Shown: one piece after another, positions 1 through 62,317 of the stretch
Numbering within the stretch: position 1 is the first letter of the stretch
Layout: the number at the start of each line of letters is the position of its first letter
Assembly: GCA_964392285.1 (NCBI GenBank)
Contig: CAYMOW010000003.1
Coordinates: 1 to 62,317 of the forward strand
Reading direction: 5' to 3'
DNA: 62,317 nt
From: an uncultured Candidatus Saccharibacteria bacterium
GTDB taxonomy: Bacteria; Patescibacteriota; Minisyncoccia; Phycocordibacterales; WO2-35-19
The notes under the pieces: model-generated
Seen by the model: the letters and a program-made list of their open reading frames with translations, nothing else
Database searches by the model: none
Told to the model about the DNA's origin: nothing
Program-made: the position numbers and the translations under genes

Positions 1-3000
1 GTCGTCCCGATGCCGACGTTGCCGCCGACTGGGTTGAGTGCCAAAGCGCGTAGAGCAACACCACTTTCGACTGATTGTATCCACGAATGCATCGTCGACG
101 AAGTGTCCACCCCGAATGCGAGACGCTGTCCCGGGTTCGTACTGCTTATGGCAAAGCGACCCAATTCTCCGCTTGCCGCAAGAGATGCGCCTGCAATATG
201 GAGTGTTGTAATCGGACTCGTCGTCCCGATGCCGACGTTGCCATTCTGTTGAACAGTGATAACCGGTGTGGCCCCACTGGAGATATTAAACCTGTTTGTA
301 TCATCTTTATTAACCTGCCAAACTGTCGACCCTCTGTCCATAAAATCAATAACGGAATATGCCACTACTGCTCCTGTCCCAGAGTCAATCTGGACACGGC
401 TATTACTAGTATTGCTAACTTTTACATACCCTTGTGCAACATTTAACAGTGCCCCCGGACTCGCCGTGCCAATACCAACATTGTTTGTTGAATAGTCATA
501 AACAAAACCAGAAGTTTCGATGGCGAGGCCACCAGAAATTGTAGAGGTGGCGGCAGTTGAAGTGGCGTTGAAGTATCCGAATGTCGGAGCTGATGTAGCA
601 ACAACTGCACCTGAGGCGTTGGTGGAAAGAAGTGAGTTGATTGCGACTGATGAGAGTGTGAGCGAAGGAGTGGTGATTGATGAGGTGGCGATAAATTGAG
701 AAGCTGTCACGATGCCGCCGTCAAAGTATCCCGAGCCAGTGACGCTGAGTTTGTATCCCGGAGTAGAGGAGCCAATTCCAAAGTTGCCACTATTTAATAC
801 TGTAACCAAACTGGTCCCGAAAGCATTATTGAGTATCTGCAAATTTGTAGAACCAGATGAAAGATATGTTGTTCCTGAACCATTATTTCCAATCAAAACA
901 TTTCCTCCATGTCTTAAGTATCTTGCTGCCCCGCTGTCTAAATTAATATCACCTACCACATCTAATTTTTGGATAGGATTTGTAGTGCCGATGCCAACGT
1001 TGCCTCCGTTCAGATATGAGCTTCCGTTAGCACGAACATGAACTGCTGTCGTTGCAGCATTAAAGAGCTGGAACTCTCCCTGGCCCGTGTCTCTTTCTGT
1101 AAGAAACGCCACGCGAGTGCCGGCGGCATTATAAAGTTCAATACCACCAGTAAATGCACCGGCTGACTTGAATCGACCTGTGCCCGCGACGTCAAGCAAA
1201 ACAGCTGGACTCGCGGTCCCAATTCCAACATTCCCACCTGTGGTAGCAAGATATGTCGAACCGGTGGCAGTGAGACCTGCGACACGGAGGTTGCCGGTGA
1301 TAGCTGCGTCACCGACCACCGAGAGTTTGGCGTATGGTGAGGTGGTGCCGATGCCGACGTTGCCGGTGCTTGTTATCCTCATCCCCTCAGAACCCGCCGC
1401 AACAAGCCTTAAAGAATCGTCACTATGCTCGTAATTAACTTGACCTCTATAACCTGCTGTACCATTACCATCTCCAAAAAGTAAAAATCCTGTGTTAGAT
1501 GCACCAGAAATAATCTGGATGGCTGCATCGCCGCCAGTATTTTGCGCAGTTACAATCGAGGCCGAATAAGGAGTTACGCTTCCAGTTATGCGAACATCAA
1601 GTTTTGACTCAGGAGAAGTTGTTCCAATACCTACATTTCCCCCACCCAATATTGTAAATCTTTCTGATGAGAAGTTGTTAATTGTGAATAATTTAGAGTT
1701 TGTTCCCACTGCCGTACCTGCCGTTCCCGATTTTTTTCCACCCTGCAATGAAATTGCGGCAGAATTCGCGGCAGTTACATCATCTGAAACGAAACCACGC
1801 AAAACAAGTGCTGAACCAGCATTATCATCACGAATACCCCAAATATCCAGACCGCCCGCTGTTCCACTTAAAGGACTGAATTTTCCATAAGCATTTGTCG
1901 CCGCATAACCAGTAATACCGTGGTCCACATCACCGTCGGTAAGATAAATTTCTCCGTTATAAACATCCAATTTCGCCCCCGGACTCGTTGTCCCGATACC
2001 GACGTTGCCGTTTGTTGCTATTCTCATTCCCGTTGACCCTCCAACCTGAACAGCATAATTATTTGTTGCAATATTATAAAGATTGTTGCTATCCATCCAA
2101 ATTAAATTCCGAATCGTTCCACCTGTATCTTTTTGAGTCAAAGCCCAGTTGCTATCCAAAAGTATAGCTCCGCCACTAACATGCAATTTTGCCCCCGGCC
2201 CCGTCGTCCCAATCCCCACATTCCCACCTTGTTTGACAAAGAGGGTGTTGCCAGCAGCGAAGTCACCGGTGGTGGTAGCGGAGCCGACGATGGTGGAAGA
2301 TGCGGTGGAGAGGAAGCCGTTGAGCATACCGATGGTGGTGGAAGTGGAGACACCCCAAGTTTGTGGAGTGAAGGGCCATGCGTAGTTAGTGAAGCCCTGG
2401 TCATTGTTGAACCAGGAGAGGTTAATAGATGATGAGGCGATTGAATTGAGTCTGCCACCAGTACCGAGATATGCGAAGCCTTGTGATAGACCAGAGAATG
2501 TAGCTGTGCCTGTGGCAGTGAAGTTTGCAGTGTTGAGGTTAGAAGTGAAGACACCGTCACCGACGACAGAGAGTTTGGCGTATGGCGAGGTGGTGCCGAT
2601 GCCGACGTTGCCGGTGTTATCAATTCTCATTCGTTCTACCGTAGTCCCTGAACCTCTCGTCAAAAATGTCAAAGCCCCGTCTGTCGTGGCAGAATAGGCA
2701 GTCAAACTGATTCCTCTTATTGCCGCCCATTGGATTGCAGATGTTGGTCCAAAATCAATTTGTCCAGCAGCATTCCCGTTATTCGTCAATGAATTAATCA
2801 GTTGCAATTTTGCTGGAGTATCCGTAGTAATGCTATTAATTCCCACAACCCCTAGCGAATTAAGACTCATAACCGTATTGTTTGCCGAAGGACCAGTCGC
2901 GAGCTCAAAGTTCATTGTGGTATCTGCAGGTGTGCCACTAATACTATTGCTTATTTTATTAAGATAAGTTGTAGGAATGTCAGATCGATTGAAAATAAGA

Positions 3001-5264
3001 ACATTTTCTCTTGTCGCATAGGAGACGGCACTAACAGATGTACCGACTTGAATTGCCCCACTCACCACTTGTAATTTATTCACAGGTGCGGCGGTCCCAA
3101 TACCCACATTGTTTGTCGAGTAGTCGTAGACGAAGCCAGAGCCTTCGATTGCAAGACCGCCAGCGATTGTTGATGTAGCAGCGGTTGAGGTGGCATTGAA
3201 TCTGCCAAAGGTTGGAACGGACGTAGCAGTGATCACACCAGAAGCATCGGTTGAAAGCAGAGAGTTGATTGCAACTGATGAGAGAGTAAGTGAAGGTGTG
3301 GTGATACTTGATGTTGCAGTGAATGTCGAAGCAAGCACATCACCACCGGTGAAGACTCCTGAGCCTCCGACGGAGAGTGTGCGGTATGGTGAGGTGGTGC
3401 CGATGCCGACGTTGCCACCAGCTGTTGCAAAGTATGCAGAACCAGATGAAGTGAGTGCTGTGGTGGAAGCATAGGTGAAGTTGGAAGTAGATGAAGCGTT
3501 GATACCACCTCGAGCCCATATAGGCATAGTAGTAGTTGGCGCAATATTTAATGCCCCAAAATTGTTTAAGAATGTCCAATCATAGTTGGTTAGGTTCGAG
3601 ATTCCCGCTTGAACGGTTAGCGCGCCAGATGTGTTGACCAAACCAGAACCAGTGAAATCGGTCAGGTACTCACTACCAAGACCAAGAGTGCTTGTATAAA
3701 GAGAGGTCGAAGTAGCGTGAGCGAGAGTCGTGCTGCCATTTACATTCAAAGTGCCGGTAGCGGTGATGTTGCTTGCAGTTAGGTTGCGGGTAATGAACCC
3801 GTCACCAACTACCGAAAGACTAGCGAACGGACTTGAGGTGCCGATGCCGACGTTGCCGCTAGTGCGCCAAACACTTGTGCCGTCGGTCGTCCAGTTGCCT
3901 ACACTAGCACCCCCCAAAAGCGAACCATTCCAATAGAGGTCGCCACTGTTGGTATTGTAAAGTCTGTAAGTGGTGCTTGCCGGAGCTGGGTTGTTGCCAA
4001 GATAAAGCGCGCCATCGAGAGTCAGGGCTTCGTAATTGGTAGTGGTGCCGATGTTGAGCCATTCGGTCACAGTGAGGTCAGCCATTGTGCTCGAACCAGT
4101 AAAGCTCGCCGTGCTCGAGACCGAAAGAGTGGTAAGACCGGCCGAACCAGCAAAAGAAGAATTGCCACTGATTGTAACATCGCTCAAGTTCGTAATCGGC
4201 CGACTCAGAGTATCGACAATGCTATCGTTTTGGTTGGTGATATAGTAGCGAGTAACATTTGGCGCGGTTGGGCTGGTCAGAAAATAATTTTTGAGTTCTG
4301 CAATCTTCTGATCAACATAACTTCTGTCCGAACTTTCTACTACAAATGTTTTGGAAACAATATTTTGTCCATTTTTCTCATCACGACCCATCACTCTTGA
4401 ATTTGGATTTTGGATGAATTTTTGCTCGCCTATTTTTGCAATCCAACTTTCTCTAATCCACGGCATAGCAATTTTCTTTGCCGTATCCGCAAACCAATCA
4501 GAAATTTTTTCCCAACCCAAAAAGACAGAACCCGTGAGTATCGAGTTATCACCAAGCAAAATACTACGACCAAAATTATTTTTATCCAGACCAAATTGTC
4601 CGGCTACCGACTCGCCATACAAATTCCAAATATTTTCAACTTCTTGCCCGACACTGGTCGGACTCAATTCTTTGGCCTTTTCAAAATCAATATTTCCGAC
4701 GTTCGCAAAACTCCAAAACACGAGAGCAAACATCAATAGAGTGGAAACCCCTAAAGCAAACTTATCTACCAAAGATTTTGAAGGTTTTTTGTTAAGGCTA
4801 TTTTTGAGCGCTTGCAAAGCCTCATAACGCCCTCTGTCCACATCAAACTTCTTCAGAGGCTTTACAAAAAGAGGTGCTTCATCCTTTATGTAGAGTATTT
4901 TATCTGGTTTAATCTCGGCTTTCCGAGATTGATTATTATCAAGCCCCAGCACAAAATAATGATTTTTCTCGCCTGATTCGCTTAATCTTTTACTTTTCTT
5001 TTTATTTTGATCAGGAACATTTTCTTCATTTTGAAGATCGACTGATTTATTTTTGTTTTCTTTTTTTGTCGTTTTAAGATGATTTAATTTCTTATGATTC
5101 AAAACTTCATCTCTATCAACATACCAACTTCGACCAACAAGAGTGCCGGAGATTTTTTTCGCACGAATAAGCTGGCCAACATAGTCACTGGAGTAACCTG
5201 AAATCTCGGCAGCTCGTTTTGCCGAGATAAACTTTTTTCCATTGAGATCCAGTTCTTTTTCCAC
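1..5264 (-). CDS. Giant (>1750 aa) membrane-anchored surface protein; its 3' end runs off the window. It has an N-terminal excisionase/MerR-like HTH and one TM segment. A long repetitive region follows, with at least 13 GNVGIGT(T/S)xP tail-fibre-like motifs.
   Basis: My own minus-strand translation starts at GTG 5264, with an in-frame TAG at 5270-5268 immediately upstream. It reads VEKELDLNGKKFISAKRAAEISGYSSDYVGQLIRAKKISGTLVGRSWYVDRDEV... then the hydrophobic stretch FALGVSTLLMFALVFWSF. Repeated ...GNVGIGTTSPYAKLSVVGD... blocks follow. This frame has no ORF-track entry because it meets no stop before position 1. The frame at position 1-26 (GGNVGIGTT) matches the frame at 5264. The + strand VVPMPTLP/VVPIPTFP mini-ORFs in the track are the reverse complement of GNVGIGTT. 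Confidence 0.8.
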   Translation of the reverse strand, partial: MEKELDLNGKKFISAKRAAEISGYSSDYVGQLIRAKKISGTLVGRSWYVDRDEVLNHKKLNHLKTTKKENKNKSVDLQNEENVPDQNKKKSKRLSESGEKNHYFVLGLDNNQSRKAEIKPDKILYIKDEAPLFVKPLKKFDVDRGRYEALQALKNSLNKKPSKSLVDKFALGVSTLLMFALVFWSFANVGNIDFEKAKELSPTSVGQEVENIWNLYGESVAGQFGLDKNNFGRSILLGDNSILTGSVFLGWEKISDWFADTAKKIAMPWIRESWIAKIGEQKFIQNPNSRVMGRDEKNGQNIVSKTFVVESSDRSYVDQKIAELKNYFLTSPTAPNVTRYYITNQNDSIVDTLSRPITNLSDVTISGNSSFAGSAGLTTLSVSSTASFTGSSTMADLTVTEWLNIGTTTNYEALTLDGALYLGNNPAPASTTYRLYNTNSGDLYWNGSLLGGASVGNWTTDGTSVWRTSGNVGIGTSSPFASLSVVGDGFITRNLTASNITATGTLNVNGSTTLAHATSTSLYTSTLGLGSEYLTDFTGSGLVNTSGALTVQAGISNLTNYDWTFLNNFGALNIAPTTTMPIWARGGINASSTSNFTYASTTALTSSGSAYFATAGGNVGIGTTSPYRTLSVGGSGVFTGGDVLASTFTATSSITTPSLTLSSVAINSLLSTDASGVITATSVPTFGRFNATSTAATSTIAGGLAIEGSGFVYDYSTNNVGIGTAAPVNKLQVVSGAIQVGTSVSAVSYATRENVLIFNRSDIPTTYLNKISNSISGTPADTTMNFELATGPSANNTVMSLNSLGVVGINSITTDTPAKLQLINSLTNNGNAAGQIDFGPTSAIQWAAIRGISLTAYSATTDGALTFLTRGSGTTVERMRIDNTGNVGIGTTSPYAKLSVVGDGVFTSNLNTANFTATGTATFSGLSQGFAYLGTGGRLNSIASSSINLSWFNNDQGFTNYAWPFTPQTWGVSTSTTIGMLNGFLSTASSTIVGSATTTGDFAAGNTLFVKQGGNVGIGTTGPGAKLHVSGGAILLDSNWALTQKDTGGTIRNLIWMDSNNLYNIATNNYAVQVGGSTGMRIATNGNVGIGTTSPGAKLDVYNGEIYLTDGDVDHGITGYAATNAYGKFSPLSGTAGGLDIWGIRDDNAGSALVLRGFVSDDVTAANSAAISLQGGKKSGTAGTAVGTNSKLFTINNFSSERFTILGGGNVGIGTTSPESKLDVRITGSVTPYSASIVTAQNTGGDAAIQIISGASNTGFLLFGDGNGTAGYRGQVNYEHSDDSLRLVAAGSEGMRITSTGNVGIGTTSPYAKLSVVGDAAITGNLRVAGLTATGSTYLATTGGNVGIGTASPAVLLDVAGTGRFKSAGAFTGGIELYNAAGTRVAFLTERDTGQGEFQLFNAATTAVHVRANGSSYLNGGNVGIGTTNPIQKLDVVGDINLDSGAARYLRHGGNVLIGNNGSGTTYLSSGSTNLQILNNAFGTSLVTVLNSGNFGIGSSTPGYKLSVTGSGYFDGGIVTASQFIATSSITTPSLTLSSVAINSLLSTNASGAVVATSAPTFGYFNATSTAATSTISGGLAIETSGFVYDYSTNNVGIGTASPGALLNVAQGYVKVSNTSNSRVQIDSGTGAVVAYSVIDFMDRGSTVWQVNKDDTNRFNISSGATPVITVQQNGNVGIGTTSPITTLHIAGASLAASGELGRFAISSTNPGQRLAFGVDTSSTMHSWIQSVESGVALRALALNPVGGNVGIGT

Positions 5265-5666
5265 AATCTAATTATATAATCTCGGCAAGAGATTTTTTAT
5301 AAAAAGTGTGGATAAAAGAGCAAAAATTTTTTTAAAAAACAAAAAATTAAATTTTGCAAAATTACTAGTTTTTTCAGAATAAAAATATCGGCAATTCCCT
5401 TTCAAGAAATTTTATGAAGCAAAAGCCTATAAAAAATAAAATAATTGAACTTTGGGTGTATAATGAGCCAAGCTTTAGTGTATAATCAAATCCATAGATT
5501 TGGGTTTTTAGATCTGATTATAATTTTATCAAAAATCTAGAACATTACAAACTTTTCATATTTATTAATAAATTTAGTTATCCACTTTGTAATCTTTATT
5601 AATGTTTATGTATGTTATACTTTTACCAGTAACAGTGTTAGTTAACTATATTTAAGACTCAAATAT

Positions 5667-5912
5667 ATGAACGAAAACAACTTTATAACAATCAAAGACG
5701 CGGCCCAGATCCTCGGAGTTTCCAAACTCACCCTTCGCAATTGGGACAACCAAGGCAAGCTCAAGGCCTATCGCCACCCTTTCAACAACTACCGGATCTA
5801 CAAAATCTCCGACATTGACAAAGTTATAGAAATGATGAATAGCGATGTTGAGGTTGCCAAACAGAAAAAAGACGCTGTTCGCAAGCTCTCAGTTCTACAC
5901 CTTTCGGACTAG
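5667..5912 (+). CDS. Small MerR/excisionase-type helix-turn-helix DNA-binding protein (81 aa)
   Basis: The ORF reads ITIKDAAQILGVSKLTLRNWDNQGKLKAYRHPFNNYRIYKISDIDKV, a typical HTH_17/MerR-like N-terminal pattern. It is divergent from the giant gene across a 400-bp AT-rich spacer. Confidence 0.7.
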   Translation: MNENNFITIKDAAQILGVSKLTLRNWDNQGKLKAYRHPFNNYRIYKISDIDKVIEMMNSDVEVAKQKKDAVRKLSVLHLSD

Positions 5913-6468
5913 ATTTCTTAAACTGGATTCTAGATTTTCTAAATATTTCCAAAAGATTTAAGATCATCTCGAATACCAAATCAAAATATAGAGTAATTTG
6001 GAAGTTCAATAAAATCCATAGACCCCAAGAGCTTCAAAAAGTTTAGGTTCTAAAAAACAAATCCTCCATCAAAGCCAGCTTAAGAGATCGAAACAATACG
6101 CTCACTTCCAGTAACAAACAAACCAGGGCGAGAAAAGACCAAACCCTTCTCACTCGGCCAAACACAATTTCTAAAATTAAAGACTTTCAGAAAAGATAGG
6201 TTCCCTCCTCATCCAAGATAGACCAAGCACAACCAAACACTCCACCCCAAAACACCAAAAGTCTGCCGAGCCACCAAACCGAAGTCGCGAACTTTTAAAA
6301 ATCGGGTCCAAAACAGCTCACAAACCACCTGATTCCAAACCATATTATACCACAAAACTTGCCTTGGTTTAATATCCAACGCTCGGCGTTGAATATCTAA
6401 CCCTGGGCAACTGATGTTATCCCCAAGACTTTCAAACAAGCCACACCTCGCCCTGCTATACTGAACTT

Positions 6469-6996
6469 ATGAGATTTTTAGAATTCAAAGAGAACAAAAC
6501 TTACTTCATCCGGGTCGCTGGTCCAGAGGAGCGACAAATTTTTAAAACAGATGAAGACAAAGCTCGTCTACTTTTTCTTGTCCTCTATCTTCAGTCCCCT
6601 ATTCCGATCTACAACACCACTTGGTACAGCCGAAGCTTCCTAAAGAAAGGTCGCTTCCCTACCATAGCCAAAGAAAAACAGATACTCAAAAACCGCAGTG
6701 TCGAACTTTTGGCTTTTGCCATCCTCGAAAACGAGCTCCTGCTTTTGGTTAGAAATATCTCTTTTGGCGCAGTCACGGTTTATATGCACAGAGCACTAAC
6801 CAGCTTTGCCAAATATTTCAATGCCAAAAACAGAGCTCGCGGACACGTCTTTGCTGGACCATTTTTCGCCGAAGAAATCAAAGACAAAGCCGAACTAGAA
6901 AAAAAGAAAAACGAAATAACCAACCTCCGAAAGGATGGTTGGTCGAGCCATAGTGACAAGCAGAAAAACCGCTGGGGCGAGCTTTTGAAATGCTAG
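6469..6996 (+). CDS. IS200/RayT-like (Y1 HUH transposase fold) protein with a degenerate HUH motif and no C-terminal catalytic Tyr motif; probably inactive or domesticated
   Basis: Three family blocks are recognisable. YFIRVAGPEERQIF matches YHVxxRGNxxxxIF. VELLAFAILENELLLLV matches AYxLMxNHxHLLV, with both His lost. FAKYFNAKNRARGHVFAGPFFAEEIKD matches YxxxFNxxxxRxGHLFQGRFKSxxV. The YIHxNP-type tail is absent. Confidence 0.55.
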   Translation: MRFLEFKENKTYFIRVAGPEERQIFKTDEDKARLLFLVLYLQSPIPIYNTTWYSRSFLKKGRFPTIAKEKQILKNRSVELLAFAILENELLLLVRNISFGAVTVYMHRALTSFAKYFNAKNRARGHVFAGPFFAEEIKDKAELEKKKNEITNLRKDGWSSHSDKQKNRWGELLKC

Positions 6997-8417
6997 GCCA
7001 ACTTCTTCGACAAAAGCTCTTTGGCCAAGCTCGGATTGGCCGAACCTTTTGATTCCTTCATAGTTTGGCCGATCAAAAACTGCAAGGCCGAAGCCTTGCC
7101 GGACTTATATTCGGCCACAACAGCCTGATTTTGGGCCAAAACCCGATCGATAACCTGCTCTAGAAAATCCGAGTCATTACTTTGCAAAAGGCCATATTTT
7201 TCGGCCAAAATTCTGGGCTCCTCACCAGTTTCTAAAACCTTTGAGAGCAAGGTTTTGGCATTGAGAGAAGAGATTGCACCCTCGACCTGCATTGCCACTA
7301 TTTGGCTTAGGTTTTGAGATTTTAGGGAAGAAAGATCAACATCAAGACCGGCCACAACACTCGTAATAAAATTAGATAATGGTTGATAGTTAACAGGATC
7401 TAGATCCTGAGCCGATTCAACAAACAGATCTCCAAGTTTGGGATTATTGATATAAACTTCGATATCGCTTTCTTTTATAGCAAAGAGTTCTTTGAGCTTG
7501 GCTCGCTTCTGGTTTGGTGTTGTGGGCAGATTTTGGGCCAAGACTTCAGCAGTCAAATCCGGCAAGAGCGAGAAATCGAGCTTAGGCAAATCTGGATCGG
7601 GAAAGTAGCGGTAGTCGTGCGAATCTTCTTTGCTTCGTTGGGAAAAAGTAGTCTGTGTATTTTCGTCCCAACCCCGGGTTTCTTGGACTACCTTTTCGCC
7701 CTTTTCCAAAAGTTCTGCCTGGCGCTTGGCCTCAAAGGCAATCGCCCTTTCGACAGCTCTAAAAGAATTGAGGTTTTTGACTTCGACTTTGGTTCCTAAG
7801 GGGAGACCTTCGAAACTGTCCCCAAGGTCTCCCCTTAGGAACTGTACAGAAATATTGGCCTCGACGCGCATTTCGCCCTTCTCCATATTGGCTTCGGCTA
7901 CACCTAGATATTGCAAAAGAAGTTGGAGTTCCCGGCCAAAACGAGCAGCCTCTTCAGCCGTGTGTATTACAGGCTCGGTCACCAGCTCGAGGAGCGGCAC
8001 ACCTGCTCGATTGAAGTCGACCAGGCTCGAATCGCCACTATGAGTCGAGCGCGCCGTATCTTCTTCGAGGTGAACACGAGTGATCTTGATCCCGGAGAGC
8101 TCACCGCCAACAACCAGCGGGTATTTATACTGGCTGATCTGGTAGCCCTTGGGGATATCGGGGTAAAAGTAATTCTTGCGGTCAAACTCGGACTTTGTAG
8201 CCAGCTTGCCCCCGATCGCCACACCAACCTTGAGTATGCTGCGCACAGCCTCACGGTTGATCGTCGGCAAGGTGCCGGGGTGGCCAAGACAAATAGGACA
8301 AATATTAAAATTAGCCCGCTCTTCATCGGGGTCGTTCTTGCAAGCGCAAAACATTTTTGTTCGAGTCTTGAGTTCGGCGTGGACCTCAAGCCCGACTGTC
8401 AACTTGTATTCTGGCAT
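6993..8417 (-). CDS. gatB: Asp/Glu-tRNA amidotransferase subunit B
   Basis: The translation reads MPEYKLTVGLEVHAELKTRTKMFCACKNDPDEERANFNICPICLGHPGTLP..., and the C-terminal GatB/YqeY-like tail is present. The track ORF begins at TTG 8480 and would overlap the upstream gene. ATG 8417 gives a canonical 475-aa GatB. Confidence 0.9.
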   Translation of the reverse strand: MPEYKLTVGLEVHAELKTRTKMFCACKNDPDEERANFNICPICLGHPGTLPTINREAVRSILKVGVAIGGKLATKSEFDRKNYFYPDIPKGYQISQYKYPLVVGGELSGIKITRVHLEEDTARSTHSGDSSLVDFNRAGVPLLELVTEPVIHTAEEAARFGRELQLLLQYLGVAEANMEKGEMRVEANISVQFLRGDLGDSFEGLPLGTKVEVKNLNSFRAVERAIAFEAKRQAELLEKGEKVVQETRGWDENTQTTFSQRSKEDSHDYRYFPDPDLPKLDFSLLPDLTAEVLAQNLPTTPNQKRAKLKELFAIKESDIEVYINNPKLGDLFVESAQDLDPVNYQPLSNFITSVVAGLDVDLSSLKSQNLSQIVAMQVEGAISSLNAKTLLSKVLETGEEPRILAEKYGLLQSNDSDFLEQVIDRVLAQNQAVVAEYKSGKASALQFLIGQTMKESKGSANPSLAKELLSKKLA

Positions 8418-8430
8418 TGATAGCCTAAAT

Positions 8431-11082
8431 TTAGCGCATTTTGCCCTTTCTGGCAAAAAACTTTCTGATCTCTTCGCCAATAATTATAGTTGAAGCAACC
8501 AACAAAACCAAAAGCCAATCCCTAAACCCAAGCGGAGTTGTATTCAAAAGATTCTGCATAAACGGATGGTAAAGAGCAAAAATTTGAGCCAAAATCGCAC
8601 CCAAAAGTCCAAGGATCAGAAAACGATTGGAAAAAGGTTTGACAAAGATAGACTCCTTATCCGTTCTACAATTCCAAGCATTGAACCATTGGAACACGGC
8701 AAGAACCGTCAAGACCAAGGACGAAGCAACGATGCCCCGCTCTTGGTTGGCGGAAAAAACCAACAAAGAACCAACCATCATAATGCTACTCATAAAAATC
8801 GAACGATAAATTTTTGGACGGTCAAAAATTATACCGCTCGATCTTTTGGTCTTTTTCAGATCGACATTGGGCTCAAAAGCCAGTGGCACAACCATAAAAC
8901 CGTCAGTTACCAGATTAAGCCAGAGTATCTGGGTCGGGAAAATCGGCAAAGGCAGACCGATAAGTAACGCCCCAAAAATAGTAAAAAATTGTCCAATACT
9001 AGTAGAGATCAAATAAAGGACAACTTTTTTGATCGTTGCATAAATCGATCGGCCCTCTTCGATGGCCGCAACAATACTTTTGAAATTATTATCAAGCAAG
9101 ATCAGGTCGGCAGCTTCCTTGGCAACATCGGTACCGCCCAAACCCATCGCTATTCCAAGATGTGCCGATTTTAGCGACAAAGCGTCGTTGACTCCATCAC
9201 CCGTCATTCCTATAATCTCGCCTCGAGATTTATAAGCTTCGACAATTTTGAGTTTGTGTTCGGGCAAAACCCGCCCAAAAACTGAAACTCTATTTATATC
9301 AAAACGATTTGGATCAAAACCTCCGCTTAGTTCTGCCCCCGAAACAATCGAGTCACCCTCATTAAAGATGCCGGCCTTTCTGGCTATGGCTTCGGCTGTG
9401 CCAAGATGATCACCGGTTATCATCACTGTCCTGACCCCGTTCTCTCTGGCCAAGCCAATCGCCCCGACAACTTCCTCTCGCAAAACATCCGCCATACCAC
9501 AAATACCAGCCAAACAAAGACCTGACAAATTTTTTACATCAATATTGGAATTACTAGTTTCTAGAAAAGCAAAAGCAATAATCCGCAAACCTTCTTTTGA
9601 AAATTTTTCAATCAGCGCAACAAACCTCTCTTTATATTCAGAATTTATTTCTCTGATTCCAGATTCGGATAAAAACTTATCACAAATCAACATAAGACTT
9701 TCTGGTTCGCCCACAATTGAAAGTCGAAAGCCACTACCAATTTTCTGCAAAATAGCATTGAATTTTTTGTCATAACTAAATGGTTCTTCAAAAACGGCTG
9801 GCTCTTCCGATAGAATTATTTCTTTTTCAAAACCCAATTTTTGACCAAAAACCGCCAGCGCCGCTTCGGTTGGATCGCCATTTACCCGAGCCTCACCATT
9901 CTCTAAAAATTTTATTGAAGCATTACTAGCCAAAGCAGACATTTTGGCCAAACTCAAAAGTTCTGGGTGGTTGGCGCCTTCGACAACTGATTCATTGACA
10001 TAAATATCGCCCTTGGGGATATAACCACTACCACCTATCGAAAATTCCTTGCCCGCTGTAAAAACTTTTTGGATCGTTAACTCATTTTTGGTGATGGTGC
10101 CCGTTTTATCTACAGCAATCACACTGGCCTGGCCCAAAGCCTCGACCGCCTGCATATTTTTGACCAAAGCATTGCGTTTGGCCATACGGTGCACTCCTTT
10201 TGCCAAAATCAAGGTTATAACCACCGGCAAACCTTCCGGAATAAGACAGACAGCGATAGCCGTGGCAGTAAAAAAGACCTCTCTCAATTCTATCCCTCTC
10301 AAATACCCGATCATAATCACGGCCAAGACAGCCACCAAAACAGCAACACCAATAGATCTCGACAGGTTTTTTATCTTTTCTTTGAGCGGCACCTCGGATT
10401 CGATCCCCGATAACTTGTCAGAAATCGAGCCAATAAAAGTCTGCCCACCGATTGCGGCAACAACCGCTCTGGCTTCTCCAGCAACCACAAGAGTGCCTTT
10501 GTAGAGCATATTAGTTCGATCAGGCATTGGCGTTTCTAGTGGCAAAATGCCTACATTTTTGGTCACCGGTTCGGATTCGCCAGTCAAGGCCGATTCATCG
10601 ACTTTAAGATTTTGGGCCAACAGAATCCGGCCATCAGCTGGAACCTTATCGCCCATTCGCAGAAAAATTATATCCCCCAAAGTTACAAACTCATCATCAA
10701 TTTCCTCCTCTAGACCATCTCGCAAAACTACAGCCCGACCCTTAGAAAAGTCTTTGAGCGCCCGCATCGTAGCTTGAGCCCGACCCTCTTGGATTGTGCC
10801 AATAATCGCATTTACTACCAAAATAAAACAAATAATAAAACCGTCTGAAATCTCACCGAGCATAACCGCAACTCCAGTAGCCAAAAGCAAAACATAGATG
10901 AGCGGGCTTTGAAATTGTCTGGCAAAAATCAAAAACAAACTATCAGACTCTTTTTCAGAAAGAGTATTTGGACCATTTTCTTTAAATCTTTTGGAAGCCT
11001 CGGCTGCACTCAAACCAGATTCATTTGAATCCAAATTTTCCAAAACCTCACGTTCTGTCAGATTGTGCACGTTGATCATCAA
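8431..11082 (-). CDS. Cation-translocating P-type ATPase (P2, Ca2+/Mg2+-ATPase-like)
   Basis: Motifs present: TGES, the phosphorylation site DKTGTITKN, TGDHLGTAEAIA and GDGVNDALSLK. There are about 10 hydrophobic segments. Its start overlaps the GH15 stop by 4 nt. Confidence 0.9.
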   Translation of the reverse strand: MMINVHNLTEREVLENLDSNESGLSAAEASKRFKENGPNTLSEKESDSLFLIFARQFQSPLIYVLLLATGVAVMLGEISDGFIICFILVVNAIIGTIQEGRAQATMRALKDFSKGRAVVLRDGLEEEIDDEFVTLGDIIFLRMGDKVPADGRILLAQNLKVDESALTGESEPVTKNVGILPLETPMPDRTNMLYKGTLVVAGEARAVVAAIGGQTFIGSISDKLSGIESEVPLKEKIKNLSRSIGVAVLVAVLAVIMIGYLRGIELREVFFTATAIAVCLIPEGLPVVITLILAKGVHRMAKRNALVKNMQAVEALGQASVIAVDKTGTITKNELTIQKVFTAGKEFSIGGSGYIPKGDIYVNESVVEGANHPELLSLAKMSALASNASIKFLENGEARVNGDPTEAALAVFGQKLGFEKEIILSEEPAVFEEPFSYDKKFNAILQKIGSGFRLSIVGEPESLMLICDKFLSESGIREINSEYKERFVALIEKFSKEGLRIIAFAFLETSNSNIDVKNLSGLCLAGICGMADVLREEVVGAIGLARENGVRTVMITGDHLGTAEAIARKAGIFNEGDSIVSGAELSGGFDPNRFDINRVSVFGRVLPEHKLKIVEAYKSRGEIIGMTGDGVNDALSLKSAHLGIAMGLGGTDVAKEAADLILLDNNFKSIVAAIEEGRSIYATIKKVVLYLISTSIGQFFTIFGALLIGLPLPIFPTQILWLNLVTDGFMVVPLAFEPNVDLKKTKRSSGIIFDRPKIYRSIFMSSIMMVGSLLVFSANQERGIVASSLVLTVLAVFQWFNAWNCRTDKESIFVKPFSNRFLILGLLGAILAQIFALYHPFMQNLLNTTPLGFRDWLLVLLVASTIIIGEEIRKFFARKGKMR

Positions 11083-13031
11083 CTTTTCAGAGTGTTTATT
11101 TTTTCGTTAATTTCAAGAATAGTTCGAACAAACTCGCTGTGGCTCCAAACAAGTGGCGTGGCCGAAAGTGGCCGGCCGGTTTCTGGATCGAGCTGTTCGG
11201 ACAACATATCAAAATAAGCAAAGCGAGAGACCCATTTTAGATTTTCGACGACTTTGGCCAGCTCAGCAAGAGAACGCGCCCTGACCACCTCGTATTGCAA
11301 AGCCCAAAGCGAAGTTACAAACCACGGATTACCGGTCGCACTGGCCACAGACTTACAATACAAGTCGCCCTCGTAACGAGCAAGACCACCAATCTTTATA
11401 CCCGAAGAAAGCTTTTGCTTTACAAGCTCAAAGCTTTGGGCCAAGCGCGGATCATCCGGAGCAAAAACCCCAAATCGAAATGAGGCATAAAAGGCGCTCA
11501 TATCCAACCTTTTTTGTTTGGTCATCAGCCCATCCTTTTCGACAATCTCTTCGAAAGACTTGTCTTCTTCATTCCAAAGTTCTTTCAGAAGCGCCTTTCT
11601 AAAATTTTCGGCCTCAGCAAAAAAGAGTCGGGCTTCTTCATCTTTGCCCAAAGTTTTGGCAAAACGCCCAGCCGAGGCAAGGGCCGCCGAAACAAGAGCA
11701 ACGGTAAAGGGCGAAACACCATAGCGCTCCTCCCAGAGATCATAGCTCGGCAAAGGCAGACCCGTCTTCTGATCGCGATAGCGTATCAAAAATTCGGCCG
11801 AGCGTTTGATCAAGCCATTATAAAGACCCTCGATAAATTCCAAATCTTTGGCTCGAATATAATGTTCCCAAAGACCTAGGAGCAAAACTGCCGTTTCGTC
11901 TTCTTGGATCGCCAATTGTCTTTTGCCATCTTTGACCCACGGGTGCCAAGAACTACCCAGAGAACGGTCGGGCTGGTATTTGTGTAGCACATAACCCTCT
12001 TCGGTCAAGACTTTGCTTGCAAAATCATAGAATCGGCGCGAGAGGTCAAAGAAGCCGGCCTGATCGAAGGCAAGCGCGGTAAAACAAGCATCTCTTGGCC
12101 AAACATAAGTATAGGTATCGCCCCCATATTGGACATTGCCTGAATCGCTCGAGGCTAAGATTCCGCCCCGATTGTCGCTGTGCGCGCGCATCACCAAAAG
12201 CGAAGCGTAAAAAAGTTTGAGAATTTCGGGCGAGAAAAAGCTAGTCTCCAACTCAACTTGGCTGGTCCAAGCGCGCCAAAAATCTTGAGTCGACTCGAGC
12301 AAATGTTCGGGTGTCTTTTCAAAAATATAGCTCAAAAGTTCGACCACCTCGCGATAAGTTTGACCAGCTGCAATCCAATGGAAAACCGTCATCGTGCCCG
12401 AAGGTGCCACTACCCGCCCCCAACCAATGACCGAATCGACAATGCCGTGCTCGATTGGATTTTTGGACAGCACCCCATCTTCGGCGTCTTTCCAAGTCCC
12501 CTCCTTGCCTTCGATCCCGCAAAAGCCGATCGAATAATCATCGAAGGTGCGGTTCTCGCAAAGTCCACCGACCAAAAAAACCCTTCGCCCCTTGTAATGG
12601 ATGATTGATTCGATCGTGCTCGAAAAGTAGGCCGTGTCGGCATGATTGGTATCGGCAATCTTGAACTCTTGATTAAAGAAAATTTTGATCTCCCTCGATT
12701 CTGAAGCCTGATTCTTGACCAAAACCTTGCGCAGAAAAATGTCTTTTTCGTTATAAACAATTGCATCGATCTCAAGGGTGATCTGCAAACTCTGATTGGT
12801 AACCAAGGTCTTTGCAACCATCGATCGATCGAGATACTCGGTTCGCGATTGCCACTCGCTCTCGCCAAGCCAACTCAAACGGCCGTCGACAAAGACGCCA
12901 ATTTTGTGCAATTGGTTTTGGCCAATGTGATTTTCTTGGCCGGCATAAGGAAAATAAAAATCGCGAAGCTGTCCAAAGCTGTCGAGACCGCAAAGAGTAT
13001 TACCATTGCCCAAAACCGAAGCGCGCGCCAT
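11079..13031 (-). CDS. Glycoside hydrolase family 15 (glucoamylase/glucodextranase-related)
   Basis: The 650-aa product has an N-terminal beta-sandwich-type region (GNGNTLCGLDSFGQLRDFYFPY). Its (alpha/alpha)6 part contains the YTYVWPRDA motif typical of archaeal/bacterial GH15. Confidence 0.8.
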   Translation of the reverse strand: MARASVLGNGNTLCGLDSFGQLRDFYFPYAGQENHIGQNQLHKIGVFVDGRLSWLGESEWQSRTEYLDRSMVAKTLVTNQSLQITLEIDAIVYNEKDIFLRKVLVKNQASESREIKIFFNQEFKIADTNHADTAYFSSTIESIIHYKGRRVFLVGGLCENRTFDDYSIGFCGIEGKEGTWKDAEDGVLSKNPIEHGIVDSVIGWGRVVAPSGTMTVFHWIAAGQTYREVVELLSYIFEKTPEHLLESTQDFWRAWTSQVELETSFFSPEILKLFYASLLVMRAHSDNRGGILASSDSGNVQYGGDTYTYVWPRDACFTALAFDQAGFFDLSRRFYDFASKVLTEEGYVLHKYQPDRSLGSSWHPWVKDGKRQLAIQEDETAVLLLGLWEHYIRAKDLEFIEGLYNGLIKRSAEFLIRYRDQKTGLPLPSYDLWEERYGVSPFTVALVSAALASAGRFAKTLGKDEEARLFFAEAENFRKALLKELWNEEDKSFEEIVEKDGLMTKQKRLDMSAFYASFRFGVFAPDDPRLAQSFELVKQKLSSGIKIGGLARYEGDLYCKSVASATGNPWFVTSLWALQYEVVRARSLAELAKVVENLKWVSRFAYFDMLSEQLDPETGRPLSATPLVWSHSEFVRTILEINEKINTLKS

Positions 13032-13082
13032 ATGTAAATTTTATCACACCTAACTCCCTAAATCTTTAATTTTTTGTGGAAG

Positions 13083-14348
13083 TCAGACTTCTGCTTCGCT
13101 AAACCTCAAAGGTTTGAGTTTGCGGATTGGCACACCGACGCTCTCGCGTTGTTTGGCTTCTTCAATGCGCAAACGCATATCGTGGAGCACATTCATATAT
13201 GCAATGTAGGCTTCGTGCGGAGTTTCGTAGGGCGAAAAATATTTGTGTACATCGCCATCGTTCCAAAATTTGGTGCACATATAATAAAAGTGATCACTAG
13301 TCTGCAAGCGACGCCAATCGTTCAAAAGCTCGGGGTCATCGATAAAAACCAGCTCTTGGCCAAGTTTGTAGACCGTTTCGAGCGCCTCTTTTTGGAGCTC
13401 GTTCGACATCCAGGCCGAGAGGTCGCGTTCCATATCGGCCCAAGAAATATGGTGTGGCACATCGAGCTCTGCAACCGGTTCATACCTATCGATTGCCTCG
13501 CTTGGAGTTACAAAGTTATTGTCGGGATTTTGCAAAATAACCTCGGGCAGGTATCTTAAAAATTCGAAAATCCCCGTGTCTTCCCACTGATGTTCGCCAA
13601 AAGTTTCGTAATCCATAAAAAGATTGACCGTTTGGCCGTTGCCATTATGAGCATTTACCCAATTGGCAAACTTATCTGCCGTGAGTGGCCATTCGTTCCA
13701 ACTTCTCTGACTAAAACGAAAGGCTATGTCGTCGGACAGCTTGTAGTGTTTGAGCAACAGCTTCATCTTGTCTGTTCCTTTTGGTGTATAGAGAAAAGTC
13801 GGACTACGCCACTCCAATATATGATCCGCCCCTTCAGCCAAGATACCCTTGTACCCCATTTTCTCTACCATTTTTGCGATATCGTTGTTGTAGATGAGCT
13901 CGGTGTTGCGAAAAACCGTCGGGCTGACACCAAAAAGTTCGCGCAATTTGCGCCGATGCAGTTTGACCTGATCAGTAAATTCTTCTTCAGAAAAAATCGA
14001 GGAAAGAGAATGGTGGTAGGTTTCGGACAAAAGCTCGACGTTGCCCGTATCGACAAGTGCCCGGAAAGAATCGATGACCTCGGGCGCATACTTTTCAAAC
14101 TGTTCAAGAGCAATACCCGAGATGGAGAAACTGGCTTTGAAGCGCGGGTCGCGTTTTATATTTTCGAGCAAGACCTGATTGGCCGGTAAATAACTTTTGC
14201 GAGCCACTTTTTCGATTATAAATTTGTTGTCCAAACTGGTGCCCGAATTGTCGCCAAAATAATCGCGATTTTGGCCAACATCAAAGACGCGATACTTGCG
14301 CACGCGCATAGGTTGATGCACTTGGAAATAAAAACAGACTGATGGCAC
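13083..14348 (-). CDS. Glycoside hydrolase family 57 (alpha-amylase / alpha-glucan-active enzyme)
   Basis: The N-terminus FYFQVHQPMRVRKY..., then ISGIALEQFEKYAPEV and LLSETYHHSL, match the GH57 catalytic-domain pattern as I remember it. Confidence 0.8.
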   Translation of the reverse strand: MPSVCFYFQVHQPMRVRKYRVFDVGQNRDYFGDNSGTSLDNKFIIEKVARKSYLPANQVLLENIKRDPRFKASFSISGIALEQFEKYAPEVIDSFRALVDTGNVELLSETYHHSLSSIFSEEEFTDQVKLHRRKLRELFGVSPTVFRNTELIYNNDIAKMVEKMGYKGILAEGADHILEWRSPTFLYTPKGTDKMKLLLKHYKLSDDIAFRFSQRSWNEWPLTADKFANWVNAHNGNGQTVNLFMDYETFGEHQWEDTGIFEFLRYLPEVILQNPDNNFVTPSEAIDRYEPVAELDVPHHISWADMERDLSAWMSNELQKEALETVYKLGQELVFIDDPELLNDWRRLQTSDHFYYMCTKFWNDGDVHKYFSPYETPHEAYIAYMNVLHDMRLRIEEAKQRESVGVPIRKLKPLRFSEAEV

Positions 14349-14386
14349 GTCTACATTTTAACACAAAGCAAATTATGCAAAACAAA

Positions 14387-15640
14387 TTATGTGGTAAACG
14401 CAAATTCTGGAACTAGAGTTTTATAGAGTCGGAGCAATGAATCAGCCGATTTATTCCAATTTATAGAACGAGCTTCCTTTTTGCCATTTATCTGCAAATG
14501 TTCTTTCAGCTTTTTGTGACGCAAAACACTCACCACCTTATCGGTCATATCGTCCACATCCCAAAAGTGCGATTTGAGAGCCGAAGAAACAACTTCGCTC
14601 ACACCCGATTCTTTGGAAATCAAAACCGGCGTATCAGAAAGCATCGCCTCCAAAGGCACGATACCAAAAGGCTCGGAAACCGAGGGCATAACAAAGACAT
14701 CTCCAGCTTTGTAGATTCGACGCAATTCTTCACCTCGCAAGAATCCGCAAAAAATAAAATGAGAAGCAAGCCCCCGTCTCGAAACTTCTTGAATCATGGC
14801 TTGTTCCATATCGCCACTACCAGAGACGACAAAAAAAGTTTTGGGTTCGAAGCGCAAAACTTTTTCAGCTAGGGCCACAAAGTAGTCTGGCCCTTTTTGT
14901 AAAGTTATCCGACCAACAAAGAGCACAATATTGGCACCATACTTCTTGAGCACTTCCAAATCTTCGGGCAAACGCGAATTATGTTCGGCAAATTCGACTC
15001 CATTGTGGACAACTTCGACTTTTTTTGGACTAACACCATATTTTTCTATAACCGTCTCTCTGGTTCGGCCAGAGACCGCCACCACCATATCAGCCTCTCG
15101 AAAACCTTGGCTTTCGATGGCAAAAATATTTTTGTTGACATTGCTACCTCCGCACCGATCAAATTCGGTTGCATGGATATGAGCCACCAGTGGTTTGCCT
15201 GAAGCTTTCTTGGCCTTGATACCAGCCGGATAAGTTAGCCAATCATGGGCGTGGATAATCGAATGTTCTACTTTTTCGGCAATAACTCCACCTCTTTGAC
15301 CATAAGCCAGAACCCTTTCAAAAATACCTTTGGGTAAACTTACAGACTTTTGACTACTCGAAACAGTCTTGACGCTCTGAAGCTCAACCTGGTGGCTTTG
15401 ATAACCCGAAGTCATTGCAATATGTTCTTCGGCTGTTTGAAAAACCGTATCCGTATCAGCAAACACAAACCGACACCAATTGGCTGTAAGTGGAATCTTG
15501 TAAGGTAGGACGAAGGTCAGATCTACACCCTTGGCACAAAGCGCCTTGCTCAAACCTTCGCAAGCCACCCCCAATCCCCCGCTGTTGTAGGGCGGAAATT
15601 CCCAACCAAACATCAAAACTTTTTGTTTATTCGGCTTCAC
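14387..15640 (-). CDS. Glycogen-synthase-like GT-B glycosyltransferase (GT4/GT5)
   Basis: The N-terminus is KVLMFGWEFPPYNSGGLGVACEGLSKAL. The C-terminal part carries the E-x7-E-type region (PSVSEPFGIVPLEAM). It lies adjacent to the GH57 and GH15 genes. Confidence 0.7.
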   Translation of the reverse strand: MKPNKQKVLMFGWEFPPYNSGGLGVACEGLSKALCAKGVDLTFVLPYKIPLTANWCRFVFADTDTVFQTAEEHIAMTSGYQSHQVELQSVKTVSSSQKSVSLPKGIFERVLAYGQRGGVIAEKVEHSIIHAHDWLTYPAGIKAKKASGKPLVAHIHATEFDRCGGSNVNKNIFAIESQGFREADMVVAVSGRTRETVIEKYGVSPKKVEVVHNGVEFAEHNSRLPEDLEVLKKYGANIVLFVGRITLQKGPDYFVALAEKVLRFEPKTFFVVSGSGDMEQAMIQEVSRRGLASHFIFCGFLRGEELRRIYKAGDVFVMPSVSEPFGIVPLEAMLSDTPVLISKESGVSEVVSSALKSHFWDVDDMTDKVVSVLRHKKLKEHLQINGKKEARSINWNKSADSLLRLYKTLVPEFAFTT

Positions 15641-16685
15641 TTTTTAAACTCTTTTGAAACGGCACAACAAAGGGATAGATCTTGGCGAGCGCCACCAAAG
15701 CACTGACAACCACCGGTCCAACCAAAAACCCAATCACCCCAAAAAACTCAACTCCGCCTAGGATAGAGAAAAGCACCAAAAGCGGATGAACCCTGATCCG
15801 ATCTTTGAAAAAGATAAAAGAAAGAATGTTGTCGATAAAGCCAACACACAAAGCGCTCCACAAAAGCAGGCCAATACCACTACCGATGTCACCGACAAAG
15901 AAAAGGTAGGCAATCGCCGGCACACTGACAATCGCCGTGCCAACAATCGGCACAAGCGAAAGTATTGCACCAACAAACCCCCACAAAACCGGACTACCCA
16001 CGCCGAAAATGGCGAAACCCAGACCAACCATCACGCCCTGACCGATAGAAACCAAAATCCTGCCTCTGATAACCGCATCAACCGAACGCCTTAGAGTCGA
16101 AATAAATTCTTGGTCATAGTCGTCGGGCAAAGGACTCCAACGCAAAATGATGCGCTTGATCTTTTCGCCTTGAATCAACATATAGTAGATCGTAAGTAGC
16201 ATCAGAATAAACTTGAAGAGGCCACCAAAGATAACGGCAAGCACATTGTCGGTCTGACCGATAATCCAACTCAAAAGCGATCGGCTGTATTGATCGACAT
16301 CGACTGTGGTACCTACATTTTCTTGGGGTAAGACGCTCTCGATTTTTAACAAAATGGTTTGAAAAAAGGAGGCAATACCGGCCGAGCCACCCTCAAAAGC
16401 TAGCTTGTTATAAAGATCGACAGCCTCACGCAAAATCCCGGCCGACAAAAAGGTAACGGGGATAATAATAAAGAGGACAATCGCCAAAACCGTCAGCATC
16501 GCCGAAAGATTTTTGCGACCCACAAATCGCCCAAGAAAATAAAGATAAAGCGGATGAAAAGTAATAGCCAAAACTGCCGAAAGGAAGATCACAGCGAGAA
16601 ATGGTTTGAATATAAAAAAGATCAACCCGACCAAAATCAAGCCGGCGATGATAAAAAAAGAAAGTTGGATCGTGCGATGAGACAT
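15627..16685 (-). CDS. AI-2E family (PerM/UPF0118) transporter
   Basis: The 352-aa polytopic protein has the typical length and hydrophobicity layout. The C-terminal GGVEFFGVIGFLVGPV block resembles the family. Confidence 0.7.
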   Translation of the reverse strand: MSHRTIQLSFFIIAGLILVGLIFFIFKPFLAVIFLSAVLAITFHPLYLYFLGRFVGRKNLSAMLTVLAIVLFIIIPVTFLSAGILREAVDLYNKLAFEGGSAGIASFFQTILLKIESVLPQENVGTTVDVDQYSRSLLSWIIGQTDNVLAVIFGGLFKFILMLLTIYYMLIQGEKIKRIILRWSPLPDDYDQEFISTLRRSVDAVIRGRILVSIGQGVMVGLGFAIFGVGSPVLWGFVGAILSLVPIVGTAIVSVPAIAYLFFVGDIGSGIGLLLWSALCVGFIDNILSFIFFKDRIRVHPLLVLFSILGGVEFFGVIGFLVGPVVVSALVALAKIYPFVVPFQKSLKSEAE

Positions 16686-16758
16686 AACGAAAGTAAGCCC
16701 AAGGCTTGGCCAAATTATAACATCAAATCACTTTAGAACCCAAGAGTCAGGTGGAAAA

Positions 16759-17394
16759 CTATTTGTATTTTTGGACTATTTTTGAACCGACAAAGAGGAC
16801 CACCGCAAGCGCGAGCCCATATAGCACATAATCGCCAATATGATCGATTGTTTGGGCGTATTTTTGATAGACATTGCCGACCTGCCAGCCGATCGCCCCG
16901 AGAATAATTCCCCGCACAAACATACCCAAGAAAGTTATAATCGCGTATTTGAGAACCGGCATCTCGATAAGGCCACACAGAGCCGAAATCGCGACCGAAG
17001 GCACCACCGGTATTATCCGGGCCACCCCTATGACCACCTCGTCCTTTCTGGTACCCGAGAGCCGAGTTTGCATCTTTTCGATATCACTCCAATAGAGGCC
17101 GATGTATTTGCCCCATTTTTCAATCACAAACCGACCACCAAACCTGACCACAAAATAAACAAAATACGAGCCGAGTGTAACCCCTAGAGCCGCCGGTAAT
17201 GCGACTTTGAAAATAAGTCCTCCGATTGAGCCCAGGTCGACCGGACCCGAGACAAACAAAAAGCCCGAGGTGGTCATAATAAGCGCAGAAGGGATCGGCG
17301 CTATAACCTCTTCGACTACCGACGCCACAAAGACCCCCGCCACCCCCCAGGGCAGCACATAAAGCTCCAAAAACGCAAGCAATGATTCAATCAT
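16759..17394 (-). CDS. DedA/VTT (SNARE-associated) family membrane protein
   Basis: The 211-aa product reads GVAGVFVASVVEEVIAPIPSALIMTTSGF... and RIIPVVPSVAISALCG, the DedA core pattern. Confidence 0.7.
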   Translation of the reverse strand: MIESLLAFLELYVLPWGVAGVFVASVVEEVIAPIPSALIMTTSGFLFVSGPVDLGSIGGLIFKVALPAALGVTLGSYFVYFVVRFGGRFVIEKWGKYIGLYWSDIEKMQTRLSGTRKDEVVIGVARIIPVVPSVAISALCGLIEMPVLKYAIITFLGMFVRGIILGAIGWQVGNVYQKYAQTIDHIGDYVLYGLALAVVLFVGSKIVQKYK

Positions 17395-17445
17395 TGCTCA
17401 ATTCTACCGAATTCCACCGCTAAATACAAAGCTAAATAACATATC

Positions 17446-17484
17446 CGATTATACACTTTTCCGCGGCCGCGGATTTTTGTATAA
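17446..17484. repeat. 39-bp exact dispersed repeat containing the 14-bp palindrome TCCGCGGCCGCGGA (copy 1)
   Basis: The sequence cgattatacacttttccgcggccgcggatttttgtataa is identical to 18699-18737. It lies 10 nt downstream of the CYTH gene stop. Confidence 0.95.
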
Positions 17485-17493
17485 TCAAAAAAA

Positions 17494-18036
17494 TTAGAAC
17501 TTCATATCGTACCAATCTAGACCATAGATTTCTTCTATCAAAATTCTCTCGCCCTTGGCCCAAGTGCGATTATTCTCCAAGCCGAGCAAGACAAGTGCTT
17601 CTTTAACATGCTCCTCGCTTTTACCCTCAACCTCAACAAAAGCCGGCATCCCCGGATACTCATCGATATCAAACTGCCAATCTTTATAAGTAAAAGATGT
17701 TCGATCTTTTTCTTGATGCGCATACCTTTCTAGACCGATTTCCTCAAAAAGATCGGCAAGCTTTGCTGGCTCGACGATATCAAAATTGATTTCTTTGTGT
17801 TTTCTTGCCGTGCCCATTATTTCCGACCTGGCTTTCCAAGTGACTTCATTTCTACCATCGGAATATGTCCTGATCCTCAAAAACCACTTTTCCTCACCCG
17901 ATTTTTCTCCCTTAAATCTAAACCAATCAACCACAAGCCGATTTTCGGCCAACTTTTCGGCCCCAAGATCAACTAGTTTGACCTTTATATCGGCAACGTC
18001 TATGTCCAAAACTTTTGTTTCTATTTCTTGGGCCAT
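17494..18036 (-). CDS. CYTH-domain protein (CyaB-type class IV adenylyl cyclase / triphosphate tunnel metalloenzyme)
   Basis: The N-terminal EIETKVL (ExExK) signature is present, the size is 180 aa, and there are alternating charged beta-strand motifs (FLRIRT, VTWKAR, FVEVEG). Confidence 0.8.
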   Translation of the reverse strand: MAQEIETKVLDIDVADIKVKLVDLGAEKLAENRLVVDWFRFKGEKSGEEKWFLRIRTYSDGRNEVTWKARSEIMGTARKHKEINFDIVEPAKLADLFEEIGLERYAHQEKDRTSFTYKDWQFDIDEYPGMPAFVEVEGKSEEHVKEALVLLGLENNRTWAKGERILIEEIYGLDWYDMKF

Positions 18037-18037
18037 A

Positions 18038-18475
18038 TTATTCGATTACATCTTTAATTTCGAAAGACACTTCTTTTAGCTCATTTTCTGGAGTAGTGGC
18101 CCGGCTACCCGGTCTGTAAAGAAACTTCCTTGGCTCATATTCATAAATACCCTCGTCCCCCTCCTTTCGAGGCACAATGTGTAAATGAAAATGCGGAACA
18201 GACTGACCAGCCATTTTGTTTACATTCCAAGCAATATTAAACCCCTCGGCTCCATACAGCTTGGTCAAAGCCTTTACTATCTTCATCCGCAAATCTTCAA
18301 TTGCCACTCTTTCCTCATTGGTTAAATCCTCATATTTAGCAACGCATCTTTTGGGCACCACCAAAGTATGCCCCGGAGTGATCGGGATATTGGTCAAAAA
18401 AGCCCAGGCGAGATCGTTTTCAACAATTTGTCTTTCTTTTATTTCCGGCAGTGTGCAGAATACGCATTCTTTCAT
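18038..18475 (-). CDS. HIT (histidine triad) family nucleotide hydrolase/transferase
   Basis: The histidine triad HFHLHIVPR is present, with N-terminal CVFCTL and PGHTLVVPKR. The stop lies 1 nt before the CYTH start. Confidence 0.9.
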   Translation of the reverse strand: MKECVFCTLPEIKERQIVENDLAWAFLTNIPITPGHTLVVPKRCVAKYEDLTNEERVAIEDLRMKIVKALTKLYGAEGFNIAWNVNKMAGQSVPHFHLHIVPRKEGDEGIYEYEPRKFLYRPGSRATTPENELKEVSFEIKDVIE

Positions 18476-18698
18476 ATCGTAATATTATCATAGATAAAAT
18501 TCTGAGTGACCGACTATCTCTCTTACATAAATATCCAAATTTTTCAAAAAAATCTTCACCCCGACCTGCAATTTCATTTCATTCATAGGTTTTCTTTAAT
18601 TTTATAACCATTGGCTATACAACCAGTGTAGTAAAAATTCGGGTAAAAAGAAAGCAGGCTCGGGTCTTTCACACAGGTTGAGCCTGTGTAGTAATTAA

Positions 18699-18737
18699 CG
18701 ATTATACACTTTTCCGCGGCCGCGGATTTTTGTATAA
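18699..18737. repeat. 39-bp exact dispersed repeat with the TCCGCGGCCGCGGA palindrome (copy 2)
   Basis: It is identical to 17446-17484 and lies 13 nt downstream of the RelE-like gene stop. Confidence 0.95.
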
Positions 18738-18750
18738 CCTATATCTAAAC

Positions 18751-18993
18751 TTACAGATCGCCATAAGTATGGTCGTTTCGGTTGTCGATTTTGATAATCC
18801 TAACCTCACTTTTATTCATATAGAAAATTATTCTTAACTTTGATTTTCTGATCCTATACAGATCTTCAAAGCCCTTTAATTTTTTGAAGTTTAGGTCTTT
18901 AAAATTTCTTGATTTGATCGCATCCATGTACTCCAAAGCAATAATTCTTTCTTTGAACGAGAGCCTGCTCAAAAACTTATCTATCTTGTTCAT
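18751..18993 (-). CDS. Type II toxin, RelE/ParE family
   Basis: The 80-aa product reads KKLKGFEDLYRIRKSKLRIIFYMNKSEVRIIKIDNRNDHTY, the classic RelE/ParE C-terminal pattern. It overlaps the upstream antitoxin gene by 17 nt. Confidence 0.7.
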   Translation of the reverse strand: MNKIDKFLSRLSFKERIIALEYMDAIKSRNFKDLNFKKLKGFEDLYRIRKSKLRIIFYMNKSEVRIIKIDNRNDHTYGDL

Positions 18994-19243
18994 TTAACTT
19001 TTTTAAAGACTTTAAAACATCTTCTATTGGAACACCTCGTTTGTTTATCTTGGTAAAGTCAACGACTGTCTCCCACAGACTGTCATCGTCTTCGTCCATA
19101 GGGACGACCCTAAAGACAGGCTTCGATCTCTTGACCACGGTAAATGACTCCCCTTTTCCTAGGCGAGTTATATACTTTTCTGTGTTGAGTCTTAATTCTT
19201 TTAAGCCAATTATTTGATTTTTGGTTTTGGTAATCATATACAA
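18977..19243 (-). CDS. Type II antitoxin, Phd/YefM-like
   Basis: The 88-aa product reads IIGLKELRLNTEKYITRLGKGESFTVVKRSKPVFRVVPMDE, the Phd/YefM N-terminal fold pattern. It lies directly upstream of the toxin and overlaps it. Confidence 0.7.
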   Translation of the reverse strand: MYMITKTKNQIIGLKELRLNTEKYITRLGKGESFTVVKRSKPVFRVVPMDEDDDSLWETVVDFTKINKRGVPIEDVLKSLKKLNEQDR

Positions 19244-19267
19244 AGTTTATCTAAAGATAACCTTCTG

Positions 19268-21715
19268 TCAAGCTCCATGGCACCTCTTAAACTTTTTACC
19301 ACTACCACACCAACAGGGGTCATTCCTGCCGATATCCTTATACCCCCCGCCAGCTATTTCTCCCCTCTCCTTTGCAAGGAGAGGGGTCGGGGGTGAGGTA
19401 GTTATCCTCTCCGCCTGTCTCTGAACATCCGAAAAACCGACATTACTGCTTGTCTCTTTGAGCTTCTTCTCCGACGTTTCAGTCGGAATCCCGACCTCTA
19501 TGCGTCGGGATAGATTTTCTTCAATTGTGGCTGCGATCGAGCTTTCCATTTGTTTGAAAAGTTGCAAACCTTCCCTCTTGTATTCGACAAGCGGATCTCT
19601 TTGACCATAAGCCCGCAAATTGACCGAGCTGCGCAAATAGTCCATCTGCTCTAGATGATCGACCCAAAACATATCATGGACCTGCAGTTTGAGCTGCTTG
19701 ATTTGCGGATCACTTTCATTCATCAAAATCTGCCTTCTCTTTTCATAAAATATTTTGCGCTGATAATTCATCACATCGTCGTATTCGAGCACGTGTTTGC
19801 GCGCGTCAAAGTTGAGCCCCTCGATTCGACTCTGAGCACTCTCGAGCGAACGTGTAATCAGCCGATTTTGGATTGGTTCGTCTTCGGCAATACCAAGCCG
19901 ACCCATCATATTTTTGACCGTATCGGCGGCAAAAACTCGCATAATATGGTCCTCCATCGAAACAAAGAATTGCGTCTCACCCGGGTCACCCTGTCGGCCC
20001 GACCTACCTCGGAGCTGGTTATCTATTCGGCGCGCATCATGACGCTCGGTCCCCAGCACAAAGAGCCCACCAAGGGCTTTGACCTTGTCATAGGCGCCCT
20101 CCGGCGCCGGGTTGCCCCCAAGCTTGATGTCGACACCACGGCCAGCCATATTGGTCGCGACCGTCACCGCCCCCTCCCGACCGGCTTGAGAGATGATCTC
20201 ACCTTCACGTTCATGATTTTTGGCATTCAACATTTCAAACCGCACACCTTCGCGCTTCAAAAATTCCGCCAAGAGCTCGTTTTTCTCAATCGAGATGGTG
20301 CCGATGAGCACTGGCTGACCTTTGGTTTGCAATTCTTTGACTTTGCGCGCGATCGCCTTGAGTTTGCCATTTTCGGTTTGGAAGATCAGATCATCGCGAT
20401 CGACTCTTTGCGGAGTTTTGTTGGTTGGCACGACAATCGTCGTGAGTCCGTAGACTTTATAAAACTCTTCCGAGGAGGTAGCCGCCGTACCGGTCATACC
20501 GGCCAGCTTTTTATACATTCTAAAGTAATTCTGGTAAGTGATCGAGGCGAAGGTCTTGCTTTCTTTTTGGATCCGCACCCCTTCCTTGGCTTCGATCGCC
20601 TGATGCAAACCCTCCGACCAACGTCGGCCCGGTTGCAAACGGCCGGTATAAGGATCGACAATTATAACCTCATCGTCGCGGACCACATACTCCTTGTCCT
20701 TGAGGTAAAGCGCCTGGGCTTTGAGCGCCGTCTCCAGATGGTGCACCACCTTGACCCCACCTTCGACATAAATATTGCCCAAACCAAGCATCTCCTCGGC
20801 CCGAGCAATACCGGCCTCCGTAATCAAAACCGAATGCAGCTTTTCGTCTTTGGTATAATCTTCTCCCTCTTTCAAACGCAAAGCTATAGCCGCAAACTTT
20901 TTGTAAAATGCATCGGAATCCTCGGCCGGCGCAGAGATAATAAGTGGCGTACGCGCCTCGTCGATCAAGATCGAGTCGATCTCGTCGACAATCGCAAAGT
21001 TGTGCTCCTTCTGGCGGACCTTTAGCCATTCGTATTCCAGATTGTCGCGCAAATAATCAAAACCAAACTCGCTATTGGTTCCATAAGTGATGTCGGCCTC
21101 ATAAGCTTCGATGCGCGAACAAGGCTTTAGAAATTCGTGCACGATATGAAAGGCGCCCTTCTCGTCTCTTTCTTTGTCTTCTTTGCTTGATTCTTGATTC
21201 TTAATTCCTGATTCTAGATTTGGATCATACAAAAAGCTCGACTCATGAGCGATCACAGAAACAGTTAGTCCAAGTGCATTATATATTTGTCCCATCCAAG
21301 TCGCATCGCGTCTCGAAAGATAGTCGTTCACGGTTACAATATGCACACCCTTGCCCGCAAGCGCGTTGAGGTAGGCTGGCAAGGTTGCGACCAAAGTCTT
21401 ACCTTCACCGGTGCGCATCTCGGCAATATTGCCTTGATGCAGAGCAATACCTCCGATAAGTTGAACATCAAAATGCCTTTGACCCAAAGTGCGCCGAGAA
21501 GCTTCGCGCACACAGGCAAAGGCTTCGGGCAAAATCTGATCCAAAGTCTCACCCGAAGAAAGCCTGTTTTTGAATTCTGCAGTTTTCTGCCTCAAAGCTT
21601 CAGCCGAAAGCTCGGTTATTTCTGCTTCGAGAGCATTTATTTTGGCCACCAAAGGCTCGGCGGTCTTGAGGTACCGGCTACTTTCATCACCAAAAATTTT
21701 GCTCCAGAAAGACAT
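19268..21715 (-). CDS. secA: Preprotein translocase ATPase SecA
   Basis: The 815-aa product shows MRTGEGKTLVATLPAYLNAL (Walker A), DEIDSILIDEARTPLIIS (DEAD-like), TNMAGRGVDIKLGG, and the C-terminal zinc finger CWCGSGKKFKRCHG. Confidence 0.95.
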   Translation of the reverse strand: MSFWSKIFGDESSRYLKTAEPLVAKINALEAEITELSAEALRQKTAEFKNRLSSGETLDQILPEAFACVREASRRTLGQRHFDVQLIGGIALHQGNIAEMRTGEGKTLVATLPAYLNALAGKGVHIVTVNDYLSRRDATWMGQIYNALGLTVSVIAHESSFLYDPNLESGIKNQESSKEDKERDEKGAFHIVHEFLKPCSRIEAYEADITYGTNSEFGFDYLRDNLEYEWLKVRQKEHNFAIVDEIDSILIDEARTPLIISAPAEDSDAFYKKFAAIALRLKEGEDYTKDEKLHSVLITEAGIARAEEMLGLGNIYVEGGVKVVHHLETALKAQALYLKDKEYVVRDDEVIIVDPYTGRLQPGRRWSEGLHQAIEAKEGVRIQKESKTFASITYQNYFRMYKKLAGMTGTAATSSEEFYKVYGLTTIVVPTNKTPQRVDRDDLIFQTENGKLKAIARKVKELQTKGQPVLIGTISIEKNELLAEFLKREGVRFEMLNAKNHEREGEIISQAGREGAVTVATNMAGRGVDIKLGGNPAPEGAYDKVKALGGLFVLGTERHDARRIDNQLRGRSGRQGDPGETQFFVSMEDHIMRVFAADTVKNMMGRLGIAEDEPIQNRLITRSLESAQSRIEGLNFDARKHVLEYDDVMNYQRKIFYEKRRQILMNESDPQIKQLKLQVHDMFWVDHLEQMDYLRSSVNLRAYGQRDPLVEYKREGLQLFKQMESSIAATIEENLSRRIEVGIPTETSEKKLKETSSNVGFSDVQRQAERITTSPPTPLLAKERGEIAGGGYKDIGRNDPCWCGSGKKFKRCHGA
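19357..19399. repeat. Palindromic mini-element, copy A, lying inside the secA C-terminal linker
   Basis: The sequence is tttctcccctctcctttgcaaggagaggggtcgggggtgaggt. It has an 11-bp stem (cccctctcctt/aaggagagggg) and a GGGGTGAGGT tail. Related copies lie at 37844-37888 and 39704-39758, all in the same orientation. Confidence 0.85.
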
Positions 21716-21774
21716 TGTTTGGCCATTTTATCACAAAATCAGCCTCTCGGCGACCGGTCCTCGAAGGGGCAAAA

Positions 21775-21802
21775 GCAAAAACCGCCGAAGGGCGGTTTTT
21801 GC
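21775..21802 (-). terminator. Rho-independent terminator (12-bp stem, GAAG loop) after the Lys-rich micro-ORF
   Basis: The hairpin is gcaaaaaccgcc-gaag-ggcggtttttgc. It has A/T runs on both sides, so it could work in either direction. Confidence 0.75.
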
Positions 21803-21821
21803 TTAAGTGGGAAAGGAAAGA

Positions 21822-21893
21822 TTATCCTCTCTTCTTTTTGGTAGCCTTTTTCTTGGTGGTCTTTTTTGCTACCTTCTTTTTCTTTGCAGCCAT
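21822..21893 (-). CDS. Candidate 23-aa lysine-rich basic peptide (MAAKKKKVAKKTTKKKATKKKRG)
   Basis: By hand translation, ATG 21893 runs to TAA 21824-21822. A purine-rich GAAGGG lies about 12 nt upstream. A strong terminator follows 20 nt downstream. The ORF is too short for the ORF track. Confidence 0.4.
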   Translation of the reverse strand: MAAKKKKVAKKTTKKKATKKKRG

Positions 21894-22173
21894 TTTATTT
21901 TTCGCCCTTCGATTGCTCGCAGGGTAAATAGATTATTTTTTTAAAGCCGACGTTAGTGTCGGCTCTCCGATTTTGAAAATTTTTTTTAAAATTTCCGGAC
22001 GTCGGAGGTGCGCACTTTCGACCTAAGTTAATTATCGCGCTAAAAAAATTTTTCGTAAATATTTTTTTGCACAAAAGTGTGGATAACTCAAAATCTTTCA
22101 AAAAAATTTTCTGGAAGATTTTGAGAATTTTCAATTTAGAATTTTCAATTTTCAAAAAATTTTTGCGTCAAAC

Positions 22174-22206
22174 AAAAAAGACAAGTTTGAGACTTGTCTT
22201 TTTTTC
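22174..22206. terminator. Bidirectional intrinsic terminator-like hairpin
   Basis: The stem aagacaagt-ttgag-acttgtctt is flanked by an A-run (5') and a T-run (3'). Confidence 0.6.
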
Positions 22207-22207
22207 T

Positions 22208-22443
22208 AACGTGGTCGCGAGGGTAGCGGAAGCTAACTCCAACAAATGTCTATGTGAGTGCGAACCGCTACCCGCGCCACCACACTATCCACTATCCCAA
22301 TCATACCAAACTCTCATTCTTTGCCAACCCAAATCGACAAAAAGATGGCTCGAGCACTATCCCCAATTGGTATTTGCATAAAACAAAGGTTTGTGATATA
22401 GTTGTGGGGTGAGTGCGGTCAAACTCCGCATTGAATGTCTGCG
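22208..22443. ncRNA. Candidate structured non-coding RNA bracketed by two terminators (strand unresolved)
   Basis: No credible ORF is present. A 19-bp imperfect stem pairs gtggtcgcgagggtagcgg (22211-22229) with ccgctacccgcgccaccac (about 22271-22289). It encloses a tagc-GGAA-gcta GNRA hairpin. A second hairpin is tgcgg-tcaaact-ccgca near 22413-22429. Confidence 0.3.
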
Positions 22444-22469
22444 AAAAGCCCCCAGCAATGGGGGCTTTT
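22444..22469. terminator. Bidirectional intrinsic terminator after the O-antigen-ligase-like gene
   Basis: The hairpin is aaaagccccc-agcaat-gggggctttt, 29 nt downstream of the stop at 22498. Confidence 0.75.
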
Positions 22470-22497
22470 CGTTGCTTAACCAATTTGAGCTTGATTT

Positions 22498-24693
22498 TTA
22501 GGGGTTTCTGCCAGCCTCGATCTCCTTTATATAGTATTCGCCTTGTTCTTTAAATGACGGGTCGAGCCGGATAATCTCTCTGATAGCCACGACGGCTTCG
22601 CTTCGGCGATTGGCTTGCAAATAAGCGGCGGCCAAGGTAATCCGATGCTGGTTGTTGTTTGGGTCGAGAGCAATCCTCTGTTTGGCAATCTCGATAATTT
22701 CGTCGACCCGACCAGCCATAAGCAAGACCGTTACCAGACGATCATCAAAAATAAGTTTTTCGGTCGGCACGTCGCTAAAGATCTGGTCGGCCAACTGCCG
22801 TTCACCGCCGGCAATTGCGGTTAGGCCGTAAATAAATTTGGCCTCAAAAAAGTTTGGTTCGAGCTCATAAGCTTTTTGGGCGTAAGGGATAGCCTCTTTG
22901 GCCCGACCTTGCGAGATGAGTGCCCCAACCAATTCGAAATACATACTTTGTTTGTTGGGCGAAAGTTCAAGCGCCCGAGCAAAAACCGGTTCGGCTTCGG
23001 TCACCTGACCAAAGCCAGACAAAAACAATCCATAGAAAAGTTGGTAGCGCGCATCGTTCGGTGCGATCGCCAACTGCTTTTTGAAAGAGCTGTCGATAAG
23101 AGAGAAGAGTTCGCCTTTCATCTCGGCCGAAACATTTGGATTGGCATTTAGAGTCACAACCGCTCGCGAGAGATGTTCTAGGGCTTCAGAGAAGCCGGTC
23201 CCATTCTTGGCTAGAGGTTTCTTGTAATCTTCAACCGTGCCGACCTGGCCTTGCGAATTGAGGGCAAGGATACTCATCAGTCGGCGGTTCTGAAGATAGG
23301 GTCCAATAACAGCAAAGTACAAGATCGCAACGGCCAAGATAACGGCAATGGATTCATAAATCGGACGCGAATTTTCGCGGTTAAAGATGAAAGAGAGCTT
23401 GTTCGAAAATCTTTGCCAGAGACCAGGTGCGTTGTCGGACGAATGAGCATGACCGTAGGCCAAAAGTGTAAAGAACAAAATGTAGCTCGAGATTTGATCG
23501 AAAACGAAAAGATTATGGAAGAGGTAGGCACCAAGCAAACCAAAGATCACCGCTTTGTCGCCCTTGGTTAGAAAGTCATCATTGGCTTTGACCACCGAAT
23601 AAAGCAGAGCGACAAGAATCGAGAGATAAGCGAGTAGCCCAACGAAACCACCAGCCACCAACCAATCAAGAAAGGCGTTGTGAGTTCGGTCGAACCACGG
23701 CTCTTGGGTATACATTCGCGAATCATAATTTTTGTTGAAAACATAGTTAAAGCCTTCTTGACCCCACCCAAAAATCGGCCGTTCCAGAGCGCCGCGCCAA
23801 GCCATCGGCCAGACGAAATACCGACCCTGAGTTTTGATCTCCGAAAAAGAGAGCGAGGCAAAGCGACTCAAAACCGGACTTTTCTGCACAAAACCCGAAT
23901 CGCGCACCGCAAGAAAACCAGAGAAGAGAATCAACAGACCGACCGCCCCAGCCAAAGCGACTTTGCGAATTTTGTCGCCCTTTTCGGATTTGAGAGTGAG
24001 GTAAGCAAACGAGATAAAGGCGCCTCCCAAAAGTCCGAGGACAGAACCTCGAGTTGCGGTAAAGTAGAGCACCACCAGATTTGCGAGGCCGACAAGCGCC
24101 AGCAAGATTCTTTGCCAACCTTGGCGATAGCGCATAAACAAAAGTCCGGCAAAGAAAATATGGAAAACCATATAGATACCGAGATAGGAAGCGTTACCGA
24201 GAGTGCCATCGACTCGCACCCCACCTTGGTTGATGGTTATCTTGCCGGCCAACTGAAAGAACGAATAGATAGCCATAATCGCGCTCGCACCAAGCGAAGT
24301 TGCAAGAAGTGAGTTCCACATCGACTGGCTTTTGAACATTGTGCCCAAAACCAAAAAGTAAGCGGAGAGATAAAGAAGAGTGATGTAGCCCTCCATTCTT
24401 TCGAAGTTGCTCCAAAAAGCCTTGAAAGAATTTTCTGCCAAAATAGTCGAAACCGCCAAACCGAGCAAGAAGACCGAGAGAGCGCCCAAGATATGCGAAT
24501 ACTTGGGCCGATATTCAGAATTGCGTAAAGCCAAGATGCTAAAAGCCAGCACTACCACCGTCACTATAGCCCGGAAGAAAAAGGCCTTGCCGGTAATAAA
24601 GGGAAAGAAAAGCGATTCAGCCACAATAAGCGACGTAAATGGCACCAGAAACAGACCTATATATATAATGTATCTCAACGCTTTGTCGGACAT
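22498..24693 (-). CDS. O-antigen ligase/polymerase-like (Wzy_C-type) polytopic membrane protein with C-terminal TPR repeats
   Basis: The 731-aa product has about 12 hydrophobic segments, including the TATRGSVLGLLGGAF block. The C-terminal 250 aa or so carries repeated 34-aa TPR-like units (AxxxYxxALELxPN...). Confidence 0.7.
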   Translation of the reverse strand: MSDKALRYIIYIGLFLVPFTSLIVAESLFFPFITGKAFFFRAIVTVVVLAFSILALRNSEYRPKYSHILGALSVFLLGLAVSTILAENSFKAFWSNFERMEGYITLLYLSAYFLVLGTMFKSQSMWNSLLATSLGASAIMAIYSFFQLAGKITINQGGVRVDGTLGNASYLGIYMVFHIFFAGLLFMRYRQGWQRILLALVGLANLVVLYFTATRGSVLGLLGGAFISFAYLTLKSEKGDKIRKVALAGAVGLLILFSGFLAVRDSGFVQKSPVLSRFASLSFSEIKTQGRYFVWPMAWRGALERPIFGWGQEGFNYVFNKNYDSRMYTQEPWFDRTHNAFLDWLVAGGFVGLLAYLSILVALLYSVVKANDDFLTKGDKAVIFGLLGAYLFHNLFVFDQISSYILFFTLLAYGHAHSSDNAPGLWQRFSNKLSFIFNRENSRPIYESIAVILAVAILYFAVIGPYLQNRRLMSILALNSQGQVGTVEDYKKPLAKNGTGFSEALEHLSRAVVTLNANPNVSAEMKGELFSLIDSSFKKQLAIAPNDARYQLFYGLFLSGFGQVTEAEPVFARALELSPNKQSMYFELVGALISQGRAKEAIPYAQKAYELEPNFFEAKFIYGLTAIAGGERQLADQIFSDVPTEKLIFDDRLVTVLLMAGRVDEIIEIAKQRIALDPNNNQHRITLAAAYLQANRRSEAVVAIREIIRLDPSFKEQGEYYIKEIEAGRNP

Positions 24694-24761
24694 AGAGCCC
24701 AGTATAGCAAAAAGCCAAAATTCTTGCTATCATTTCCATATTCTCACATTTTCGTATTTTT

Positions 24762-25604
24762 TTGTTGACCTTTTCTTTATTTCGTATATTTATGCTAGTC
24801 ATTCGTCCCCAAAAAACCTTTAGTCTACGCGACCTCAAAGAACTCTGGTATTTCAGAGAGCTCCTTTATTTTTTCACTTGGCGCGACCTCAAAGTGCGCT
24901 ACAAGCAAACCGCCATTGGTGTCCTTTGGGCCGTTCTTCAACCATTCATCACAATGGTTGTCTTTAGCATCTTCTTCGGCAAGTTGGCCGGGCTACCATC
25001 GGACGGTGTGCCCTATCCGATCTTTGTTTATACCGGCCTGCTTTTCTGGCAATTTTTCTCGAGCGCCCTTTCGGACACGGCGACCTCGCTCATCAGCAAC
25101 CAATCAATCATCACCAAAGTTTATTTTCCCCGATTGCTTCTGCCAGTCTCATCTGTTGTCACCAAGTTCCTTGATTTTCTGCTTTCGGCTTTGATCTTGG
25201 TCGCTATGATGTTCTTTTACGGCTACACCCCGTATTTGCAAGGCTTGTTCATTTTGCCCCTACTGCTCGTCATCACCTTTATGGCTTCGAGCGGGCTAGG
25301 ACTCTTTCTTTCGGCTCTCAATGTTAAATATCGCGACGTGCGCTATGCCCTACCCTTCTTTATCCAAATTCTGCTTTTTGTCACTCCTGTCATTTACCCC
25401 GCTTCGATTGCTGGCAAATATTCTTGGCTCCTGGCGCTCAATCCAATGACCGGCGTGGTGCAAACCGCGCGCGCCACCCTACTCGGCGCGACCGAAATCA
25501 ATTGGCTACTTTTGGGTATTTCGTTCGCCACCTGCTTGGTCTTGCTTGTCATCGGAATAATTTACTTCAAAAAGATCGAGAAATATTTCGCCGACATTAT
25601 ATAA
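24762..25604 (+). CDS. ABC-2 type polysaccharide/teichoic-acid export permease (Wzm/TagG-like)
   Basis: LWYFRELLYFFTWRDLKVRYKQTAIGVLWAVLQPF is the hallmark N-terminal motif. Six hydrophobic segments are present. The more likely start is ATG 24792 (MLVIRPQK...). Confidence 0.85.
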   Translation: MLTFSLFRIFMLVIRPQKTFSLRDLKELWYFRELLYFFTWRDLKVRYKQTAIGVLWAVLQPFITMVVFSIFFGKLAGLPSDGVPYPIFVYTGLLFWQFFSSALSDTATSLISNQSIITKVYFPRLLLPVSSVVTKFLDFLLSALILVAMMFFYGYTPYLQGLFILPLLLVITFMASSGLGLFLSALNVKYRDVRYALPFFIQILLFVTPVIYPASIAGKYSWLLALNPMTGVVQTARATLLGATEINWLLLGISFATCLVLLVIGIIYFKKIEKYFADII

Positions 25605-25613
25605 ACGAAAATT

Positions 25614-26906
25614 ATGCGAAACGATACGAAAAACAACGAAAATAACAAGCCGATAATCGAAGTGCGGAACATCGGCAAGAAGTATGACATCGCGCATATG
25701 CGCGGTGGCTATGTGGCGCTTCGCGATGTGATTGCAAATATCGTGCGCAGTCCATTTTCCTTCCTCAAAGACAAAGCCGAGCGCGCTGTCGGCCTCAAGA
25801 AAAAAGAAGAATTTTGGGCCCTCAAAGATGTTTCCTTCAATATCAACCAGGGCGAAGTCGTCGGCATCATCGGCGCAAACGGCGCCGGCAAATCAACCTT
25901 GCTCAAAATCCTTTCGCAAATCACTCCGCCAACCGAGGGCGAAATAGTTTTGCGCGGTCGGGTCGGCTCGCTCCTTGAAGTCGGCACCGGCTTCCATCCG
26001 GAACTCACGGGCCGAGAAAATATTTTTCTCAACGGCGCAATCTTGGGTATGAAGAAACGCGAGATTGAGAAAAAGTTTGACGAGATCGTCGAATTCGCCG
26101 GCATCGGCAAATTCCTCGACACGCCGGTCAAGAGATACTCGAGCGGTATGTATGTGCGCCTGGCCTTTGCCGTCGCCGCCCATATGGACCCAGACATCCT
26201 CCTGATCGACGAGGTGCTCGCCGTCGGCGACGCTGAATTCCAAAAGAAGTGTCTCGGCAAAATGGACGACATCACCAAACGCGAAGGCCGCACCATCCTC
26301 TTCGTGAGTCATAATCTTACAGCCATAAAACAATTATGTGTAAAAACAATCGTATTGCAGAATGGAAAAATTGTTTTCGAAGGTGACACAGAAAAAGCGC
26401 TGGAGATTTACAGACAAACATCCAATCAAATGGTGAGTATTGGATCAAACACAAAAAGACGAGGAGATAAAAAAATAATATTAGAATCTTTTCATTTAGA
26501 AGATGCCGATGGTCGAATCGTGAATAGTATTGAAAATGGTTCTGATGTAAAATTTGTTTTTTCCTATTCGTGCAGCGAACCACAGGAAATAAAAGAGGTC
26601 GACATGGGTTTTTCTATACACAAAAACGATGTTATGGTTTGTAAAATATATAACTCATACCTCGGACAAAAAATAACGAATATAAAAAATAGTGGAAGAT
26701 TTGAATTCAACATAAAAGAACTACCCATAGCCTTTGGAAGATATGCCGTTCAAGCCAGAGTACTTGCAAACGGCATTGAGGCTGATTGGCCACAAAGCTA
26801 TATTGGTTCTTTCGATGTATTGGGAAGTAGGTTTTACAAACAAAACAATTTGACCACTGATCCAGAACTAACTCTTATACCAAACGGTTATTGGACTCAA
26901 GGCTAA
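25614..26906 (+). CDS. ABC exporter ATPase (Wzt/TagH-like) with a C-terminal extension of about 180 aa, a possible glycan-binding domain
   Basis: Motifs: Walker A GANGAGKST, signature YSSGMYVRLAF, Walker B LLIDEVLAVGD, H-loop FVSHN. A beta-rich tail follows. Composition switches from GC-rich to AT-rich at about 26310, inside this gene. Confidence 0.9.
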   Translation: MRNDTKNNENNKPIIEVRNIGKKYDIAHMRGGYVALRDVIANIVRSPFSFLKDKAERAVGLKKKEEFWALKDVSFNINQGEVVGIIGANGAGKSTLLKILSQITPPTEGEIVLRGRVGSLLEVGTGFHPELTGRENIFLNGAILGMKKREIEKKFDEIVEFAGIGKFLDTPVKRYSSGMYVRLAFAVAAHMDPDILLIDEVLAVGDAEFQKKCLGKMDDITKREGRTILFVSHNLTAIKQLCVKTIVLQNGKIVFEGDTEKALEIYRQTSNQMVSIGSNTKRRGDKKIILESFHLEDADGRIVNSIENGSDVKFVFSYSCSEPQEIKEVDMGFSIHKNDVMVCKIYNSYLGQKITNIKNSGRFEFNIKELPIAFGRYAVQARVLANGIEADWPQSYIGSFDVLGSRFYKQNNLTTDPELTLIPNGYWTQG

Positions 26907-26913
26907 CTAGATT

Positions 26914-27768
26914 ATGTTAAAGAAAATAATAAAAAACATAACTCCACCACTACTGTACATAGCACTCAGAAATTTTATTAATAGAAAAAACTATAGACCG
27001 ACTTGGAGCCGGTTCAATTTCGAACCATTAAACGGTATTAACATATTCTTTGATCCAAATGGCTCATGGCAACGGAAGATGCTATCCGGTCAATACGACC
27101 CATATCTATTCGAATCTCTTAAATCAATCGATACGCAAGGTAAAATAATTTTTGACATAGGATCCCATATAGGATTTCATTCACTTTTATTTGCTCGATT
27201 AACAGGAGAAAAAGGAAAGGTCTATGCTTTTGAACCAAACAAAGTCAACGTTGAAAGAATTAAATTGATCTTGAACAAAAACCAAGATGTTTCGAAAATT
27301 GTAAGAGTTCATACCATAGCCATCTCCAACAAGGTCGGCTATGAAGATTTTGTCTTGAATAACGACATTGAAAGTGGTAGGAGTTCTGGAAATTTCATAA
27401 AAGGTGCAGATACTTTTTGGGAAAAAGAAACTTATTACAAAAAAGGATTCTTTTCCGACAAAGTCGAAACTATTTCTCTAGACCAACTAGATAGTGTGTT
27501 AGGAATAAAAGACCTACCCGACATCATGAAAATTGATGTAGAGGGAGCCGAGTACATGGTCCTACTTGGAGCTGAAAGGCTAATAAGTAATAAAAAACCT
27601 ATTATTTTTATAGAGGTGCACTCAATATTAAACATGTTTAACGTGCTGATTTATTTGCAATCCAAAAATTACTCAGTGAAAATAATTAATGCAGAGTCTA
27701 GTGGTCCTTGTTTTATAGAAGCAAAACCAATAAACAAAGATGAAAATTCACATAACCACAATATTTGA
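26914..27768 (+). CDS. FkbM-family SAM-dependent methyltransferase
   Basis: The pattern is FDIGSHIGFHSLLFARLTGEKGKVYAFEPNKVN ... IMKIDVEGAEYMVLLGA, the FkbM pattern. Confidence 0.8.
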   Translation: MLKKIIKNITPPLLYIALRNFINRKNYRPTWSRFNFEPLNGINIFFDPNGSWQRKMLSGQYDPYLFESLKSIDTQGKIIFDIGSHIGFHSLLFARLTGEKGKVYAFEPNKVNVERIKLILNKNQDVSKIVRVHTIAISNKVGYEDFVLNNDIESGRSSGNFIKGADTFWEKETYYKKGFFSDKVETISLDQLDSVLGIKDLPDIMKIDVEGAEYMVLLGAERLISNKKPIIFIEVHSILNMFNVLIYLQSKNYSVKIINAESSGPCFIEAKPINKDENSHNHNI

Positions 27769-28681
27769 CAAAAACTATCTTGTAAGAGCTTTGGCTTTCA
27801 GAGAATCTCTTTACAGATATGCACCAGAGGCGAATGTTTACATGTTGTGCCTTGATTTGGAAACATACACAATATTAGAAGAAATGGCTTTAGAAAAAAC
27901 AAAAATATTCAAAGCCGAGGATTTGGGAGACACAGAGCTTATGGAGGTAAAATCAGTTCGGACCTTACCAGAATTTGCGTCAACCTGCAAACCAGCCTTT
28001 TTAAAACATGTCTTTAATTTAGAGGTAGTTAGCAATGACGACTTATTGGCATTTATAGACCCAGATATTCTTTTCTATCACAACACAGAACACGTATTCA
28101 ATCAAATTTTCAATTCAGGATCTATAACAATCACACCCCATAGATTTCCTGCCCAAAGAGACAATGAAAAATACAAAAAAGGAACCTACAACGCTGGTAT
28201 GATTTTTTTTAGAAAAGACAATAATACCAGAATATGTATCGAGGAGTGGAGAAAACAATGCATAGATTGGTGTTATATAAGATACGAGGACGGAAAGATT
28301 GGAGATCAAGGTTATTTGACAGAATGGCCAAAAAAATATGCTGGAGTATTTATTTTAGAGAATAAAGGTGTAAACCTTGGCTCTTGGAATATAGAAAACT
28401 ATAAGATCAAATATAGAAACAACGAATTTTTAATAGATGATGAAATTCTAATCTGCTACCACTTTCATGGACTTAAAATATACCTCGATAATAAAAATTA
28501 TGTCAGGATCTTACCCGTCACAATTCTCCATGAAAAAATATATGAAATCTACAGAGAAAAACTTGATTTAGCTTACAAAAAAATAATTGCTCTAAAATAT
28601 TCTTGGGTGTATGGTTTTATAAAACATCCCGGGTTCATCAGAATAATAAAACAGAAAATCTTTAAATTATTGCGCCTATAA
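27740..28681 (+). CDS. GT-A fold nucleotide-diphospho-sugar glycosyltransferase (GT8-like)
   Basis: It reads IHITTIFDKNYLVRALAFRESL..., has the DxD-like FIDPDILFY, and NAGMIFFRK. It overlaps the upstream gene by 29 nt. Confidence 0.5.
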   Translation: MKIHITTIFDKNYLVRALAFRESLYRYAPEANVYMLCLDLETYTILEEMALEKTKIFKAEDLGDTELMEVKSVRTLPEFASTCKPAFLKHVFNLEVVSNDDLLAFIDPDILFYHNTEHVFNQIFNSGSITITPHRFPAQRDNEKYKKGTYNAGMIFFRKDNNTRICIEEWRKQCIDWCYIRYEDGKIGDQGYLTEWPKKYAGVFILENKGVNLGSWNIENYKIKYRNNEFLIDDEILICYHFHGLKIYLDNKNYVRILPVTILHEKIYEIYREKLDLAYKKIIALKYSWVYGFIKHPGFIRIIKQKIFKLLRL

Positions 28682-30781
28682 TTTGGGTCGTCTTTTATCA
28701 AAGTATAGATTTACAAGATTGCCAAGTTCGACAGCTTTCATGGCACTACAAGCCACCTTACCAGAAAATACTTGCCAATAACCAGGCAATAATTCGTTTA
28801 CAATCGACGGTCGAGTATCTGTTGAATCTCTTCTAGGCAAAACTATTCTAGTCGTATACATCGAAGATACGTGGGTACAATCATCCAGACCAGACATCCA
28901 TTTACCCCATTTTACCTTGTATTTTTCAAACCTCTCTTTTCTCCTTCTTGGTTCATCGTAATATCTTCTATCAAAATTAAATTTTGGAAACTTTCCGATA
29001 CTTCTCTCCAAAACAGACAACTCAACATCATAAAATAAATATTCATCCGAATAACCAAAGGGCATGACACCAAAGAAGGCACCATCTATTATCGACCAAC
29101 CAGCCCCACTCCAGTTGGTTTTGACAACAGGGACCTCACAAAGTTCATATTGAAATTCATCCAACGGCAATCCTAGCATATCATTAATAAAATTTATTCC
29201 GGCATAAGTAGCATTTATAAGCACCTCAGACTCCACAACCCCACCTTTTTCGCCACATTTGTAAGAAATCTTATAAATATCGCCCTTTCTAGTTATGCCA
29301 TTTACTTCTGTATTTAAATACAGAGAAATATTTTTTGCTTGATTTATTTTTTTAATCAAAAAATCTCTTTCCCTATTTGCATCAAAAATATTTTCCGGGA
29401 CATTAACACTAAGTGATAACATTTCCCTGTTTAAACCAAAACCCTCAGGCCAAGATTCCTTATAAGGCAAATTCATTCTCTTACAAAATTCAATGAATTC
29501 ATTCTTACTTGTTTTACTTCCCTCTCTAGCCACCAAATAATAGTTATCAATTTCCCTTATTACTGATTTACCAAAATAATCCTCAAATGGTTTTTTGGCC
29601 TCCAAACTTTCACAAACAGTTCTTTCGTCTCTTGGGTAATGGTAACCCATATGAACTCGACATTGATTAACCAAAGACGCTTCGCTTATTATGTCGTCAT
29701 TCTTTTCAAAAATATTGACCTTATAGCCACATCGAGCAATATTGAGAGCCGACAGAACCCCAAATATACCGCCACCTATTACCGTCACAGTCTTATTTGC
29801 ATTATGTAGTCCAAGCTCATTAATAGATACGACCATTTTTGCAACATCAGTGTATCTTTCCAATGTCAAAATCTCTGACGACGTCCCCCCATTCAATCTA
29901 AAATACTCAAGATTAAGCCTAATCATTTGTTCTAAAATATCCTCCTTAAATTCCATTTTTTTGTTTTTTGTTGAGATAAAAGGATATTCCAAAAAACCAT
30001 CATCACCAATTATCCCCGCAAGATCGGCAAAAAAGTCCGGCTCTGTGCTTTCGTGCAAATGTATTCTGATACTATCTTTTTTTAAACCAGCTTTTAATTC
30101 AGATACCGCCTTTATTGCAACGGCACCACTAAAAAATAATTCCAATCTAATGTCTGAATTCTCGTTAAATCTAAAAGTTGTCTGGCAATTTATTAAGTCA
30201 AGATCAAATAAAATTTGGATAATATGTGGCAAAAAGGCTGTTATGGGGCTATAAACTTTAAGCCTCGAATCATCAAAATTCCTAGAAAAGTTTAGTTCCA
30301 CACTCTTTATATTTTCTCTGTTTTTATCTATAAAATTTTTTGTTGATTTTATTAATGCAGAATAATGCCATTGGGATGCAACCGCAATCTTGAGATTATA
30401 TTTCTTCTTTAAATTTTGTATTTTTAACAGTTCATCTGATTTGAGAGCAATCGGTTTTGGTAAAATAAAACTTCTACCACCTATAGCGATTAAATTTTCC
30501 AAAACACTCAATAAATTTATCTGATGGACACAAATATCAAAAATTTCTTCTCCATTTGAAGATCCAAAAAAATTTTTGTAATCGTGGGGTGATTTAAAAT
30601 ATGGCACCAACTTTAGATATTCACTGTCCGATTTTGTTGGACTTATCAATGCCCTTATCTCTACATCAGGAAATTTAATATATTTTCTGGCTGCAAGCGA
30701 TCCATATACTCCACCTCCAACAATAACAATTTTAATCATCAGACTAAATATACCACACAAAGTATTGGAGTCAAAAATCAC
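28676..30781 (-). CDS. Fusion protein: N-terminal Gfo/Idh/MocA-like NAD(P) oxidoreductase plus C-terminal FAD-dependent (DAO-superfamily) oxidoreductase
   Basis: There are two Rossmann motifs: KIVIVGGGVYGSLAARKY at the N-terminus and VTVIGGGIFGVLSALNIARCGYKVNIFEKN at about residue 335. FILPKP resembles the EKP motif. The C-half block VNQCRVHMGYHYPRD parallels INQYRLHRGFHYPRS of the 47520-48566 product. Confidence 0.65.
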   Translation of the reverse strand: MIFDSNTLCGIFSLMIKIVIVGGGVYGSLAARKYIKFPDVEIRALISPTKSDSEYLKLVPYFKSPHDYKNFFGSSNGEEIFDICVHQINLLSVLENLIAIGGRSFILPKPIALKSDELLKIQNLKKKYNLKIAVASQWHYSALIKSTKNFIDKNRENIKSVELNFSRNFDDSRLKVYSPITAFLPHIIQILFDLDLINCQTTFRFNENSDIRLELFFSGAVAIKAVSELKAGLKKDSIRIHLHESTEPDFFADLAGIIGDDGFLEYPFISTKNKKMEFKEDILEQMIRLNLEYFRLNGGTSSEILTLERYTDVAKMVVSINELGLHNANKTVTVIGGGIFGVLSALNIARCGYKVNIFEKNDDIISEASLVNQCRVHMGYHYPRDERTVCESLEAKKPFEDYFGKSVIREIDNYYLVAREGSKTSKNEFIEFCKRMNLPYKESWPEGFGLNREMLSLSVNVPENIFDANRERDFLIKKINQAKNISLYLNTEVNGITRKGDIYKISYKCGEKGGVVESEVLINATYAGINFINDMLGLPLDEFQYELCEVPVVKTNWSGAGWSIIDGAFFGVMPFGYSDEYLFYDVELSVLERSIGKFPKFNFDRRYYDEPRRRKERFEKYKVKWGKWMSGLDDCTHVSSMYTTRIVLPRRDSTDTRPSIVNELLPGYWQVFSGKVACSAMKAVELGNLVNLYFDKRRPKL

Positions 30782-30804
30782 ACAGGGGGGTCTTTTGTGT
30801 TATA

Positions 30805-31851
30805 GTGTTAGAATTCAAATTCATGAGAAATTTAGACAAAATAAAAACCTTTGATACTCCAATATTATTTGTCGTATTCAATCGTCCAAATATTACACAG
30901 AGAGTATTTGATGAGATAAGAAAAATTAGACCTTCCAAACTTTACGTAGCCGCAGATGGCCCAAGAAACAATAATGTGAACGACGAAAAAAATTGTGCCT
31001 TGACTCGCAAAATCTTTGATGATATAGACTGGCCCTGTGAAATTTATACCCTATACCAAGAAAAAAATCTGGGTTGTAAATATGCAGTCACAGCGGCATT
31101 TGATTGGTTCTTCAATAATGTAGAGGAAGGAATAATACTTGAGGATGATGATTTACCAGATCAGACATTTTTTCAATTTTGCCAAGAGATGTTGAAGGAG
31201 TACAGAAACGACCCCAGAATAATGCATATTTCCGGCGTCAATTTTCAAGGTAACAATAGAGAACTTAAGCTTAATGATAGTTATTACTTTTCGCGAATCC
31301 CCCACATTTGGGGCTGGGCCTCCTGGAGAAGGGCTTGGCAATTAAATAGTGTAGAAGTGGAAAAATGGCCTGAAATGAGGGGACAGAGAAGTCTTAGCAA
31401 AATATTTAAAGACCCAGCCATAGCTTTCTTCTGGGGTAAGAAATTTCAAAAATACTACGAGGGCAAAATAAACAGCTATGATGGGCAATGGGTATTCACT
31501 TGTCTGAAGTATGGTGGTTTGTGTATAAATCCAGTTACAAATTTGGTTTCCAATATTGGCTTTGGTGCCAATTCAACACACACATCAAGCCGGAGTGATT
31601 TTGCAAACCTGCCAACATCCAGTATTAAATTCCCACTGAAGCATCCAGAAAAAGTTGAGGTTAATGAAATAGCAGACAATTTTACACACAAATACGCCTT
31701 CGATATAAATAAAACTTTGAACCAAAAAATAAAATGGTTTTTAAAATTTTATTTCACAAAACCATACCTATTAGCAAAAAAATATTTCTATAAATTACTA
31801 CTTAAAAAGAACATTTATGATGACACATATCTTTTATCCTTCTTTAACTAG
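30805..31851 (+). CDS. GT-A fold glycosyltransferase (GT2/GnT-I-like, EDD motif)
   Basis: It reads PILFVVFNRPNITQRVFDEIRKIRPSKLYVAADGPR ... GIILEDDDLPDQTFF. The track start is GTG 30805; ATG 30823 (MRNLDK...) is an alternative. Confidence 0.55.
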   Translation: MLEFKFMRNLDKIKTFDTPILFVVFNRPNITQRVFDEIRKIRPSKLYVAADGPRNNNVNDEKNCALTRKIFDDIDWPCEIYTLYQEKNLGCKYAVTAAFDWFFNNVEEGIILEDDDLPDQTFFQFCQEMLKEYRNDPRIMHISGVNFQGNNRELKLNDSYYFSRIPHIWGWASWRRAWQLNSVEVEKWPEMRGQRSLSKIFKDPAIAFFWGKKFQKYYEGKINSYDGQWVFTCLKYGGLCINPVTNLVSNIGFGANSTHTSSRSDFANLPTSSIKFPLKHPEKVEVNEIADNFTHKYAFDINKTLNQKIKWFLKFYFTKPYLLAKKYFYKLLLKKNIYDDTYLLSFFN

Positions 31852-32694
31852 CGCAATGGAAACTAAAACTTTTTTGAATCTTCGCAATACATGATACTTG
31901 ATAGCTGCCAAAAATTTATCTAGTTTATTTATCAAAAAACCAGTCATGGGATCAAATTTTTCTTTACCAAAGAAGTAAATTATACTTTTCAATACCGACT
32001 TCTCTGTTTTGTCTATGTATTTCAAAAGAGGTAACAATAGATTACCCTTTCCTCCGGCAAAATGAATAAAACTTGATTCTTCATACATTTTTATAACCTT
32101 TGATAACCCCTGACCATGGGTAGCCCTATACGGAAACACCATTACATTGAATTCCGGAGGTAAGTAGACCCCTTCACGGTCATTAATCAAATGGTAAGAA
32201 AGAGGACCATTCTCTCGACATCCTTGCTCAGGATAATCATTGAAAACTTTTTCCAACAGGGGTTTATACGTTTTCCTGATTACAAAGGACCCCGTGTTCA
32301 CTACAAAATTAGGTCTATTTTCTTTTGGGCAACAATCATACAGTGCTGGTTCAGTCTTGGTGAGGTAGTCAAAATTATATGGATTATTATTGACAATACC
32401 CCAAGGTTTGTCACCAACAATCAAAAACGGATCTTTTGCATGTTTTGTAGCAAAAATATCTGCGTCTAAAAAGAACGCCCAGTTATATTTAGCAATTCTT
32501 GGATGATCAAACATTAATAATTTTTGCCACGAGGCATGCTTACCCCGAGGACCAATCCAATCGTCTACAATAACCAATTCTGCACCAATTTTGTTGGCAT
32601 AATTATCAATACTATCACCAAATCTCTTTTTAAAAATATTTAGATACTTTTGACCGATGGCCACAATCACAACGACTTTTTTTTCTTCTGTCAT
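31834..32694 (-). CDS. Putative GT-A nucleotide-sugar transferase (GT8/GT34-like)
   Basis: The 286-aa product reads VVIVAIGQKYLNIF... and has the DxD motif FLDADIF. It sits among other GT genes. Confidence 0.45.
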   Translation of the reverse strand: MTEEKKVVVIVAIGQKYLNIFKKRFGDSIDNYANKIGAELVIVDDWIGPRGKHASWQKLLMFDHPRIAKYNWAFFLDADIFATKHAKDPFLIVGDKPWGIVNNNPYNFDYLTKTEPALYDCCPKENRPNFVVNTGSFVIRKTYKPLLEKVFNDYPEQGCRENGPLSYHLINDREGVYLPPEFNVMVFPYRATHGQGLSKVIKMYEESSFIHFAGGKGNLLLPLLKYIDKTEKSVLKSIIYFFGKEKFDPMTGFLINKLDKFLAAIKYHVLRRFKKVLVSIALVKEG

Positions 32695-32710
32695 ACGATT
32701 TATTTATAGA

Positions 32711-33742
32711 TTAATATAAGGTTGTCCATAATTTCATGGCTTTTTTCTGCTGCTTCCAATAAACGTCGTTCAAATTCAATTTATGAGCCAGCTCATAATA
32801 ACAATCCTTGAATGTTTTTGATGTTAGTCTAACTTCATCAACTTTTTGCCATAGATATTCATTCACCCTTAAACCAGTTTTTTCTTTCTTAATATTTGTC
32901 AAAGGGTTGCTTGCCCTATCGTGCCAAATAATGGGATCTCCAGAGGATATCCCAAATCCTAAATGATCCGAGATCTTTTTCAAAAAAATACCACACCAAA
33001 TATCTCCAAACCTATCGTAACCCCAATGTCTACCATTTTTATCTTGCCCCATGAGCAAAAAGAACATAGCCGGAGTCACCTCTTTTTTCCACGCTATATT
33101 CATACCACACATAGGAAAAAATTTTCCCATAGAAAATCTTTGCTGTATAGCATAGCCCTTAAGGCCGCTAGTTTTCTTAGCTTTTAACTGTGTCGTACCA
33201 TCAAAATCCGGAACATTGTACCAAAGACCGTGATTCAACACTGTGTTCTCAATAACATTTTTTTTAAAGTTTTTGTAAGGTATACCACGCGGTCTGAAAT
33301 CACTTATTGTACTGATCCACATAGATTCAACTTTACTTTTTGTATTATACAAAGCATTCCAATGCATATTAATCAAACTACTCCTTATGTCTTTCAAGTA
33401 ATGTGCCAGAGGATAACAATCATCATCGAGGGTTATTATCATATCTGGATTCATTTTGTAAGCTTTGAAGTACCCATAACTTCTAACACAATCTGTTCTT
33501 CGTGGAATGATCCACGATTTTTTACCTAAATCTTTTTCTATATCTTCCCAAGAATAATGAGTAACTTCTGATTTTTTATAGAGCAATTTAAATGTCTTGG
33601 TGGGGTTATCTTCTACCAAAATAAGATGCACATTAAAATTTTTATTACCAAAAAATTCCCTCTGCCATTCCTGCAAAAATCTTTTTATGGATTGTTCACG
33701 AATAGTCGGAACCACAATAACAACCTTTTTTTTCTTGGCCAT
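32711..33742 (-). CDS. Reversibly glycosylated polypeptide (RGP) / GT75 family protein, a UDP-arabinopyranose-mutase-like enzyme
   Basis: Blocks are collinear with plant RGP1 as I remember it:
- VVIVVPTIREQSIKRFLQEW
- ITLDDDCYP (plant IDDDCF)
- RGIPY (RGYPF)
- NHGLWYNVPDFDGTTQL (SHGLWLNIPDYDAPTQL)
- FPMCGMNIAWKKEVTPAMFFLLMG ([25 protein letters not shown])
- DRFGDIWCGIFLKKISDHLGFGISSGDPIIWHDRASNP (DDMWAGWCxKVICDHLxLGVKTGLPYIxHSKASNP). Confidence 0.8.
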   Translation of the reverse strand: MAKKKKVVIVVPTIREQSIKRFLQEWQREFFGNKNFNVHLILVEDNPTKTFKLLYKKSEVTHYSWEDIEKDLGKKSWIIPRRTDCVRSYGYFKAYKMNPDMIITLDDDCYPLAHYLKDIRSSLINMHWNALYNTKSKVESMWISTISDFRPRGIPYKNFKKNVIENTVLNHGLWYNVPDFDGTTQLKAKKTSGLKGYAIQQRFSMGKFFPMCGMNIAWKKEVTPAMFFLLMGQDKNGRHWGYDRFGDIWCGIFLKKISDHLGFGISSGDPIIWHDRASNPLTNIKKEKTGLRVNEYLWQKVDEVRLTSKTFKDCYYELAHKLNLNDVYWKQQKKAMKLWTTLY

Positions 33743-33757
33743 ATTTTATAAGTACTA

Positions 33758-34684
33758 TTATTTATAATTTTTGATCAAATTAATACCTGTTTTTATATCT
33801 ATCTTTGGTTGCCAACCCAATAAAGATCTGGCCTTGCCTATATCAGCTAGAGCATGTTTTGGTTCTAATCTTTTTGCTATATATTTCTTCTTCCCACCAA
33901 TAATAGACGCTATCTCGTTTACAGATGTATTCACACCAGAACCTATATTGATAATTTCACCATTTCCTACTTTTTTGGATTTTAAAGCTCGCATATTGGC
34001 ATCTACTACGTCACTGACATATATAAAATCTCTGGTTTGCCTCCCCGATCCAGTTATGGTCATTGGTTTTTTATTTTTGCTCTGATTAATAAATTTGGCT
34101 ATCAACATGGCATAATTCCCGTTAGGGTCTTGCCCTAAACCATAAACATTAAAATATCGCAAAGAAACAGTCTTTATACCATACACTTTACTATAAGTCT
34201 TACAAGCCTGTTCGCCAAAATATTTTTGTAATGCATAAGGACTTTTTGGGGCAGGAGACATTTCCTCTCTTAGAGGAAGTTCATCCTGATCTCCATACAC
34301 AGAACATGAGGCTGAATAGATGAATTTTCTGGCTTTATATTTTACTGATAAAATCAGGATGTTGTGTATACCATCTACATTTACTTCATGACTCTCAAGT
34401 GGATTATCAATTGAAAATTGAACCATAGGAATCGCAGCACAATGGAATACAGCGTATATACTAGAAATTGATCTAAAAACCTTATCAACCTTATTCATAT
34501 CTCTTATATCTACAGCATGGACAATAGCACCAGTGGGAATATTCTCTTTTTTGCCAGTAAAGAAATTATCAACTATATGCACTTCAAAACCTTTTTCAAT
34601 CAAGCGTCTGGATAGATGTGACCCTATAAAACCAGCTCCACCGGTCACAATTATTTTACGTTTTTTTTCTTGCGTCTTAGACAT
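33758..34684 (-). CDS. NAD-dependent SDR nucleotide-sugar 4-epimerase/dehydratase (GalE/UXS-like)
   Basis: It has KIIVTGGAGFIGSHLSRRLIEKGFEVHIVDNFFTGKKENI and the catalytic SPYALQK (YxxxK). It lies directly upstream of the RGP gene. Confidence 0.85.
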   Translation of the reverse strand: MSKTQEKKRKIIVTGGAGFIGSHLSRRLIEKGFEVHIVDNFFTGKKENIPTGAIVHAVDIRDMNKVDKVFRSISSIYAVFHCAAIPMVQFSIDNPLESHEVNVDGIHNILILSVKYKARKFIYSASCSVYGDQDELPLREEMSPAPKSPYALQKYFGEQACKTYSKVYGIKTVSLRYFNVYGLGQDPNGNYAMLIAKFINQSKNKKPMTITGSGRQTRDFIYVSDVVDANMRALKSKKVGNGEIINIGSGVNTSVNEIASIIGGKKKYIAKRLEPKHALADIGKARSLLGWQPKIDIKTGINLIKNYK

Positions 34685-34706
34685 AAATTACAAACTGTTA
34701 ATAACA

Positions 34707-35240
34707 TTACTTAATAAAGTGCTCTACTATTGGGATATGGCCTTTTACAATATTGGAAGGAAGGTTCGATATTGGGAAAAATTTTTCGTTTTCATTTTCT
34801 CTAAACTCCCCTAGAATATTAGTCGTAAATACTAAGGAAAGTTCATAACCTCTTTTCGATTGACCATCACCATCACCCTGTAATCTTTCAAACCATTTAT
34901 AAAAAATAGGCTTATCCACTTCCACCATTATCTCTTTTTCTAAGACTCTTCTGAGGGTGTCCTGGATACACTCCAATGGTAAATGAACACATCCAGGAAT
35001 ATGCCATCCATCAAAAAACTTGTCTTTGCGATATATTAGTAATATTTCCGGCCCGTTTCCAATATCTCTGAATACCGCCACTTCGGCACAAACGATACCA
35101 AAAGTTTTACACCAAGCCTCAAATACCGGTAAAGGCACCGGGAATTTTAACTTGTGCATCAACCTGACTAATTCAAATTGTTCTTCTTCTGTTAAAGACA
35201 TCATATTTATAAATACAAGTCTACATATTAGAACAACCAC
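34707..35240 (-). CDS. Putative Nudix-family hydrolase
   Basis: A Nudix-box-like stretch GCVHLPLECIQDTLRRVLEKEIMV is present (Gx5Ex7R..LEKE). The real start is probably the internal MMSLTEEEQ. Confidence 0.45.
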   Translation of the reverse strand: MVVLICRLVFINMMSLTEEEQFELVRLMHKLKFPVPLPVFEAWCKTFGIVCAEVAVFRDIGNGPEILLIYRKDKFFDGWHIPGCVHLPLECIQDTLRRVLEKEIMVEVDKPIFYKWFERLQGDGDGQSKRGYELSLVFTTNILGEFRENENEKFFPISNLPSNIVKGHIPIVEHFIK

Positions 35241-35300
35241 TGATTCTAATCAAATTAATTCTTATTGAAATCTTTACTATTTCTGTTAGTATCTCAAACG

Positions 35301-35346
35301 GAGTGGCCCTGTTGCGTTTACTCGCAAGGGGCCACTCTCTTTTTGA
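35301..35346 (+). terminator. Strong terminator-like hairpin plus T-run in a divergent spacer, 31 nt upstream of the FkbM gene
   Basis: The hairpin is gagtggccc-tg-ttgcg-tttact-cgcaa-g-gggccactc, followed by tctctttttg. No upstream + strand gene exists for it to terminate. Confidence 0.5.
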
Positions 35347-35376
35347 ATGCAGAGAAATTGGTGTTAATATTGGATT

Positions 35377-36072
35377 ATGAATCCCCTACGCAAACTGATA
35401 CAAAAGACTGGTTTTGATTTGCACCGTTATAAGTCAGAAATAGACCGGGGCAAAATTTGGCGAAGTTTGAATATTCAGACTATTTTAGACATCGGCGCCA
35501 ACACCGGCCAGTTTGCCAGCTCCATACGTCAGGCCCTGCCGGAGGCTCAAATATACTCGTTCGAGCCTCTAAAGAGCTGTTTTGAGAGCCTGGTAGCCTC
35601 GCGCGCCGGGGATGCCAAATTCAAGGCTTTTAACTACGCTTTGGGCGATCGGAGTGAGGAAATAGAGATACACAAAAGTGCCTACTCCCCCAGCTCCTCG
35701 ATCCTTGAAATGTCGCAAACTCATAAAGAGCTTTTTCCTCACACCCAAGAGCACACGAGCGAAAAGATACAAATCAAGCGATTGGATGAAGTGGCCCAGA
35801 ATTTAAATTTGGCCAAAGAAATTTTGATCAAGGTGGATGTGCAAGGTTTTGAGCACAAAGTTTTGGCCGGCGGATTACAAACCTTTAGCTTGGCCAAAGC
35901 GGTCATTATGGAAGTGTCTTTTGTAAAACTTTACGAGGGTCAGCCGAGTTTTGATGAGCTTTATACTAATCTCAAAAATCTCGGTTTTGAATACAGGGGT
36001 TCGCTTGAACAAAAAAACGACAAGCATTCTGGCGCCGTTATTTCTGAAGATTCACTATTTATAAAATACTAA
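35377..36072 (+). CDS. FkbM-family SAM-dependent methyltransferase
   Basis: It reads ILDIGANTGQFASSIRQALPEAQIYSFEPLKSCFESL ... LIKVDVQGFEHKVLAGG. Confidence 0.8.
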   Translation: MNPLRKLIQKTGFDLHRYKSEIDRGKIWRSLNIQTILDIGANTGQFASSIRQALPEAQIYSFEPLKSCFESLVASRAGDAKFKAFNYALGDRSEEIEIHKSAYSPSSSILEMSQTHKELFPHTQEHTSEKIQIKRLDEVAQNLNLAKEILIKVDVQGFEHKVLAGGLQTFSLAKAVIMEVSFVKLYEGQPSFDELYTNLKNLGFEYRGSLEQKNDKHSGAVISEDSLFIKY

Positions 36073-36096
36073 AATTATGCGAAAAGCCACGAAAAG

Positions 36097-37179
36097 TTAC
36101 GAAAATACTTTTAGAATTTGATCCGCAAGAACTTTTGGGGTGAATTTTTCTTGAAAAATCTTACGGCCATTCTCGCCCAATTTGCTCAATAAATCAGGGT
36201 TGTTTTTTAGATAAAGAATCTTATCGGCCAAATCTTGCGGGTCGGCCGGGTTTGCAAACATCACCTCTTCAGCCTCTTTTAGTATTTCTGCCACTGGTTC
36301 GGTCCGGGCCGTAATATAAGGCAGACCCAGGGCCAAGGACTCAAAACACTTATGAGGTATGGTGCGCGAGAGGCGTTCGTGCTTTTCGAATTGGCCCAAA
36401 GAGATGTGGCAAGAGAGCATCATCTTTCGCAAATCTTCATTTGACAAATTTTCTGTAATTAATTCCAAATTCTTCAACCCTAATTCTTGATTCATAATTC
36501 TTAATTCTTTCTCCAGCCAACCATTGCCAATAATCAAAAAATTTACCCCCTTTTCTTCCAAAATTTTGGCCGATTTTATAATATGCTTCATTCCGGCTTC
36601 AGGTAAAAACTTGCCTCGAAACAGAGCTGTAAACTTTTCTCTTTTTTTTATCTCTGGTTCAACAAAGAACACTGAGTCATCAGCGCCGGTATAGACAACC
36701 TTGTATTTTGGACTTTGGCCAAATTGCTCTACAAAATATTTTCTTTGGGCCTCACTCTCGACCAGCACAATATCAGCACACTTTACTGCCAGCCAATCAA
36801 TGAATTTGATATACCAAGCTTTCAAACCCCAAAATCCCCTGTTTTGCCTAGAGAGCACCACCCCTTCATACATTGTGCATAGCGCATCAAAAACAACTAT
36901 CTTTGAGGACAGAAGTTTAGCGAACCAAACGACCGAATGGCTAGGATAGCCGACTACCAAAGCATCGTATTTGCCTGACAAATTTTTGTGTTTGCGGAAA
37001 AGCTCAACATACTTTTGTAGACCCGGTGCCAGACTCTGGCACTCCAGAATTTCAACCCCAAGCTGTCTTAGGCCTTGGGTATAGATTCTAGACCGGCCCC
37101 AACTTGAATTGTATGTGCCGAACCAACAGATACGAAATAACGAATTTTTTAACGAATGGCCACGAATAGAGTTATTCAT
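36097..37179 (-). CDS. Glycosyltransferase family 4 (GT-B, group 1)
   Basis: The 360-aa product has a C-terminal GT1-type block: LGQFEKHERLSRTIPHKCFESLALGLPYITART. There is an 8-nt overlap between its start and the upstream GT-C gene's end. Confidence 0.75.
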   Translation of the reverse strand: MNNSIRGHSLKNSLFRICWFGTYNSSWGRSRIYTQGLRQLGVEILECQSLAPGLQKYVELFRKHKNLSGKYDALVVGYPSHSVVWFAKLLSSKIVVFDALCTMYEGVVLSRQNRGFWGLKAWYIKFIDWLAVKCADIVLVESEAQRKYFVEQFGQSPKYKVVYTGADDSVFFVEPEIKKREKFTALFRGKFLPEAGMKHIIKSAKILEEKGVNFLIIGNGWLEKELRIMNQELGLKNLELITENLSNEDLRKMMLSCHISLGQFEKHERLSRTIPHKCFESLALGLPYITARTEPVAEILKEAEEVMFANPADPQDLADKILYLKNNPDLLSKLGENGRKIFQEKFTPKVLADQILKVFS

Positions 37180-38860
37180 TACATTTAAATATTTTAGTCG
37201 TTATATATCGATCATTTTTTTCATATATATTTTTGCAGGAGCTAAGGTATTTGGAATAGAAATTATTCTCATCGATCCTAGGAATATCTATGTAGAGAAT
37301 ATGGCCTGAAAAATCTTTGAAGAAATCTCGATAAGTGCTTTCAAATTGTGGGGTGGCATAGAGCCGCCTTGCATATTTACCTGTTTTTTGGATTTCGTAA
37401 CCACCGATATCATTGTAGACCACCACCTTTTCGATTTCTTCATGCTCTGCTATATACGCTTCGCTACTCGCAAAAAGCCGATAGGGACTGCCGTTGATCT
37501 TGCCCCAAAGATACTCTTCGATAAAAACTCCGTTATAGAGTAGCCCAAGGACAAGAATTGACACCAAAGACCCTCTTTTGAATTCCGCTTTTCTCATCGC
37601 CCAAAAAGCAAAGACGAGCGAACAAATCCAAATGGTAGCGATAAAAGCAAAGGAAACATAAAAGCCGGTCGGCCCCGAACCGCCAGTGAAGGGAAAAAGA
37701 AAATTCCATTTCAAAGACAGAGCGCGCTCCAGCCATTCAGTTTTTGGATAATGCGGCGGCACAAAGTGGTTAAAAAATTGCAGAGAAAAAATTACGATAG
37801 CAAAAATTACCGGTATCACCACCTCACCCCAAGAAAACTCCGTTTTCTTTCCCCCCTCCTTGACAAGGAGAGGGGCCGGGGGTGAGGTCTGTGCAAACAG
37901 CGCGCCAACCAAAACAACCAGGGGTAGAATTAGAAACTGAAAATATCTATCAAGGGCGCCGGAAGAAAAGTCGAAAGCCACAAGATAAAAGAACAGACCA
38001 ACGATTATAAAAAGGATAAACGGGCGATACCTCGATATCATCTCTCTTTGCAAAAAAAGTATAGGTAGCACCAAAAGCGGCGACAGATACATAATCGATT
38101 TGGCCAACTGAATCATAGTTTGCAACCAACCCCTACCACCAAACCTAACGAAGTGCTCCCAATATTTAAGCGAGGCTTCCAATTTGAAAAAGGGAAAGAG
38201 TAGTTTCGCAAGCAAGAGCAACAAACCCAAAAAAACTGCCCCACTCAACGCATAGGCGAAATACTTCAATATTTTTCTGCGATCCGAAAAAACATTCTTT
38301 TCAAAAGCAAAGTCGAGAGCTAAGGCCGCAATAGCTATAACAAAGCTCGCTTTTACAAAAAAGCCTGCTACTGCCCCAACCACCAAAATTACAAACCACG
38401 CCCAATTCTTACTAAGCTCAAAGCCCTTAGCTCTTAGCTTGAAGTGCCCAATACACATAATCAAGAAAAATGTCGGCATTATTGCCCCATCGGTATCAAC
38501 CATTAGCGAAGCGAGGACAGAATAGAAAGAGACAGCAAAAAAGAATACCGACCAAAGTGCGCTTTTCTTGTCCCCCACCATTTTGGCGAGATAAAAAAGC
38601 AAAACCATATTCAAAAAAGAAAAGGCGAGCGGAATAATTCTAAAATTGTCGTAACCAACCAGTGCGCCCAGCTCTCGATAAATAAACTCGCCAACTGGTG
38701 GGTGTGGTATACCGCCCGGCTCGGTTAGCGCTGGATTTACAATAATCGGCCATTTGTATTCGTCCTGGTGATAGAGATTATCAATCCCATCTACACGCAA
38801 GACAAAAAAGAGCACCAGGACCCCCAACCCAATCAAAATATCTTTTTTAGTCCAACTCAT
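37172..38860 (-). CDS. GT-C fold membrane glycosyltransferase (GT39/ArnT/PMT-like)
   Basis: The 562-aa product has about 12 TM segments. An acidic DE motif sits in the first loop (NLYHQDEYKW). It carries repeat copy B in a loop (QTSPPAPLLVKEGGK). Confidence 0.5.
   Translation of the reverse strand: MSWTKKDILIGLGVLVLFFVLRVDGIDNLYHQDEYKWPIIVNPALTEPGGIPHPPVGEFIYRELGALVGYDNFRIIPLAFSFLNMVLLFYLAKMVGDKKSALWSVFFFAVSFYSVLASLMVDTDGAIMPTFFLIMCIGHFKLRAKGFELSKNWAWFVILVVGAVAGFFVKASFVIAIAALALDFAFEKNVFSDRRKILKYFAYALSGAVFLGLLLLLAKLLFPFFKLEASLKYWEHFVRFGGRGWLQTMIQLAKSIMYLSPLLVLPILFLQREMISRYRPFILFIIVGLFFYLVAFDFSSGALDRYFQFLILPLVVLVGALFAQTSPPAPLLVKEGGKKTEFSWGEVVIPVIFAIVIFSLQFFNHFVPPHYPKTEWLERALSLKWNFLFPFTGGSGPTGFYVSFAFIATIWICSLVFAFWAMRKAEFKRGSLVSILVLGLLYNGVFIEEYLWGKINGSPYRLFASSEAYIAEHEEIEKVVVYNDIGGYEIQKTGKYARRLYATPQFESTYRDFFKDFSGHILYIDIPRIDENNFYSKYLSSCKNIYEKNDRYITTKIFKCNE
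37844..37888. repeat. Palindromic mini-element, copy B, inside the GT-C gene
   Basis: The sequence is tttctttcccccctccttgacaaggagaggggccgggggtgaggt. An inverted copy of the tail (acctcacccc) lies at 37821-37830. Confidence 0.8.
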
Positions 38861-38955
38861 TACCTTTCAGATTACCACAAAGCTTACCGTGACTAAAATT
38901 TGTCTTTTCTCTTTCTGTGTGTTAAAGTCTGCGCCAGAAAGGTAGGTGATTCGAA

Positions 38956-39618
38956 ATGAAAACCATTGACGTTTTTTGTCAGTGGTGGGGTGTCGGCACA
39001 CCCATCAGCAAGTTGCCGGACGAGATCTGGATGATTGGTCTAGTATCATTCGGGGCAACACCAACCCGCCTAACTTACGGCTCTGATTGGGTGGTAATAC
39101 TGGGTCGAGAGCTCCTTCGAACACAACAGAGTCCGTGGGTCGTAACGGGTGAGTTCACCGGAAATCAGGTGTTCCAACTCGAAGAAAACCTGAAGCTGAA
39201 TGCGTTCGGAAAGGACCTGATCACTGCTGGCCAAGTGATCAGTACAATTCAAGAGGCCGAGGCATGGAAGGCCTCAGTCTACCCAAGCTTCGTTCCAAAG
39301 ACGTTGTGTATTGTGACCGACGAGATGCATTCAAGATCAGCTCGTCGGGTCAGTAACAGAGTCTGGAACGGATGGTGGGGGCTACGGCTAATCAAGAGGC
39401 TACTCGGAATGCCGTTGGTGAAGGTATTCGTCACGACCTTCCCAACACGAGAAGTCATTGACCCAGAGAGCCCAATGACAGCGCTTCGGAGCCAATGGCT
39501 CTGGGTGCGCAACAACGTCTTGCGCGAGCTCTTCTTGATGCTCGTACCGTTCGGGTACACCATCATGCGCAAGCTCAACATCCACCAACCGATCGCCGCC
39601 GACCGCGATGGCGAGTGA
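38956..39618 (+). CDS. DUF218/YdcF-like protein; GC-rich relative to its neighbours
   Basis: The stretch VVTGEFTGNQ...VISTIQEAEAWKASVYPSFVPKTLCIVTDEMHSRSARRV resembles the YdcF pattern (T.eEA ... VT..H..RA). A good SD (aggtaggtga) lies 7 nt upstream. By eye it is about 52% GC against about 40% in the flanks. Confidence 0.45.
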   Translation: MKTIDVFCQWWGVGTPISKLPDEIWMIGLVSFGATPTRLTYGSDWVVILGRELLRTQQSPWVVTGEFTGNQVFQLEENLKLNAFGKDLITAGQVISTIQEAEAWKASVYPSFVPKTLCIVTDEMHSRSARRVSNRVWNGWWGLRLIKRLLGMPLVKVFVTTFPTREVIDPESPMTALRSQWLWVRNNVLRELFLMLVPFGYTIMRKLNIHQPIAADRDGE

Positions 39619-39703
39619 CGGAAACAATTTGACCTTTTTGAATGGCTCGTGAGGTTCTGCGTCGCAGAACTAAACGAGCCATTTTCGTTTTCTTTATTTT
39701 GTA

Positions 39704-39758
39704 TTTCTCCCCTCTCCTCTTACAAGGAGAGGGGTCGAGCAAAGCGAGGGGGTGAGGT
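39704..39758. repeat. Palindromic mini-element, copy C, intergenic between convergent genes
   Basis: The sequence is tttctcccctctcctcttacaaggagaggggtcgagcaaagcgagggggtgaggt. It is the same element with about 10 extra nt (agcaaagcga) before the GGGGTGAGGT tail. Confidence 0.8.
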
Positions 39759-39761
39759 AGC

Positions 39762-40409
39762 TTATTTTTTCTCCCCCACAAACAACATCTGCCCTGCAAA
39801 AGGTTTGATCGGCGAATTTATGTATGTCCGCACAATAAAAGGCACAAGCGCGCGAGGGATGAGTGAAGAATCAGACTTCATCGAAAACGGCAAAAATTTT
39901 GGCATAGCTAGAATTATTTTGAAATCATTGGCCACCAAAAAGTCGCCGAGCGAAGCGTCGCTCCAAACCTTCTTGTGGGTATAATCGTCGAAATAGTTTT
40001 TGTAAGCTAGACGGTAGTTGGGCTGCATAAGTATTAGCCTGGCCCCCACCTTCAACACCCTCTTCACTTCTCGCATTACCCGCTCTAGCTCTATGTCGTC
40101 GAAATGCTCGAGCAGGTTGCTTGCGTGTATTACATCGATGGAGCCGTTAGGAATCAGTGAAAGATCCGAGGCCGGCTTCTGCAAAAACTCCACATCTTGA
40201 GCTTTGTAATTTGGCGTCTCGGATGAAGTATCGACGGCATACTTCTTGCCCGCAGTTATGTTGTTTATAAAATCACAATAACCAGCCCCGAGGTCTAAAA
40301 CTGTGCCGCCGGCTGGCACAAATTTTTGGTGAAAGCGAGCAATCTCCTTCCAAATCCTGTTTCGATCGGGATTAAACTTAAATCGCGATTCGTAATATTT
40401 GTCCTTCAT
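39762..40409 (-). CDS. Class I SAM-dependent methyltransferase
   Basis: Motif I is VLDLGAGYCDFINNI. Motif II/III-like stretches are VIHASNLLEHF and LKVGARLILMQP. Confidence 0.8.
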   Translation of the reverse strand: MKDKYYESRFKFNPDRNRIWKEIARFHQKFVPAGGTVLDLGAGYCDFINNITAGKKYAVDTSSETPNYKAQDVEFLQKPASDLSLIPNGSIDVIHASNLLEHFDDIELERVMREVKRVLKVGARLILMQPNYRLAYKNYFDDYTHKKVWSDASLGDFLVANDFKIILAMPKFLPFSMKSDSSLIPRALVPFIVRTYINSPIKPFAGQMLFVGEKK

Positions 40410-41146
40410 ATTTTTTGGAATCTATATTTTATAATCACCGGCAACATTTTGAACCCGAGCTTGGCCGCTCTCCAAATATTACCAGTATAACCCGACTGCC
40501 CCACTCGTTCTTGGTATATAACTGGTATTTCTATAATTTTTTTATTATGCTCCAAAAGCCAAATCATTAGCTCCGGACTAAAAGTGCCATCTCCCTTGGA
40601 GCGCGAAAAATATTTTTTTATCTCTTCCAAAATCTTTCTATTGATCAACTTGTAAGTACACCCAACATCAGTCAAGACCGGTCCATTGAAAAGCACTTCG
40701 ATAAGCTTGGCCCAAAGCCAATTGCCAAAGCGCACCGGAAACGGCATAAAAGCCCCAGAAAATATCGCCGCTCGCGAAGTCCGGGTGCCCAGCACCGCTT
40801 CAAAGTCGAAACTGTAAGCCAGGAATTTTTCTATATCCACCGGACGAAAGGTGCCGTCCGCTTCGGTCATTACAATCAGATCACCTTCGGCCTCCAAGAG
40901 GCCCCTCATTAGAGCGTGGCCATAGCCTTGCTTGCCTTCGTGCACCAGGCGGGCCCGGGTTTTAGTCACCTCTTCTCTGGTCTTGCCCAAAGCGTTGTTG
41001 TCGACCACAACCACCTCGTCGACAAAGCCCGTCTCAAAAAAGCCCTCGATCACAGCGCGGATACTCTCTGCTTCGTTGTAGGTCGGTATGACCACACTGA
41101 CTTTTTTATTTTTATACATAAGGCTATTATATGGGCAAATTGACAA
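40406..41146 (-). CDS. GT2 glycosyltransferase, polyprenol-phosphate sugar synthase (Dpm1/GtrB)-like
   Basis: It reads VSVVIPTYNEAESIRAVIEGF...VVVVDNNALGKT...MTEADGTF. The likely start is ATG 41119 (MYKNKK...), which removes the overlap with the upstream gene. Confidence 0.8.
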   Translation of the reverse strand: MSICPYNSLMYKNKKVSVVIPTYNEAESIRAVIEGFFETGFVDEVVVVDNNALGKTREEVTKTRARLVHEGKQGYGHALMRGLLEAEGDLIVMTEADGTFRPVDIEKFLAYSFDFEAVLGTRTSRAAIFSGAFMPFPVRFGNWLWAKLIEVLFNGPVLTDVGCTYKLINRKILEEIKKYFSRSKGDGTFSPELMIWLLEHNKKIIEIPVIYQERVGQSGYTGNIWRAAKLGFKMLPVIIKYRFQKI

Positions 41147-42245
41147 AATTCAACACAAAGCTATCCATCAAAAAACTCAGAGCAATATAGCCCGCGAGTA
41201 TCGGTAAAATAGTTTTTGGCGACATCCGCTTGATGCCAAAAGTGGCGAGCAGAATGATGAACGGCACAAAAACAAAAAGGACTCTCTGGGTAATGGCCGG
41301 CCAAGCAAATATCGGCAAGACCGAAACAAGAGTCGAGATCAAAAAAACTTTTTTCGGCTCGGCGAGCATTCGCCACTCATGAACCAAAAACCAAACTCCA
41401 ACCAAAGCCAAAATAGCCAAAATATTTATAAGCGAACCAAACGACTTGATGTATTCGATGAGACGAGATGAGTATTCATAAGTTACCTGATTGGTCGAAA
41501 GCCAATCAAGATAGGTATAACCAAATTGGGTATAAACAGAGAGATAGACCAGAACAGCCGGACCGAGAGCAATCAAAACCGGCAAAACAGAATGTTTGAT
41601 CAAGCTTGATAAAGAATTTTTGTTTTTATAAATCAAACAGCCGGCTATGACCAAGGCACCCAGAAAAGCATACTCTTTGAAAAGCCCGCCCAGACCAACC
41701 ATCAAAGACGCGAGCAAGATATCTTTCTGATCCGAGCTCTGCAAAAAACGCCAAGCGAAATAAAGGGAGAAGATATAAAAAGCCCAACCACCCATATCCA
41801 TCAAGAAATTCAGTCCAAAATTGAGCACCGCATAATTACCCGCCAAAAACAAACTGGCCCAAAGTGCCACCTTGGAGTCTGTACTAAAATTTGCAACCAT
41901 CTTATAAAAGGCAAAGACAGTCAAAACAAAAAGAGTTGAATTTAGGCCAATCCAAACCGAAGTCAAAGAGCCAAAAATTTTGGCCAAAAACCTAATCAGT
42001 TCGAGAGCCCCAAAAGTTGTAATAACCCGGTGAGCCACATCTTCAAAGGCAACCGGCTGACCATTCAAAAAGTCTATGGCTTGTAAATAAGAAACCCCAT
42101 CCCCCGCCACGTTTGGTTTGAGCAAGACGAAAGAAAGCACCACCAAAATAGTAATGCAAACCCCCAATATCGATGTTGTTTGATTTTTGAAAATTTGATC
42201 CATTGAAAATTTATTGAAAATTAAAAATTTTTTACAATCGTCCAA
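41127..42245 (-). CDS. Polytopic membrane protein, possible GT-C-type glycosyltransferase or polymerase
   Basis: There are about 10 hydrophobic segments. It sits between two Dpm1-like GT2 genes. I recognise no diagnostic motif. The probable start is ATG 42203 (MDQIFKNQ...). Confidence 0.35.
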   Translation of the reverse strand: MDDCKKFLIFNKFSMDQIFKNQTTSILGVCITILVVLSFVLLKPNVAGDGVSYLQAIDFLNGQPVAFEDVAHRVITTFGALELIRFLAKIFGSLTSVWIGLNSTLFVLTVFAFYKMVANFSTDSKVALWASLFLAGNYAVLNFGLNFLMDMGGWAFYIFSLYFAWRFLQSSDQKDILLASLMVGLGGLFKEYAFLGALVIAGCLIYKNKNSLSSLIKHSVLPVLIALGPAVLVYLSVYTQFGYTYLDWLSTNQVTYEYSSRLIEYIKSFGSLINILAILALVGVWFLVHEWRMLAEPKKVFLISTLVSVLPIFAWPAITQRVLFVFVPFIILLATFGIKRMSPKTILPILAGYIALSFLMDSFVLNFVNLPI

Positions 42246-42907
42246 ATTGCTTGCAAACCATCCTTGAAGCCAATTTTTTTGCCCTCGGCATACGAGCGCC
42301 GAAAATAAGAGATCGGCACCTCCTTTATACTCAGGCCGCTTCGCGCAACGACAGCAGTTATCTCTGGTTCTATCTCAAACCGATTAGCTGTAAGCCTCGG
42401 CAGTATCTCGCTCAAAGCTTTGCGACTAAAGCATTTGTAGCAAGTTTCCATATCGGTAAGTTTGAGACCGGTAAAAATATTTGAAAGCAGAGTCAAAAAT
42501 CTATTGGCCAAATAATACGTCTTCCATACAAAAGGCCGACCCAAAAAACGCGAACCATAGACCACGTCCGCCCCAGACCTAAGTGGGGCCAAAAGCTTTT
42601 CGTATTCGTTTGGGTCGTATTCCAGATCTGCGTCTTGAATTATCACAAAATCCCCACTCGCCTCTTTTAATCCTCTTCTTACTGATGCCCCTTTTCCTAA
42701 ATTTTTTTCATTATAAATTACTTTTAACTTTTCACTTTTAACTTTTAACTCCGCGACTACGTCGCGTGTGCCATCGCTCGAAAAGTCATCAACAATAATT
42801 ATTTCCTTTTCCAAACCAAAAGCCCTACTCTGCCGAACAGCTAGAATTACGCTCTCCAAAGTATCGCGTTCATTAAAAACCGGAATAATGATTGAGAGTT
42901 TAGGCAT
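42221..42907 (-). CDS. GT2 glycosyltransferase (Dpm1/GtrB-like)
   Basis: It reads LSIIIPVFNERDTLESVILAV, VDDFSSDGTRD, IQDADLEYDP. Confidence 0.85.
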   Translation of the reverse strand: MPKLSIIIPVFNERDTLESVILAVRQSRAFGLEKEIIIVDDFSSDGTRDVVAELKVKSEKLKVIYNEKNLGKGASVRRGLKEASGDFVIIQDADLEYDPNEYEKLLAPLRSGADVVYGSRFLGRPFVWKTYYLANRFLTLLSNIFTGLKLTDMETCYKCFSRKALSEILPRLTANRFEIEPEITAVVARSGLSIKEVPISYFRRSYAEGKKIGFKDGLQAIWTIVKNF

Positions 42908-43964
42908 TTTGGATTGTGTGAGAGAGCTTTTCGATTAAAATTTCAAGGCTCTGCCTTTTTGCATATTCGACAAGTTTTTGCCTTTTTGAAGCCTTCTCGC
43001 TCTCGTCTAGGTTCATCAGATTTTGCAGAGCTCGAGCCAAACTTTGACCCTCTACCTCTTTTAGAATAAACAAATGGTCGAGTTCTGCCTGAAGCGCCGG
43101 ATTGGTAGCGAGAAGCAGACAACCGGAGCCAGAGGCTTCGACGATAGTTTTGTCCATACTGCCGGTTGGTGTCAGATTAACAAAAATTTCATGAGAGCTG
43201 TAGAGCTCAGGCGTTTGATTATTGGGCACACCGGCATAAAATTTGACCTTGTTTTGGAGACCAAGCTCGGAGACTTTGTTCTTGAGTTCTTGATAGAACG
43301 CTTCGCTACCAACAGTCGGATCGCCATAAAAGTCGCAGACAAAATCGACCTGTTTTTTATCCAAAATATTCAAAGCTTCGATCAAAAGATCCGGCCTCTT
43401 TATCTTATCCATCCGACTCAAAAACAAAATCGAATTTTTAACTTTATGAACTTTTGAACTTTCTAACTTTATGAACTTGTCTACATCGATTCCGACCGGC
43501 ATCAAAATTGTTTTCTTGTATCGCGCAGTAAAAGATTGGGTCGAGGTGCAGAAAACTTTGTCAGATACCCATACAGCAACGCGAGTAAAAAAGTTGCCCT
43601 TGGGGTGGTTGCGCCAAAAATATATTTTTTTACCCCAGAGCTTCCAAAACTTCCAGCCCAAAATGACATACTCTTGATTCATATGCACAAACACCGCATC
43701 GTAATCTTTTCGGAGACTCCAAATGTATTTATAAAAATTAAAAATATACTTTGCCCTTGATACTAGATACTGGCTACTAGCTACTTTTTTACCCTTGCCC
43801 AAAGAAAATACTTTTACATTCTTTGGCAAGTCATATTCGCCTTTTTGCAAACAAACAACACTGACCTGCTCAAACTTGGCAGAGAGCTTGTCGATCCAGC
43901 TATGGAAAAACCCGAGCACCGGATCATTCTTATCAACTTTTTGGGTCAGAATTAGTAATTTCAT
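42900..43964 (-). CDS. Glycosyltransferase family 4 (GT-B)
   Basis: The 354-aa product has a C-terminal GT1 block (FVNLTPTGSMDKTIVEASGSGCLLLATN). There is an 8-nt overlap between its end and the downstream GT2 gene's start. Confidence 0.7.
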   Translation of the reverse strand: MKLLILTQKVDKNDPVLGFFHSWIDKLSAKFEQVSVVCLQKGEYDLPKNVKVFSLGKGKKVASSQYLVSRAKYIFNFYKYIWSLRKDYDAVFVHMNQEYVILGWKFWKLWGKKIYFWRNHPKGNFFTRVAVWVSDKVFCTSTQSFTARYKKTILMPVGIDVDKFIKLESSKVHKVKNSILFLSRMDKIKRPDLLIEALNILDKKQVDFVCDFYGDPTVGSEAFYQELKNKVSELGLQNKVKFYAGVPNNQTPELYSSHEIFVNLTPTGSMDKTIVEASGSGCLLLATNPALQAELDHLFILKEVEGQSLARALQNLMNLDESEKASKRQKLVEYAKRQSLEILIEKLSHTIQNA

Positions 43965-45469
43965 TTTTTCTTAAAGACGACAAATTTATACATCAAAAAA
44001 TTGAAGACCATTATGATTGCACCAATGATTATTTGCGCCAAAATATACCAGATGCCAATTAGGTCGACAAAAAGATACATCAAAACCGTATTAACAATGA
44101 GTCCGGTAATTGCCGTAGCTAAATACTTGATTGCTTGATGGTGAATCTGTTGGGTCGTACGGTCTTTGAAAGTCCAAAATTTCTGAAGCAAAAAACTTAC
44201 GATAATAGCCACAATAAAAGCAATAATCGAAGAATAGATATACCAGATTTTGACCAGATCGGTAAAAATATAAAGTAGTCCGATTTGAGTACCAGCGCCA
44301 GTCAAACCTGCCGCAACATAACGGAATAAAATATTCTTCTCAAAAAAGCCGCCAGTTTGATAAAAATTGTAGGCTGTAAGCAGAGAAGCTTTATACCTTT
44401 CAAAATATTCTGCGCGATCAATACGATTCTCTTCAAAATTTTTCCTTGCGAGCAGACCCATCTCTAGTCTCAGATTCGGATCTTTGGCCAAAAGAACAAT
44501 TGCCTCAGCAAGAGCTTCTACACCACCCTGCTTGCAGACAAAAGCACTCTCTCTGTCTTTAAACATAAAGCACGCAACACCAGCATCTGTTATCACAAGA
44601 GGCAGACCAAAAGAAGCTGCCTCGACAGTCGACATACCATAGCCTTCATAAAGCGAGGTCGAGAGGTAAATATCTGCGTCTTCATAATATTTCTGTAAAT
44701 CATTTTGCCAACCGACAAAATGGATTTTAGTTTGTAGATTATAGATTTTAGCCAAGTTCTCCAACATTTCTCTTTCACCACCATCCCCTACTATCACAAA
44801 CTCTGCATCAATTCCAAGTTCGCACACCATCTTGAATGCTTTTATTGCAGTCGTCAAATCCTTTTCTTTTTCCAATCGGCAGACAGTCAAAATGTTTACC
44901 CTTCCGGACCTCACAGCTCTTTCGACTTGGGGTAAATTATTGTTATCAACCAAAATCGGCAAAACCGAGACGTTGTTTGCAATCGCACGGATTGATTTGG
45001 CCACCCTTTCAGAGACACAGCGCACCGAATCAGCAAAACTCAAAACAAAAATCCCGATCGGAAAACGCAAAAAGTTTAGTATAGTATGTTTGATAAAATA
45101 CTGGTTTAGAAAATCAGTATGAAGTTGTATTTGTAGAGGCAGACGATAGAGGAGCTTTAATACTAGACCGACCAAACCCGTTTCAAACGGATCTTGAGCC
45201 GTAACCACAAAATCTTTTTTGTTACTTTTTGAAAGTATTTTCTTGGCAATCTTTAGATAATCAAACAAAAATAGAATTCGATTTTTTGACTGACTTGGAT
45301 AGAGATAGACGTTTGAACTTAATTTTTCTTCTTTATAATTTTTCTCAATTGGAGCAAAAACTATCAGGTGCAGCTCATCAAACATCTGACCATAGTCGAT
45401 CATTCTCTGTCTGACTGCAGAGCCTTGTTCAAACACATTTTGACCCATGCCAACACTAACAACTTTCAT
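43961..45469 (-). CDS. Fusion of a GT4 glycosyltransferase with a C-terminal GtrA-like 4-TM domain
   Basis: The GT1 block is STSLYEGYGMSTVEAASFGLPLVITDAG. The last 130 aa or so read FRYVAAGLTGAGTQIGLLYIFTD...SFLLQKFWTFKD...VFNFLMYKFVVF, which matches the GtrA family pattern. Confidence 0.75.
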   Translation of the reverse strand: MKVVSVGMGQNVFEQGSAVRQRMIDYGQMFDELHLIVFAPIEKNYKEEKLSSNVYLYPSQSKNRILFLFDYLKIAKKILSKSNKKDFVVTAQDPFETGLVGLVLKLLYRLPLQIQLHTDFLNQYFIKHTILNFLRFPIGIFVLSFADSVRCVSERVAKSIRAIANNVSVLPILVDNNNLPQVERAVRSGRVNILTVCRLEKEKDLTTAIKAFKMVCELGIDAEFVIVGDGGEREMLENLAKIYNLQTKIHFVGWQNDLQKYYEDADIYLSTSLYEGYGMSTVEAASFGLPLVITDAGVACFMFKDRESAFVCKQGGVEALAEAIVLLAKDPNLRLEMGLLARKNFEENRIDRAEYFERYKASLLTAYNFYQTGGFFEKNILFRYVAAGLTGAGTQIGLLYIFTDLVKIWYIYSSIIAFIVAIIVSFLLQKFWTFKDRTTQQIHHQAIKYLATAITGLIVNTVLMYLFVDLIGIWYILAQIIIGAIIMVFNFLMYKFVVFKKK

Positions 45470-46610
45470 TTTTTGATTTAATTAAGTTTTTTATCAGAGA
45501 CAAATGAAAATCGGTGACATTATCCCAGGTTTGGTTCATATCCAAATTGTCGACAATCTCAATCGCCTTTTTATAGTTTTCTGGATCAAACAAATATTCC
45601 ATTTTTTGTTCAAGCTCTTGCTGGTTAAGCGGATCGAAAATAAACTCGTCTGGCAAATCAACTGATAAACCGTGACCTTTACTTAGAAGTACGGGTTTAC
45701 CCAAAGAGAGGGATTCCAAAATAAAATTAGGATTAAATTCTGAAAGAGCTGGGCCAATCGCTATGCTCGATTCTCGAATTTTTTCAAAAAGTTTTTCTTG
45801 AGGCAGAGACTCAAAAAATTCTATATACTGTCCGGATTTCAGATTTCTCTTTAATTCCCTGAGCTTCCCGAGTTCTGGCCCTTTGCCAATCAACAAAAGT
45901 TTGCCTTTGCCCAATTTTTCTCGCACATTATCAAAAGCCTGAAAAACTAAGGGCAGGTTTTTATAGGCCACAAACCTTCCGGCAAAGATTATCTGAGGAT
46001 CATTAGAAATGTTCGATTGAGCACTCTCCCTTCTAAAAGCGGGGTTTTTGACAATCCGCATTTTTGTTTTATCAATACCGTAATATCTCGTATAAAAATC
46101 AATCCAAAAACTATTATAAAAAACCAAAGCCTTGGCGTGCAATAAAACCTTTTGGATTATTTTGAAAAGTAACGGTTTGTCTACTTTATACAAACCTTTT
46201 TCGTAATAAGTGGTGATCGGCATAACTCTCTTGCCCAGCTCTGCCTCTCTCTCCCAAATCGGATCCCCACCAATGCGAATAATCAAAGGCTTTCGAAAAA
46301 GATACGAGGCTAGGCAAGCCGGAAGACCAGCCGCGGTTGGGTCGAAAGCATAAATAATTTTAGAGTTTACGGCCTCCTTCAAAACAGTCAGGAGATAAAA
46401 AGGCCATTGCAAAACTTTGGGGTATTTTCGGGAAATTCTTTTTACCTCAAATGGAAAAGACTTATTACTCTTGTCATCTCCATAACAAACCACAACCGGT
46501 CTAAAACCTTCCTTTGAAAGTCTTTCGGCGATTTTGGCCACGTGTATAGCTGGCCCGCCAACATCGGGGTAAAACACCCCCGCTGCAAGTAAGATTTTTT
46601 GATTTTTCAC
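45456..46610 (-). CDS. Glycosyltransferase family 4 (GT-B)
   Basis: The N-terminus is ILLAAGVFYPDVGGPAIHVAKIAERL. The C-terminal block is SEFNPNFILESLSLGKPVLLS. Confidence 0.7.
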   Translation of the reverse strand: MKNQKILLAAGVFYPDVGGPAIHVAKIAERLSKEGFRPVVVCYGDDKSNKSFPFEVKRISRKYPKVLQWPFYLLTVLKEAVNSKIIYAFDPTAAGLPACLASYLFRKPLIIRIGGDPIWEREAELGKRVMPITTYYEKGLYKVDKPLLFKIIQKVLLHAKALVFYNSFWIDFYTRYYGIDKTKMRIVKNPAFRRESAQSNISNDPQIIFAGRFVAYKNLPLVFQAFDNVREKLGKGKLLLIGKGPELGKLRELKRNLKSGQYIEFFESLPQEKLFEKIRESSIAIGPALSEFNPNFILESLSLGKPVLLSKGHGLSVDLPDEFIFDPLNQQELEQKMEYLFDPENYKKAIEIVDNLDMNQTWDNVTDFHLSLIKNLIKSKNESC

Positions 46611-47534
46611 CTATTGAATATAATGCAAAATGCAAGTATAATCAAGATTACAATGATGAAAACTGCGATTGTGGGAATGGGGAGATGGGGCAAAAATCTG
46701 CTCAAAGAATTCAACGAGCAGGCAGAGGTAGTTTGGGTATGTACACCAAATAAAGATCGTTCTTCGGAATTCTTGCAAGAAAATTACCCCTCCATAAAAC
46801 ACACGATCAACTTAGCCGATATAACGAAAGACGCTTCTATACAGGCGGTAGTTGTAGCAACACCAATCAACACTCATTTCGAGTTGGCTATGAAAGTTTT
46901 GGAAGCCGGTAAGCATCTTTTTCTGGAAAAGCCAGGCGGAACCAAAAGCGAAGAGTTAGAAAAATTATGCCAAAAAGCAGAAAAAAATAGTCTGACTTTT
47001 GTTGTAGGGTATGAATTTCCCCACCATCCGGCCTGGAGAAAAATTCTCGAACTCATGCCTCTGGAAGATATACGGAGTATACATATGGAGTGGTCCAAAT
47101 GGGGTAGTTTTGAGGAACATTCCATTTCCAATTTGCTCTGCCACGACATATCGCTTCTTTATAGTGTGAGCCAAGAGATTCAACCAATTCAGCACTTCAC
47201 CCACAAAGTCATTTCTCATTCGGATATAGTGGAAGCTGCCTTTGATTGCAAAAAGTTTCCATCCATTTCATATATCAACCGTGTCAGTCCCAACAAACAA
47301 AAGACAGTAACAGTAGTCGGAGACCAAACAGCCTTTGTTTGGAGCGGTGACAATCTTCACCAAATAGATTATAACTCCCAAAACCTGATCTCTGTCCCCA
47401 TCAACGAATCTTCTGCCTTGACGATGGAGGTTAAAGATTTTATTAAAGCTATTACTTCGGACAAAAAACCTCTCTGTAATGGGCAGTTTGCTTTACGAGT
47501 CTTTGGGGTGGTTGAGCAGTTATTGCTTGAGTAG
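46599..47534 (+). CDS. Gfo/Idh/MocA-family NAD(P)-dependent oxidoreductase
   Basis: It reads KTAIVGMGRWGKNLLKEF...VVVATPINTHFELAMKVLEAGKHLFLEKP (EKP motif). The probable start is ATG 46653 (MMKTAIVG). Its 3' end overlaps the convergent FAD gene by 15 nt. Confidence 0.8.
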   Translation: MIFHLLNIMQNASIIKITMMKTAIVGMGRWGKNLLKEFNEQAEVVWVCTPNKDRSSEFLQENYPSIKHTINLADITKDASIQAVVVATPINTHFELAMKVLEAGKHLFLEKPGGTKSEELEKLCQKAEKNSLTFVVGYEFPHHPAWRKILELMPLEDIRSIHMEWSKWGSFEEHSISNLLCHDISLLYSVSQEIQPIQHFTHKVISHSDIVEAAFDCKKFPSISYINRVSPNKQKTVTVVGDQTAFVWSGDNLHQIDYNSQNLISVPINESSALTMEVKDFIKAITSDKKPLCNGQFALRVFGVVEQLLLE

Positions 47535-48566
47535 GTGTAATACCTCATTCGCCGCTTGAACACAATTACCCAGTTTGCCAGAAAAGACTTCGATCACCTT
47601 TTCATCTATTTTATTTACAATAGTAGGCCTTTCATCAGTATGGTCAACATTAGCGAGAACTGTCCGAATTGTGTACATCGATCCTATATGTTTCGCTTCA
47701 GCAATTTCTGGCATAAACTCCTTAGCAGAGTCGATGAATTTGTCAATGTTGGTGATTGGTGGATTTTGTATGACGCCTTTATTTAACAATGGCCTATATT
47801 GATCCGGAATTTCCGGGAAAAAACCTACATTTGAATGATGTAGAGCATAAAACACATTACCCATCAAATGAAAGTCGGTATCGGCATAAGGATCTATGCA
47901 AAAAAATGGTCCATCCATAACCACTACGCTTTTCTTGGCAAAAGTTTTTGGCAAACTCAAGAGCGGTTTTTCGCACAGTTCAAATTGATAGGTCTTAAAT
48001 TTTGAATTATCTTTTTGGATAAAATTGAGATTAGCGTAAGAACTATTGATTACAATGTCGTAGCCAGCCATATCTTCTGATTTAAATGTCGTATTCAACA
48101 ACAAATTTATCTTATATTCGGATAATCTATTTTTTACAATATTTCTCAAAACATTCGGATTTATTAGTGATTCCCTAACCTTAGTCGTGAGTTGGAACTT
48201 TTCTTTTTTTATAAAATTCAAATCAGCCTCTTCATACTCCAAACTGCAAGTTTTACAAAAATTTTTGAATTCATCTGCCGAGACTTTTGATTTTTCTTTA
48301 GCAATACAATAATAATGTTCGGCGTCTTTGATCAAGCATTCTTCATATTCTTCACAGAAAAATTTTTCCGCATTTTTTGAAGATATAGCTGTTTCGATAC
48401 TTCTCGGATAATGAAAACCTCGATGAAGACGGTACTGATTTATACCCGAAGCAGCCTGAAGAATATCCGAGTCTTTTTCAAAAAGATCAACAAAGAAACC
48501 ACTCCTCGCAAGCGTAATGGCAATCGTCGAACCAAATATTCCAGCCCCAACTACAGCTATTTTCAT
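47520..48566 (-). CDS. FAD-dependent oxidoreductase (DAO superfamily), paralogue of the C-terminal half of the 28676-30781 product
   Basis: It reads MKIAVVGAGIFGSTIAITLARSGFFVDLFEKDSDILQAASGINQYRLHRGFHYPRS. Confidence 0.75.
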   Translation of the reverse strand: MKIAVVGAGIFGSTIAITLARSGFFVDLFEKDSDILQAASGINQYRLHRGFHYPRSIETAISSKNAEKFFCEEYEECLIKDAEHYYCIAKEKSKVSADEFKNFCKTCSLEYEEADLNFIKKEKFQLTTKVRESLINPNVLRNIVKNRLSEYKINLLLNTTFKSEDMAGYDIVINSSYANLNFIQKDNSKFKTYQFELCEKPLLSLPKTFAKKSVVVMDGPFFCIDPYADTDFHLMGNVFYALHHSNVGFFPEIPDQYRPLLNKGVIQNPPITNIDKFIDSAKEFMPEIAEAKHIGSMYTIRTVLANVDHTDERPTIVNKIDEKVIEVFSGKLGNCVQAANEVLHLLKQ

Positions 48567-49789
48567 TGTTTTATATTTTCAAAAATTTGTTGCATTTGTC
48601 GAGCAACCAGAGACCAATCATACTTTTCGACCGCCATTTTGTAAGCATTGTCTATAACGGCTTGTCGATTGGGATCATTCTGAATACGCAAGACCGCACT
48701 CCTAATACTCTCGGGGTTTTCCTTTTGGCAAACATAACCGGTTATATTATCAACCAAAAAATCCGCTATTCCCCCTTCGAGGGTTGCAATCACAGGGACT
48801 CTGGCTGCCATTGCTTCGATAAAAGAATTGCCAAAACCTTCTGAGAGTGACGGACGAATAAAAATATCACACGCTTTGAGATATTCTGGCATTTCCTTAT
48901 GGTCGACATACCCTTTGAAAATTACTCTGTCCTCAATTTTGAGATTTGAGACTTGATTTTTAAGATTTGATTCTAAATAACCTTCGCCAAAAACAACAAA
49001 CTTTATATTCTGTGGCAAAAGGGTAAGAGCCTGTATAACATCGCCTACCCCATTTTTTATAACAAGCCGAGAAGTAGTGACCAAAGCCACGTCGGCTTCT
49101 CCCAAACCAAACTCTTTTCGTATTTTTTGTCTCTTCTCGCTTTCCATTTCTTTGGTAAACAAAGACACATCAACACCATTTGGCACCACCACCGGCTCAC
49201 CTCTAAAACCCATCGATTTGCCAAATTTGGCCAAATAAGTCGAGATGGCTTGCAAAAAATCAGCCTTTTCAAAAATTTTCTTAAAAATTGGATACATTAG
49301 TCCTCGGACCGAAATTTCGATTTTGCCAATTCTAACCCTAAGTGATTCTTTGGTAATATACTCTATCGGATCACCCTCTTGTAAAGTAAGTAGCATCGGA
49401 ATTTTTGGTTTTAACCATTTAAAAAAGAGCGCACCAAAACCAGAATAGTTAGCCATTATAGCCCAAGTAAAATCAAACTTTATCCTTCTAGAAAGTTTAT
49501 AACCAAACCAAGCCGATAGAAACGGATAAAGATATTTATTGAGATGGAGAGGAAACTTCAAAGAATCAGCCGACTCTCTCAAATTGCCGACAAAACCCAA
49601 TCTGTAGACATTCACATTCCCAATCTTTTCATACCTAGGCAGTTTTTTATCCAAACATAAAGTTAAAAGGTGGAACTCGAAATCATCCGACTCAAGTCTA
49701 TCGGTTATATCTTTAACTGCCACCTCCGCCCCACCTACAAATCTAGGATAATAGGCAACCGAAAAAATAAGGACCTTCTTTTTTGCCAT
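48563..49789 (-). CDS. Glycosyltransferase family 4 (GT-B)
   Basis: It reads KVLIFSVAYYPRFVGGAEVAVKDITDRL ... RPSLSEGFGNSFIEAMAARVPVIAT. Confidence 0.8.
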   Translation of the reverse strand: MAKKKVLIFSVAYYPRFVGGAEVAVKDITDRLESDDFEFHLLTLCLDKKLPRYEKIGNVNVYRLGFVGNLRESADSLKFPLHLNKYLYPFLSAWFGYKLSRRIKFDFTWAIMANYSGFGALFFKWLKPKIPMLLTLQEGDPIEYITKESLRVRIGKIEISVRGLMYPIFKKIFEKADFLQAISTYLAKFGKSMGFRGEPVVVPNGVDVSLFTKEMESEKRQKIRKEFGLGEADVALVTTSRLVIKNGVGDVIQALTLLPQNIKFVVFGEGYLESNLKNQVSNLKIEDRVIFKGYVDHKEMPEYLKACDIFIRPSLSEGFGNSFIEAMAARVPVIATLEGGIADFLVDNITGYVCQKENPESIRSAVLRIQNDPNRQAVIDNAYKMAVEKYDWSLVARQMQQIFENIKQ

Positions 49790-49811
49790 AAGTCCTTATT
49801 TTACCAGTATT

Positions 49812-51638
49812 TTATTCGCCTTTCAACACCTTGAGGAGAAGGTCTTCTGGCACTTCTTTTGGGCTAGATTTTAGATTATAGTCCTTAGCTTTTAGTTCGT
49901 TGCTATTATCTAACATCTTTTGACTACCAACTTTCTCTAGCGCCTCTTTTAGCTTGTTTTGATTTTCGGGTGTTGGGCCTTTGTTTTTGTTGCGATCGTC
50001 ATGCTTGAGCTCTTGCAAAGACACCTTTTCTTTGGGTTTTTCTGTCGGCACTTCTTCTTTTGTTTTCTGCTCACTCGAAGAATTTGTGGGTTGGCGTGTT
50101 TTTGAATTTTGTTTTTCTGTCAAAGCCCGGGCTAGAGCTTGGGCCAGAACACTATTTCTCTCTTCTTTCTTTTCTTCTTTTTTGGTTTCTGTTTTTTCTT
50201 CTACCTTTCTCTCTGGCAAATTCTCTGTTTTTGGAGCATCTTTAAACTCCGGCTTTCGTTCTGGCTTCGGCCAATCTTTTGGTCCATTTGACCCGCCATT
50301 ACTATTGCCATTATTTGCACTTTGATTTTTGGTCTTTCCATTTTGGTTATTGTCTTGCTGATGCCAAAGCTCGATCGCCTTTTCGACTTCAATCTTTGTT
50401 TCTGCATATACCTTGCGCGACATATCGAGCGCCTCTTTTCTAAAAGAAATTTCTGGTTTTGGTAATGGTGGCAAAGTAGTAGCCGAAAAGGGCTGCGACG
50501 CCACCCCATCAATCATTAGTTTCAGATAAATTTGCACGAACCCAAGGTTAACAATATCCTCAGCGGTAAAAATCGGAGCAAATTCTTTCTCCAAGACTTC
50601 GGCATCATAAGAACCCACCCTAAAAGTAATCATCGTGCCAACGTTGCCAAAAACCGCCGCCCGCACCTCCTCGGCCATCTGTTCGATATATTGATGTGTA
50701 ATATTGAGCGAGAGTTTGTATTTGCGAGCTTCGGACAAAATATCGGCAAAACTTTTGTTGGCAAAAGATTGAAATTCGTCCACATAGAGGTAAAAATTCG
50801 GCAACTTTTTGAGCTCACTGGGTTCAACATCGGCCCTAGACATCGCTGCCAGATATATTTTGGTCACCAGCATCGCACCAAGCAGGTTGGCATTGTTCTC
50901 CCCCACCAAACCCTTAGATAGGTTCACGATCAAAATCTTTTTTTCATCCATTATTTTGCGCACATCAAAAGAAGATTTGGACTGACCGACAATATTTCTG
51001 ATAAGCGGGTTAGAGACAAATTGACCAACTTTGTTTTGAATCGCCGGCGTAGCTTCGGCCGCATATTTGTCGGTATACTTTGCAAATTCATCCACCCAAA
51101 AAGATTTGGTCGTTGGGTCCTTTACATTCTCTACCACCTTTTGTCTATAAGCCTTATCGATCAGCATTCGGTTTATACCGAGCAAAGTTGCTCCCGGATA
51201 TTCTAGGAGCGCGGCTAGCGTATTTTGCAAAATATAAGCCATTCTGGCCGACCACTGATCCTCCCAAATCTTCTCGAAGGCACTCATAAGGCCCGAGACG
51301 ACCAGGTGTCGCCTTTCTGGACCAACGTCTTCCATTACATTAAAAGAAACAGGAAACTCGGTATCAAAAGGCGCAAAATAAATCACGTCTTTGATTCGAG
51401 ACTCTGGAATATAATCGAGTAGCAGATCGGCTGTTTTGCCGTGCGGATCGAGAAAGGCTAAGCCATTGCCGTTTTGAATATCCTGAATCGCCATATTTTC
51501 GAGCATGGTCGACTTGCCCATTCCGGTTTTGCCGATCGAATAGACGTGGCGAAGCCGGTCTTCATCCTTGATGCCGAATTTCACTCTCTTGTTGCGAGCG
51601 TCAGTCTCGGCAAAATAAGTTATTTTATCAGGTTGCAT
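49812..51638 (-). CDS. VirD4/TraD/TraG-like (FtsK-HerA superfamily) P-loop ATPase with a disordered K/E/N-rich C-terminal tail of about 190 aa
   Basis: Walker A is IGKTGMGKSTML. Walker B-like is FYLYVDEFQSF. NITHQYIEQMAEEVRAAVFGNVGTMITFRVG resembles the TraD/TraG C-terminal recognition region. The tail is rich in KKEEKKEE and NGNSNG. Confidence 0.55.
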   Translation of the reverse strand: MQPDKITYFAETDARNKRVKFGIKDEDRLRHVYSIGKTGMGKSTMLENMAIQDIQNGNGLAFLDPHGKTADLLLDYIPESRIKDVIYFAPFDTEFPVSFNVMEDVGPERRHLVVSGLMSAFEKIWEDQWSARMAYILQNTLAALLEYPGATLLGINRMLIDKAYRQKVVENVKDPTTKSFWVDEFAKYTDKYAAEATPAIQNKVGQFVSNPLIRNIVGQSKSSFDVRKIMDEKKILIVNLSKGLVGENNANLLGAMLVTKIYLAAMSRADVEPSELKKLPNFYLYVDEFQSFANKSFADILSEARKYKLSLNITHQYIEQMAEEVRAAVFGNVGTMITFRVGSYDAEVLEKEFAPIFTAEDIVNLGFVQIYLKLMIDGVASQPFSATTLPPLPKPEISFRKEALDMSRKVYAETKIEVEKAIELWHQQDNNQNGKTKNQSANNGNSNGGSNGPKDWPKPERKPEFKDAPKTENLPERKVEEKTETKKEEKKEERNSVLAQALARALTEKQNSKTRQPTNSSSEQKTKEEVPTEKPKEKVSLQELKHDDRNKNKGPTPENQNKLKEALEKVGSQKMLDNSNELKAKDYNLKSSPKEVPEDLLLKVLKGE

Positions 51639-51660
51639 TAGAATTATTATACCACAATAA

Positions 51661-51690
51661 AATTTTCAATTTACAATTATCAATTTTCAA
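51661..51690. repeat. 30-bp AT-rich repeat; a perfect inverted copy lies at 58032-58061
   Basis: The sequence aattttcaatttacaattatcaattttcaa has the exact reverse complement ttgaaaattgataattgtaaattgaaaatt, found at 58032-58061. I checked this base by base. Confidence 0.95.
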
Positions 51691-51739
51691 TTTTCAATAA
51701 ATGTACCAATTTACTAATTTTCAAATTAAAAATTGTAAA

Positions 51740-52936
51740 TTACTGGGACAGCAAAAGAGCACTCGGAGTATAGGTATTCGCCGGATCCCAGAGCATCCAT
51801 GAGGTGAGCCCGGAGTCATAAGTGGCTTGTATTTGAGCCCGAACCATATCGGGAGTATAAGCGACCGGATAATCAAAATCTTGGATCCAAGTGCGGAGCT
51901 GTGTCGGCTTGATCCGCTCAAGCAATTTAGAATTTGGTGTCGATGAAGCGATCTCCGCTCTCAACAAATTGAGCCGACTGACCGCCGTGTCCATACTAAA
52001 CTTTATTATTTCATAAGGCACTTTGTTTGGATCCTTCCAACCATTAAACATCGGTGGGTAGTGCGAGGGGTAGACCATCGGCGCCACATAGTCGAAATTT
52101 ACCAAGGCAATTTCGAGCACTTGGCCAATATTGAGATCATCGGTATTGGTTGTCACCATTCCAAAGACATCCGCCGAAGTCGGTATCCCAGCTTCGGACA
52201 TTTTGGCATCGAGATACTCAAAGAATTTGCGCAAAGCTTCGCGCTTAGGGAGACCCTCAGAATGAGTAAAGGCAATATCGCTCATGTTGCCATCGGATGG
52301 AAAACGAATGTAGTCGAAATTGATCTCATCAAAACCAATAGCGTGAGAGGAGGTGGCGATCGCGACAATATAATCCCAAAAAGGACGTGCTCCGACGTCA
52401 ACGAAGGCGAGACCTTTTCTGTCGCGCCAGACCGAACCGTCGCTCTTTTTCTTGACCGCAAGCTCCGGATGAAGCTTTGTATATTGGGGATCTTGGAAAA
52501 CCGTTACCCGACCAATCACATAAATCCCTTTACTGTGTAGCTCTTCGACAAACTCTTTCATATCGGACACCTTGCAGCCAGTACCGCCGATCGAATCGAT
52601 TGTAGAATTGCCAGTCTCGAAAGAAACAGTGCCGGTGTAATCTTTGATATCTATCACAACCGCATTGAGCTCGGTTTCTTCTATAAGTCGGACAAGCTTT
52701 GTCCGCAGGCTCGGCATGCTGGCATAGCACTGACTCATATAGACCGACTTGAGCGGTTCTGGAGTTTCTAGATGTGCGACAACCGGTTTTGGAGAGACCG
52801 GCTGATCCTGGGCTTCGCTCTTTACGACCGAGGCGCCATTGTAGACAACCTGTTCACTTGGGATAAAATAAAAAGCTCCGAGAACTGCAAGAGCTCCGAG
52901 ACTAAAGAAACTTGTCCTAACCAGATGTCTTTTCAT
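51740..52936 (-). CDS. Putative secreted TIM-barrel glycoside hydrolase (GHL10 / DUF4015-like)
   Basis: ATG 52936 gives MKRHLVRTSFFSLGALAVLGAFYF (signal/TM). It continues NAVVIDIKDYTGTVSF...GIYVIGRVTVFQD...FDEINFDYIRFPSDG. The 56-codon upstream extension in the track looks non-coding and overlaps the next gene. Confidence 0.65.
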   Translation of the reverse strand: MKRHLVRTSFFSLGALAVLGAFYFIPSEQVVYNGASVVKSEAQDQPVSPKPVVAHLETPEPLKSVYMSQCYASMPSLRTKLVRLIEETELNAVVIDIKDYTGTVSFETGNSTIDSIGGTGCKVSDMKEFVEELHSKGIYVIGRVTVFQDPQYTKLHPELAVKKKSDGSVWRDRKGLAFVDVGARPFWDYIVAIATSSHAIGFDEINFDYIRFPSDGNMSDIAFTHSEGLPKREALRKFFEYLDAKMSEAGIPTSADVFGMVTTNTDDLNIGQVLEIALVNFDYVAPMVYPSHYPPMFNGWKDPNKVPYEIIKFSMDTAVSRLNLLRAEIASSTPNSKLLERIKPTQLRTWIQDFDYPVAYTPDMVRAQIQATYDSGLTSWMLWDPANTYTPSALLLSQ

Positions 52937-53228
52937 CTTTTTCCAGAGAAGAATTTCGGTCAACAACCACCTCAACCTCAGAAGTATTTTCCGGATTAAA
53001 CCTAAGTTCCGTATCCACAAGATCCGTTGCTTGAGACTTGATGGCTCTTTTTCTGGTCCGAGATTTAGCCTGAAGTTTTTTGACCAAGATCGGAGCCCCA
53101 GCATAAAAGACCAAAATAAGGCCAGAGATCAAGGTTAAATAGGTTTTCCAAACACCCGGCGCGCCAATAAAAGGCAAAACCGCCACCCAGATTCCAAAAT
53201 AAATATAGAAATTGCTCTTCTGGTGCAT
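52917..53228 (-). CDS. Small two-TM membrane protein with an acidic/basic tail (hypothetical)
   Basis: The 103-aa product reads FYIYFGIWVAVLPFIGAPGVW and LTLISGLILVFYAGAPILV, then has a charged tail. It is compactly placed between secF and the hydrolase gene. Confidence 0.45.
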   Translation of the reverse strand: MHQKSNFYIYFGIWVAVLPFIGAPGVWKTYLTLISGLILVFYAGAPILVKKLQAKSRTRKRAIKSQATDLVDTELRFNPENTSEVEVVVDRNSSLEKDEKTSG

Positions 53229-53291
53229 AAGCTTATATTAGCACGACAAAACCAAATTACCGAAATGTGGACAACTCGAGCAAAGCCCTAG

Positions 53292-54194
53292 CTAGCTTTG
53301 TCTTCTGCGATTATCGATCGAGACCAAAAGCGGTGCCGCAAGGAAAATCGAAGAATAGGCGCCAGCAATAGTACCAACAATTAAGGTCCAAATGAAGAAG
53401 CTGATGGAAGCGCTACCAAAAATCAAAAGAGAAACTAGAACCAAAAAGACGGTAAGCGAAGTATTGATCGAACGACCATAAGTTTGAGATAGACTTTTGC
53501 CTACGGTCGTCTCGAAAGATTCGTGGATATTCTTTTCTTTGTTTTCTTGCAAATTGGTCCTGATGCGGTCGAAGATGATGATGGTGTCGTTGATCGAGTA
53601 TCCCAAAAGTGAGAGGAGTGCAGTTACAAAGAGCGCGTCGATTTCCATTCCGGCGTATCGCCCCAGAAGCACCGCAAAGCCAGCCGGTATAGAAATATCG
53701 TGGATCAAAGCCACAATCGCCACTAAGCCGTAGTTCCAAGAAGAAATCGGTTTGGAAATTTTTCTGAAAGTATAGGCGATGTAGAGGATGGTGATCAAGA
53801 TGATCACGGCAATTGCAATCAAAGCCTTATCGGTCAGTTCTTTGCCGATGAGCGGCCCGACTGAGCTCAGCCTTTTCAGATCATATTCAGAACCATCAAT
53901 TACAAGTGCTCGCTTGATCGCTTCTTGTTCATCGGTCGAAAGATCTTTAGCTCTGATAATAAAGCCGTTCTGCCCTACTGCCCTAACCGAAACGTTGCCA
54001 AGGTCAAGGCTTTGGATCGCACTCTCGACTCGGTTTTGAGCCGGAACGTTGTTTTTGTAAGCCACCTCGACGATCGTGCCACCACGAAAATCAGTGCCAA
54101 TATTAAAACCCCAAAAAACCATCAGACCATAACAAAGGAGCAATATTGCGCCGGAGAAGATGAAAAATTTTTTTCTGTGTTTGACTGGAAACAT
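53292..54194 (-). CDS. secF: Protein translocase subunit SecF
   Basis: It has the FNIGTDFRGGTIVEV motif, six TM segments, and is 300 aa. It lies immediately downstream of secD. Confidence 0.9.
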   Translation of the reverse strand: MFPVKHRKKFFIFSGAILLLCYGLMVFWGFNIGTDFRGGTIVEVAYKNNVPAQNRVESAIQSLDLGNVSVRAVGQNGFIIRAKDLSTDEQEAIKRALVIDGSEYDLKRLSSVGPLIGKELTDKALIAIAVIILITILYIAYTFRKISKPISSWNYGLVAIVALIHDISIPAGFAVLLGRYAGMEIDALFVTALLSLLGYSINDTIIIFDRIRTNLQENKEKNIHESFETTVGKSLSQTYGRSINTSLTVFLVLVSLLIFGSASISFFIWTLIVGTIAGAYSSIFLAAPLLVSIDNRRRQS

Positions 54195-54209
54195 TGTATT
54201 GGATTGACC

Positions 54210-55469
54210 TTATTTCGAATAAACCGCATTCATAAATATTTTGGAGACAACCATCGAGCTCACGACCGAAACGATTGTGCCGAGCCCCAAAACCAAAGCA
54301 AAACCCTCAACACTCGAGGTGCCGAACCAGAAGAGCACAATTGCTCCAAGCAACGTCGTCAACTGACCATCGCGAATCGCCGTCCAAGCGTGAGCAAAAG
54401 CTTCTCTGACCACCCCTGTATCGATAGTCTTCTTCTCGCCCACCGGAACATCAGCCGAAACCAAAGATTCTTTGATCCTTTCGAAAATAATAATATTGGC
54501 ATCGATCGCCATACCAATCGAAATAATAAACCCAGCAATGCCAGCCGTAGTCAGCGTGATCGGCACAATCTTGAAAAGCAAAAGCATCAAAAGAACATAA
54601 ACACTCAAAGCCAGGACGGAGATAAACCCGGGCAAGCGATACCAAGCAATCATAAAAAGCGCTACCAAGCCAAGGCCGATCACCGCCGCCCTAACCCCGC
54701 TTGCAAGTGCTTCGGCACCAAGAGTTGCGCCAATGGTTTCGGTATTTACAAGAGAGATCGGCATCGGCAAGGCGCCATAATTCAGATCGCGCACCACCTG
54801 CTTGGCCTGATCGATTGTAAAATCGCCAGTGATGACAGCTTCTCCGCCAGTGATTTCTTCTCTGATAAACGGCGCCTCAACGAGCTGGCCATCGAGAAAG
54901 ATGCCGAGCACCTCACCCACATTTTCTCTGGTAATCTTGGCAAAAAGTTGGTCACCTTCTTCATTGAAAAGCAGACCCACGACTGGTTTGTTTTGGAAAT
55001 TCGGATCAAACTTGATCTCGGCTCTTTTGAGCTGTCGACCCGATAGGCCGGTTGGTAAAAATTCTTCCGTCTCTTTATTCAAAATTCTAAAATCCAAAGT
55101 CGGTGTCTCGCCAATCTTTTTGACCGCTTCATCAATATCAGTCACCCCCGGCAACTCAACAATCAGTCTTTGCTCATTGGCATCACCAAAAACTCCTCCT
55201 TGCTCAACCTGGACAATCGGTTCGGCTACACCAAAAAGATTGACCCTGCGCTCAATCGTGTCGCGTAAGGACTGCATAGCTCCGTCGACTTCGTTTGGAG
55301 CAATTTCGGCAACATCGGCTTTGTAGACCAAATGCGTGCCTCCAGAAAGATCCAAACCAAGCTTAAACTTGGCCTGCGGATCGCCCGAAGTCTCGCCTCT
55401 CCAAACAGAGATCCCGGCCCAGATTGCGCCAGCTATTATAAGTATTGACCAAAATCGGTATTTCGCCAT
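54210..55469 (-). CDS. secD: Protein translocase subunit SecD
   Basis: It has the KLGLDLSGGTHLVYKAD motif, a periplasmic-type P1 domain, and C-terminal RND-like TM segments. Confidence 0.9.
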   Translation of the reverse strand: MAKYRFWSILIIAGAIWAGISVWRGETSGDPQAKFKLGLDLSGGTHLVYKADVAEIAPNEVDGAMQSLRDTIERRVNLFGVAEPIVQVEQGGVFGDANEQRLIVELPGVTDIDEAVKKIGETPTLDFRILNKETEEFLPTGLSGRQLKRAEIKFDPNFQNKPVVGLLFNEEGDQLFAKITRENVGEVLGIFLDGQLVEAPFIREEITGGEAVITGDFTIDQAKQVVRDLNYGALPMPISLVNTETIGATLGAEALASGVRAAVIGLGLVALFMIAWYRLPGFISVLALSVYVLLMLLLFKIVPITLTTAGIAGFIISIGMAIDANIIIFERIKESLVSADVPVGEKKTIDTGVVREAFAHAWTAIRDGQLTTLLGAIVLFWFGTSSVEGFALVLGLGTIVSVVSSMVVSKIFMNAVYSK

Positions 55470-55484
55470 ATAGCCTCGATTCTA

Positions 55485-56810
55485 TCACACCCCACTCCGC
55501 GACAAAAGAGCCTTGATGGTTTTGAGAGCAATCTTGAGATCGAGCATAAACGAACGATTTTTGATGTAGTAGAGATCATAAGAAAGCTTACGTCGAGTCT
55601 TTAGGGCGTCGGCTGTAACCTTGGGCGGATCGGTGTGGTAGAGCTGAGCCCAACCAGAGAGTCCGGGTTTGATCAGGTGTCTGATATTGTAGTAGTGAAT
55701 CTGATCTTCATACTCTTTGACCAAACTTGGGATCTCGGGGCGCGGACCGATAAGCGACATATCGCCGACAAGCACATTCCAAAGTTGAGGCAGTTCATCG
55801 ATGCGAACCGAGCGAATAAACCTACCAACTCGCGTAATTTGGTTTGAACCATCTTCTTTCATGCTGCGAAACTTCTTGACCTTGATGATCTTGTTGTTCT
55901 TGCCGATTCTTTCTTGAATAAAGAAAATACTACCCCGATCTTCGAGCTTGATAGCGAGCCAAACAAACGGATAAACCAAAAGAGAAAGGCCAAACAAAAC
56001 CAAAGACAGCGCAATATCCATGAGCCTCTTCGCGCCATCATAAGTCAGCCTTGCCTCAGTCGAGACATTTTCAAGAAACCAGTTGTAGCGCACAAGCGAA
56101 AGTGGCACCGAATCAAAAATATCTTCGTAGACTTTGTACATATCGATAAACTTGACCTTGGAGAAGATCAAATTGTAGAGGTGTGGCAAAATGGGCTCGA
56201 CTTTTTCGTTTTTGAGATCAATTGCAATGATCTGGATTTCTTCGGCGTAGATGCGGCTCAAAATTTCCTCCTGAAAATCTACACCCTCGATTTTGTCGAG
56301 ATCAACCGAAGAAACAAACTCAATATTGTAGCGCTTGTTGCCATTGACCTCTTCGAGCAATTCTTTCATCTCTTCCCCACTGCCGATCAGAATACCTCGT
56401 TCGCGCTTTTCGGTCCGGAAAAATCGATCACCATAAATTCGCCAGAGCAAAACCAAAGCAAAGGAAATTAGAAGATAGATAAAAAGGTTGGTCTTGGGCG
56501 CAATACCAAAGTATGGAATGAAATAAAAGAAGAGCACCGCAATAAAACTGTTCGCAAGTTGAGCGTTGAAAACAGTCGAAGGCAAACGGCTCTTTATGAG
56601 CAAAGTATGCTTCTCGTAAAGACCGGAGATAAAGTAGACCAAAAGCCAGACAGCAACAATCAGTGTAAACGGCCAAAAGTGCAGAGCAAGAGTTACTTCA
56701 CTTGGCAAACTGCCATAACGCACAAAGAGCGTCAGCCAGAGCGAAGCATAGAGCAATCCCAAATCAACCAAAAACAAAACCCAGGTCTCTTTTTTGCGTG
56801 AAATGCTCAT
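55485..56810 (-). CDS. Polyprenyl-phosphate glycosyl-1-phosphate transferase (WbaP/EpsB-type bacterial sugar transferase)
   Basis: It has N-terminal TM segments, then KRLMDIALSLVLFGLSLLVYPFVWLAIKLEDRGSIFFIQERIGKNNKIIKVKKFRSM ... DELPQLWNVLVGDMSLIGPRPE. Confidence 0.9.
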   Translation of the reverse strand: MSISRKKETWVLFLVDLGLLYASLWLTLFVRYGSLPSEVTLALHFWPFTLIVAVWLLVYFISGLYEKHTLLIKSRLPSTVFNAQLANSFIAVLFFYFIPYFGIAPKTNLFIYLLISFALVLLWRIYGDRFFRTEKRERGILIGSGEEMKELLEEVNGNKRYNIEFVSSVDLDKIEGVDFQEEILSRIYAEEIQIIAIDLKNEKVEPILPHLYNLIFSKVKFIDMYKVYEDIFDSVPLSLVRYNWFLENVSTEARLTYDGAKRLMDIALSLVLFGLSLLVYPFVWLAIKLEDRGSIFFIQERIGKNNKIIKVKKFRSMKEDGSNQITRVGRFIRSVRIDELPQLWNVLVGDMSLIGPRPEIPSLVKEYEDQIHYYNIRHLIKPGLSGWAQLYHTDPPKVTADALKTRRKLSYDLYYIKNRSFMLDLKIALKTIKALLSRSGV

Positions 56811-56853
56811 TATAAAACAATATAATACATTCGGTTGAATAAATAGTCAATTT

Positions 56854-58035
56854 GTGAGAGAATTGTTTTCTGTAATGGAACCCAAAAAACAAAAAGTGCT
56901 TTTCGTCATAACCAAAGGCAATTTTGGCGGCGCCCAGAGGTATGTCTTTGATTTGGCAACCAACCTACCTCAAGATCAGTTCGAAACAGTTGTCGCCTGC
57001 GGTCAGGGCGAGGAGCTACCAAGCAAATTGCGCGAGTCGGGCATTGCGGTTATAAAAATCGACAACCTAGCGCGCGAAATCAAAACTATAAGCGAATTCA
57101 AAGTCTGCAAAGAACTCACACAAATTATCAAACAGCAAAGACCCGACATCGTTCATCTCAATTCTTCAAAGATCGGCGCCATAGGAGCCGTCGCCACTTG
57201 GCTAGTCAAGCTAGCCACAAAAGATTATGAGCCAAAAATTGTTTTTACCGCTCACAATTGGGGCTTCAATGAATTTTGGCGAGGAACACTTTCGAGACTT
57301 TTCTTTTATCTAAGCCATTGGCTGACAATCCTTCTTTCGGATCGAGTGATCGCAGTGGCCGAAAAGATCCGGAGAGATATGACTTGGTTACCGTTTACCA
57401 AAGAAAAGATCGCAGTCGTCTACAACGGCACGAGCGGATTTACCACCCAAGATCGGAATGAAGCACGAAGTTTTCTCTCGACCGGAGAGACGAATAAATT
57501 TATCATTCTTTCAATTTCCGAACTTCATCCAACCAAAGGACTCGACACCGCCTTGCGCGCCCTCGCCCAACTACCCGAAGAACGCCGAAGAGAGATCCTC
57601 TACTGTATTGCGGGTAGCGGCGAATGGACCGACAAACTCAAGAAAATCACCGAGGAGTTGGGGCTTGGTTTGAGTGTGCGCTTTTTAGGCTTTGTGCCAG
57701 AAGCAAGACAATATTTGAGCGGAGCAGATATTTTCCTCCTACCCTCCCGCAACGAAGCCTTCCCCTACGTTATTCTCGAAGCAGGGCTTATGGGCCTGCC
57801 TCTTATAGCGACGAGTGTCGGTGGTATACCGGAAGTAATTAGCGATATGCGCAACGGTATTTTGATTCACAAAGAGAGCCCGAAAGAAATTGCCGAAGCG
57901 ATTTTGTATTATCTTGACCATCCGGAAAAACAAAAAGAATTTGGTGCTGAAATAAAAAAGACCGTCGCAAATTTCTTCTCTCTCGAAAAAATGCTTTCCG
58001 AAACATTGAAAATTTATGATTTGAAAATTGGTTGA
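56854..58035 (+). CDS. Glycosyltransferase family 4 (GT-B)
   Basis: It reads KVLFVITKGNFGGAQRYVFDLATNL ... LLPSRNEAFPYVILEAGLMGLPLIATSVGGIPEVI. The track start is GTG 56854; ATG 56875 (MEPKKQ) is likely. Confidence 0.8.
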   Translation: MRELFSVMEPKKQKVLFVITKGNFGGAQRYVFDLATNLPQDQFETVVACGQGEELPSKLRESGIAVIKIDNLAREIKTISEFKVCKELTQIIKQQRPDIVHLNSSKIGAIGAVATWLVKLATKDYEPKIVFTAHNWGFNEFWRGTLSRLFFYLSHWLTILLSDRVIAVAEKIRRDMTWLPFTKEKIAVVYNGTSGFTTQDRNEARSFLSTGETNKFIILSISELHPTKGLDTALRALAQLPEERRREILYCIAGSGEWTDKLKKITEELGLGLSVRFLGFVPEARQYLSGADIFLLPSRNEAFPYVILEAGLMGLPLIATSVGGIPEVISDMRNGILIHKESPKEIAEAILYYLDHPEKQKEFGAEIKKTVANFFSLEKMLSETLKIYDLKIG

Positions 58036-58061
58036 AAATTGATAATTGTAAATTGAAAATT
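58032..58061. repeat. 30-bp AT-rich repeat, inverted partner of 51661-51690
   Basis: It is an exact reverse complement of the partner. It lies in the 28-bp convergent spacer between the GT4 and SEDS genes and overlaps the GT4 stop codon. Confidence 0.95.
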
Positions 58062-58063
58062 AT

Positions 58064-59200
58064 CTATACCACCCCTATTATTTCATTCTCGGCATTGGCC
58101 CGGTGGGTCACTCGAGCATAACGACTCATACCAACCAAAATCCCAAGACTCAAGAATTCGGCAATCAGGTGCGAGCCACCATAGCTCATAAACGGCATCG
58201 TAATACCGGTTACCGGCAAAAGACCAATATTCATTCCGACGTGAATAAAAGTGTGGGCCAAAAGAGTAATGGCCAGACCAAGCCCAAACAAAATTTCAAA
58301 ATTGCCCGCACCCTTTTGAGAGATATCCAGAATTCGCCACAAAAGCAAACCGAATAAGGCAAACAAAATAATCGCCCCCACAAAACCCCATTCTTCGCTA
58401 AAAGCGGCAAAGATAAAGTCGGTCTCGTATTCTGGCAGAAACTTGAGTTTGGACTGACTGCCAAGCCCAACCCCCTTACCCCAAACCTGCCCCGAACCGA
58501 CAGCGATCATTGACTGGTAGGCATTGTAGCCAGCACCTTGCAAATCGGTCAGAGGATGGATAAAGGAAGTAATTCTGGCTTTTTGATAATCCTTGAAAAC
58601 AAAAAGCCACAGACCAGAAAAGCTGACGAGACCGGTCAAGAAAACCACCAAAAGATGTTTTTTCGAAATACCCGAGACCAGCACCATACCAAACCAGATC
58701 AGAAAAAGGATAATGGCCGAACCAAAATCCGGTTGCATAAAAATCAAGAAAAACAAAATAAAACTATAGACCCCAGAAACAATGATATGCCTAACATTGG
58801 CAATTTCGATATGGCGTCGACTAAAATATTTGGCCAACAAAAGCACCAAAATAATTTTGATAAAATCAACCGGCTGAAAAGCAAAGAATCCTAAATCAAA
58901 CCAACTGCGCGCACCTTTGGTTGGTGCAACCGCAAACAAAAGCAGAAGAATCAAACAAGAAACAACAAAAAGCGTAGCCACCACCCCCGTTCGCCGCAAG
59001 AAGCGCCAATCGATCCGACTGGCCACAAAAAAGACAACCAAAGCCACTCCAAGCCAAACTATTTGTCTATAAAAAAACCGATCGCTATCTACATCGTTGG
59101 CAAAAGAATTCATGGTTAGCAGCCCAGCCAAAGACAAGAAAAAAGCCGAGCCAAGCAAAAGCCAATCCACTGAGGCCAACAATTTTCTTGCGTTAAGCAT
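58064..59200 (-). CDS. SEDS-family peptidoglycan polymerase (FtsW/RodA/SpoVE)
   Basis: The 378-aa product has 10 TM segments. It reads PDFGSAIILFLIW..., TDFIFAAFSEEWGFVG, and LLPVTGITMPFMSYGGS. Confidence 0.9.
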   Translation of the reverse strand: MLNARKLLASVDWLLLGSAFFLSLAGLLTMNSFANDVDSDRFFYRQIVWLGVALVVFFVASRIDWRFLRRTGVVATLFVVSCLILLLLFAVAPTKGARSWFDLGFFAFQPVDFIKIILVLLLAKYFSRRHIEIANVRHIIVSGVYSFILFFLIFMQPDFGSAIILFLIWFGMVLVSGISKKHLLVVFLTGLVSFSGLWLFVFKDYQKARITSFIHPLTDLQGAGYNAYQSMIAVGSGQVWGKGVGLGSQSKLKFLPEYETDFIFAAFSEEWGFVGAIILFALFGLLLWRILDISQKGAGNFEILFGLGLAITLLAHTFIHVGMNIGLLPVTGITMPFMSYGGSHLIAEFLSLGILVGMSRYARVTHRANAENEIIGVV

Positions 59201-60620
59201 TGATGATTTTGTAAGTAATCTCTATCCGAGCCGGAACCTCCTTGCATATTTGCGAAGAAATCCTTTGATAGATCGACTGCAAATCTTCGGCCGTAGGTGC
59301 AAAATAAAAATTATTACCCAAAGAAGCAAGCTCGGTCAAAAAATTTTGGTTGACGGCCTCGCCCAGGCCGATCGTGAAGATTTCGACCCCATCTTGCTTG
59401 ATCAAACTCGCTTCAGAAAGAGCCGACTTTTCAGCATAAGCTATGTCCTCGGCTTCGGTCCGACCATTAGGATCTTTGGGGCTATTGGCTACCCCATCAG
59501 TCAAAAGCACCAAAACCCTAGCTCGATTTTCATCAGTTGAGGACGACAGTAGAGCACTCCAACCCTCGTGCAAGGCGCTGGTAATGTTGGTGAATTGAAT
59601 ACCGGAATTGCCGATTGCAATATTTTCGATAGCCAAATTTACCGCCTCGAAATCTTGACTCAAAGCAACATCGTGCGGCAGACTCGGCTCGGTAGCAAAA
59701 GAGACAACCGCCACCCGATCCTCAACCTTTAGACTATCGACGAAAGAAGAGGCTGCCTTTTTGGCACTCTCTAGTGGTTCGGGCGGATTTTTACCCAAAG
59801 AAGCCATCGAACCCGAACGGTCGAGTAACAAAGCTATATCCGATTTTCGACTGCAAGCCCTGCTACCCAACTCAAAAGGCTTGGGCCAAGTAAAGAAAAT
59901 CGAGCGCGATTCATCTTTCTTTAGCCGGTCGATAAAAGTCCTAGAGCTCGCAATAGCATTATCGCGCCCATCAAAGATTACTGCCACCAGTTCGATGTTT
60001 TTAACCTCGGACAAACTTATGTTTTGGACATTGGCCTCAACTCTCGGCGCACTTTCAATCCGCAAGATTGGTGTATGACTTACACTGATCTTGCGCTCAT
60101 TGTCCGAATTTTTCTGCCAAACCAAACGCTGATTGTCTATTTCAAAGAGAGCTCTGGCTGGTCTTTGGCCCTCGGGCAAACTGATTGAACCTTCAAAGAC
60201 CCCAACCGTCCGACCCTTGGGCAAGACGGTGGCGCCACTGCGCTCATAAATAACTTTATTGTCCTGACCATAAAAACTAAACTTGTAAGGAGCATAGACG
60301 GCGTCAACATCTGTATTTGGATTTTCCACATAAACGACCGCGCTCCAGACTCCGGGCAACGGTTCGAAGAGCCGTGGATCCCACCTAACAATCGGACTTT
60401 GAGCCCCGCTTGCACAAATAAATTTGCAAGAGCCGCCGCAATCAACGCCGGTCTCGTTGCCATTTTGAATCCGATCATCACAAGTTGGCGCCTTGTACCA
60501 AAATTGCCAGAAAACAAAAAAGGCAATGGTGCTCAAAAGGAGCACTGCTCCGAGTAAATAAATATTTTTTCTTCGACTAGCCCAAAGACTGGTTTCGTCC
60601 ATACGATTAGTATAGAGCAT
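59193..60620 (-). CDS. Membrane-anchored von Willebrand factor type A (vWA) domain protein
   Basis: It has an N-terminal TM segment and a Cys-rich CDDRIQNGNETGVDCGGSC module. The vWA MIDAS is DIALLLDRSGSM...VLVLLTDGVANSP...IFTIGLG. It overlaps the SEDS gene start by 8 nt. Confidence 0.8.
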   Translation of the reverse strand: MLYTNRMDETSLWASRRKNIYLLGAVLLLSTIAFFVFWQFWYKAPTCDDRIQNGNETGVDCGGSCKFICASGAQSPIVRWDPRLFEPLPGVWSAVVYVENPNTDVDAVYAPYKFSFYGQDNKVIYERSGATVLPKGRTVGVFEGSISLPEGQRPARALFEIDNQRLVWQKNSDNERKISVSHTPILRIESAPRVEANVQNISLSEVKNIELVAVIFDGRDNAIASSRTFIDRLKKDESRSIFFTWPKPFELGSRACSRKSDIALLLDRSGSMASLGKNPPEPLESAKKAASSFVDSLKVEDRVAVVSFATEPSLPHDVALSQDFEAVNLAIENIAIGNSGIQFTNITSALHEGWSALLSSSTDENRARVLVLLTDGVANSPKDPNGRTEAEDIAYAEKSALSEASLIKQDGVEIFTIGLGEAVNQNFLTELASLGNNFYFAPTAEDLQSIYQRISSQICKEVPARIEITYKIINA

Positions 60621-60667
60621 CGAGCTTGAAGTTGGAAGAGAGTGGGAAAATAAAAATCGAGAAATCT

Positions 60668-60778
60668 GTTCTGGCGCCTAGCTACTCTCCCCTTTTCAGA
60701 GTACCATCGCCTCTACGAAGCTTAACTTCCGTGTTCGGAATGAGAACGGGTGTGGCCTTCGCGATAAAGCACCAAAAC
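60668..60778 (-). rRNA. rrf: 5S ribosomal RNA
   Basis: The minus strand reads guuuuggugcuuuaucgcgaaggccacacccguucucauuccgaacacggaaguuaagcuucguagaggcgaugguacu...ggagaguagcuaggcgccagaac. The conserved CCGAACACGGAAGUUAAGC core is present. Helix I pairs the two ends over 12 bp. Confidence 0.9.
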
Positions 60779-60854
60779 AGGTGTCTCGATTTTATTAACA
60801 ATTATCAATTTATATTTGATCCCTCGAATGCTGACCCGATTATAAAAATCGGGT

Positions 60855-60990
60855 TGGCGGAGGGTGACAGGACTCGAACCTGTAAACCATCCCTAGCCAT
60901 TTGAACAACTGTGTCAAAATCATTAACCTTTCTTAAGGGTTGATTTTGACTTTTCAAACAGCTGGGAGAGCTCGCACCATACCCCCCCGC
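60855..60990 (-). ncRNA. tRNA-like RNA with a canonical T arm, a 7-bp acceptor stem and an encoded GCCA. A helical rod of about 78 nt replaces the D and anticodon arms. It could be an intron-containing or degenerate tRNA, or a tRNA mimic.
   Basis: The T arm is acagg-ttcgagt-cctgt (60883-60867). The acceptor pairs ggggggt (60987-60981) with accctcc (60865-60859), and the third pair is G:U; G-CCA follows. The rod spans 60967-60890 and contains 15+13 bp. I could not build a standard cloverleaf by hand. Confidence 0.45.
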
Positions 60991-61372
60991 AAAGAACAAC
61001 ATTCGAAGAATCAAAAATCAAATAGGTTAAGCAAGTTGGGACTATTGTCCCATGTGGCAGGAAAAAACTGGTTTCCAAATTTCCTAATAAGATCGGAAAA
61101 TTAGTACGCCTCGGCTCAATGCGTTACCGCACTTACACCTAGCGCCTATCAACGTGATCATCTCTCACGATCCTAAACGATTCCTAATCTTGAGGCTGGC
61201 TTCCCTCTTAGATGCTTTCAGAGGTTATCCAAACCCGACTTAGCTACTCGGCAGTGCCCTTGGCAGGACAGCCGACACACCAGAGGTCAGTTCAACTCGG
61301 TCCTCTCGTACTAGAGTCAAATCCTCTCAAGAATCAACGCCTGCAGTAGATAGGAGACCAACCTGTCTCACG

Positions 61373-62018
61373 CTTGTTACCACACATTACTGTGTGCAAT
61401 GGACTATAGCTTTTTCTGTTTTCTTCTGTAATTGAAGGGGAAGGTACCCTCCCGGTGTACACTAGGCTGTAATCTCGTGGATCATCTAAGCCTCGGTGAC
61501 TCTTCCTCCCCCATTACAAAAGAAAACAAATTACTGACGTTTAGTCTCTACGGGTGTTTATGAATTGAATAGCGCCGGGAGAGGCTGTGCACAACCTCTC
61601 CCTATGGCGACCACCATCTAAGCCCCGGAATACTCCGTGCGGACCTAGAACTTCTGGTAATCACCACTATTCAATTCACAAACTTCCCTCGGTATTAACC
61701 TTGCTACTAGATTCTATCTACTAGCTACTGGCCTTCACCGATATTAGTCAGTTTGTTCATTTTGCATTTTGATTTTTTAATTTTCAATTTGCATTATGAC
61801 CGCCGTGATTTGATTGATTTCCCGCCTCTTCGGCGGGTCGCCGATGAGGCGACTACTATACTTAATTTCATAAACGAAACGTTTTATAACAGTTTTCTTT
61901 TATCTCAAGGGATTCAGACTGCTGAGGTTAGTAGTTAGGTATTAGTAGTCAGCATACAGGTTTAGGAAATTTATTTTTTCCTGACTACTGACTACTGACT
62001 ACTGACTACTATCTCTCA
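61373..62018 (-). mobile_element. ORF-less 646-nt group I-like intron in 23S rRNA, at the site corresponding to about E. coli 2593 (the I-CreI / Cr.LSU-type site)
   Basis: The exon junction restores AGACCGU|CGUGAGACAG (E. coli AGAACGU CGUGAGACAG). The 5' exon ends in U and the insert ends in G. An internal AGAGACUAAACGUCAG (plus 61534-61550) resembles the Tetrahymena J6/7-P7 CAGACUAAAUGUCGG. Several long-range complementary blocks are present. There is no endonuclease-sized ORF. Confidence 0.7.
61981..62010. repeat. Tandem heptanucleotide repeat (ctgacta x4.3) near the 5' end of the intron
   Basis: The sequence is ctgacta ctgacta ctgacta ctgacta ct. A complementary tagtagtcag at 61944-61953 can pair with it. 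Confidence 0.9.
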
Positions 62019-62317
62019 ACGGTCTGAACCCAGCTCGCGTATCTTTTTAAATGGCGAACAGCCATACCCTTGGGAGCTTCTCCACCCCCGGGATAAGATG
62101 AGCCGACATCGAGGTGCCGAACTCCGCCGTCGCTCTGGACGCTTAGGCGGAACTAGCCTGTTATCCCCGGAGTAGCTTTTGTCAGATGAGCTCTGGCCGC
62201 GTCTAACGCGAACCATCGGATCACTTAGCTCTGCTTTCGCATCTGCGCGACACTTACGTCTTGCAGTTAAGCCAGCTTGTGCCTATACACTATCGCCATG
62301 GTTTCCATTCACGGCTA

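Follow-up and report, generated by a model that had tools for sequence, protein, structure and literature searches.

The 23S-5S spacer of the locus presented here encodes an RNA element which ends like a tRNA but contains no usable anticodon loop. This raises the question of what such an element is, where it originates from and why it is located between two rRNA genes. We analyzed the window, i.e. the whole stretch of 62,317 nucleotides, together with corresponding loci of relatives, which are referred to by L numbers. The element and the conserved frame surrounding it are here named the module, and its exchangeable inner part the cassette.

Locus and gene context

On the minus strand the order was 23S 3' part, spacer, element (60987-60855), 5S and a gene for a vWA-domain protein. 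The following features were assigned:

61085..62317, minus strand: 23S rRNA gene, 3' part (Rfam LSU match; 3' end approximate, mapped through L003)
62018-61373, minus strand: group I intron inside the 23S gene (Rfam Intron_gpI match; exon junctions by direct reading)
60669..60776, minus strand: 5S rRNA gene (Rfam RF00001, 78.6 bits)
60620-59193, minus strand: vWA-domain gene, downstream of 5S

The element lies outside both rRNA genes. Its position in the 23S-5S spacer, already proposed in a first-pass annotation made from the letters, could be confirmed (23S 3' end about 61085; 5S 60776-60669). The 5' end of the element (60987) is located about 95 nt downstream of the 23S 3' end, and 78 nt separate its CCA (60855) from the start of 5S (60776). 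No promoter-like or terminator-like site was found on the rRNA strand between 23S and 5S, which suggests that the module is co-transcribed with both.

The gene order 5S-vWA-FtsW/RodA was kept in relatives. A genuine tRNA gene was present neither in the window nor in any relative locus collected. Homologues of the neighbouring genes were labelled Patescibacteria, Paceibacterota or Zambryskibacteria by the source records. Within this locus set, rRNA operons carrying the module were often found at contig ends.

Architecture of the window element

Read on the minus strand, the element comprises 133 nt in all and has the composition GGGGGGU-AUGGUGC-(90-nt rod)-ACAGG-UUCGAGU-CCUGU-C-ACCCUCC-G-CCA. 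Its parts are:

60981..60987, minus strand: acceptor stem 5' strand GGGGGGU (7 bp with 60865-60859, third pair G:U; covaries in five variants)
60974..60980, minus strand: remnant of positions 8-9 and the D loop, AUGGUGC, with GG retained (aligned to the L048 D loop)
60884..60973, minus strand: rod replacing the anticodon arm (minimum-free-energy and centroid folds, pair check)
60867..60883, minus strand: T arm ACAGG-UUCGAGU-CCUGU with a canonical T loop (G52-C62, G53-C61)
60866, minus strand: extra C at the junction of T stem and acceptor 3' strand (direct reading; window variant only)
60855..60865, minus strand: acceptor 3' strand ACCCUCC, discriminator G73 (60858) and encoded CCA (60857-60855) (pair check)

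The element thus contains an acceptor stem, a T arm whose canonical loop carries U54 U55 C56 R57 A58, a discriminator and a CCA. Of the D stem and D loop just AUGGUGC and an orphan GAGC are left, and the place of a 5-bp anticodon stem with a 7-nt loop, U33 and purine 37 is taken by the 90-nt rod. The rod starts with the base helix GAGCU/GGUUU, continues with UCCCAGCUGUUUGAA/UUCAAAUGGCU(A)GGGA and is closed by a hairpin consisting of the 10-bp stem GUCAAAAUCA/UGAUUUUGAC and a 4-bp tip. The fold of the element has an energy of -55.6 kcal/mol (z = -4.6), and none of 200 shuffles was as good in minimum free energy.

All sequence statements of the first-pass annotation were borne out by these results. 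The 7-bp acceptor stem with G:U as third pair, the T arm, G73 and the CCA all held in the pair check, as did the extra C and the A:C mismatch which an 8/5 register produces at the eighth pair of the window copy. The other four tRNA-like variants described below have zero nucleotides at the site of the extra C. A rod in place of D and anticodon arms was reproduced by the minimum-free-energy fold, and neither a D arm nor a 17-nt anticodon arm could be formed.

ARAGORN did not call the window element in its default, tmRNA or mitochondrial modes, and the Rfam tRNA model (RF00005, curated cut-off 29 bits) gave no match to it at E<=10. As a chance test, a pattern was used which combines a 5-bp T stem around TTCRANY with a 7-bp acceptor stem and NCCA behind it. 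This motif occurred a single time in the 62-kb window, at 60987, and in one of 300 simulated windows.

Homologues, tRNA ancestry and loss of decoding

Contigs of relatives were collected via the vWA protein and via the LAGLIDADG protein of the relatives' 23S intron, and one further locus was obtained by a DNA pattern scan. Scanning with the conserved spacer hairpin TTTCCTGYCRCATGGGRYAAT gave nine genome and four metagenome matches, from which L019, L020 and L028 were useful. A spurious ORF overlapping the cassette matched nothing but itself, and an exact-protein look-up of the neighbouring FtsW/RodA yielded zero new contigs. The contigs of a 72%-identical relative (P0002) stop inside 5S, short of the slot.

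In total, seven variants, all from one narrow clade, were found to share one slot. Besides the window copy these are:

L005, 1261-1381: 41.3 bits with the Rfam tRNA model
L019, 670-792: 37.0 bits with the Rfam tRNA model
L048, 1363-1435 (73 nt): 45.5 bits with the Rfam tRNA model
L050, 1260-1338 (79 nt): 41.7 bits with the Rfam tRNA model
L003 (identical to L004), 935-1028: type B cloverleaf
L001, 242-323: type B cloverleaf

The Rfam tRNA model was passed by four of the seven (L005, L019, L048 and L050; 37-45.5 bits), and a D arm is present in the same four. L005 and L019 carry U8, A14, G18 G19, A21, a 4-bp D stem, a 5-nt variable loop and 7/5 stems, with 52 nt (L005) and 51 nt (L019) replacing the anticodon loop. 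The anticodon region of L048 forms a 6-nt loop or, in another pairing, a 7-bp stem with a tetraloop. In L050 the loop has a G at position 33 (no U33), and the stem includes three G:U pairs. A usable anticodon loop was found in 0 of the 7 variants. With 18 to about 90 nt, the anticodon arm is very different in length and sequence from variant to variant. Acceptor sequences differ among the variants as well, and so do the discriminators (G, A and U).

The window copy could be aligned to L048 at AUGGU(GC/A)GAGCUCU and at GGuUUACaGGUUCGAgUCCuGUC. In the D loop the two read AUGGUGCGAGCUCU and AAUGGUA-GAGCUCU, respectively, and GAGC and GGUUU of the window rod align to the D-stem 3' strand and the variable loop of L048. 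The D-stem 5' strand of L048 (AACUCA) is missing from the window copy, which is why no D arm can be drawn there. In this alignment the window copy looks like an L048-like tRNA that has lost its D-stem 5' strand and whose anticodon arm has grown by about 60 nt. Since the Rfam tRNA model matches homologues which share slot and flanks with the window copy, and since one of these aligns to it, the module derives from a tRNA. Of the earlier suggestion of an intron-containing or decayed tRNA, the second half is correct with regard to origin.

The first half concerns a possible intron. With introns allowed, ARAGORN called 60855-60987 as tRNA-Ser(UGA) with a 40-nt intron, so that the element could be a working tRNA which becomes, e.g., tRNA-Ser(UGA) once a short anticodon-loop intron is spliced out. 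We regard this as very improbable. Though the tRNA bodies of L005 and L019 are nearly identical, the same mode assigned Ser(UGA) to the former and Ala(GGC) to the latter, with differing intron positions; intron removal did not give a consistent anticodon. Because the calls conflict among homologues, we take them as artefacts of the intron option. Moreover, the window call relies on a 3-bp D stem including a G:U pair, and a valid anticodon loop is missing even from the short, insert-free variants (L048 with 6 nt, L050 lacking U33). A bacterial group I intron would have to be much larger than the 40-52 nt of the inserts, no Rfam intron match was found inside the element, and bacteria are not known to have a tRNA-splicing endonuclease. 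The intron-mode call for the window begins at 60987, the same position as the 5' end of the acceptor stem. The labels given by ARAGORN to elements of this kind were Tyr(AUA), tRNA-??? and Ser with intron.

The probability that the element is a tmRNA-like tRNA domain, as also suggested earlier, or a relative of selenocysteine tRNA is close to nil. G3:U70, the reduced D region and the long helix leaving the domain do recall the tmRNA end, and the T arm and a possible 8/5 register recall bacterial tRNA-Sec. The match to the latter (RF01852) was weak, with 16.1 bits against a cut-off of 47, and covered the 3' half alone; a UCA anticodon loop is lacking, the eighth pair would be A:C and the homologues have 7/5 stems. 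A tmRNA was detected neither by ARAGORN in tmRNA mode nor by Rfam, and the 133-nt element with its simple rod contains no tag reading frame and no pseudoknot region. Furthermore, G3:U70 occurs in the window copy alone among the variants, and the 8/5 register is not kept in the homologues either.

Covariation in the acceptor/T-arm helix

The helix formed by the acceptor and T-arm strands was compared in the five tRNA-like variants, with the bulged C of the window copy removed by hand. Within these 12 bp all 60 cells were paired, and nine of the 12 pairs showed changes on both sides; 0 of 500 shuffles reached the observed values. When the 3' partner was slid by 1-3 columns as a control, pairing fell to 40-57% of the cells. 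G52-C62, G53-C61 and the T loop UUCGAnU were invariant in the five variants, and all three remaining T-stem pairs changed on both sides. The covariation across relatives for which the first-pass annotation had proposed to look is thus present in this helix.

Comparison of L005 and L019, whose vWA proteins are 92% identical, revealed an identity of 92-100% in the cloverleaf core, 78% in the rod interior and 56-71% in the neighbouring spacer (rod and spacer overall 56-80%). This contrast between core and rod, together with the helix covariation, indicates selection on the tRNA upper half and not on the anticodon arm.

Common to all seven variants is a terminal helix of at least 7 bp leading into NCCA. 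A T arm is shared by five of them, and the two type-B cloverleaves lack the T-loop motif. Judged by these patterns of substitution, at least the shape of the module is under purifying selection.

The conserved frame

Around the cassette, four features were found:

60997..61015, minus strand: outer frame helix, 5' strand UUUGAUUCUUCGAAUGUUG (pairs with 60833-60815; whole-module fold)
60988..60996, minus strand: single-stranded leader UUCUUUGCG (alignment columns)
60835..60853, minus strand: post-CCA hairpin CCCGAUU-UUUAU-AAUCGGG (kept in 7 of 7 variants, 7-8 bp)
60815..60833, minus strand: outer frame helix, 3' strand CAGCAUUCGAGGGAUCAAA (whole-module fold and alignment of seven)

The leader motif GUUCUUU is invariant in all seven variants. 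In each of them NCCA is followed immediately by the hairpin, and the 19-bp helix encloses the whole. Across the seven variants 97.8% of the cells in the frame helices were paired, a value as high being reached by 0 of 500 shuffles, and both-side changes were observed at 5 of the 19 outer-helix pairs and 3 of the 7 hairpin pairs (8/26). The post-CCA hairpin is not terminator-like, since no U run follows downstream. When the module was folded together with its flanks, the same architecture was obtained each time (z = -8.5 for the window, -6.5 for L003 and -3.8 for L005).

Cassette exchange and presence or absence of the module

Over 5.6 kb, L001 and the window share 99.2-99.6% identity, and the vWA proteins encoded by the two do not differ. 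This identity breaks exactly at window positions 60855-60990, where L001 carries a different sequence of 88 nt, and resumes at 60854, directly past the CCA. L003 and L004, which originate from two independent runs, reach 98.0-100% identity with the window in the stretches that match and differ from it at 60844-60990. With L001 as well as L003 the break starts after ...CUUU of the leader (60991/60990). The type-B cassettes of both loci form a clean cloverleaf consisting of a 9-bp terminal stem and three hairpins followed by N-CCA, and compensatory differences were found between the two. The 23S intron of the window strain pair has a swapped interior as well.

Presence of the module was variable, too. 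L049 and L050 are 99.5% identical over 1239 nt (23S and spacer) and 100% identical in 5S, and the module was found in L050 only. It was also absent from the spacers of L007, L008/L009/L010/L020/L026, L028, L029/L030, L055 and the L038-L046 group. The module is therefore accessory, being present or absent among close relatives. A mosaic spacer was seen in other lineages as well, and 23S introns with LAGLIDADG genes are located about 0.5 kb upstream.

Genomes of the Candidate Phyla Radiation (CPR), which includes the Patescibacteria, usually contain one rRNA operon (PMC11270868). Given this and the same adjacent single-copy genes, the cassettes represent alleles of one locus in different strains. 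The inner cassette has probably been exchanged by homologous recombination via the conserved frame and the flanking rRNA sequences.

Compared with the empty sites of L007 and L049, the module appeared as a replaced segment and not as a clean insertion, and a transposon-like insertion with target duplication was rejected. TTAA repeats at the module edges were ambiguous. A phage origin is not supported either: the T-arm/acceptor pattern had 0 matches in viral contigs, and BLAST of the module against phage records gave none. Neither other copies nor targets complementary to the rods were found in the window and all loci beyond the slot itself.

Comparison with known systems

In bacterial rRNA operons, tRNAs are freed from the precursor by RNase P, and blocks of the mosaic 16S-23S spacers, whether they contain tRNA genes or not, are exchanged between operons or strains. 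These are working tRNAs (Ile, Ala, Glu and others) located in the 16S-23S spacer or after 5S, whereas the variants described here lie between 23S and 5S and none of them decodes. Intervening sequences (IVS) of bacterial 23S and 16S rRNA are excised by RNase III and are optional, with a sporadic distribution. Similar to an IVS, the module is an optional, strain-variable insert surrounded by a long helix and presumably cut from the precursor. However, IVS are plain extended stem-loops replacing the tips of rRNA hairpins; the module is located in a spacer and not at a helix tip of mature rRNA, and at its own tip it carries a tRNA-derived cloverleaf with NCCA.

A closer parallel is the t-element of Haloferax volcanii. 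According to PMC4326828, citing Hölzle et al. (2008, 2012), this is a tRNA-like structure directly upstream of 5S and a substrate of RNase P and tRNase Z. Both elements are non-decoding tRNA-like structures ahead of 5S, in our case in a putative rRNA precursor. The archaeal t-element abuts 5S and its 3' end forms the mature 5S 5' end. In contrast, the element analyzed here belongs to a bacterium, its encoded CCA ends 78 nt before 5S, and it has its own 19-bp helix and a trailing hairpin and is optional and strain-variable.

The t-elements of plant mitochondria are non-canonical cloverleaves with a conserved GGTTCRANYCC T arm which act as cleavage signals (PMC1920247). A conserved T arm and a degenerate anticodon part are shared with our module; the mitochondrial elements differ in being organellar, in flanking mRNAs and in lacking an encoded CCA, and cassette swapping inside a conserved frame has not been described for them. 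In general terms, the module agrees with t-elements in its non-canonical cloverleaf, its conserved T arm and its putative longer precursor, but its end is not the mature end of a neighbouring RNA.

The mascRNA of MALAT1 (RF01684) is eukaryotic and has a tRNA-like fold, used only as a processing signal for RNase P/Z. With the acceptor/T-arm part this model scored 16.8 bits for L005 and 15.8 bits for L019, far below the cut-off of 42.5, so the likeness is an analogy and not homology. The acceptor/T-arm helix, the reduced D region with GG and the long helix at the position of the anticodon stem resemble the tRNA-like domain of tmRNA and D-armless mitochondrial tRNAs. Unlike the former the module has no mRNA-like domain and no conserved alanine identity, and unlike the latter it has no anticodon.

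For bacteria or CPR, a comparable element was not encountered in our search of the full-text literature. A systematic study of rRNA-gene insertions in CPR treats neither spacers nor tRNAs. Unusual are the location in a bacterial 23S-5S spacer, the conserved frame and, most of all, the exact exchange of cassettes between nearly identical strains.

Putative role of the module

With moderate confidence, we favour a tRNA-derived, non-decoding bacterial "t-element" that is transcribed together with the rRNAs and cut out by RNase III and RNase P. Here we infer the co-transcription, the cutting enzymes and excision as the function. The module would be transcribed together with 23S and 5S. Its perfect or near-perfect 19-bp outer helix, joining the module ends, would likely be a substrate of an RNase specific for double strands, such as RNase III or Mini-III, and allow it to be cut from the precursor. 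The stack of acceptor and T arm with NCCA would offer the minimal shape for RNase P at the 5' end and for the tRNA enzymes of the 3' end. After the cut in the outer helix, RNase P would trim the 5' end, and the 3' end would be trimmed to the CCA. The anticodon arm might shrink, grow into a rod or rearrange, as nothing would read it. A terminal helix and NCCA, joined in five variants by the T arm, are determinants of bacterial RNase P model substrates and of tRNA-end enzymes.

Close relatives without the module (L007, L008, L028, L029, L049 and L055) show that it is dispensable for the maturation of 23S and 5S, and "processing signal" can therefore mean only the removal of the module itself. 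The comparison of loci makes a clean exit from the rRNA precursor the most likely "function" of the module. The RNase P/Z processing mimic suggested initially is the best-supported mechanism; as a plain separator of 23S and 5S it does not hold, since the module is optional and framed by the 19-bp helix. Some observations fit less well with excision. Neither end of the tRNA-like part falls on an rRNA end, recognition of type B by RNase P is less certain (a 9+6-bp stack, no T loop), and the known rules of RNase P or RNase III offer no explanation for the invariant GUUCUUU leader and the post-CCA hairpin. Alternatively, the module may deliver a tRNA-shaped small RNA.

The latter could be a stable sRNA with a function of its own, such as a decoy or competitor for tRNA-binding enzymes or toxins, or a regulator; the rRNA operon would just provide a strong promoter, and replacement between strains would reflect diversifying selection. 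We consider this unlikely, even though several findings are in line with it. Cassettes are wholly different between contigs of 99.2-99.6% identity, with breaks at the predicted ends (60990 and 60855), every cassette has a cloverleaf-like junction and NCCA, and covariation of the upper half is strong. The GG of the D loop, kept even in the window copy, suggests that the tRNA elbow still forms. The window copy also has G3:U70, the main determinant of AlaRS, which works in minihelices. On the other hand, nothing specific is common to the cassettes beyond a generic tRNA upper half: acceptors and discriminators (G, A, U) vary, G3:U70 is confined to the window copy, and the rods have neither a common motif nor a match elsewhere in the window or the loci. 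Close relatives also manage without the module.

It is likewise doubtful that the module is neutral or selfish spacer DNA, i.e. a former spacer tRNA gene which has lost decoding and is drifting, spread between strains solely owing to its location between the highly conserved recombination arms of 23S and 5S, a few hundred bases from homing-endonuclease introns in whose repair tracts it could travel. Such a view would account for the presence/absence polymorphism of L049 and L050, the mosaic spacers of other lineages, the upstream LAGLIDADG introns and the swapped intron interior of the window strain pair, and for the lost D arm and the degenerate anticodon arms. Drift, however, does not predict 100% pairing with nine compensated pairs in the acceptor/T-arm helix, nor an invariant T loop, NCCA in seven of seven variants and covarying frame helices. 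Selection on shape would fit a selfish element that needs clean excision, and at this point the selfish explanation merges with the excised t-element preferred here.

A bolder proposal, which we judge quite improbable, is that outer helix, GUUCUUU leader and post-CCA hairpin form a "socket" by which a Paceibacteria-like clade expresses interchangeable, anticodon-less, tRNA-shaped sRNAs that act as free molecules. The cassettes would be discrete units exchanged between co-existing strains, possibly via repair tracts of homing endonucleases. The free RNAs would serve, e.g., as decoys for factors or toxins targeting tRNAs, or as aminoacylatable minihelices. If true, they would represent a new class of strain-variable tRNA mimics.

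As an excised t-element, the module would add bacteria, and the 23S-5S spacer as a location, to the range of tRNA-like processing elements, which includes those of haloarchaea, plant mitochondria and eukaryotic MALAT1. For annotation it is of relevance that tRNA finders can mislabel such elements as odd or intron-bearing tRNAs. The seven variants represent a natural series that shows which parts of a tRNA are still selected after the loss of decoding: the acceptor/T-arm helix, the GG of the elbow and NCCA are retained, and the anticodon arm is free. Finally, the exact cassette replacement between nearly identical strains and the variable presence of the module show that not only introns but also spacer modules are exchanged horizontally at the single rRNA operon of Patescibacteria.

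Group I intron and swapped operon segments

The 23S rRNA gene of the window is interrupted by an intron without any ORF:
61373-62018, minus strand, group I intron of 646 nt (Rfam Intron_gpI, 45.5 bits, slightly below the cut-off of 50)

It is inserted 3' of the U equivalent to E. coli U2593, with the 5' exon ending in ...GACCGU and the 3' exon starting with CGUGAGACAG. The heptamer AGTAGTC is repeated four times at its start (about 61983-62010). Comparison with the related contigs L003/L004 revealed that the interior of the intron (window 61446-61683) is replaced there by unrelated sequence (L003:328-477), whereas the flanks are 98-100% identical. Thus, swapping between these strains has affected two distinct parts of one rRNA operon: the periphery of the intron and the cassette in the spacer.

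Composition of the 23S-5S spacer

Just 3' of the 23S end, the spacer carries a hairpin which is kept in relatives with and without the tRNA-like module and may be a component of the processing signals of 23S or 5S rRNA:
61038-61067, minus strand, conserved hairpin UUUUCCUGCCACAU-GGGAC-AAUA-GUCCC

Two ORFs overlap the tRNA-like element and the 5S gene:
60805-61014, minus strand, ORF of 69 codons
60626-60904, plus strand, ORF of 92 codons
Since neither is conserved among the cassette variants, both are almost certainly spurious.

The window cassette (60887-60896) has the 10-mer AGGGATGGTT in common with the cassette of L001 (260-269; E about 0.03-0.05), which is of type B, a cloverleaf ending in NCCA and lacking the T-loop motif. 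In addition, GGUUCUGGUCUGUC of L001 is similar to GGUUCGAGUCCUGUC of the window. Type B may have arisen from the tRNA-like type by rearrangement.

The spacer of the L038-L046 lineage is a mosaic as well. Three different hairpin blocks open it directly after the 23S end, and the contigs differing in these blocks all encode an identical LAGLIDADG protein (P0146). The tRNA-like module was absent from every spacer of this group.

Pieces resembling 5S rRNA adjoin the real 5S gene in further relatives. In L032 (4250-4520; also in L033 and L036) a 5' half is broken up by about 110 nt of inserted sequence and is located just upstream of the intact gene, and in L029 (940-1290) several pieces with inserts are found downstream of it.

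Homing-endonuclease genes in 23S introns of relatives

Five relatives have a LAGLIDADG_1 homing-endonuclease gene inside a 23S intron, which sits close to the sarcin-ricin loop (about position 2657):
L005:255-710
L048:232-723
L050:235-723
L049:1897-2385
L055:219-707

The gene lies upstream of the spacer slot at a distance of roughly 0.5 kb. Spacer cassettes could conceivably be carried along by the homing repair tracts of these intron-encoded endonucleases.

Follow-up and report, generated by a model that had tools for sequence, protein, structure and literature searches.

The window analysed here, the whole stretch of 62,317 nt, carries an rRNA operon on its minus strand, in a host genome of 0.68 Mb. 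Its 23S rRNA gene, truncated by the contig end on the 5' exon side and represented there by positions 2322 to about 2620 of the Rfam LSU model, is interrupted by a 646-nt insert that runs from 62018 to 61373 on the minus strand, begins with U and ends in G. Homology to 23S ends at U 62019 (...GGGUUCAGACCGU) and restarts at C 61372 (CGUGAGACAG), and once the insert is removed the flanks match E. coli 23S as one unbroken BLAST piece across the junction. A preliminary description of this DNA had noticed the break in homology, the conserved 23S segment restored by joining the flanks, and an insert placed after a U (62019) and ending in G (61373), all of which hold. The alignment to E. coli 23S that it proposed fixes the junction at U2593|C2594, the I-CreI-type L2593 site, in the 5' strand of helix 93 adjoining the peptidyl-transferase loop. 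The 13 exon nucleotides upstream of the junction take in the peptidyl-transferase centre (PTC) residues G2583-U2585; on the other side, the E. coli alignment of the 3' exon reaches about 61100, 20 nt before the E. coli 23S end.

62019..62317, minus strand: 23S rRNA 5' exon, to U2593 (Rfam RF02541, 270 bits; E. coli alignment)
62019..62031, minus strand: exon positions -13..-1, GGGUUCAGACCGU, E. coli G2581-U2593, predicted target of both intron guide segments
61373..62018, minus strand: whole predicted ORF-less group I intron, 646 nt (BLAST, E. coli alignment, Rfam, covariation)
61080..61372, minus strand: 23S rRNA 3' exon from C2594 (E. coli alignment; 3' end placed only approximately, near 61080)

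A predicted group I core without an open reading frame

The Rfam model Intron_gpI (RF00028) aligns to the insert over all 253 model positions at 61380-61808, with 45.5 bits and an E value of 6e-10. The covariance-model search suggested in the preliminary description thus gave a full-length match, at a score that falls 4.5 bits short of the curated gathering cut-off of 50 bits because of large peripheral insertions. A second Intron_gpI run with another tool returned 25.8 bits over a shorter span, and homologues inserted at the same site reach 33-48 bits. Across 20 relatives, P3, P4, P7 and P9 are 99.4% paired, with compensatory changes at 14 of 24 pairs; none of 500 shuffles did as well, and slid controls were about 30% paired. 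The predicted core comprises the P3-P8 and P4-P6 domains with a P3/P7 pseudoknot, and combines a guanosine-binding P7 (100% paired, one compensatory pair, conserved bulged A) with an omega-G, the terminal base being G in all 37 distinct relatives.

61533..61752, minus strand: P3, ACUGAC 61747-61752 / GUCAGU 61533-61538 (6/6 pairs compensatory)
61736-61741 / 61689-61694, minus strand: P4, UCGGUG / UACCGA, within P3 (2/6 pairs compensatory, 98% paired)
61695-61735, minus strand: P5, within P3
61552-61688, minus strand: P6 with a 19-bp extension, within P3 (inverted repeat)
61401..61548, minus strand: P7, GAGACUA 61542-61548 / UAGUCC 61401-61406, predicted guanosine-binding helix (Rfam alignment)
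61415-61530, minus strand: P8, 18-bp stem with extension, enclosed by P7, as is P3' (inverted repeat)
61381-61396, minus strand: P9 hairpin, CACACA-GUAA-UGUGUG (5/6 pairs compensatory)
61373..61396, minus strand: P9 and 3' tail GUAACAAG, with the terminal G (omega-G) at 61373

The segment AGAGACUAAACGUCAG corresponds to P7, J7-3 and P3', and the P6 extension is a 19-bp inverted repeat of gaattgaatagtg and cgctattcaattc. The P7-like element, the long-range pairings and the ggagagg...cctctcc hairpin picked out earlier are all present in the insert, as is a duplicated block, CCG(A/G)GGCUUAGAUG, 14 nt long in copies 93% identical. The Intron_gpI match and the compensatory core pairs in same-site relatives bear out the initial assignment: its predicted fold marks the insert as a group I intron without an ORF, placed at 23S position 2593.

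The reported absence of an endonuclease also stands. The longest ORF lying wholly within the insert encodes 61 aa, and a Pfam search with the five ORFs (25-61 aa) that overlap it gave no match even at E 10, so that ORF and Pfam searches found no hidden endonuclease remnant. No LAGLIDADG-sized frame was seen in 26 relatives of the same order (longest stop-to-stop frame 111 aa), a 170-aa frame in a 1034-nt family member had no Pfam match, and the 37 sampled relatives yielded no endonuclease gene.

A family common in Patescibacteria at a catalogued site

The intron belongs to a family, common in Patescibacteria, of which we sampled 37 distinct members (270-1034 nt) from several Patescibacteria lineages; about 40 further members lie outside this sample. 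The hosts include MAGs labelled Saccharibacteria and Paceibacterota, in keeping with the CPR host context first suggested. Of the order's 401 genomes, 103 contain the internal guide motif described below (IGS-B, up to 2 mismatches), and a reversed-pattern control matches in about 24.

As an object, the intron is ordinary. A survey by Tsurumaki et al. (2024, PMC11270868) catalogues 222 ORF-less group I introns across CPR 23S genes and describes ORF-bearing and ORF-less insertions at shared sites, including 23IS12, where it also reports LAGLIDADG_1 genes. The studied intron has the U2593 junction, Patescibacteria host, group I core and lack of an ORF that mark the ORF-less group I class at 23IS12 (position 2593), and shares host group, insertion site and core with the CPR introns there (PMC11270868). 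In the accessible part of the survey, insertions are classed by Rfam matches and ORFs, and neither the 5' module nor the distant guide presented below is described there (PMC11270868). Elsewhere in the genome studied here, a second intron interrupts a tRNA; brute-force joining of its exons gave no single identity for that tRNA.

The insertion point after U2593, in a universally conserved rRNA sequence, is also that of the Chlamydomonas chloroplast Cr.LSU intron, which encodes I-CreI. It is shared by the cyanobacterial L2593 introns of Synechococcus C9, S. lividus C1 and Thermosynechococcus elongatus, in which Haugen et al. (2007, PMC1995217) describe a LAGLIDADG gene and, as an extension of roughly 65 nt, P7.1/P7.2. 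In contrast with these IA-type L2593 introns, the studied intron has no LAGLIDADG gene and no P7.1/P7.2, only AAAC separating P7 GAGACUA from P3' GUCAGU, and it has a predicted 5' exon-binding module. By these features, it is a different lineage from the Cr.LSU/cyanobacterial type at the same site.

A displaced internal guide

The preliminary description had singled out ggcggtc as the one good candidate for an internal guide. It does appear to be the true guide, lying directly before P2, although its distance from the 5' splice site is about 215 nt (intron nt 215-221) and not about 250. The guide, here IGS-B, sits 216 nt into the intron and would pair with both exons. Its P1 strand GCGGU is complementary to exon ACCGU over 5 bp, including a U·G wobble formed by G 61803 opposite U2593, and its P10 strand UCACG is complementary over 5 bp to the 3' exon CGUGA. 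Against the ligated junction IGS-B is complementary at 11 of 11 positions, which 20 of 5000 random sequences equalled, and its predicted duplex with the ligated exons reaches -21.1 kcal/mol. The motif is invariant in 9 complete relatives recovered by BLAST through other parts of the intron; most relatives were collected with the IGS-B motif itself, which makes its invariance in those circular. P2 hairpins of relatives begin directly after GGCGGU. In the studied intron P2 is only UCAU/AUGA, four A/U-rich pairs closing an A-rich, repeat-containing loop.

61799..61808, minus strand: IGS-B, predicted canonical internal guide, UCACG + GCGGU (complementarity, conservation)
61757..61799, minus strand: P2, intron nt 220-262 (P2 hairpins at the equivalent place in relatives)

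The exon stretch -13..-1 is identical in all sampled hosts. Because this exon never varies, P1, P10 and the exon/IGS-A helix described next are supported by complementarity, conservation and one-sided pair-preserving changes, not by two-sided covariation.

A conserved 5' module complementary to the peptidyl-transferase strand

A large insertion between the 5' splice site and the guide had been offered as one explanation of their separation, and this is what the family has throughout, in the form of a conserved 5' module present in 37 of 37 distinct members, with a gap from splice site to guide of 84-304 nt. The module consists of a long hairpin, H1, starting at intron nucleotide +1, and directly 3' of it a segment complementary to the exon, IGS-A.

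61923..62018, minus strand: H1, long hairpin, intron nt 1-96 (tandem repeat, fold, covariation)
61910..61922, minus strand: IGS-A, GCAGUCUGAAUCC, intron nt 97-109 (complementary to exon -13..-1)
61871..61891, minus strand: conserved block UGUUAUAAAACGUUUCGUUUA, intron nt 128-148 (recurrence in the family)
61821..61853, minus strand: twin-hairpin dispersed repeat GUCGCCUCAUCGGCGAC-CCGCCGAAGAGGCGGG, intron nt 166-198 (peripheral insertion)

H1 of the studied intron is made of four GUAGUCA heptads and an imperfect complement, and all six of its basal pairs have changes on both sides in relatives. Folded together, exon, H1 and IGS-A of this intron give z = -11.3. IGS-A would pair with exon G2581-C2590 and, more weakly, with G2592-U2593 across a conserved mismatch at C2591. 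For the studied intron taken alone, complementarity to 12 of the 13 exon nucleotides is found in 3.4% of random sequences. Across the family, pairing between exon -13..-5 and IGS-A reaches 98%, internal IGS-A substitutions are all pair-preserving (U↔C opposite G, A→G opposite U), and the exon/IGS-A helix appears in the minimum free energy structure of exon plus 5' module in 34 of 37 members. The base facing C2591 is A in 29 of 35 members, C in the other 6 and never G, and the bases facing G2592 and U2593 are paired in every member. Five genomes with a second intron 9 nt upstream, which splits the IGS-A target, put a strain on this model. A literature search found no published description of an H1/IGS-A module. 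From these patterns, we infer that the module likely clamps or switches the 5' exon.

Further 3', the ...UUUCGU(U/C)UA motif of the UGUUAUAAAACGUUUCGUUUA block is found in most family members, and the twin-hairpin repeat has further copies in the same genome and in relatives; its identity with a palindromic element of secA was ruled out, the sequences being different. Three other candidate pairings were set aside: GUUUAUGAAAUUAA with the 3' strand of the P6 extension and AAAAGAAAAC with the 5' strand of P8 are complementary here and lose their pairing in relatives compared by eye, and can be treated as chance or copy-specific, while UGUUAU and the 3' tail GUAACA do not covary among relatives.

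A model for removal, and its rivals

The architecture points to ordinary group I chemistry, and we consider it probable that the intron at 2593 is removed in this way through IGS-B, with H1/IGS-A as an added exon module. During transcription H1/IGS-A would form first, as a long hairpin gripping the 5' exon, and the last four to five pairs of IGS-A, which are weak, would then pass to the stronger, GC-rich IGS-B. IGS-B (UCACG|GCGGU, 61808-61799) would make the 5-bp P1 with exon ACCGU, including U2593·G, and would go on to make the 5-bp P10 with the 3' exon CGUGA once the first step is complete, with P3-P9 and their P3/P7 pseudoknot as the core and the terminal G 61373 setting the 3' splice site. 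The outcome would be a pseudoknot in which a clamp helix of 9-10 bp stacks on the short P1; the clamp may offset a minimal P1, retain the cleaved exon, and stop the PTC strand and helix 93 from folding before the exons are ligated.

IGS-A might instead be kept for guiding in trans to intron-less 23S (by reverse splicing or ribosome binding), for protein binding or as a DNA palindrome, which seems to us improbable. The family is widespread without an endonuclease gene, IGS-A and IGS-B together offer about 18 nt of target complementarity, IGS-A is retained also in genomes whose upstream intron interrupts its target in cis, and other group I introns are known to reverse-splice into rRNA (PMC3679873). 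However, H1 exactly at +1 with IGS-A directly after it makes sense only as a continuous cis hairpin with the exon, and partners of G2592 and U2593 that always pair, next to a partner of C2591 that never does, argue for a tuned cis helix; trans and cis roles of IGS-A can also coexist.

At the RNA level, four metatranscriptomes have huge depth over the exons and almost none over the intron. Contigs from metatranscriptomes contain the ligated 61372|62019 junction, with an exact 646-nt skip and only 18-23 nt on the shorter side; every related 23S gene examined has the same 23-27 nt to either side of the junction, so that neither the skip nor such short sides are assignable to the studied organism. 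RNA runs from studies with matching DNA were rRNA-poor, and only the heptad repeat matched. Spliced reads specific to the organism were thus absent from the metatranscriptomes and RNA runs, as they would be if self-splicing had been lost and the intron were retained, cut out by host nucleases as an intervening sequence that leaves the 23S in fragments, or reliant on a host protein. The Intron_gpI score under the cut-off, the weak P2 and a periphery full of repeat insertions could be read in the same way, and there are parallels in an unspliced 23S group I intron of Simkania (reference 28 in PMC11270868, as cited in the accessible part of that survey) and in host-dependent nuclear group I introns with extended peripheral loops (PMC3679873). 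Nevertheless, a loss of splicing is in our view very unlikely, as every one of the catalytic hallmarks is preserved, with purifying or compensatory selection acting on them in the 37 relatives, and the full intron DNA matches at one place only (intron copies counted) in a genome estimated to be 98.85% complete. Moreover, 646 additional nucleotides, or a break, in helix 93 beside the PTC would be hard for a ribosome to tolerate.

Finally, the exon/IGS-A and H1 layout looks like a canonical P1 with P1 extension and L1, and G 61922 of the studied intron faces U2593 as a U·G wobble, but the chance that this hairpin is the catalytic P1, leaving the distant UCACGGCGGU to P10 and exon alignment only, or to nothing, is slimmer still: in 25 of 35 relatives U2593 faces an A, and the hallmark wobble is therefore not conserved in the exon/IGS-A helix, the 3' strand of H1 varies and lacks complementarity to the 3' exon, which rules out a P10 from it, the helix does not adjoin P2, and IGS-B gives wobble, P10 and canonical position in every member examined.

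Comparison with known systems

Group II introns use two intron segments on adjacent substrate stretches, EBS1/EBS2 with IBS1/IBS2. The likeness is one of function only, two-segment binding raising affinity and specificity, as this is an unrelated ribozyme class. Within group I, Woodson and Cech reportedly described P(-1), a hairpin in the exon of Tetrahymena pre-rRNA that is a competitor of P1. Two points recall the family at 2593: splicing requires that 5' splice-site helices open or swap partners, and over-stable pairing is selected against, comparable to the obligatory mismatch at C2591. In contrast with Tetrahymena, where one strand serves P1, the P1 extension (P1ex) and then P10 (PMC7877785), H1/IGS-A and the predicted catalytic guide IGS-B are separate segments in the 2593 family, and the partner that competes with or supplements the guide is intronic, not exonic. 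Engineered trans-splicing group I ribozymes with extended guides, which pair 3' of the splice site (PMC3895272, PMC6155759), offer an artificial functional analogy to the putative bipartite binding. Large P1/P2 insertions or repeat-rich peripheral loops that leave the catalytic core untouched are also known from nuclear group I introns such as the myxomycete L1949 and L2449, with their long, non-coding, repeat-containing insertions, including in P1 (PMC3679873). However, insertions in nuclear introns are idiosyncratic or endonuclease-bearing, whereas in the 2593 family the P1-loop module keeps conserved blocks, and an element complementary to the exon, in hosts that are distant from one another.

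Significance of the 5' module

What stands out beyond the catalogued features is a guide displaced throughout the family, and a covarying hairpin that presents a second complement to the PTC strand. It is possible, if still doubtful, that H1/IGS-A is a functional and previously undescribed addition to group I introns, an intron-encoded antisense clamp over 23S 2581-2593 that acts as a decoy hairpin and then, beside a minimal P1, as a pseudoknotted clamp. If the exon/IGS-A helix forms and matters, it would represent a natural case of a group I ribozyme that recognizes its exon in two parts or has its own conformational switch. Such bipartite recognition of the 5' exon, for which EBS1/EBS2 of group II introns offer an analogy, would illustrate how a ribozyme can manage with a P1 of 4-5 bp where the ribosome is most conserved and most prone to form structure, and would give a lead on how introns without an endonuclease persist in about one quarter of the genomes of this order. 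The clamp could order PTC folding and splicing in cells with few ribosome-assembly factors or, alternatively, about 18 nt of target specificity could serve an endonuclease-free spread by reverse splicing.

Insertion site and group I identity

The genome holding the window, which the labels on its closest public relatives assign to Patescibacteria/CPR, comprises 0.68 Mb in 21 contigs, the window being one of them in its entirety, and Rfam models place a 23S rRNA gene on the minus strand from the contig end at 62317 to about 62019, and a 5S rRNA gene, also on the minus strand, at 60776-60669. The contig end falls within the 23S gene, at model position 2322; the three quarters of the gene that precede this point lie elsewhere in the assembly, together with any additional introns. 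The break in 23S homology reported in the preliminary description at 61373-62018 is confirmed: with 62018-61373 taken out, the flanks align to Escherichia coli 23S in one unbroken piece over the joint, U2593|C2594 in E. coli numbering. On the RNA strand the 5' exon ends in GAGCUGGGUUCAGACCGU at 62019 and the 3' exon begins with CGUGAGACAGGUUGGUC at 61372; the insert starts with U, follows an exon U and ends in G—a terminal G found in 37 of 37 distinct relatives—and sliding its boundary would break conserved 23S sequence. The pairings and the duplicated block named in that description are all present, and the absence of a LAGLIDADG-sized ORF is borne out by a longest ORF fully within the insert of 61 aa and by the lack of Pfam matches among the five ORFs overlapping it.

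The covariance-model check that had been proposed was run as a permissive Rfam scan and gave a full-length match (model 1-253) to Intron_gpI at 61808->61380, with an E value of 6e-10 and a score of 45.5 bits, below the curated threshold of 50 bits; same-site relatives score 33-48 bits. Parts of the intron were located by BLAST in many of 60 related genomes, and complete relatives were cut out at the conserved exon flanks (nine loci at the same site, plus two partial ones). The core strands of 20 relatives were put into a condensed alignment free of gaps, in which P3, P4, P7 and P9 are 99.4% paired, with changes on both sides in 14 of 24 core pairs, a result matched by none of 500 shuffles, while slid partners were only about 30% paired. 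All six P3 pairs are compensatory, and P3 crosses P7 in the group I pseudoknot. By these sequence features, the insert is a real ORF-less group I intron, ordinary for its host.

A guide sequence far from the 5' splice site

With the ligated exons GACCGU|CGUGA, the segment UCACGGCGGU (61808-61799), hereafter IGS-B, shows 11 of 11 complementary positions, G61803 facing U2593; by complementarity this gives a P10 of 5 bp and a P1 of 5 bp that has the hallmark wobble. In the relatives the P2 hairpin starts at the next base 3' of GGCGGU, the canonical place of an internal guide. The motif is unchanged in nine complete relatives retrieved through other parts of the intron; its invariance in relatives retrieved by the motif itself would be circular and was left out of the count. 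The family is widespread: allowing up to two mismatches, 103 of 401 genomes from the order contain the guide motif, against about 24 for a reversed-pattern control. The earlier proposal of ggcggtc as a distant guide stands on its complementarity to both exons and its adjoining P2, the distance to the 5' splice site being 216 nt instead of about 250 nt (84-304 nt in the family, median 161).

A conserved module with an exon-complementary segment

The region between splice site and guide holds a module common to every family member. It opens at intron nt +1 with a hairpin, H1, of 22-149 nt, whose basal pairs are changed on both sides in six of six cases among 24 relatives, and directly 3' of it lies an exon-complementary segment, IGS-A, with the consensus R-C-M-R-UCUGAAUCC (GCAGUCUGAAUCC at 61922-61910 in the window intron), the complement of exon G2581-U2593. 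Exon positions -13 to -5 are paired with IGS-A in 98% of cells, and internal IGS-A substitutions all keep pairing (U↔C facing G, A→G facing U). C2591 faces A or C in each of 35 introns, and never G; C2590 is paired in about half of the relatives, and the partners of G2592 and U2593 are paired in all cases, with A opposite U2593 in 25 and G in the other 10, the window intron among them. Since the exon is invariant in the sampled hosts, the exon helices carry no two-sided covariation. When the exon and the module are folded together under nearest-neighbour rules, a continuous hairpin of exon/IGS-A and H1 is predicted in 34 of 37 (-57.5 kcal/mol, z = -11.3, for the window intron); the exon/IGS-A duplex has an energy of -16.5 kcal/mol, the exon/IGS-B duplex one of -10.1 kcal/mol. 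Further conserved blocks follow IGS-A: (A/U)UCGA, UUUCGU(U/C)UA and GAUAGAA...CAAUCA. That IGS-A forms the catalytic P1 is very unlikely, because its relatives do not all keep the wobble G, P10 cannot form with H1, and the helix does not adjoin P2.

Periphery, distribution and neighbouring introns

At 646 nt the intron is among the larger family members owing to peripheral insertions, the large ones falling in P2, P5, P6 and P8 in the Rfam alignment.

Repeats and extensions in the periphery of the window intron
61981-62010, minus strand: tandem repeat of GUAGUCA heptads building H1
61821-61853, minus strand: twin-hairpin dispersed repeat, also present on other contigs and in the genomes of relatives
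in P2, minus strand: A-rich repeat
P6 and P8, minus strand: long extensions carrying a duplicated GGCUUAGAUG block

The twin-hairpin repeat, GUCGCCUCNUCGGCGAC-CCGCCGARGAGGCGGG, has conserved loops and covarying stems, with copies in the same genome (G000:C4:8342-8390, C1:14392-14426, C8:34772-34803, C8:12441-12473 and C1:25318-25350) and in relatives (loci L018-L020); introns of loci L013, L057 and L060 carry this element type at the equivalent place. Its identity with the secA palindromic element (19357-19399) was rejected, as the elements differ. GUAGUCA-like heptad hairpins also occur at G000:C20:6871-6905 and C7:18404-18484, and hairpins made of different short tandem repeats (CUUUAUAAA, AGCUUUU) are present in H1, P2, P5 and P8 of related introns.

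An exact-match scan of a public genome collection found further members labelled Saccharibacteria and Paceibacterota. Relatives from this order contain no LAGLIDADG-length frame, and a 170-aa frame in a 1034-nt member has no Pfam match. In that member (L071, Saccharibacteria MAG, CAYZIR010000001.1) ARAGORN called a tRNA-Leu, by its anticodon tag, at 1882-1960 within the P6 extension: a tRNA-like gene inside an intron inside 23S rRNA. Over the window ARAGORN called no tRNA; the 23S-5S spacer holds a tRNA-like element (60855-60990, minus strand) with acceptor stem, T arm and a long central rod. Another group I intron of the genome (G000:C5:14969-15194; 1501-1726 of its locus L028) scores 53.2 bits, over the Rfam cut-off, and is flanked by apparent tRNA gene halves with acceptor and T arm visible; joining these exons gave no single tRNA identity.

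Five genomes (L012, L037, L052, L058 and L144) have a second group I intron after U2584, only 9 nt before the L2593 intron, leaving the mini-exon UCAGACCGU between the two; because it splits the IGS-A target, it implies that the introns are spliced in a set order or that the clamp proposed below is in part dispensable. In the copy read fully, L012, the U2584 intron has an ordinary short P1, its guide GCCCAGC lying 12 nt away from the splice site, and a third intron lies about 80 nt farther upstream.

Comparison with known introns

In Tsurumaki et al. 2024 (PMC11270868), 2593 (23IS12) is listed as a common insertion site in CPR 23S genes, 222 ORF-less group I introns are counted in these genes, and insertions with and without ORFs are reported to share sites, so that the window intron is a member of a class catalogued there. 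Cyanobacterial L2593 introns possess P7.1/P7.2 and a LAGLIDADG gene (PMC1995217), whereas the window family has neither and so is a different intron lineage at a shared site. Nuclear introns are known whose P1 and other loops contain insertions that are large or rich in repeats (PMC3679873), and in Tetrahymena the strands at the splice site are known to exchange partners (P1ex/P10; PMC7877785). In a limited literature search, no paper was found to describe a conserved intron segment complementary to the exon upstream of it, and the family-wide 5' exon-binding module apparently has no earlier description.

Proposed working of the module

As IGS-A lies upstream of IGS-B and closes a local hairpin, exon/IGS-A and H1 should form first in transcription. 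The obligatory C2591 mismatch would weaken the final four or five pairs of this hairpin, and the GC-rich IGS-B could then take ACCGU from IGS-A. Since the two exon helices cross, the product would be an H-type pseudoknot, in which a 9-10-bp clamp (G2581-C2590 with IGS-A) may stack on a 4-5-bp P1, with H1 exiting at the scissile phosphate and loop lengths that appear sterically sufficient. Jointly, IGS-A and IGS-B would cover 2581-2598, a stretch including the PTC residues G2583-U2585 and the entire helix 93 5' strand and loop, and would hold it unfolded up to ligation. The partners of G2592 and U2593 being always paired, the fully closed state also seems to be selected, which favours a switch over a static clamp. 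The position of the intron, its core fold by covariation, the complementarity of its guide, and the way in which the module is conserved and laid out are established; the module acting as a switch is a reading we hold loosely.
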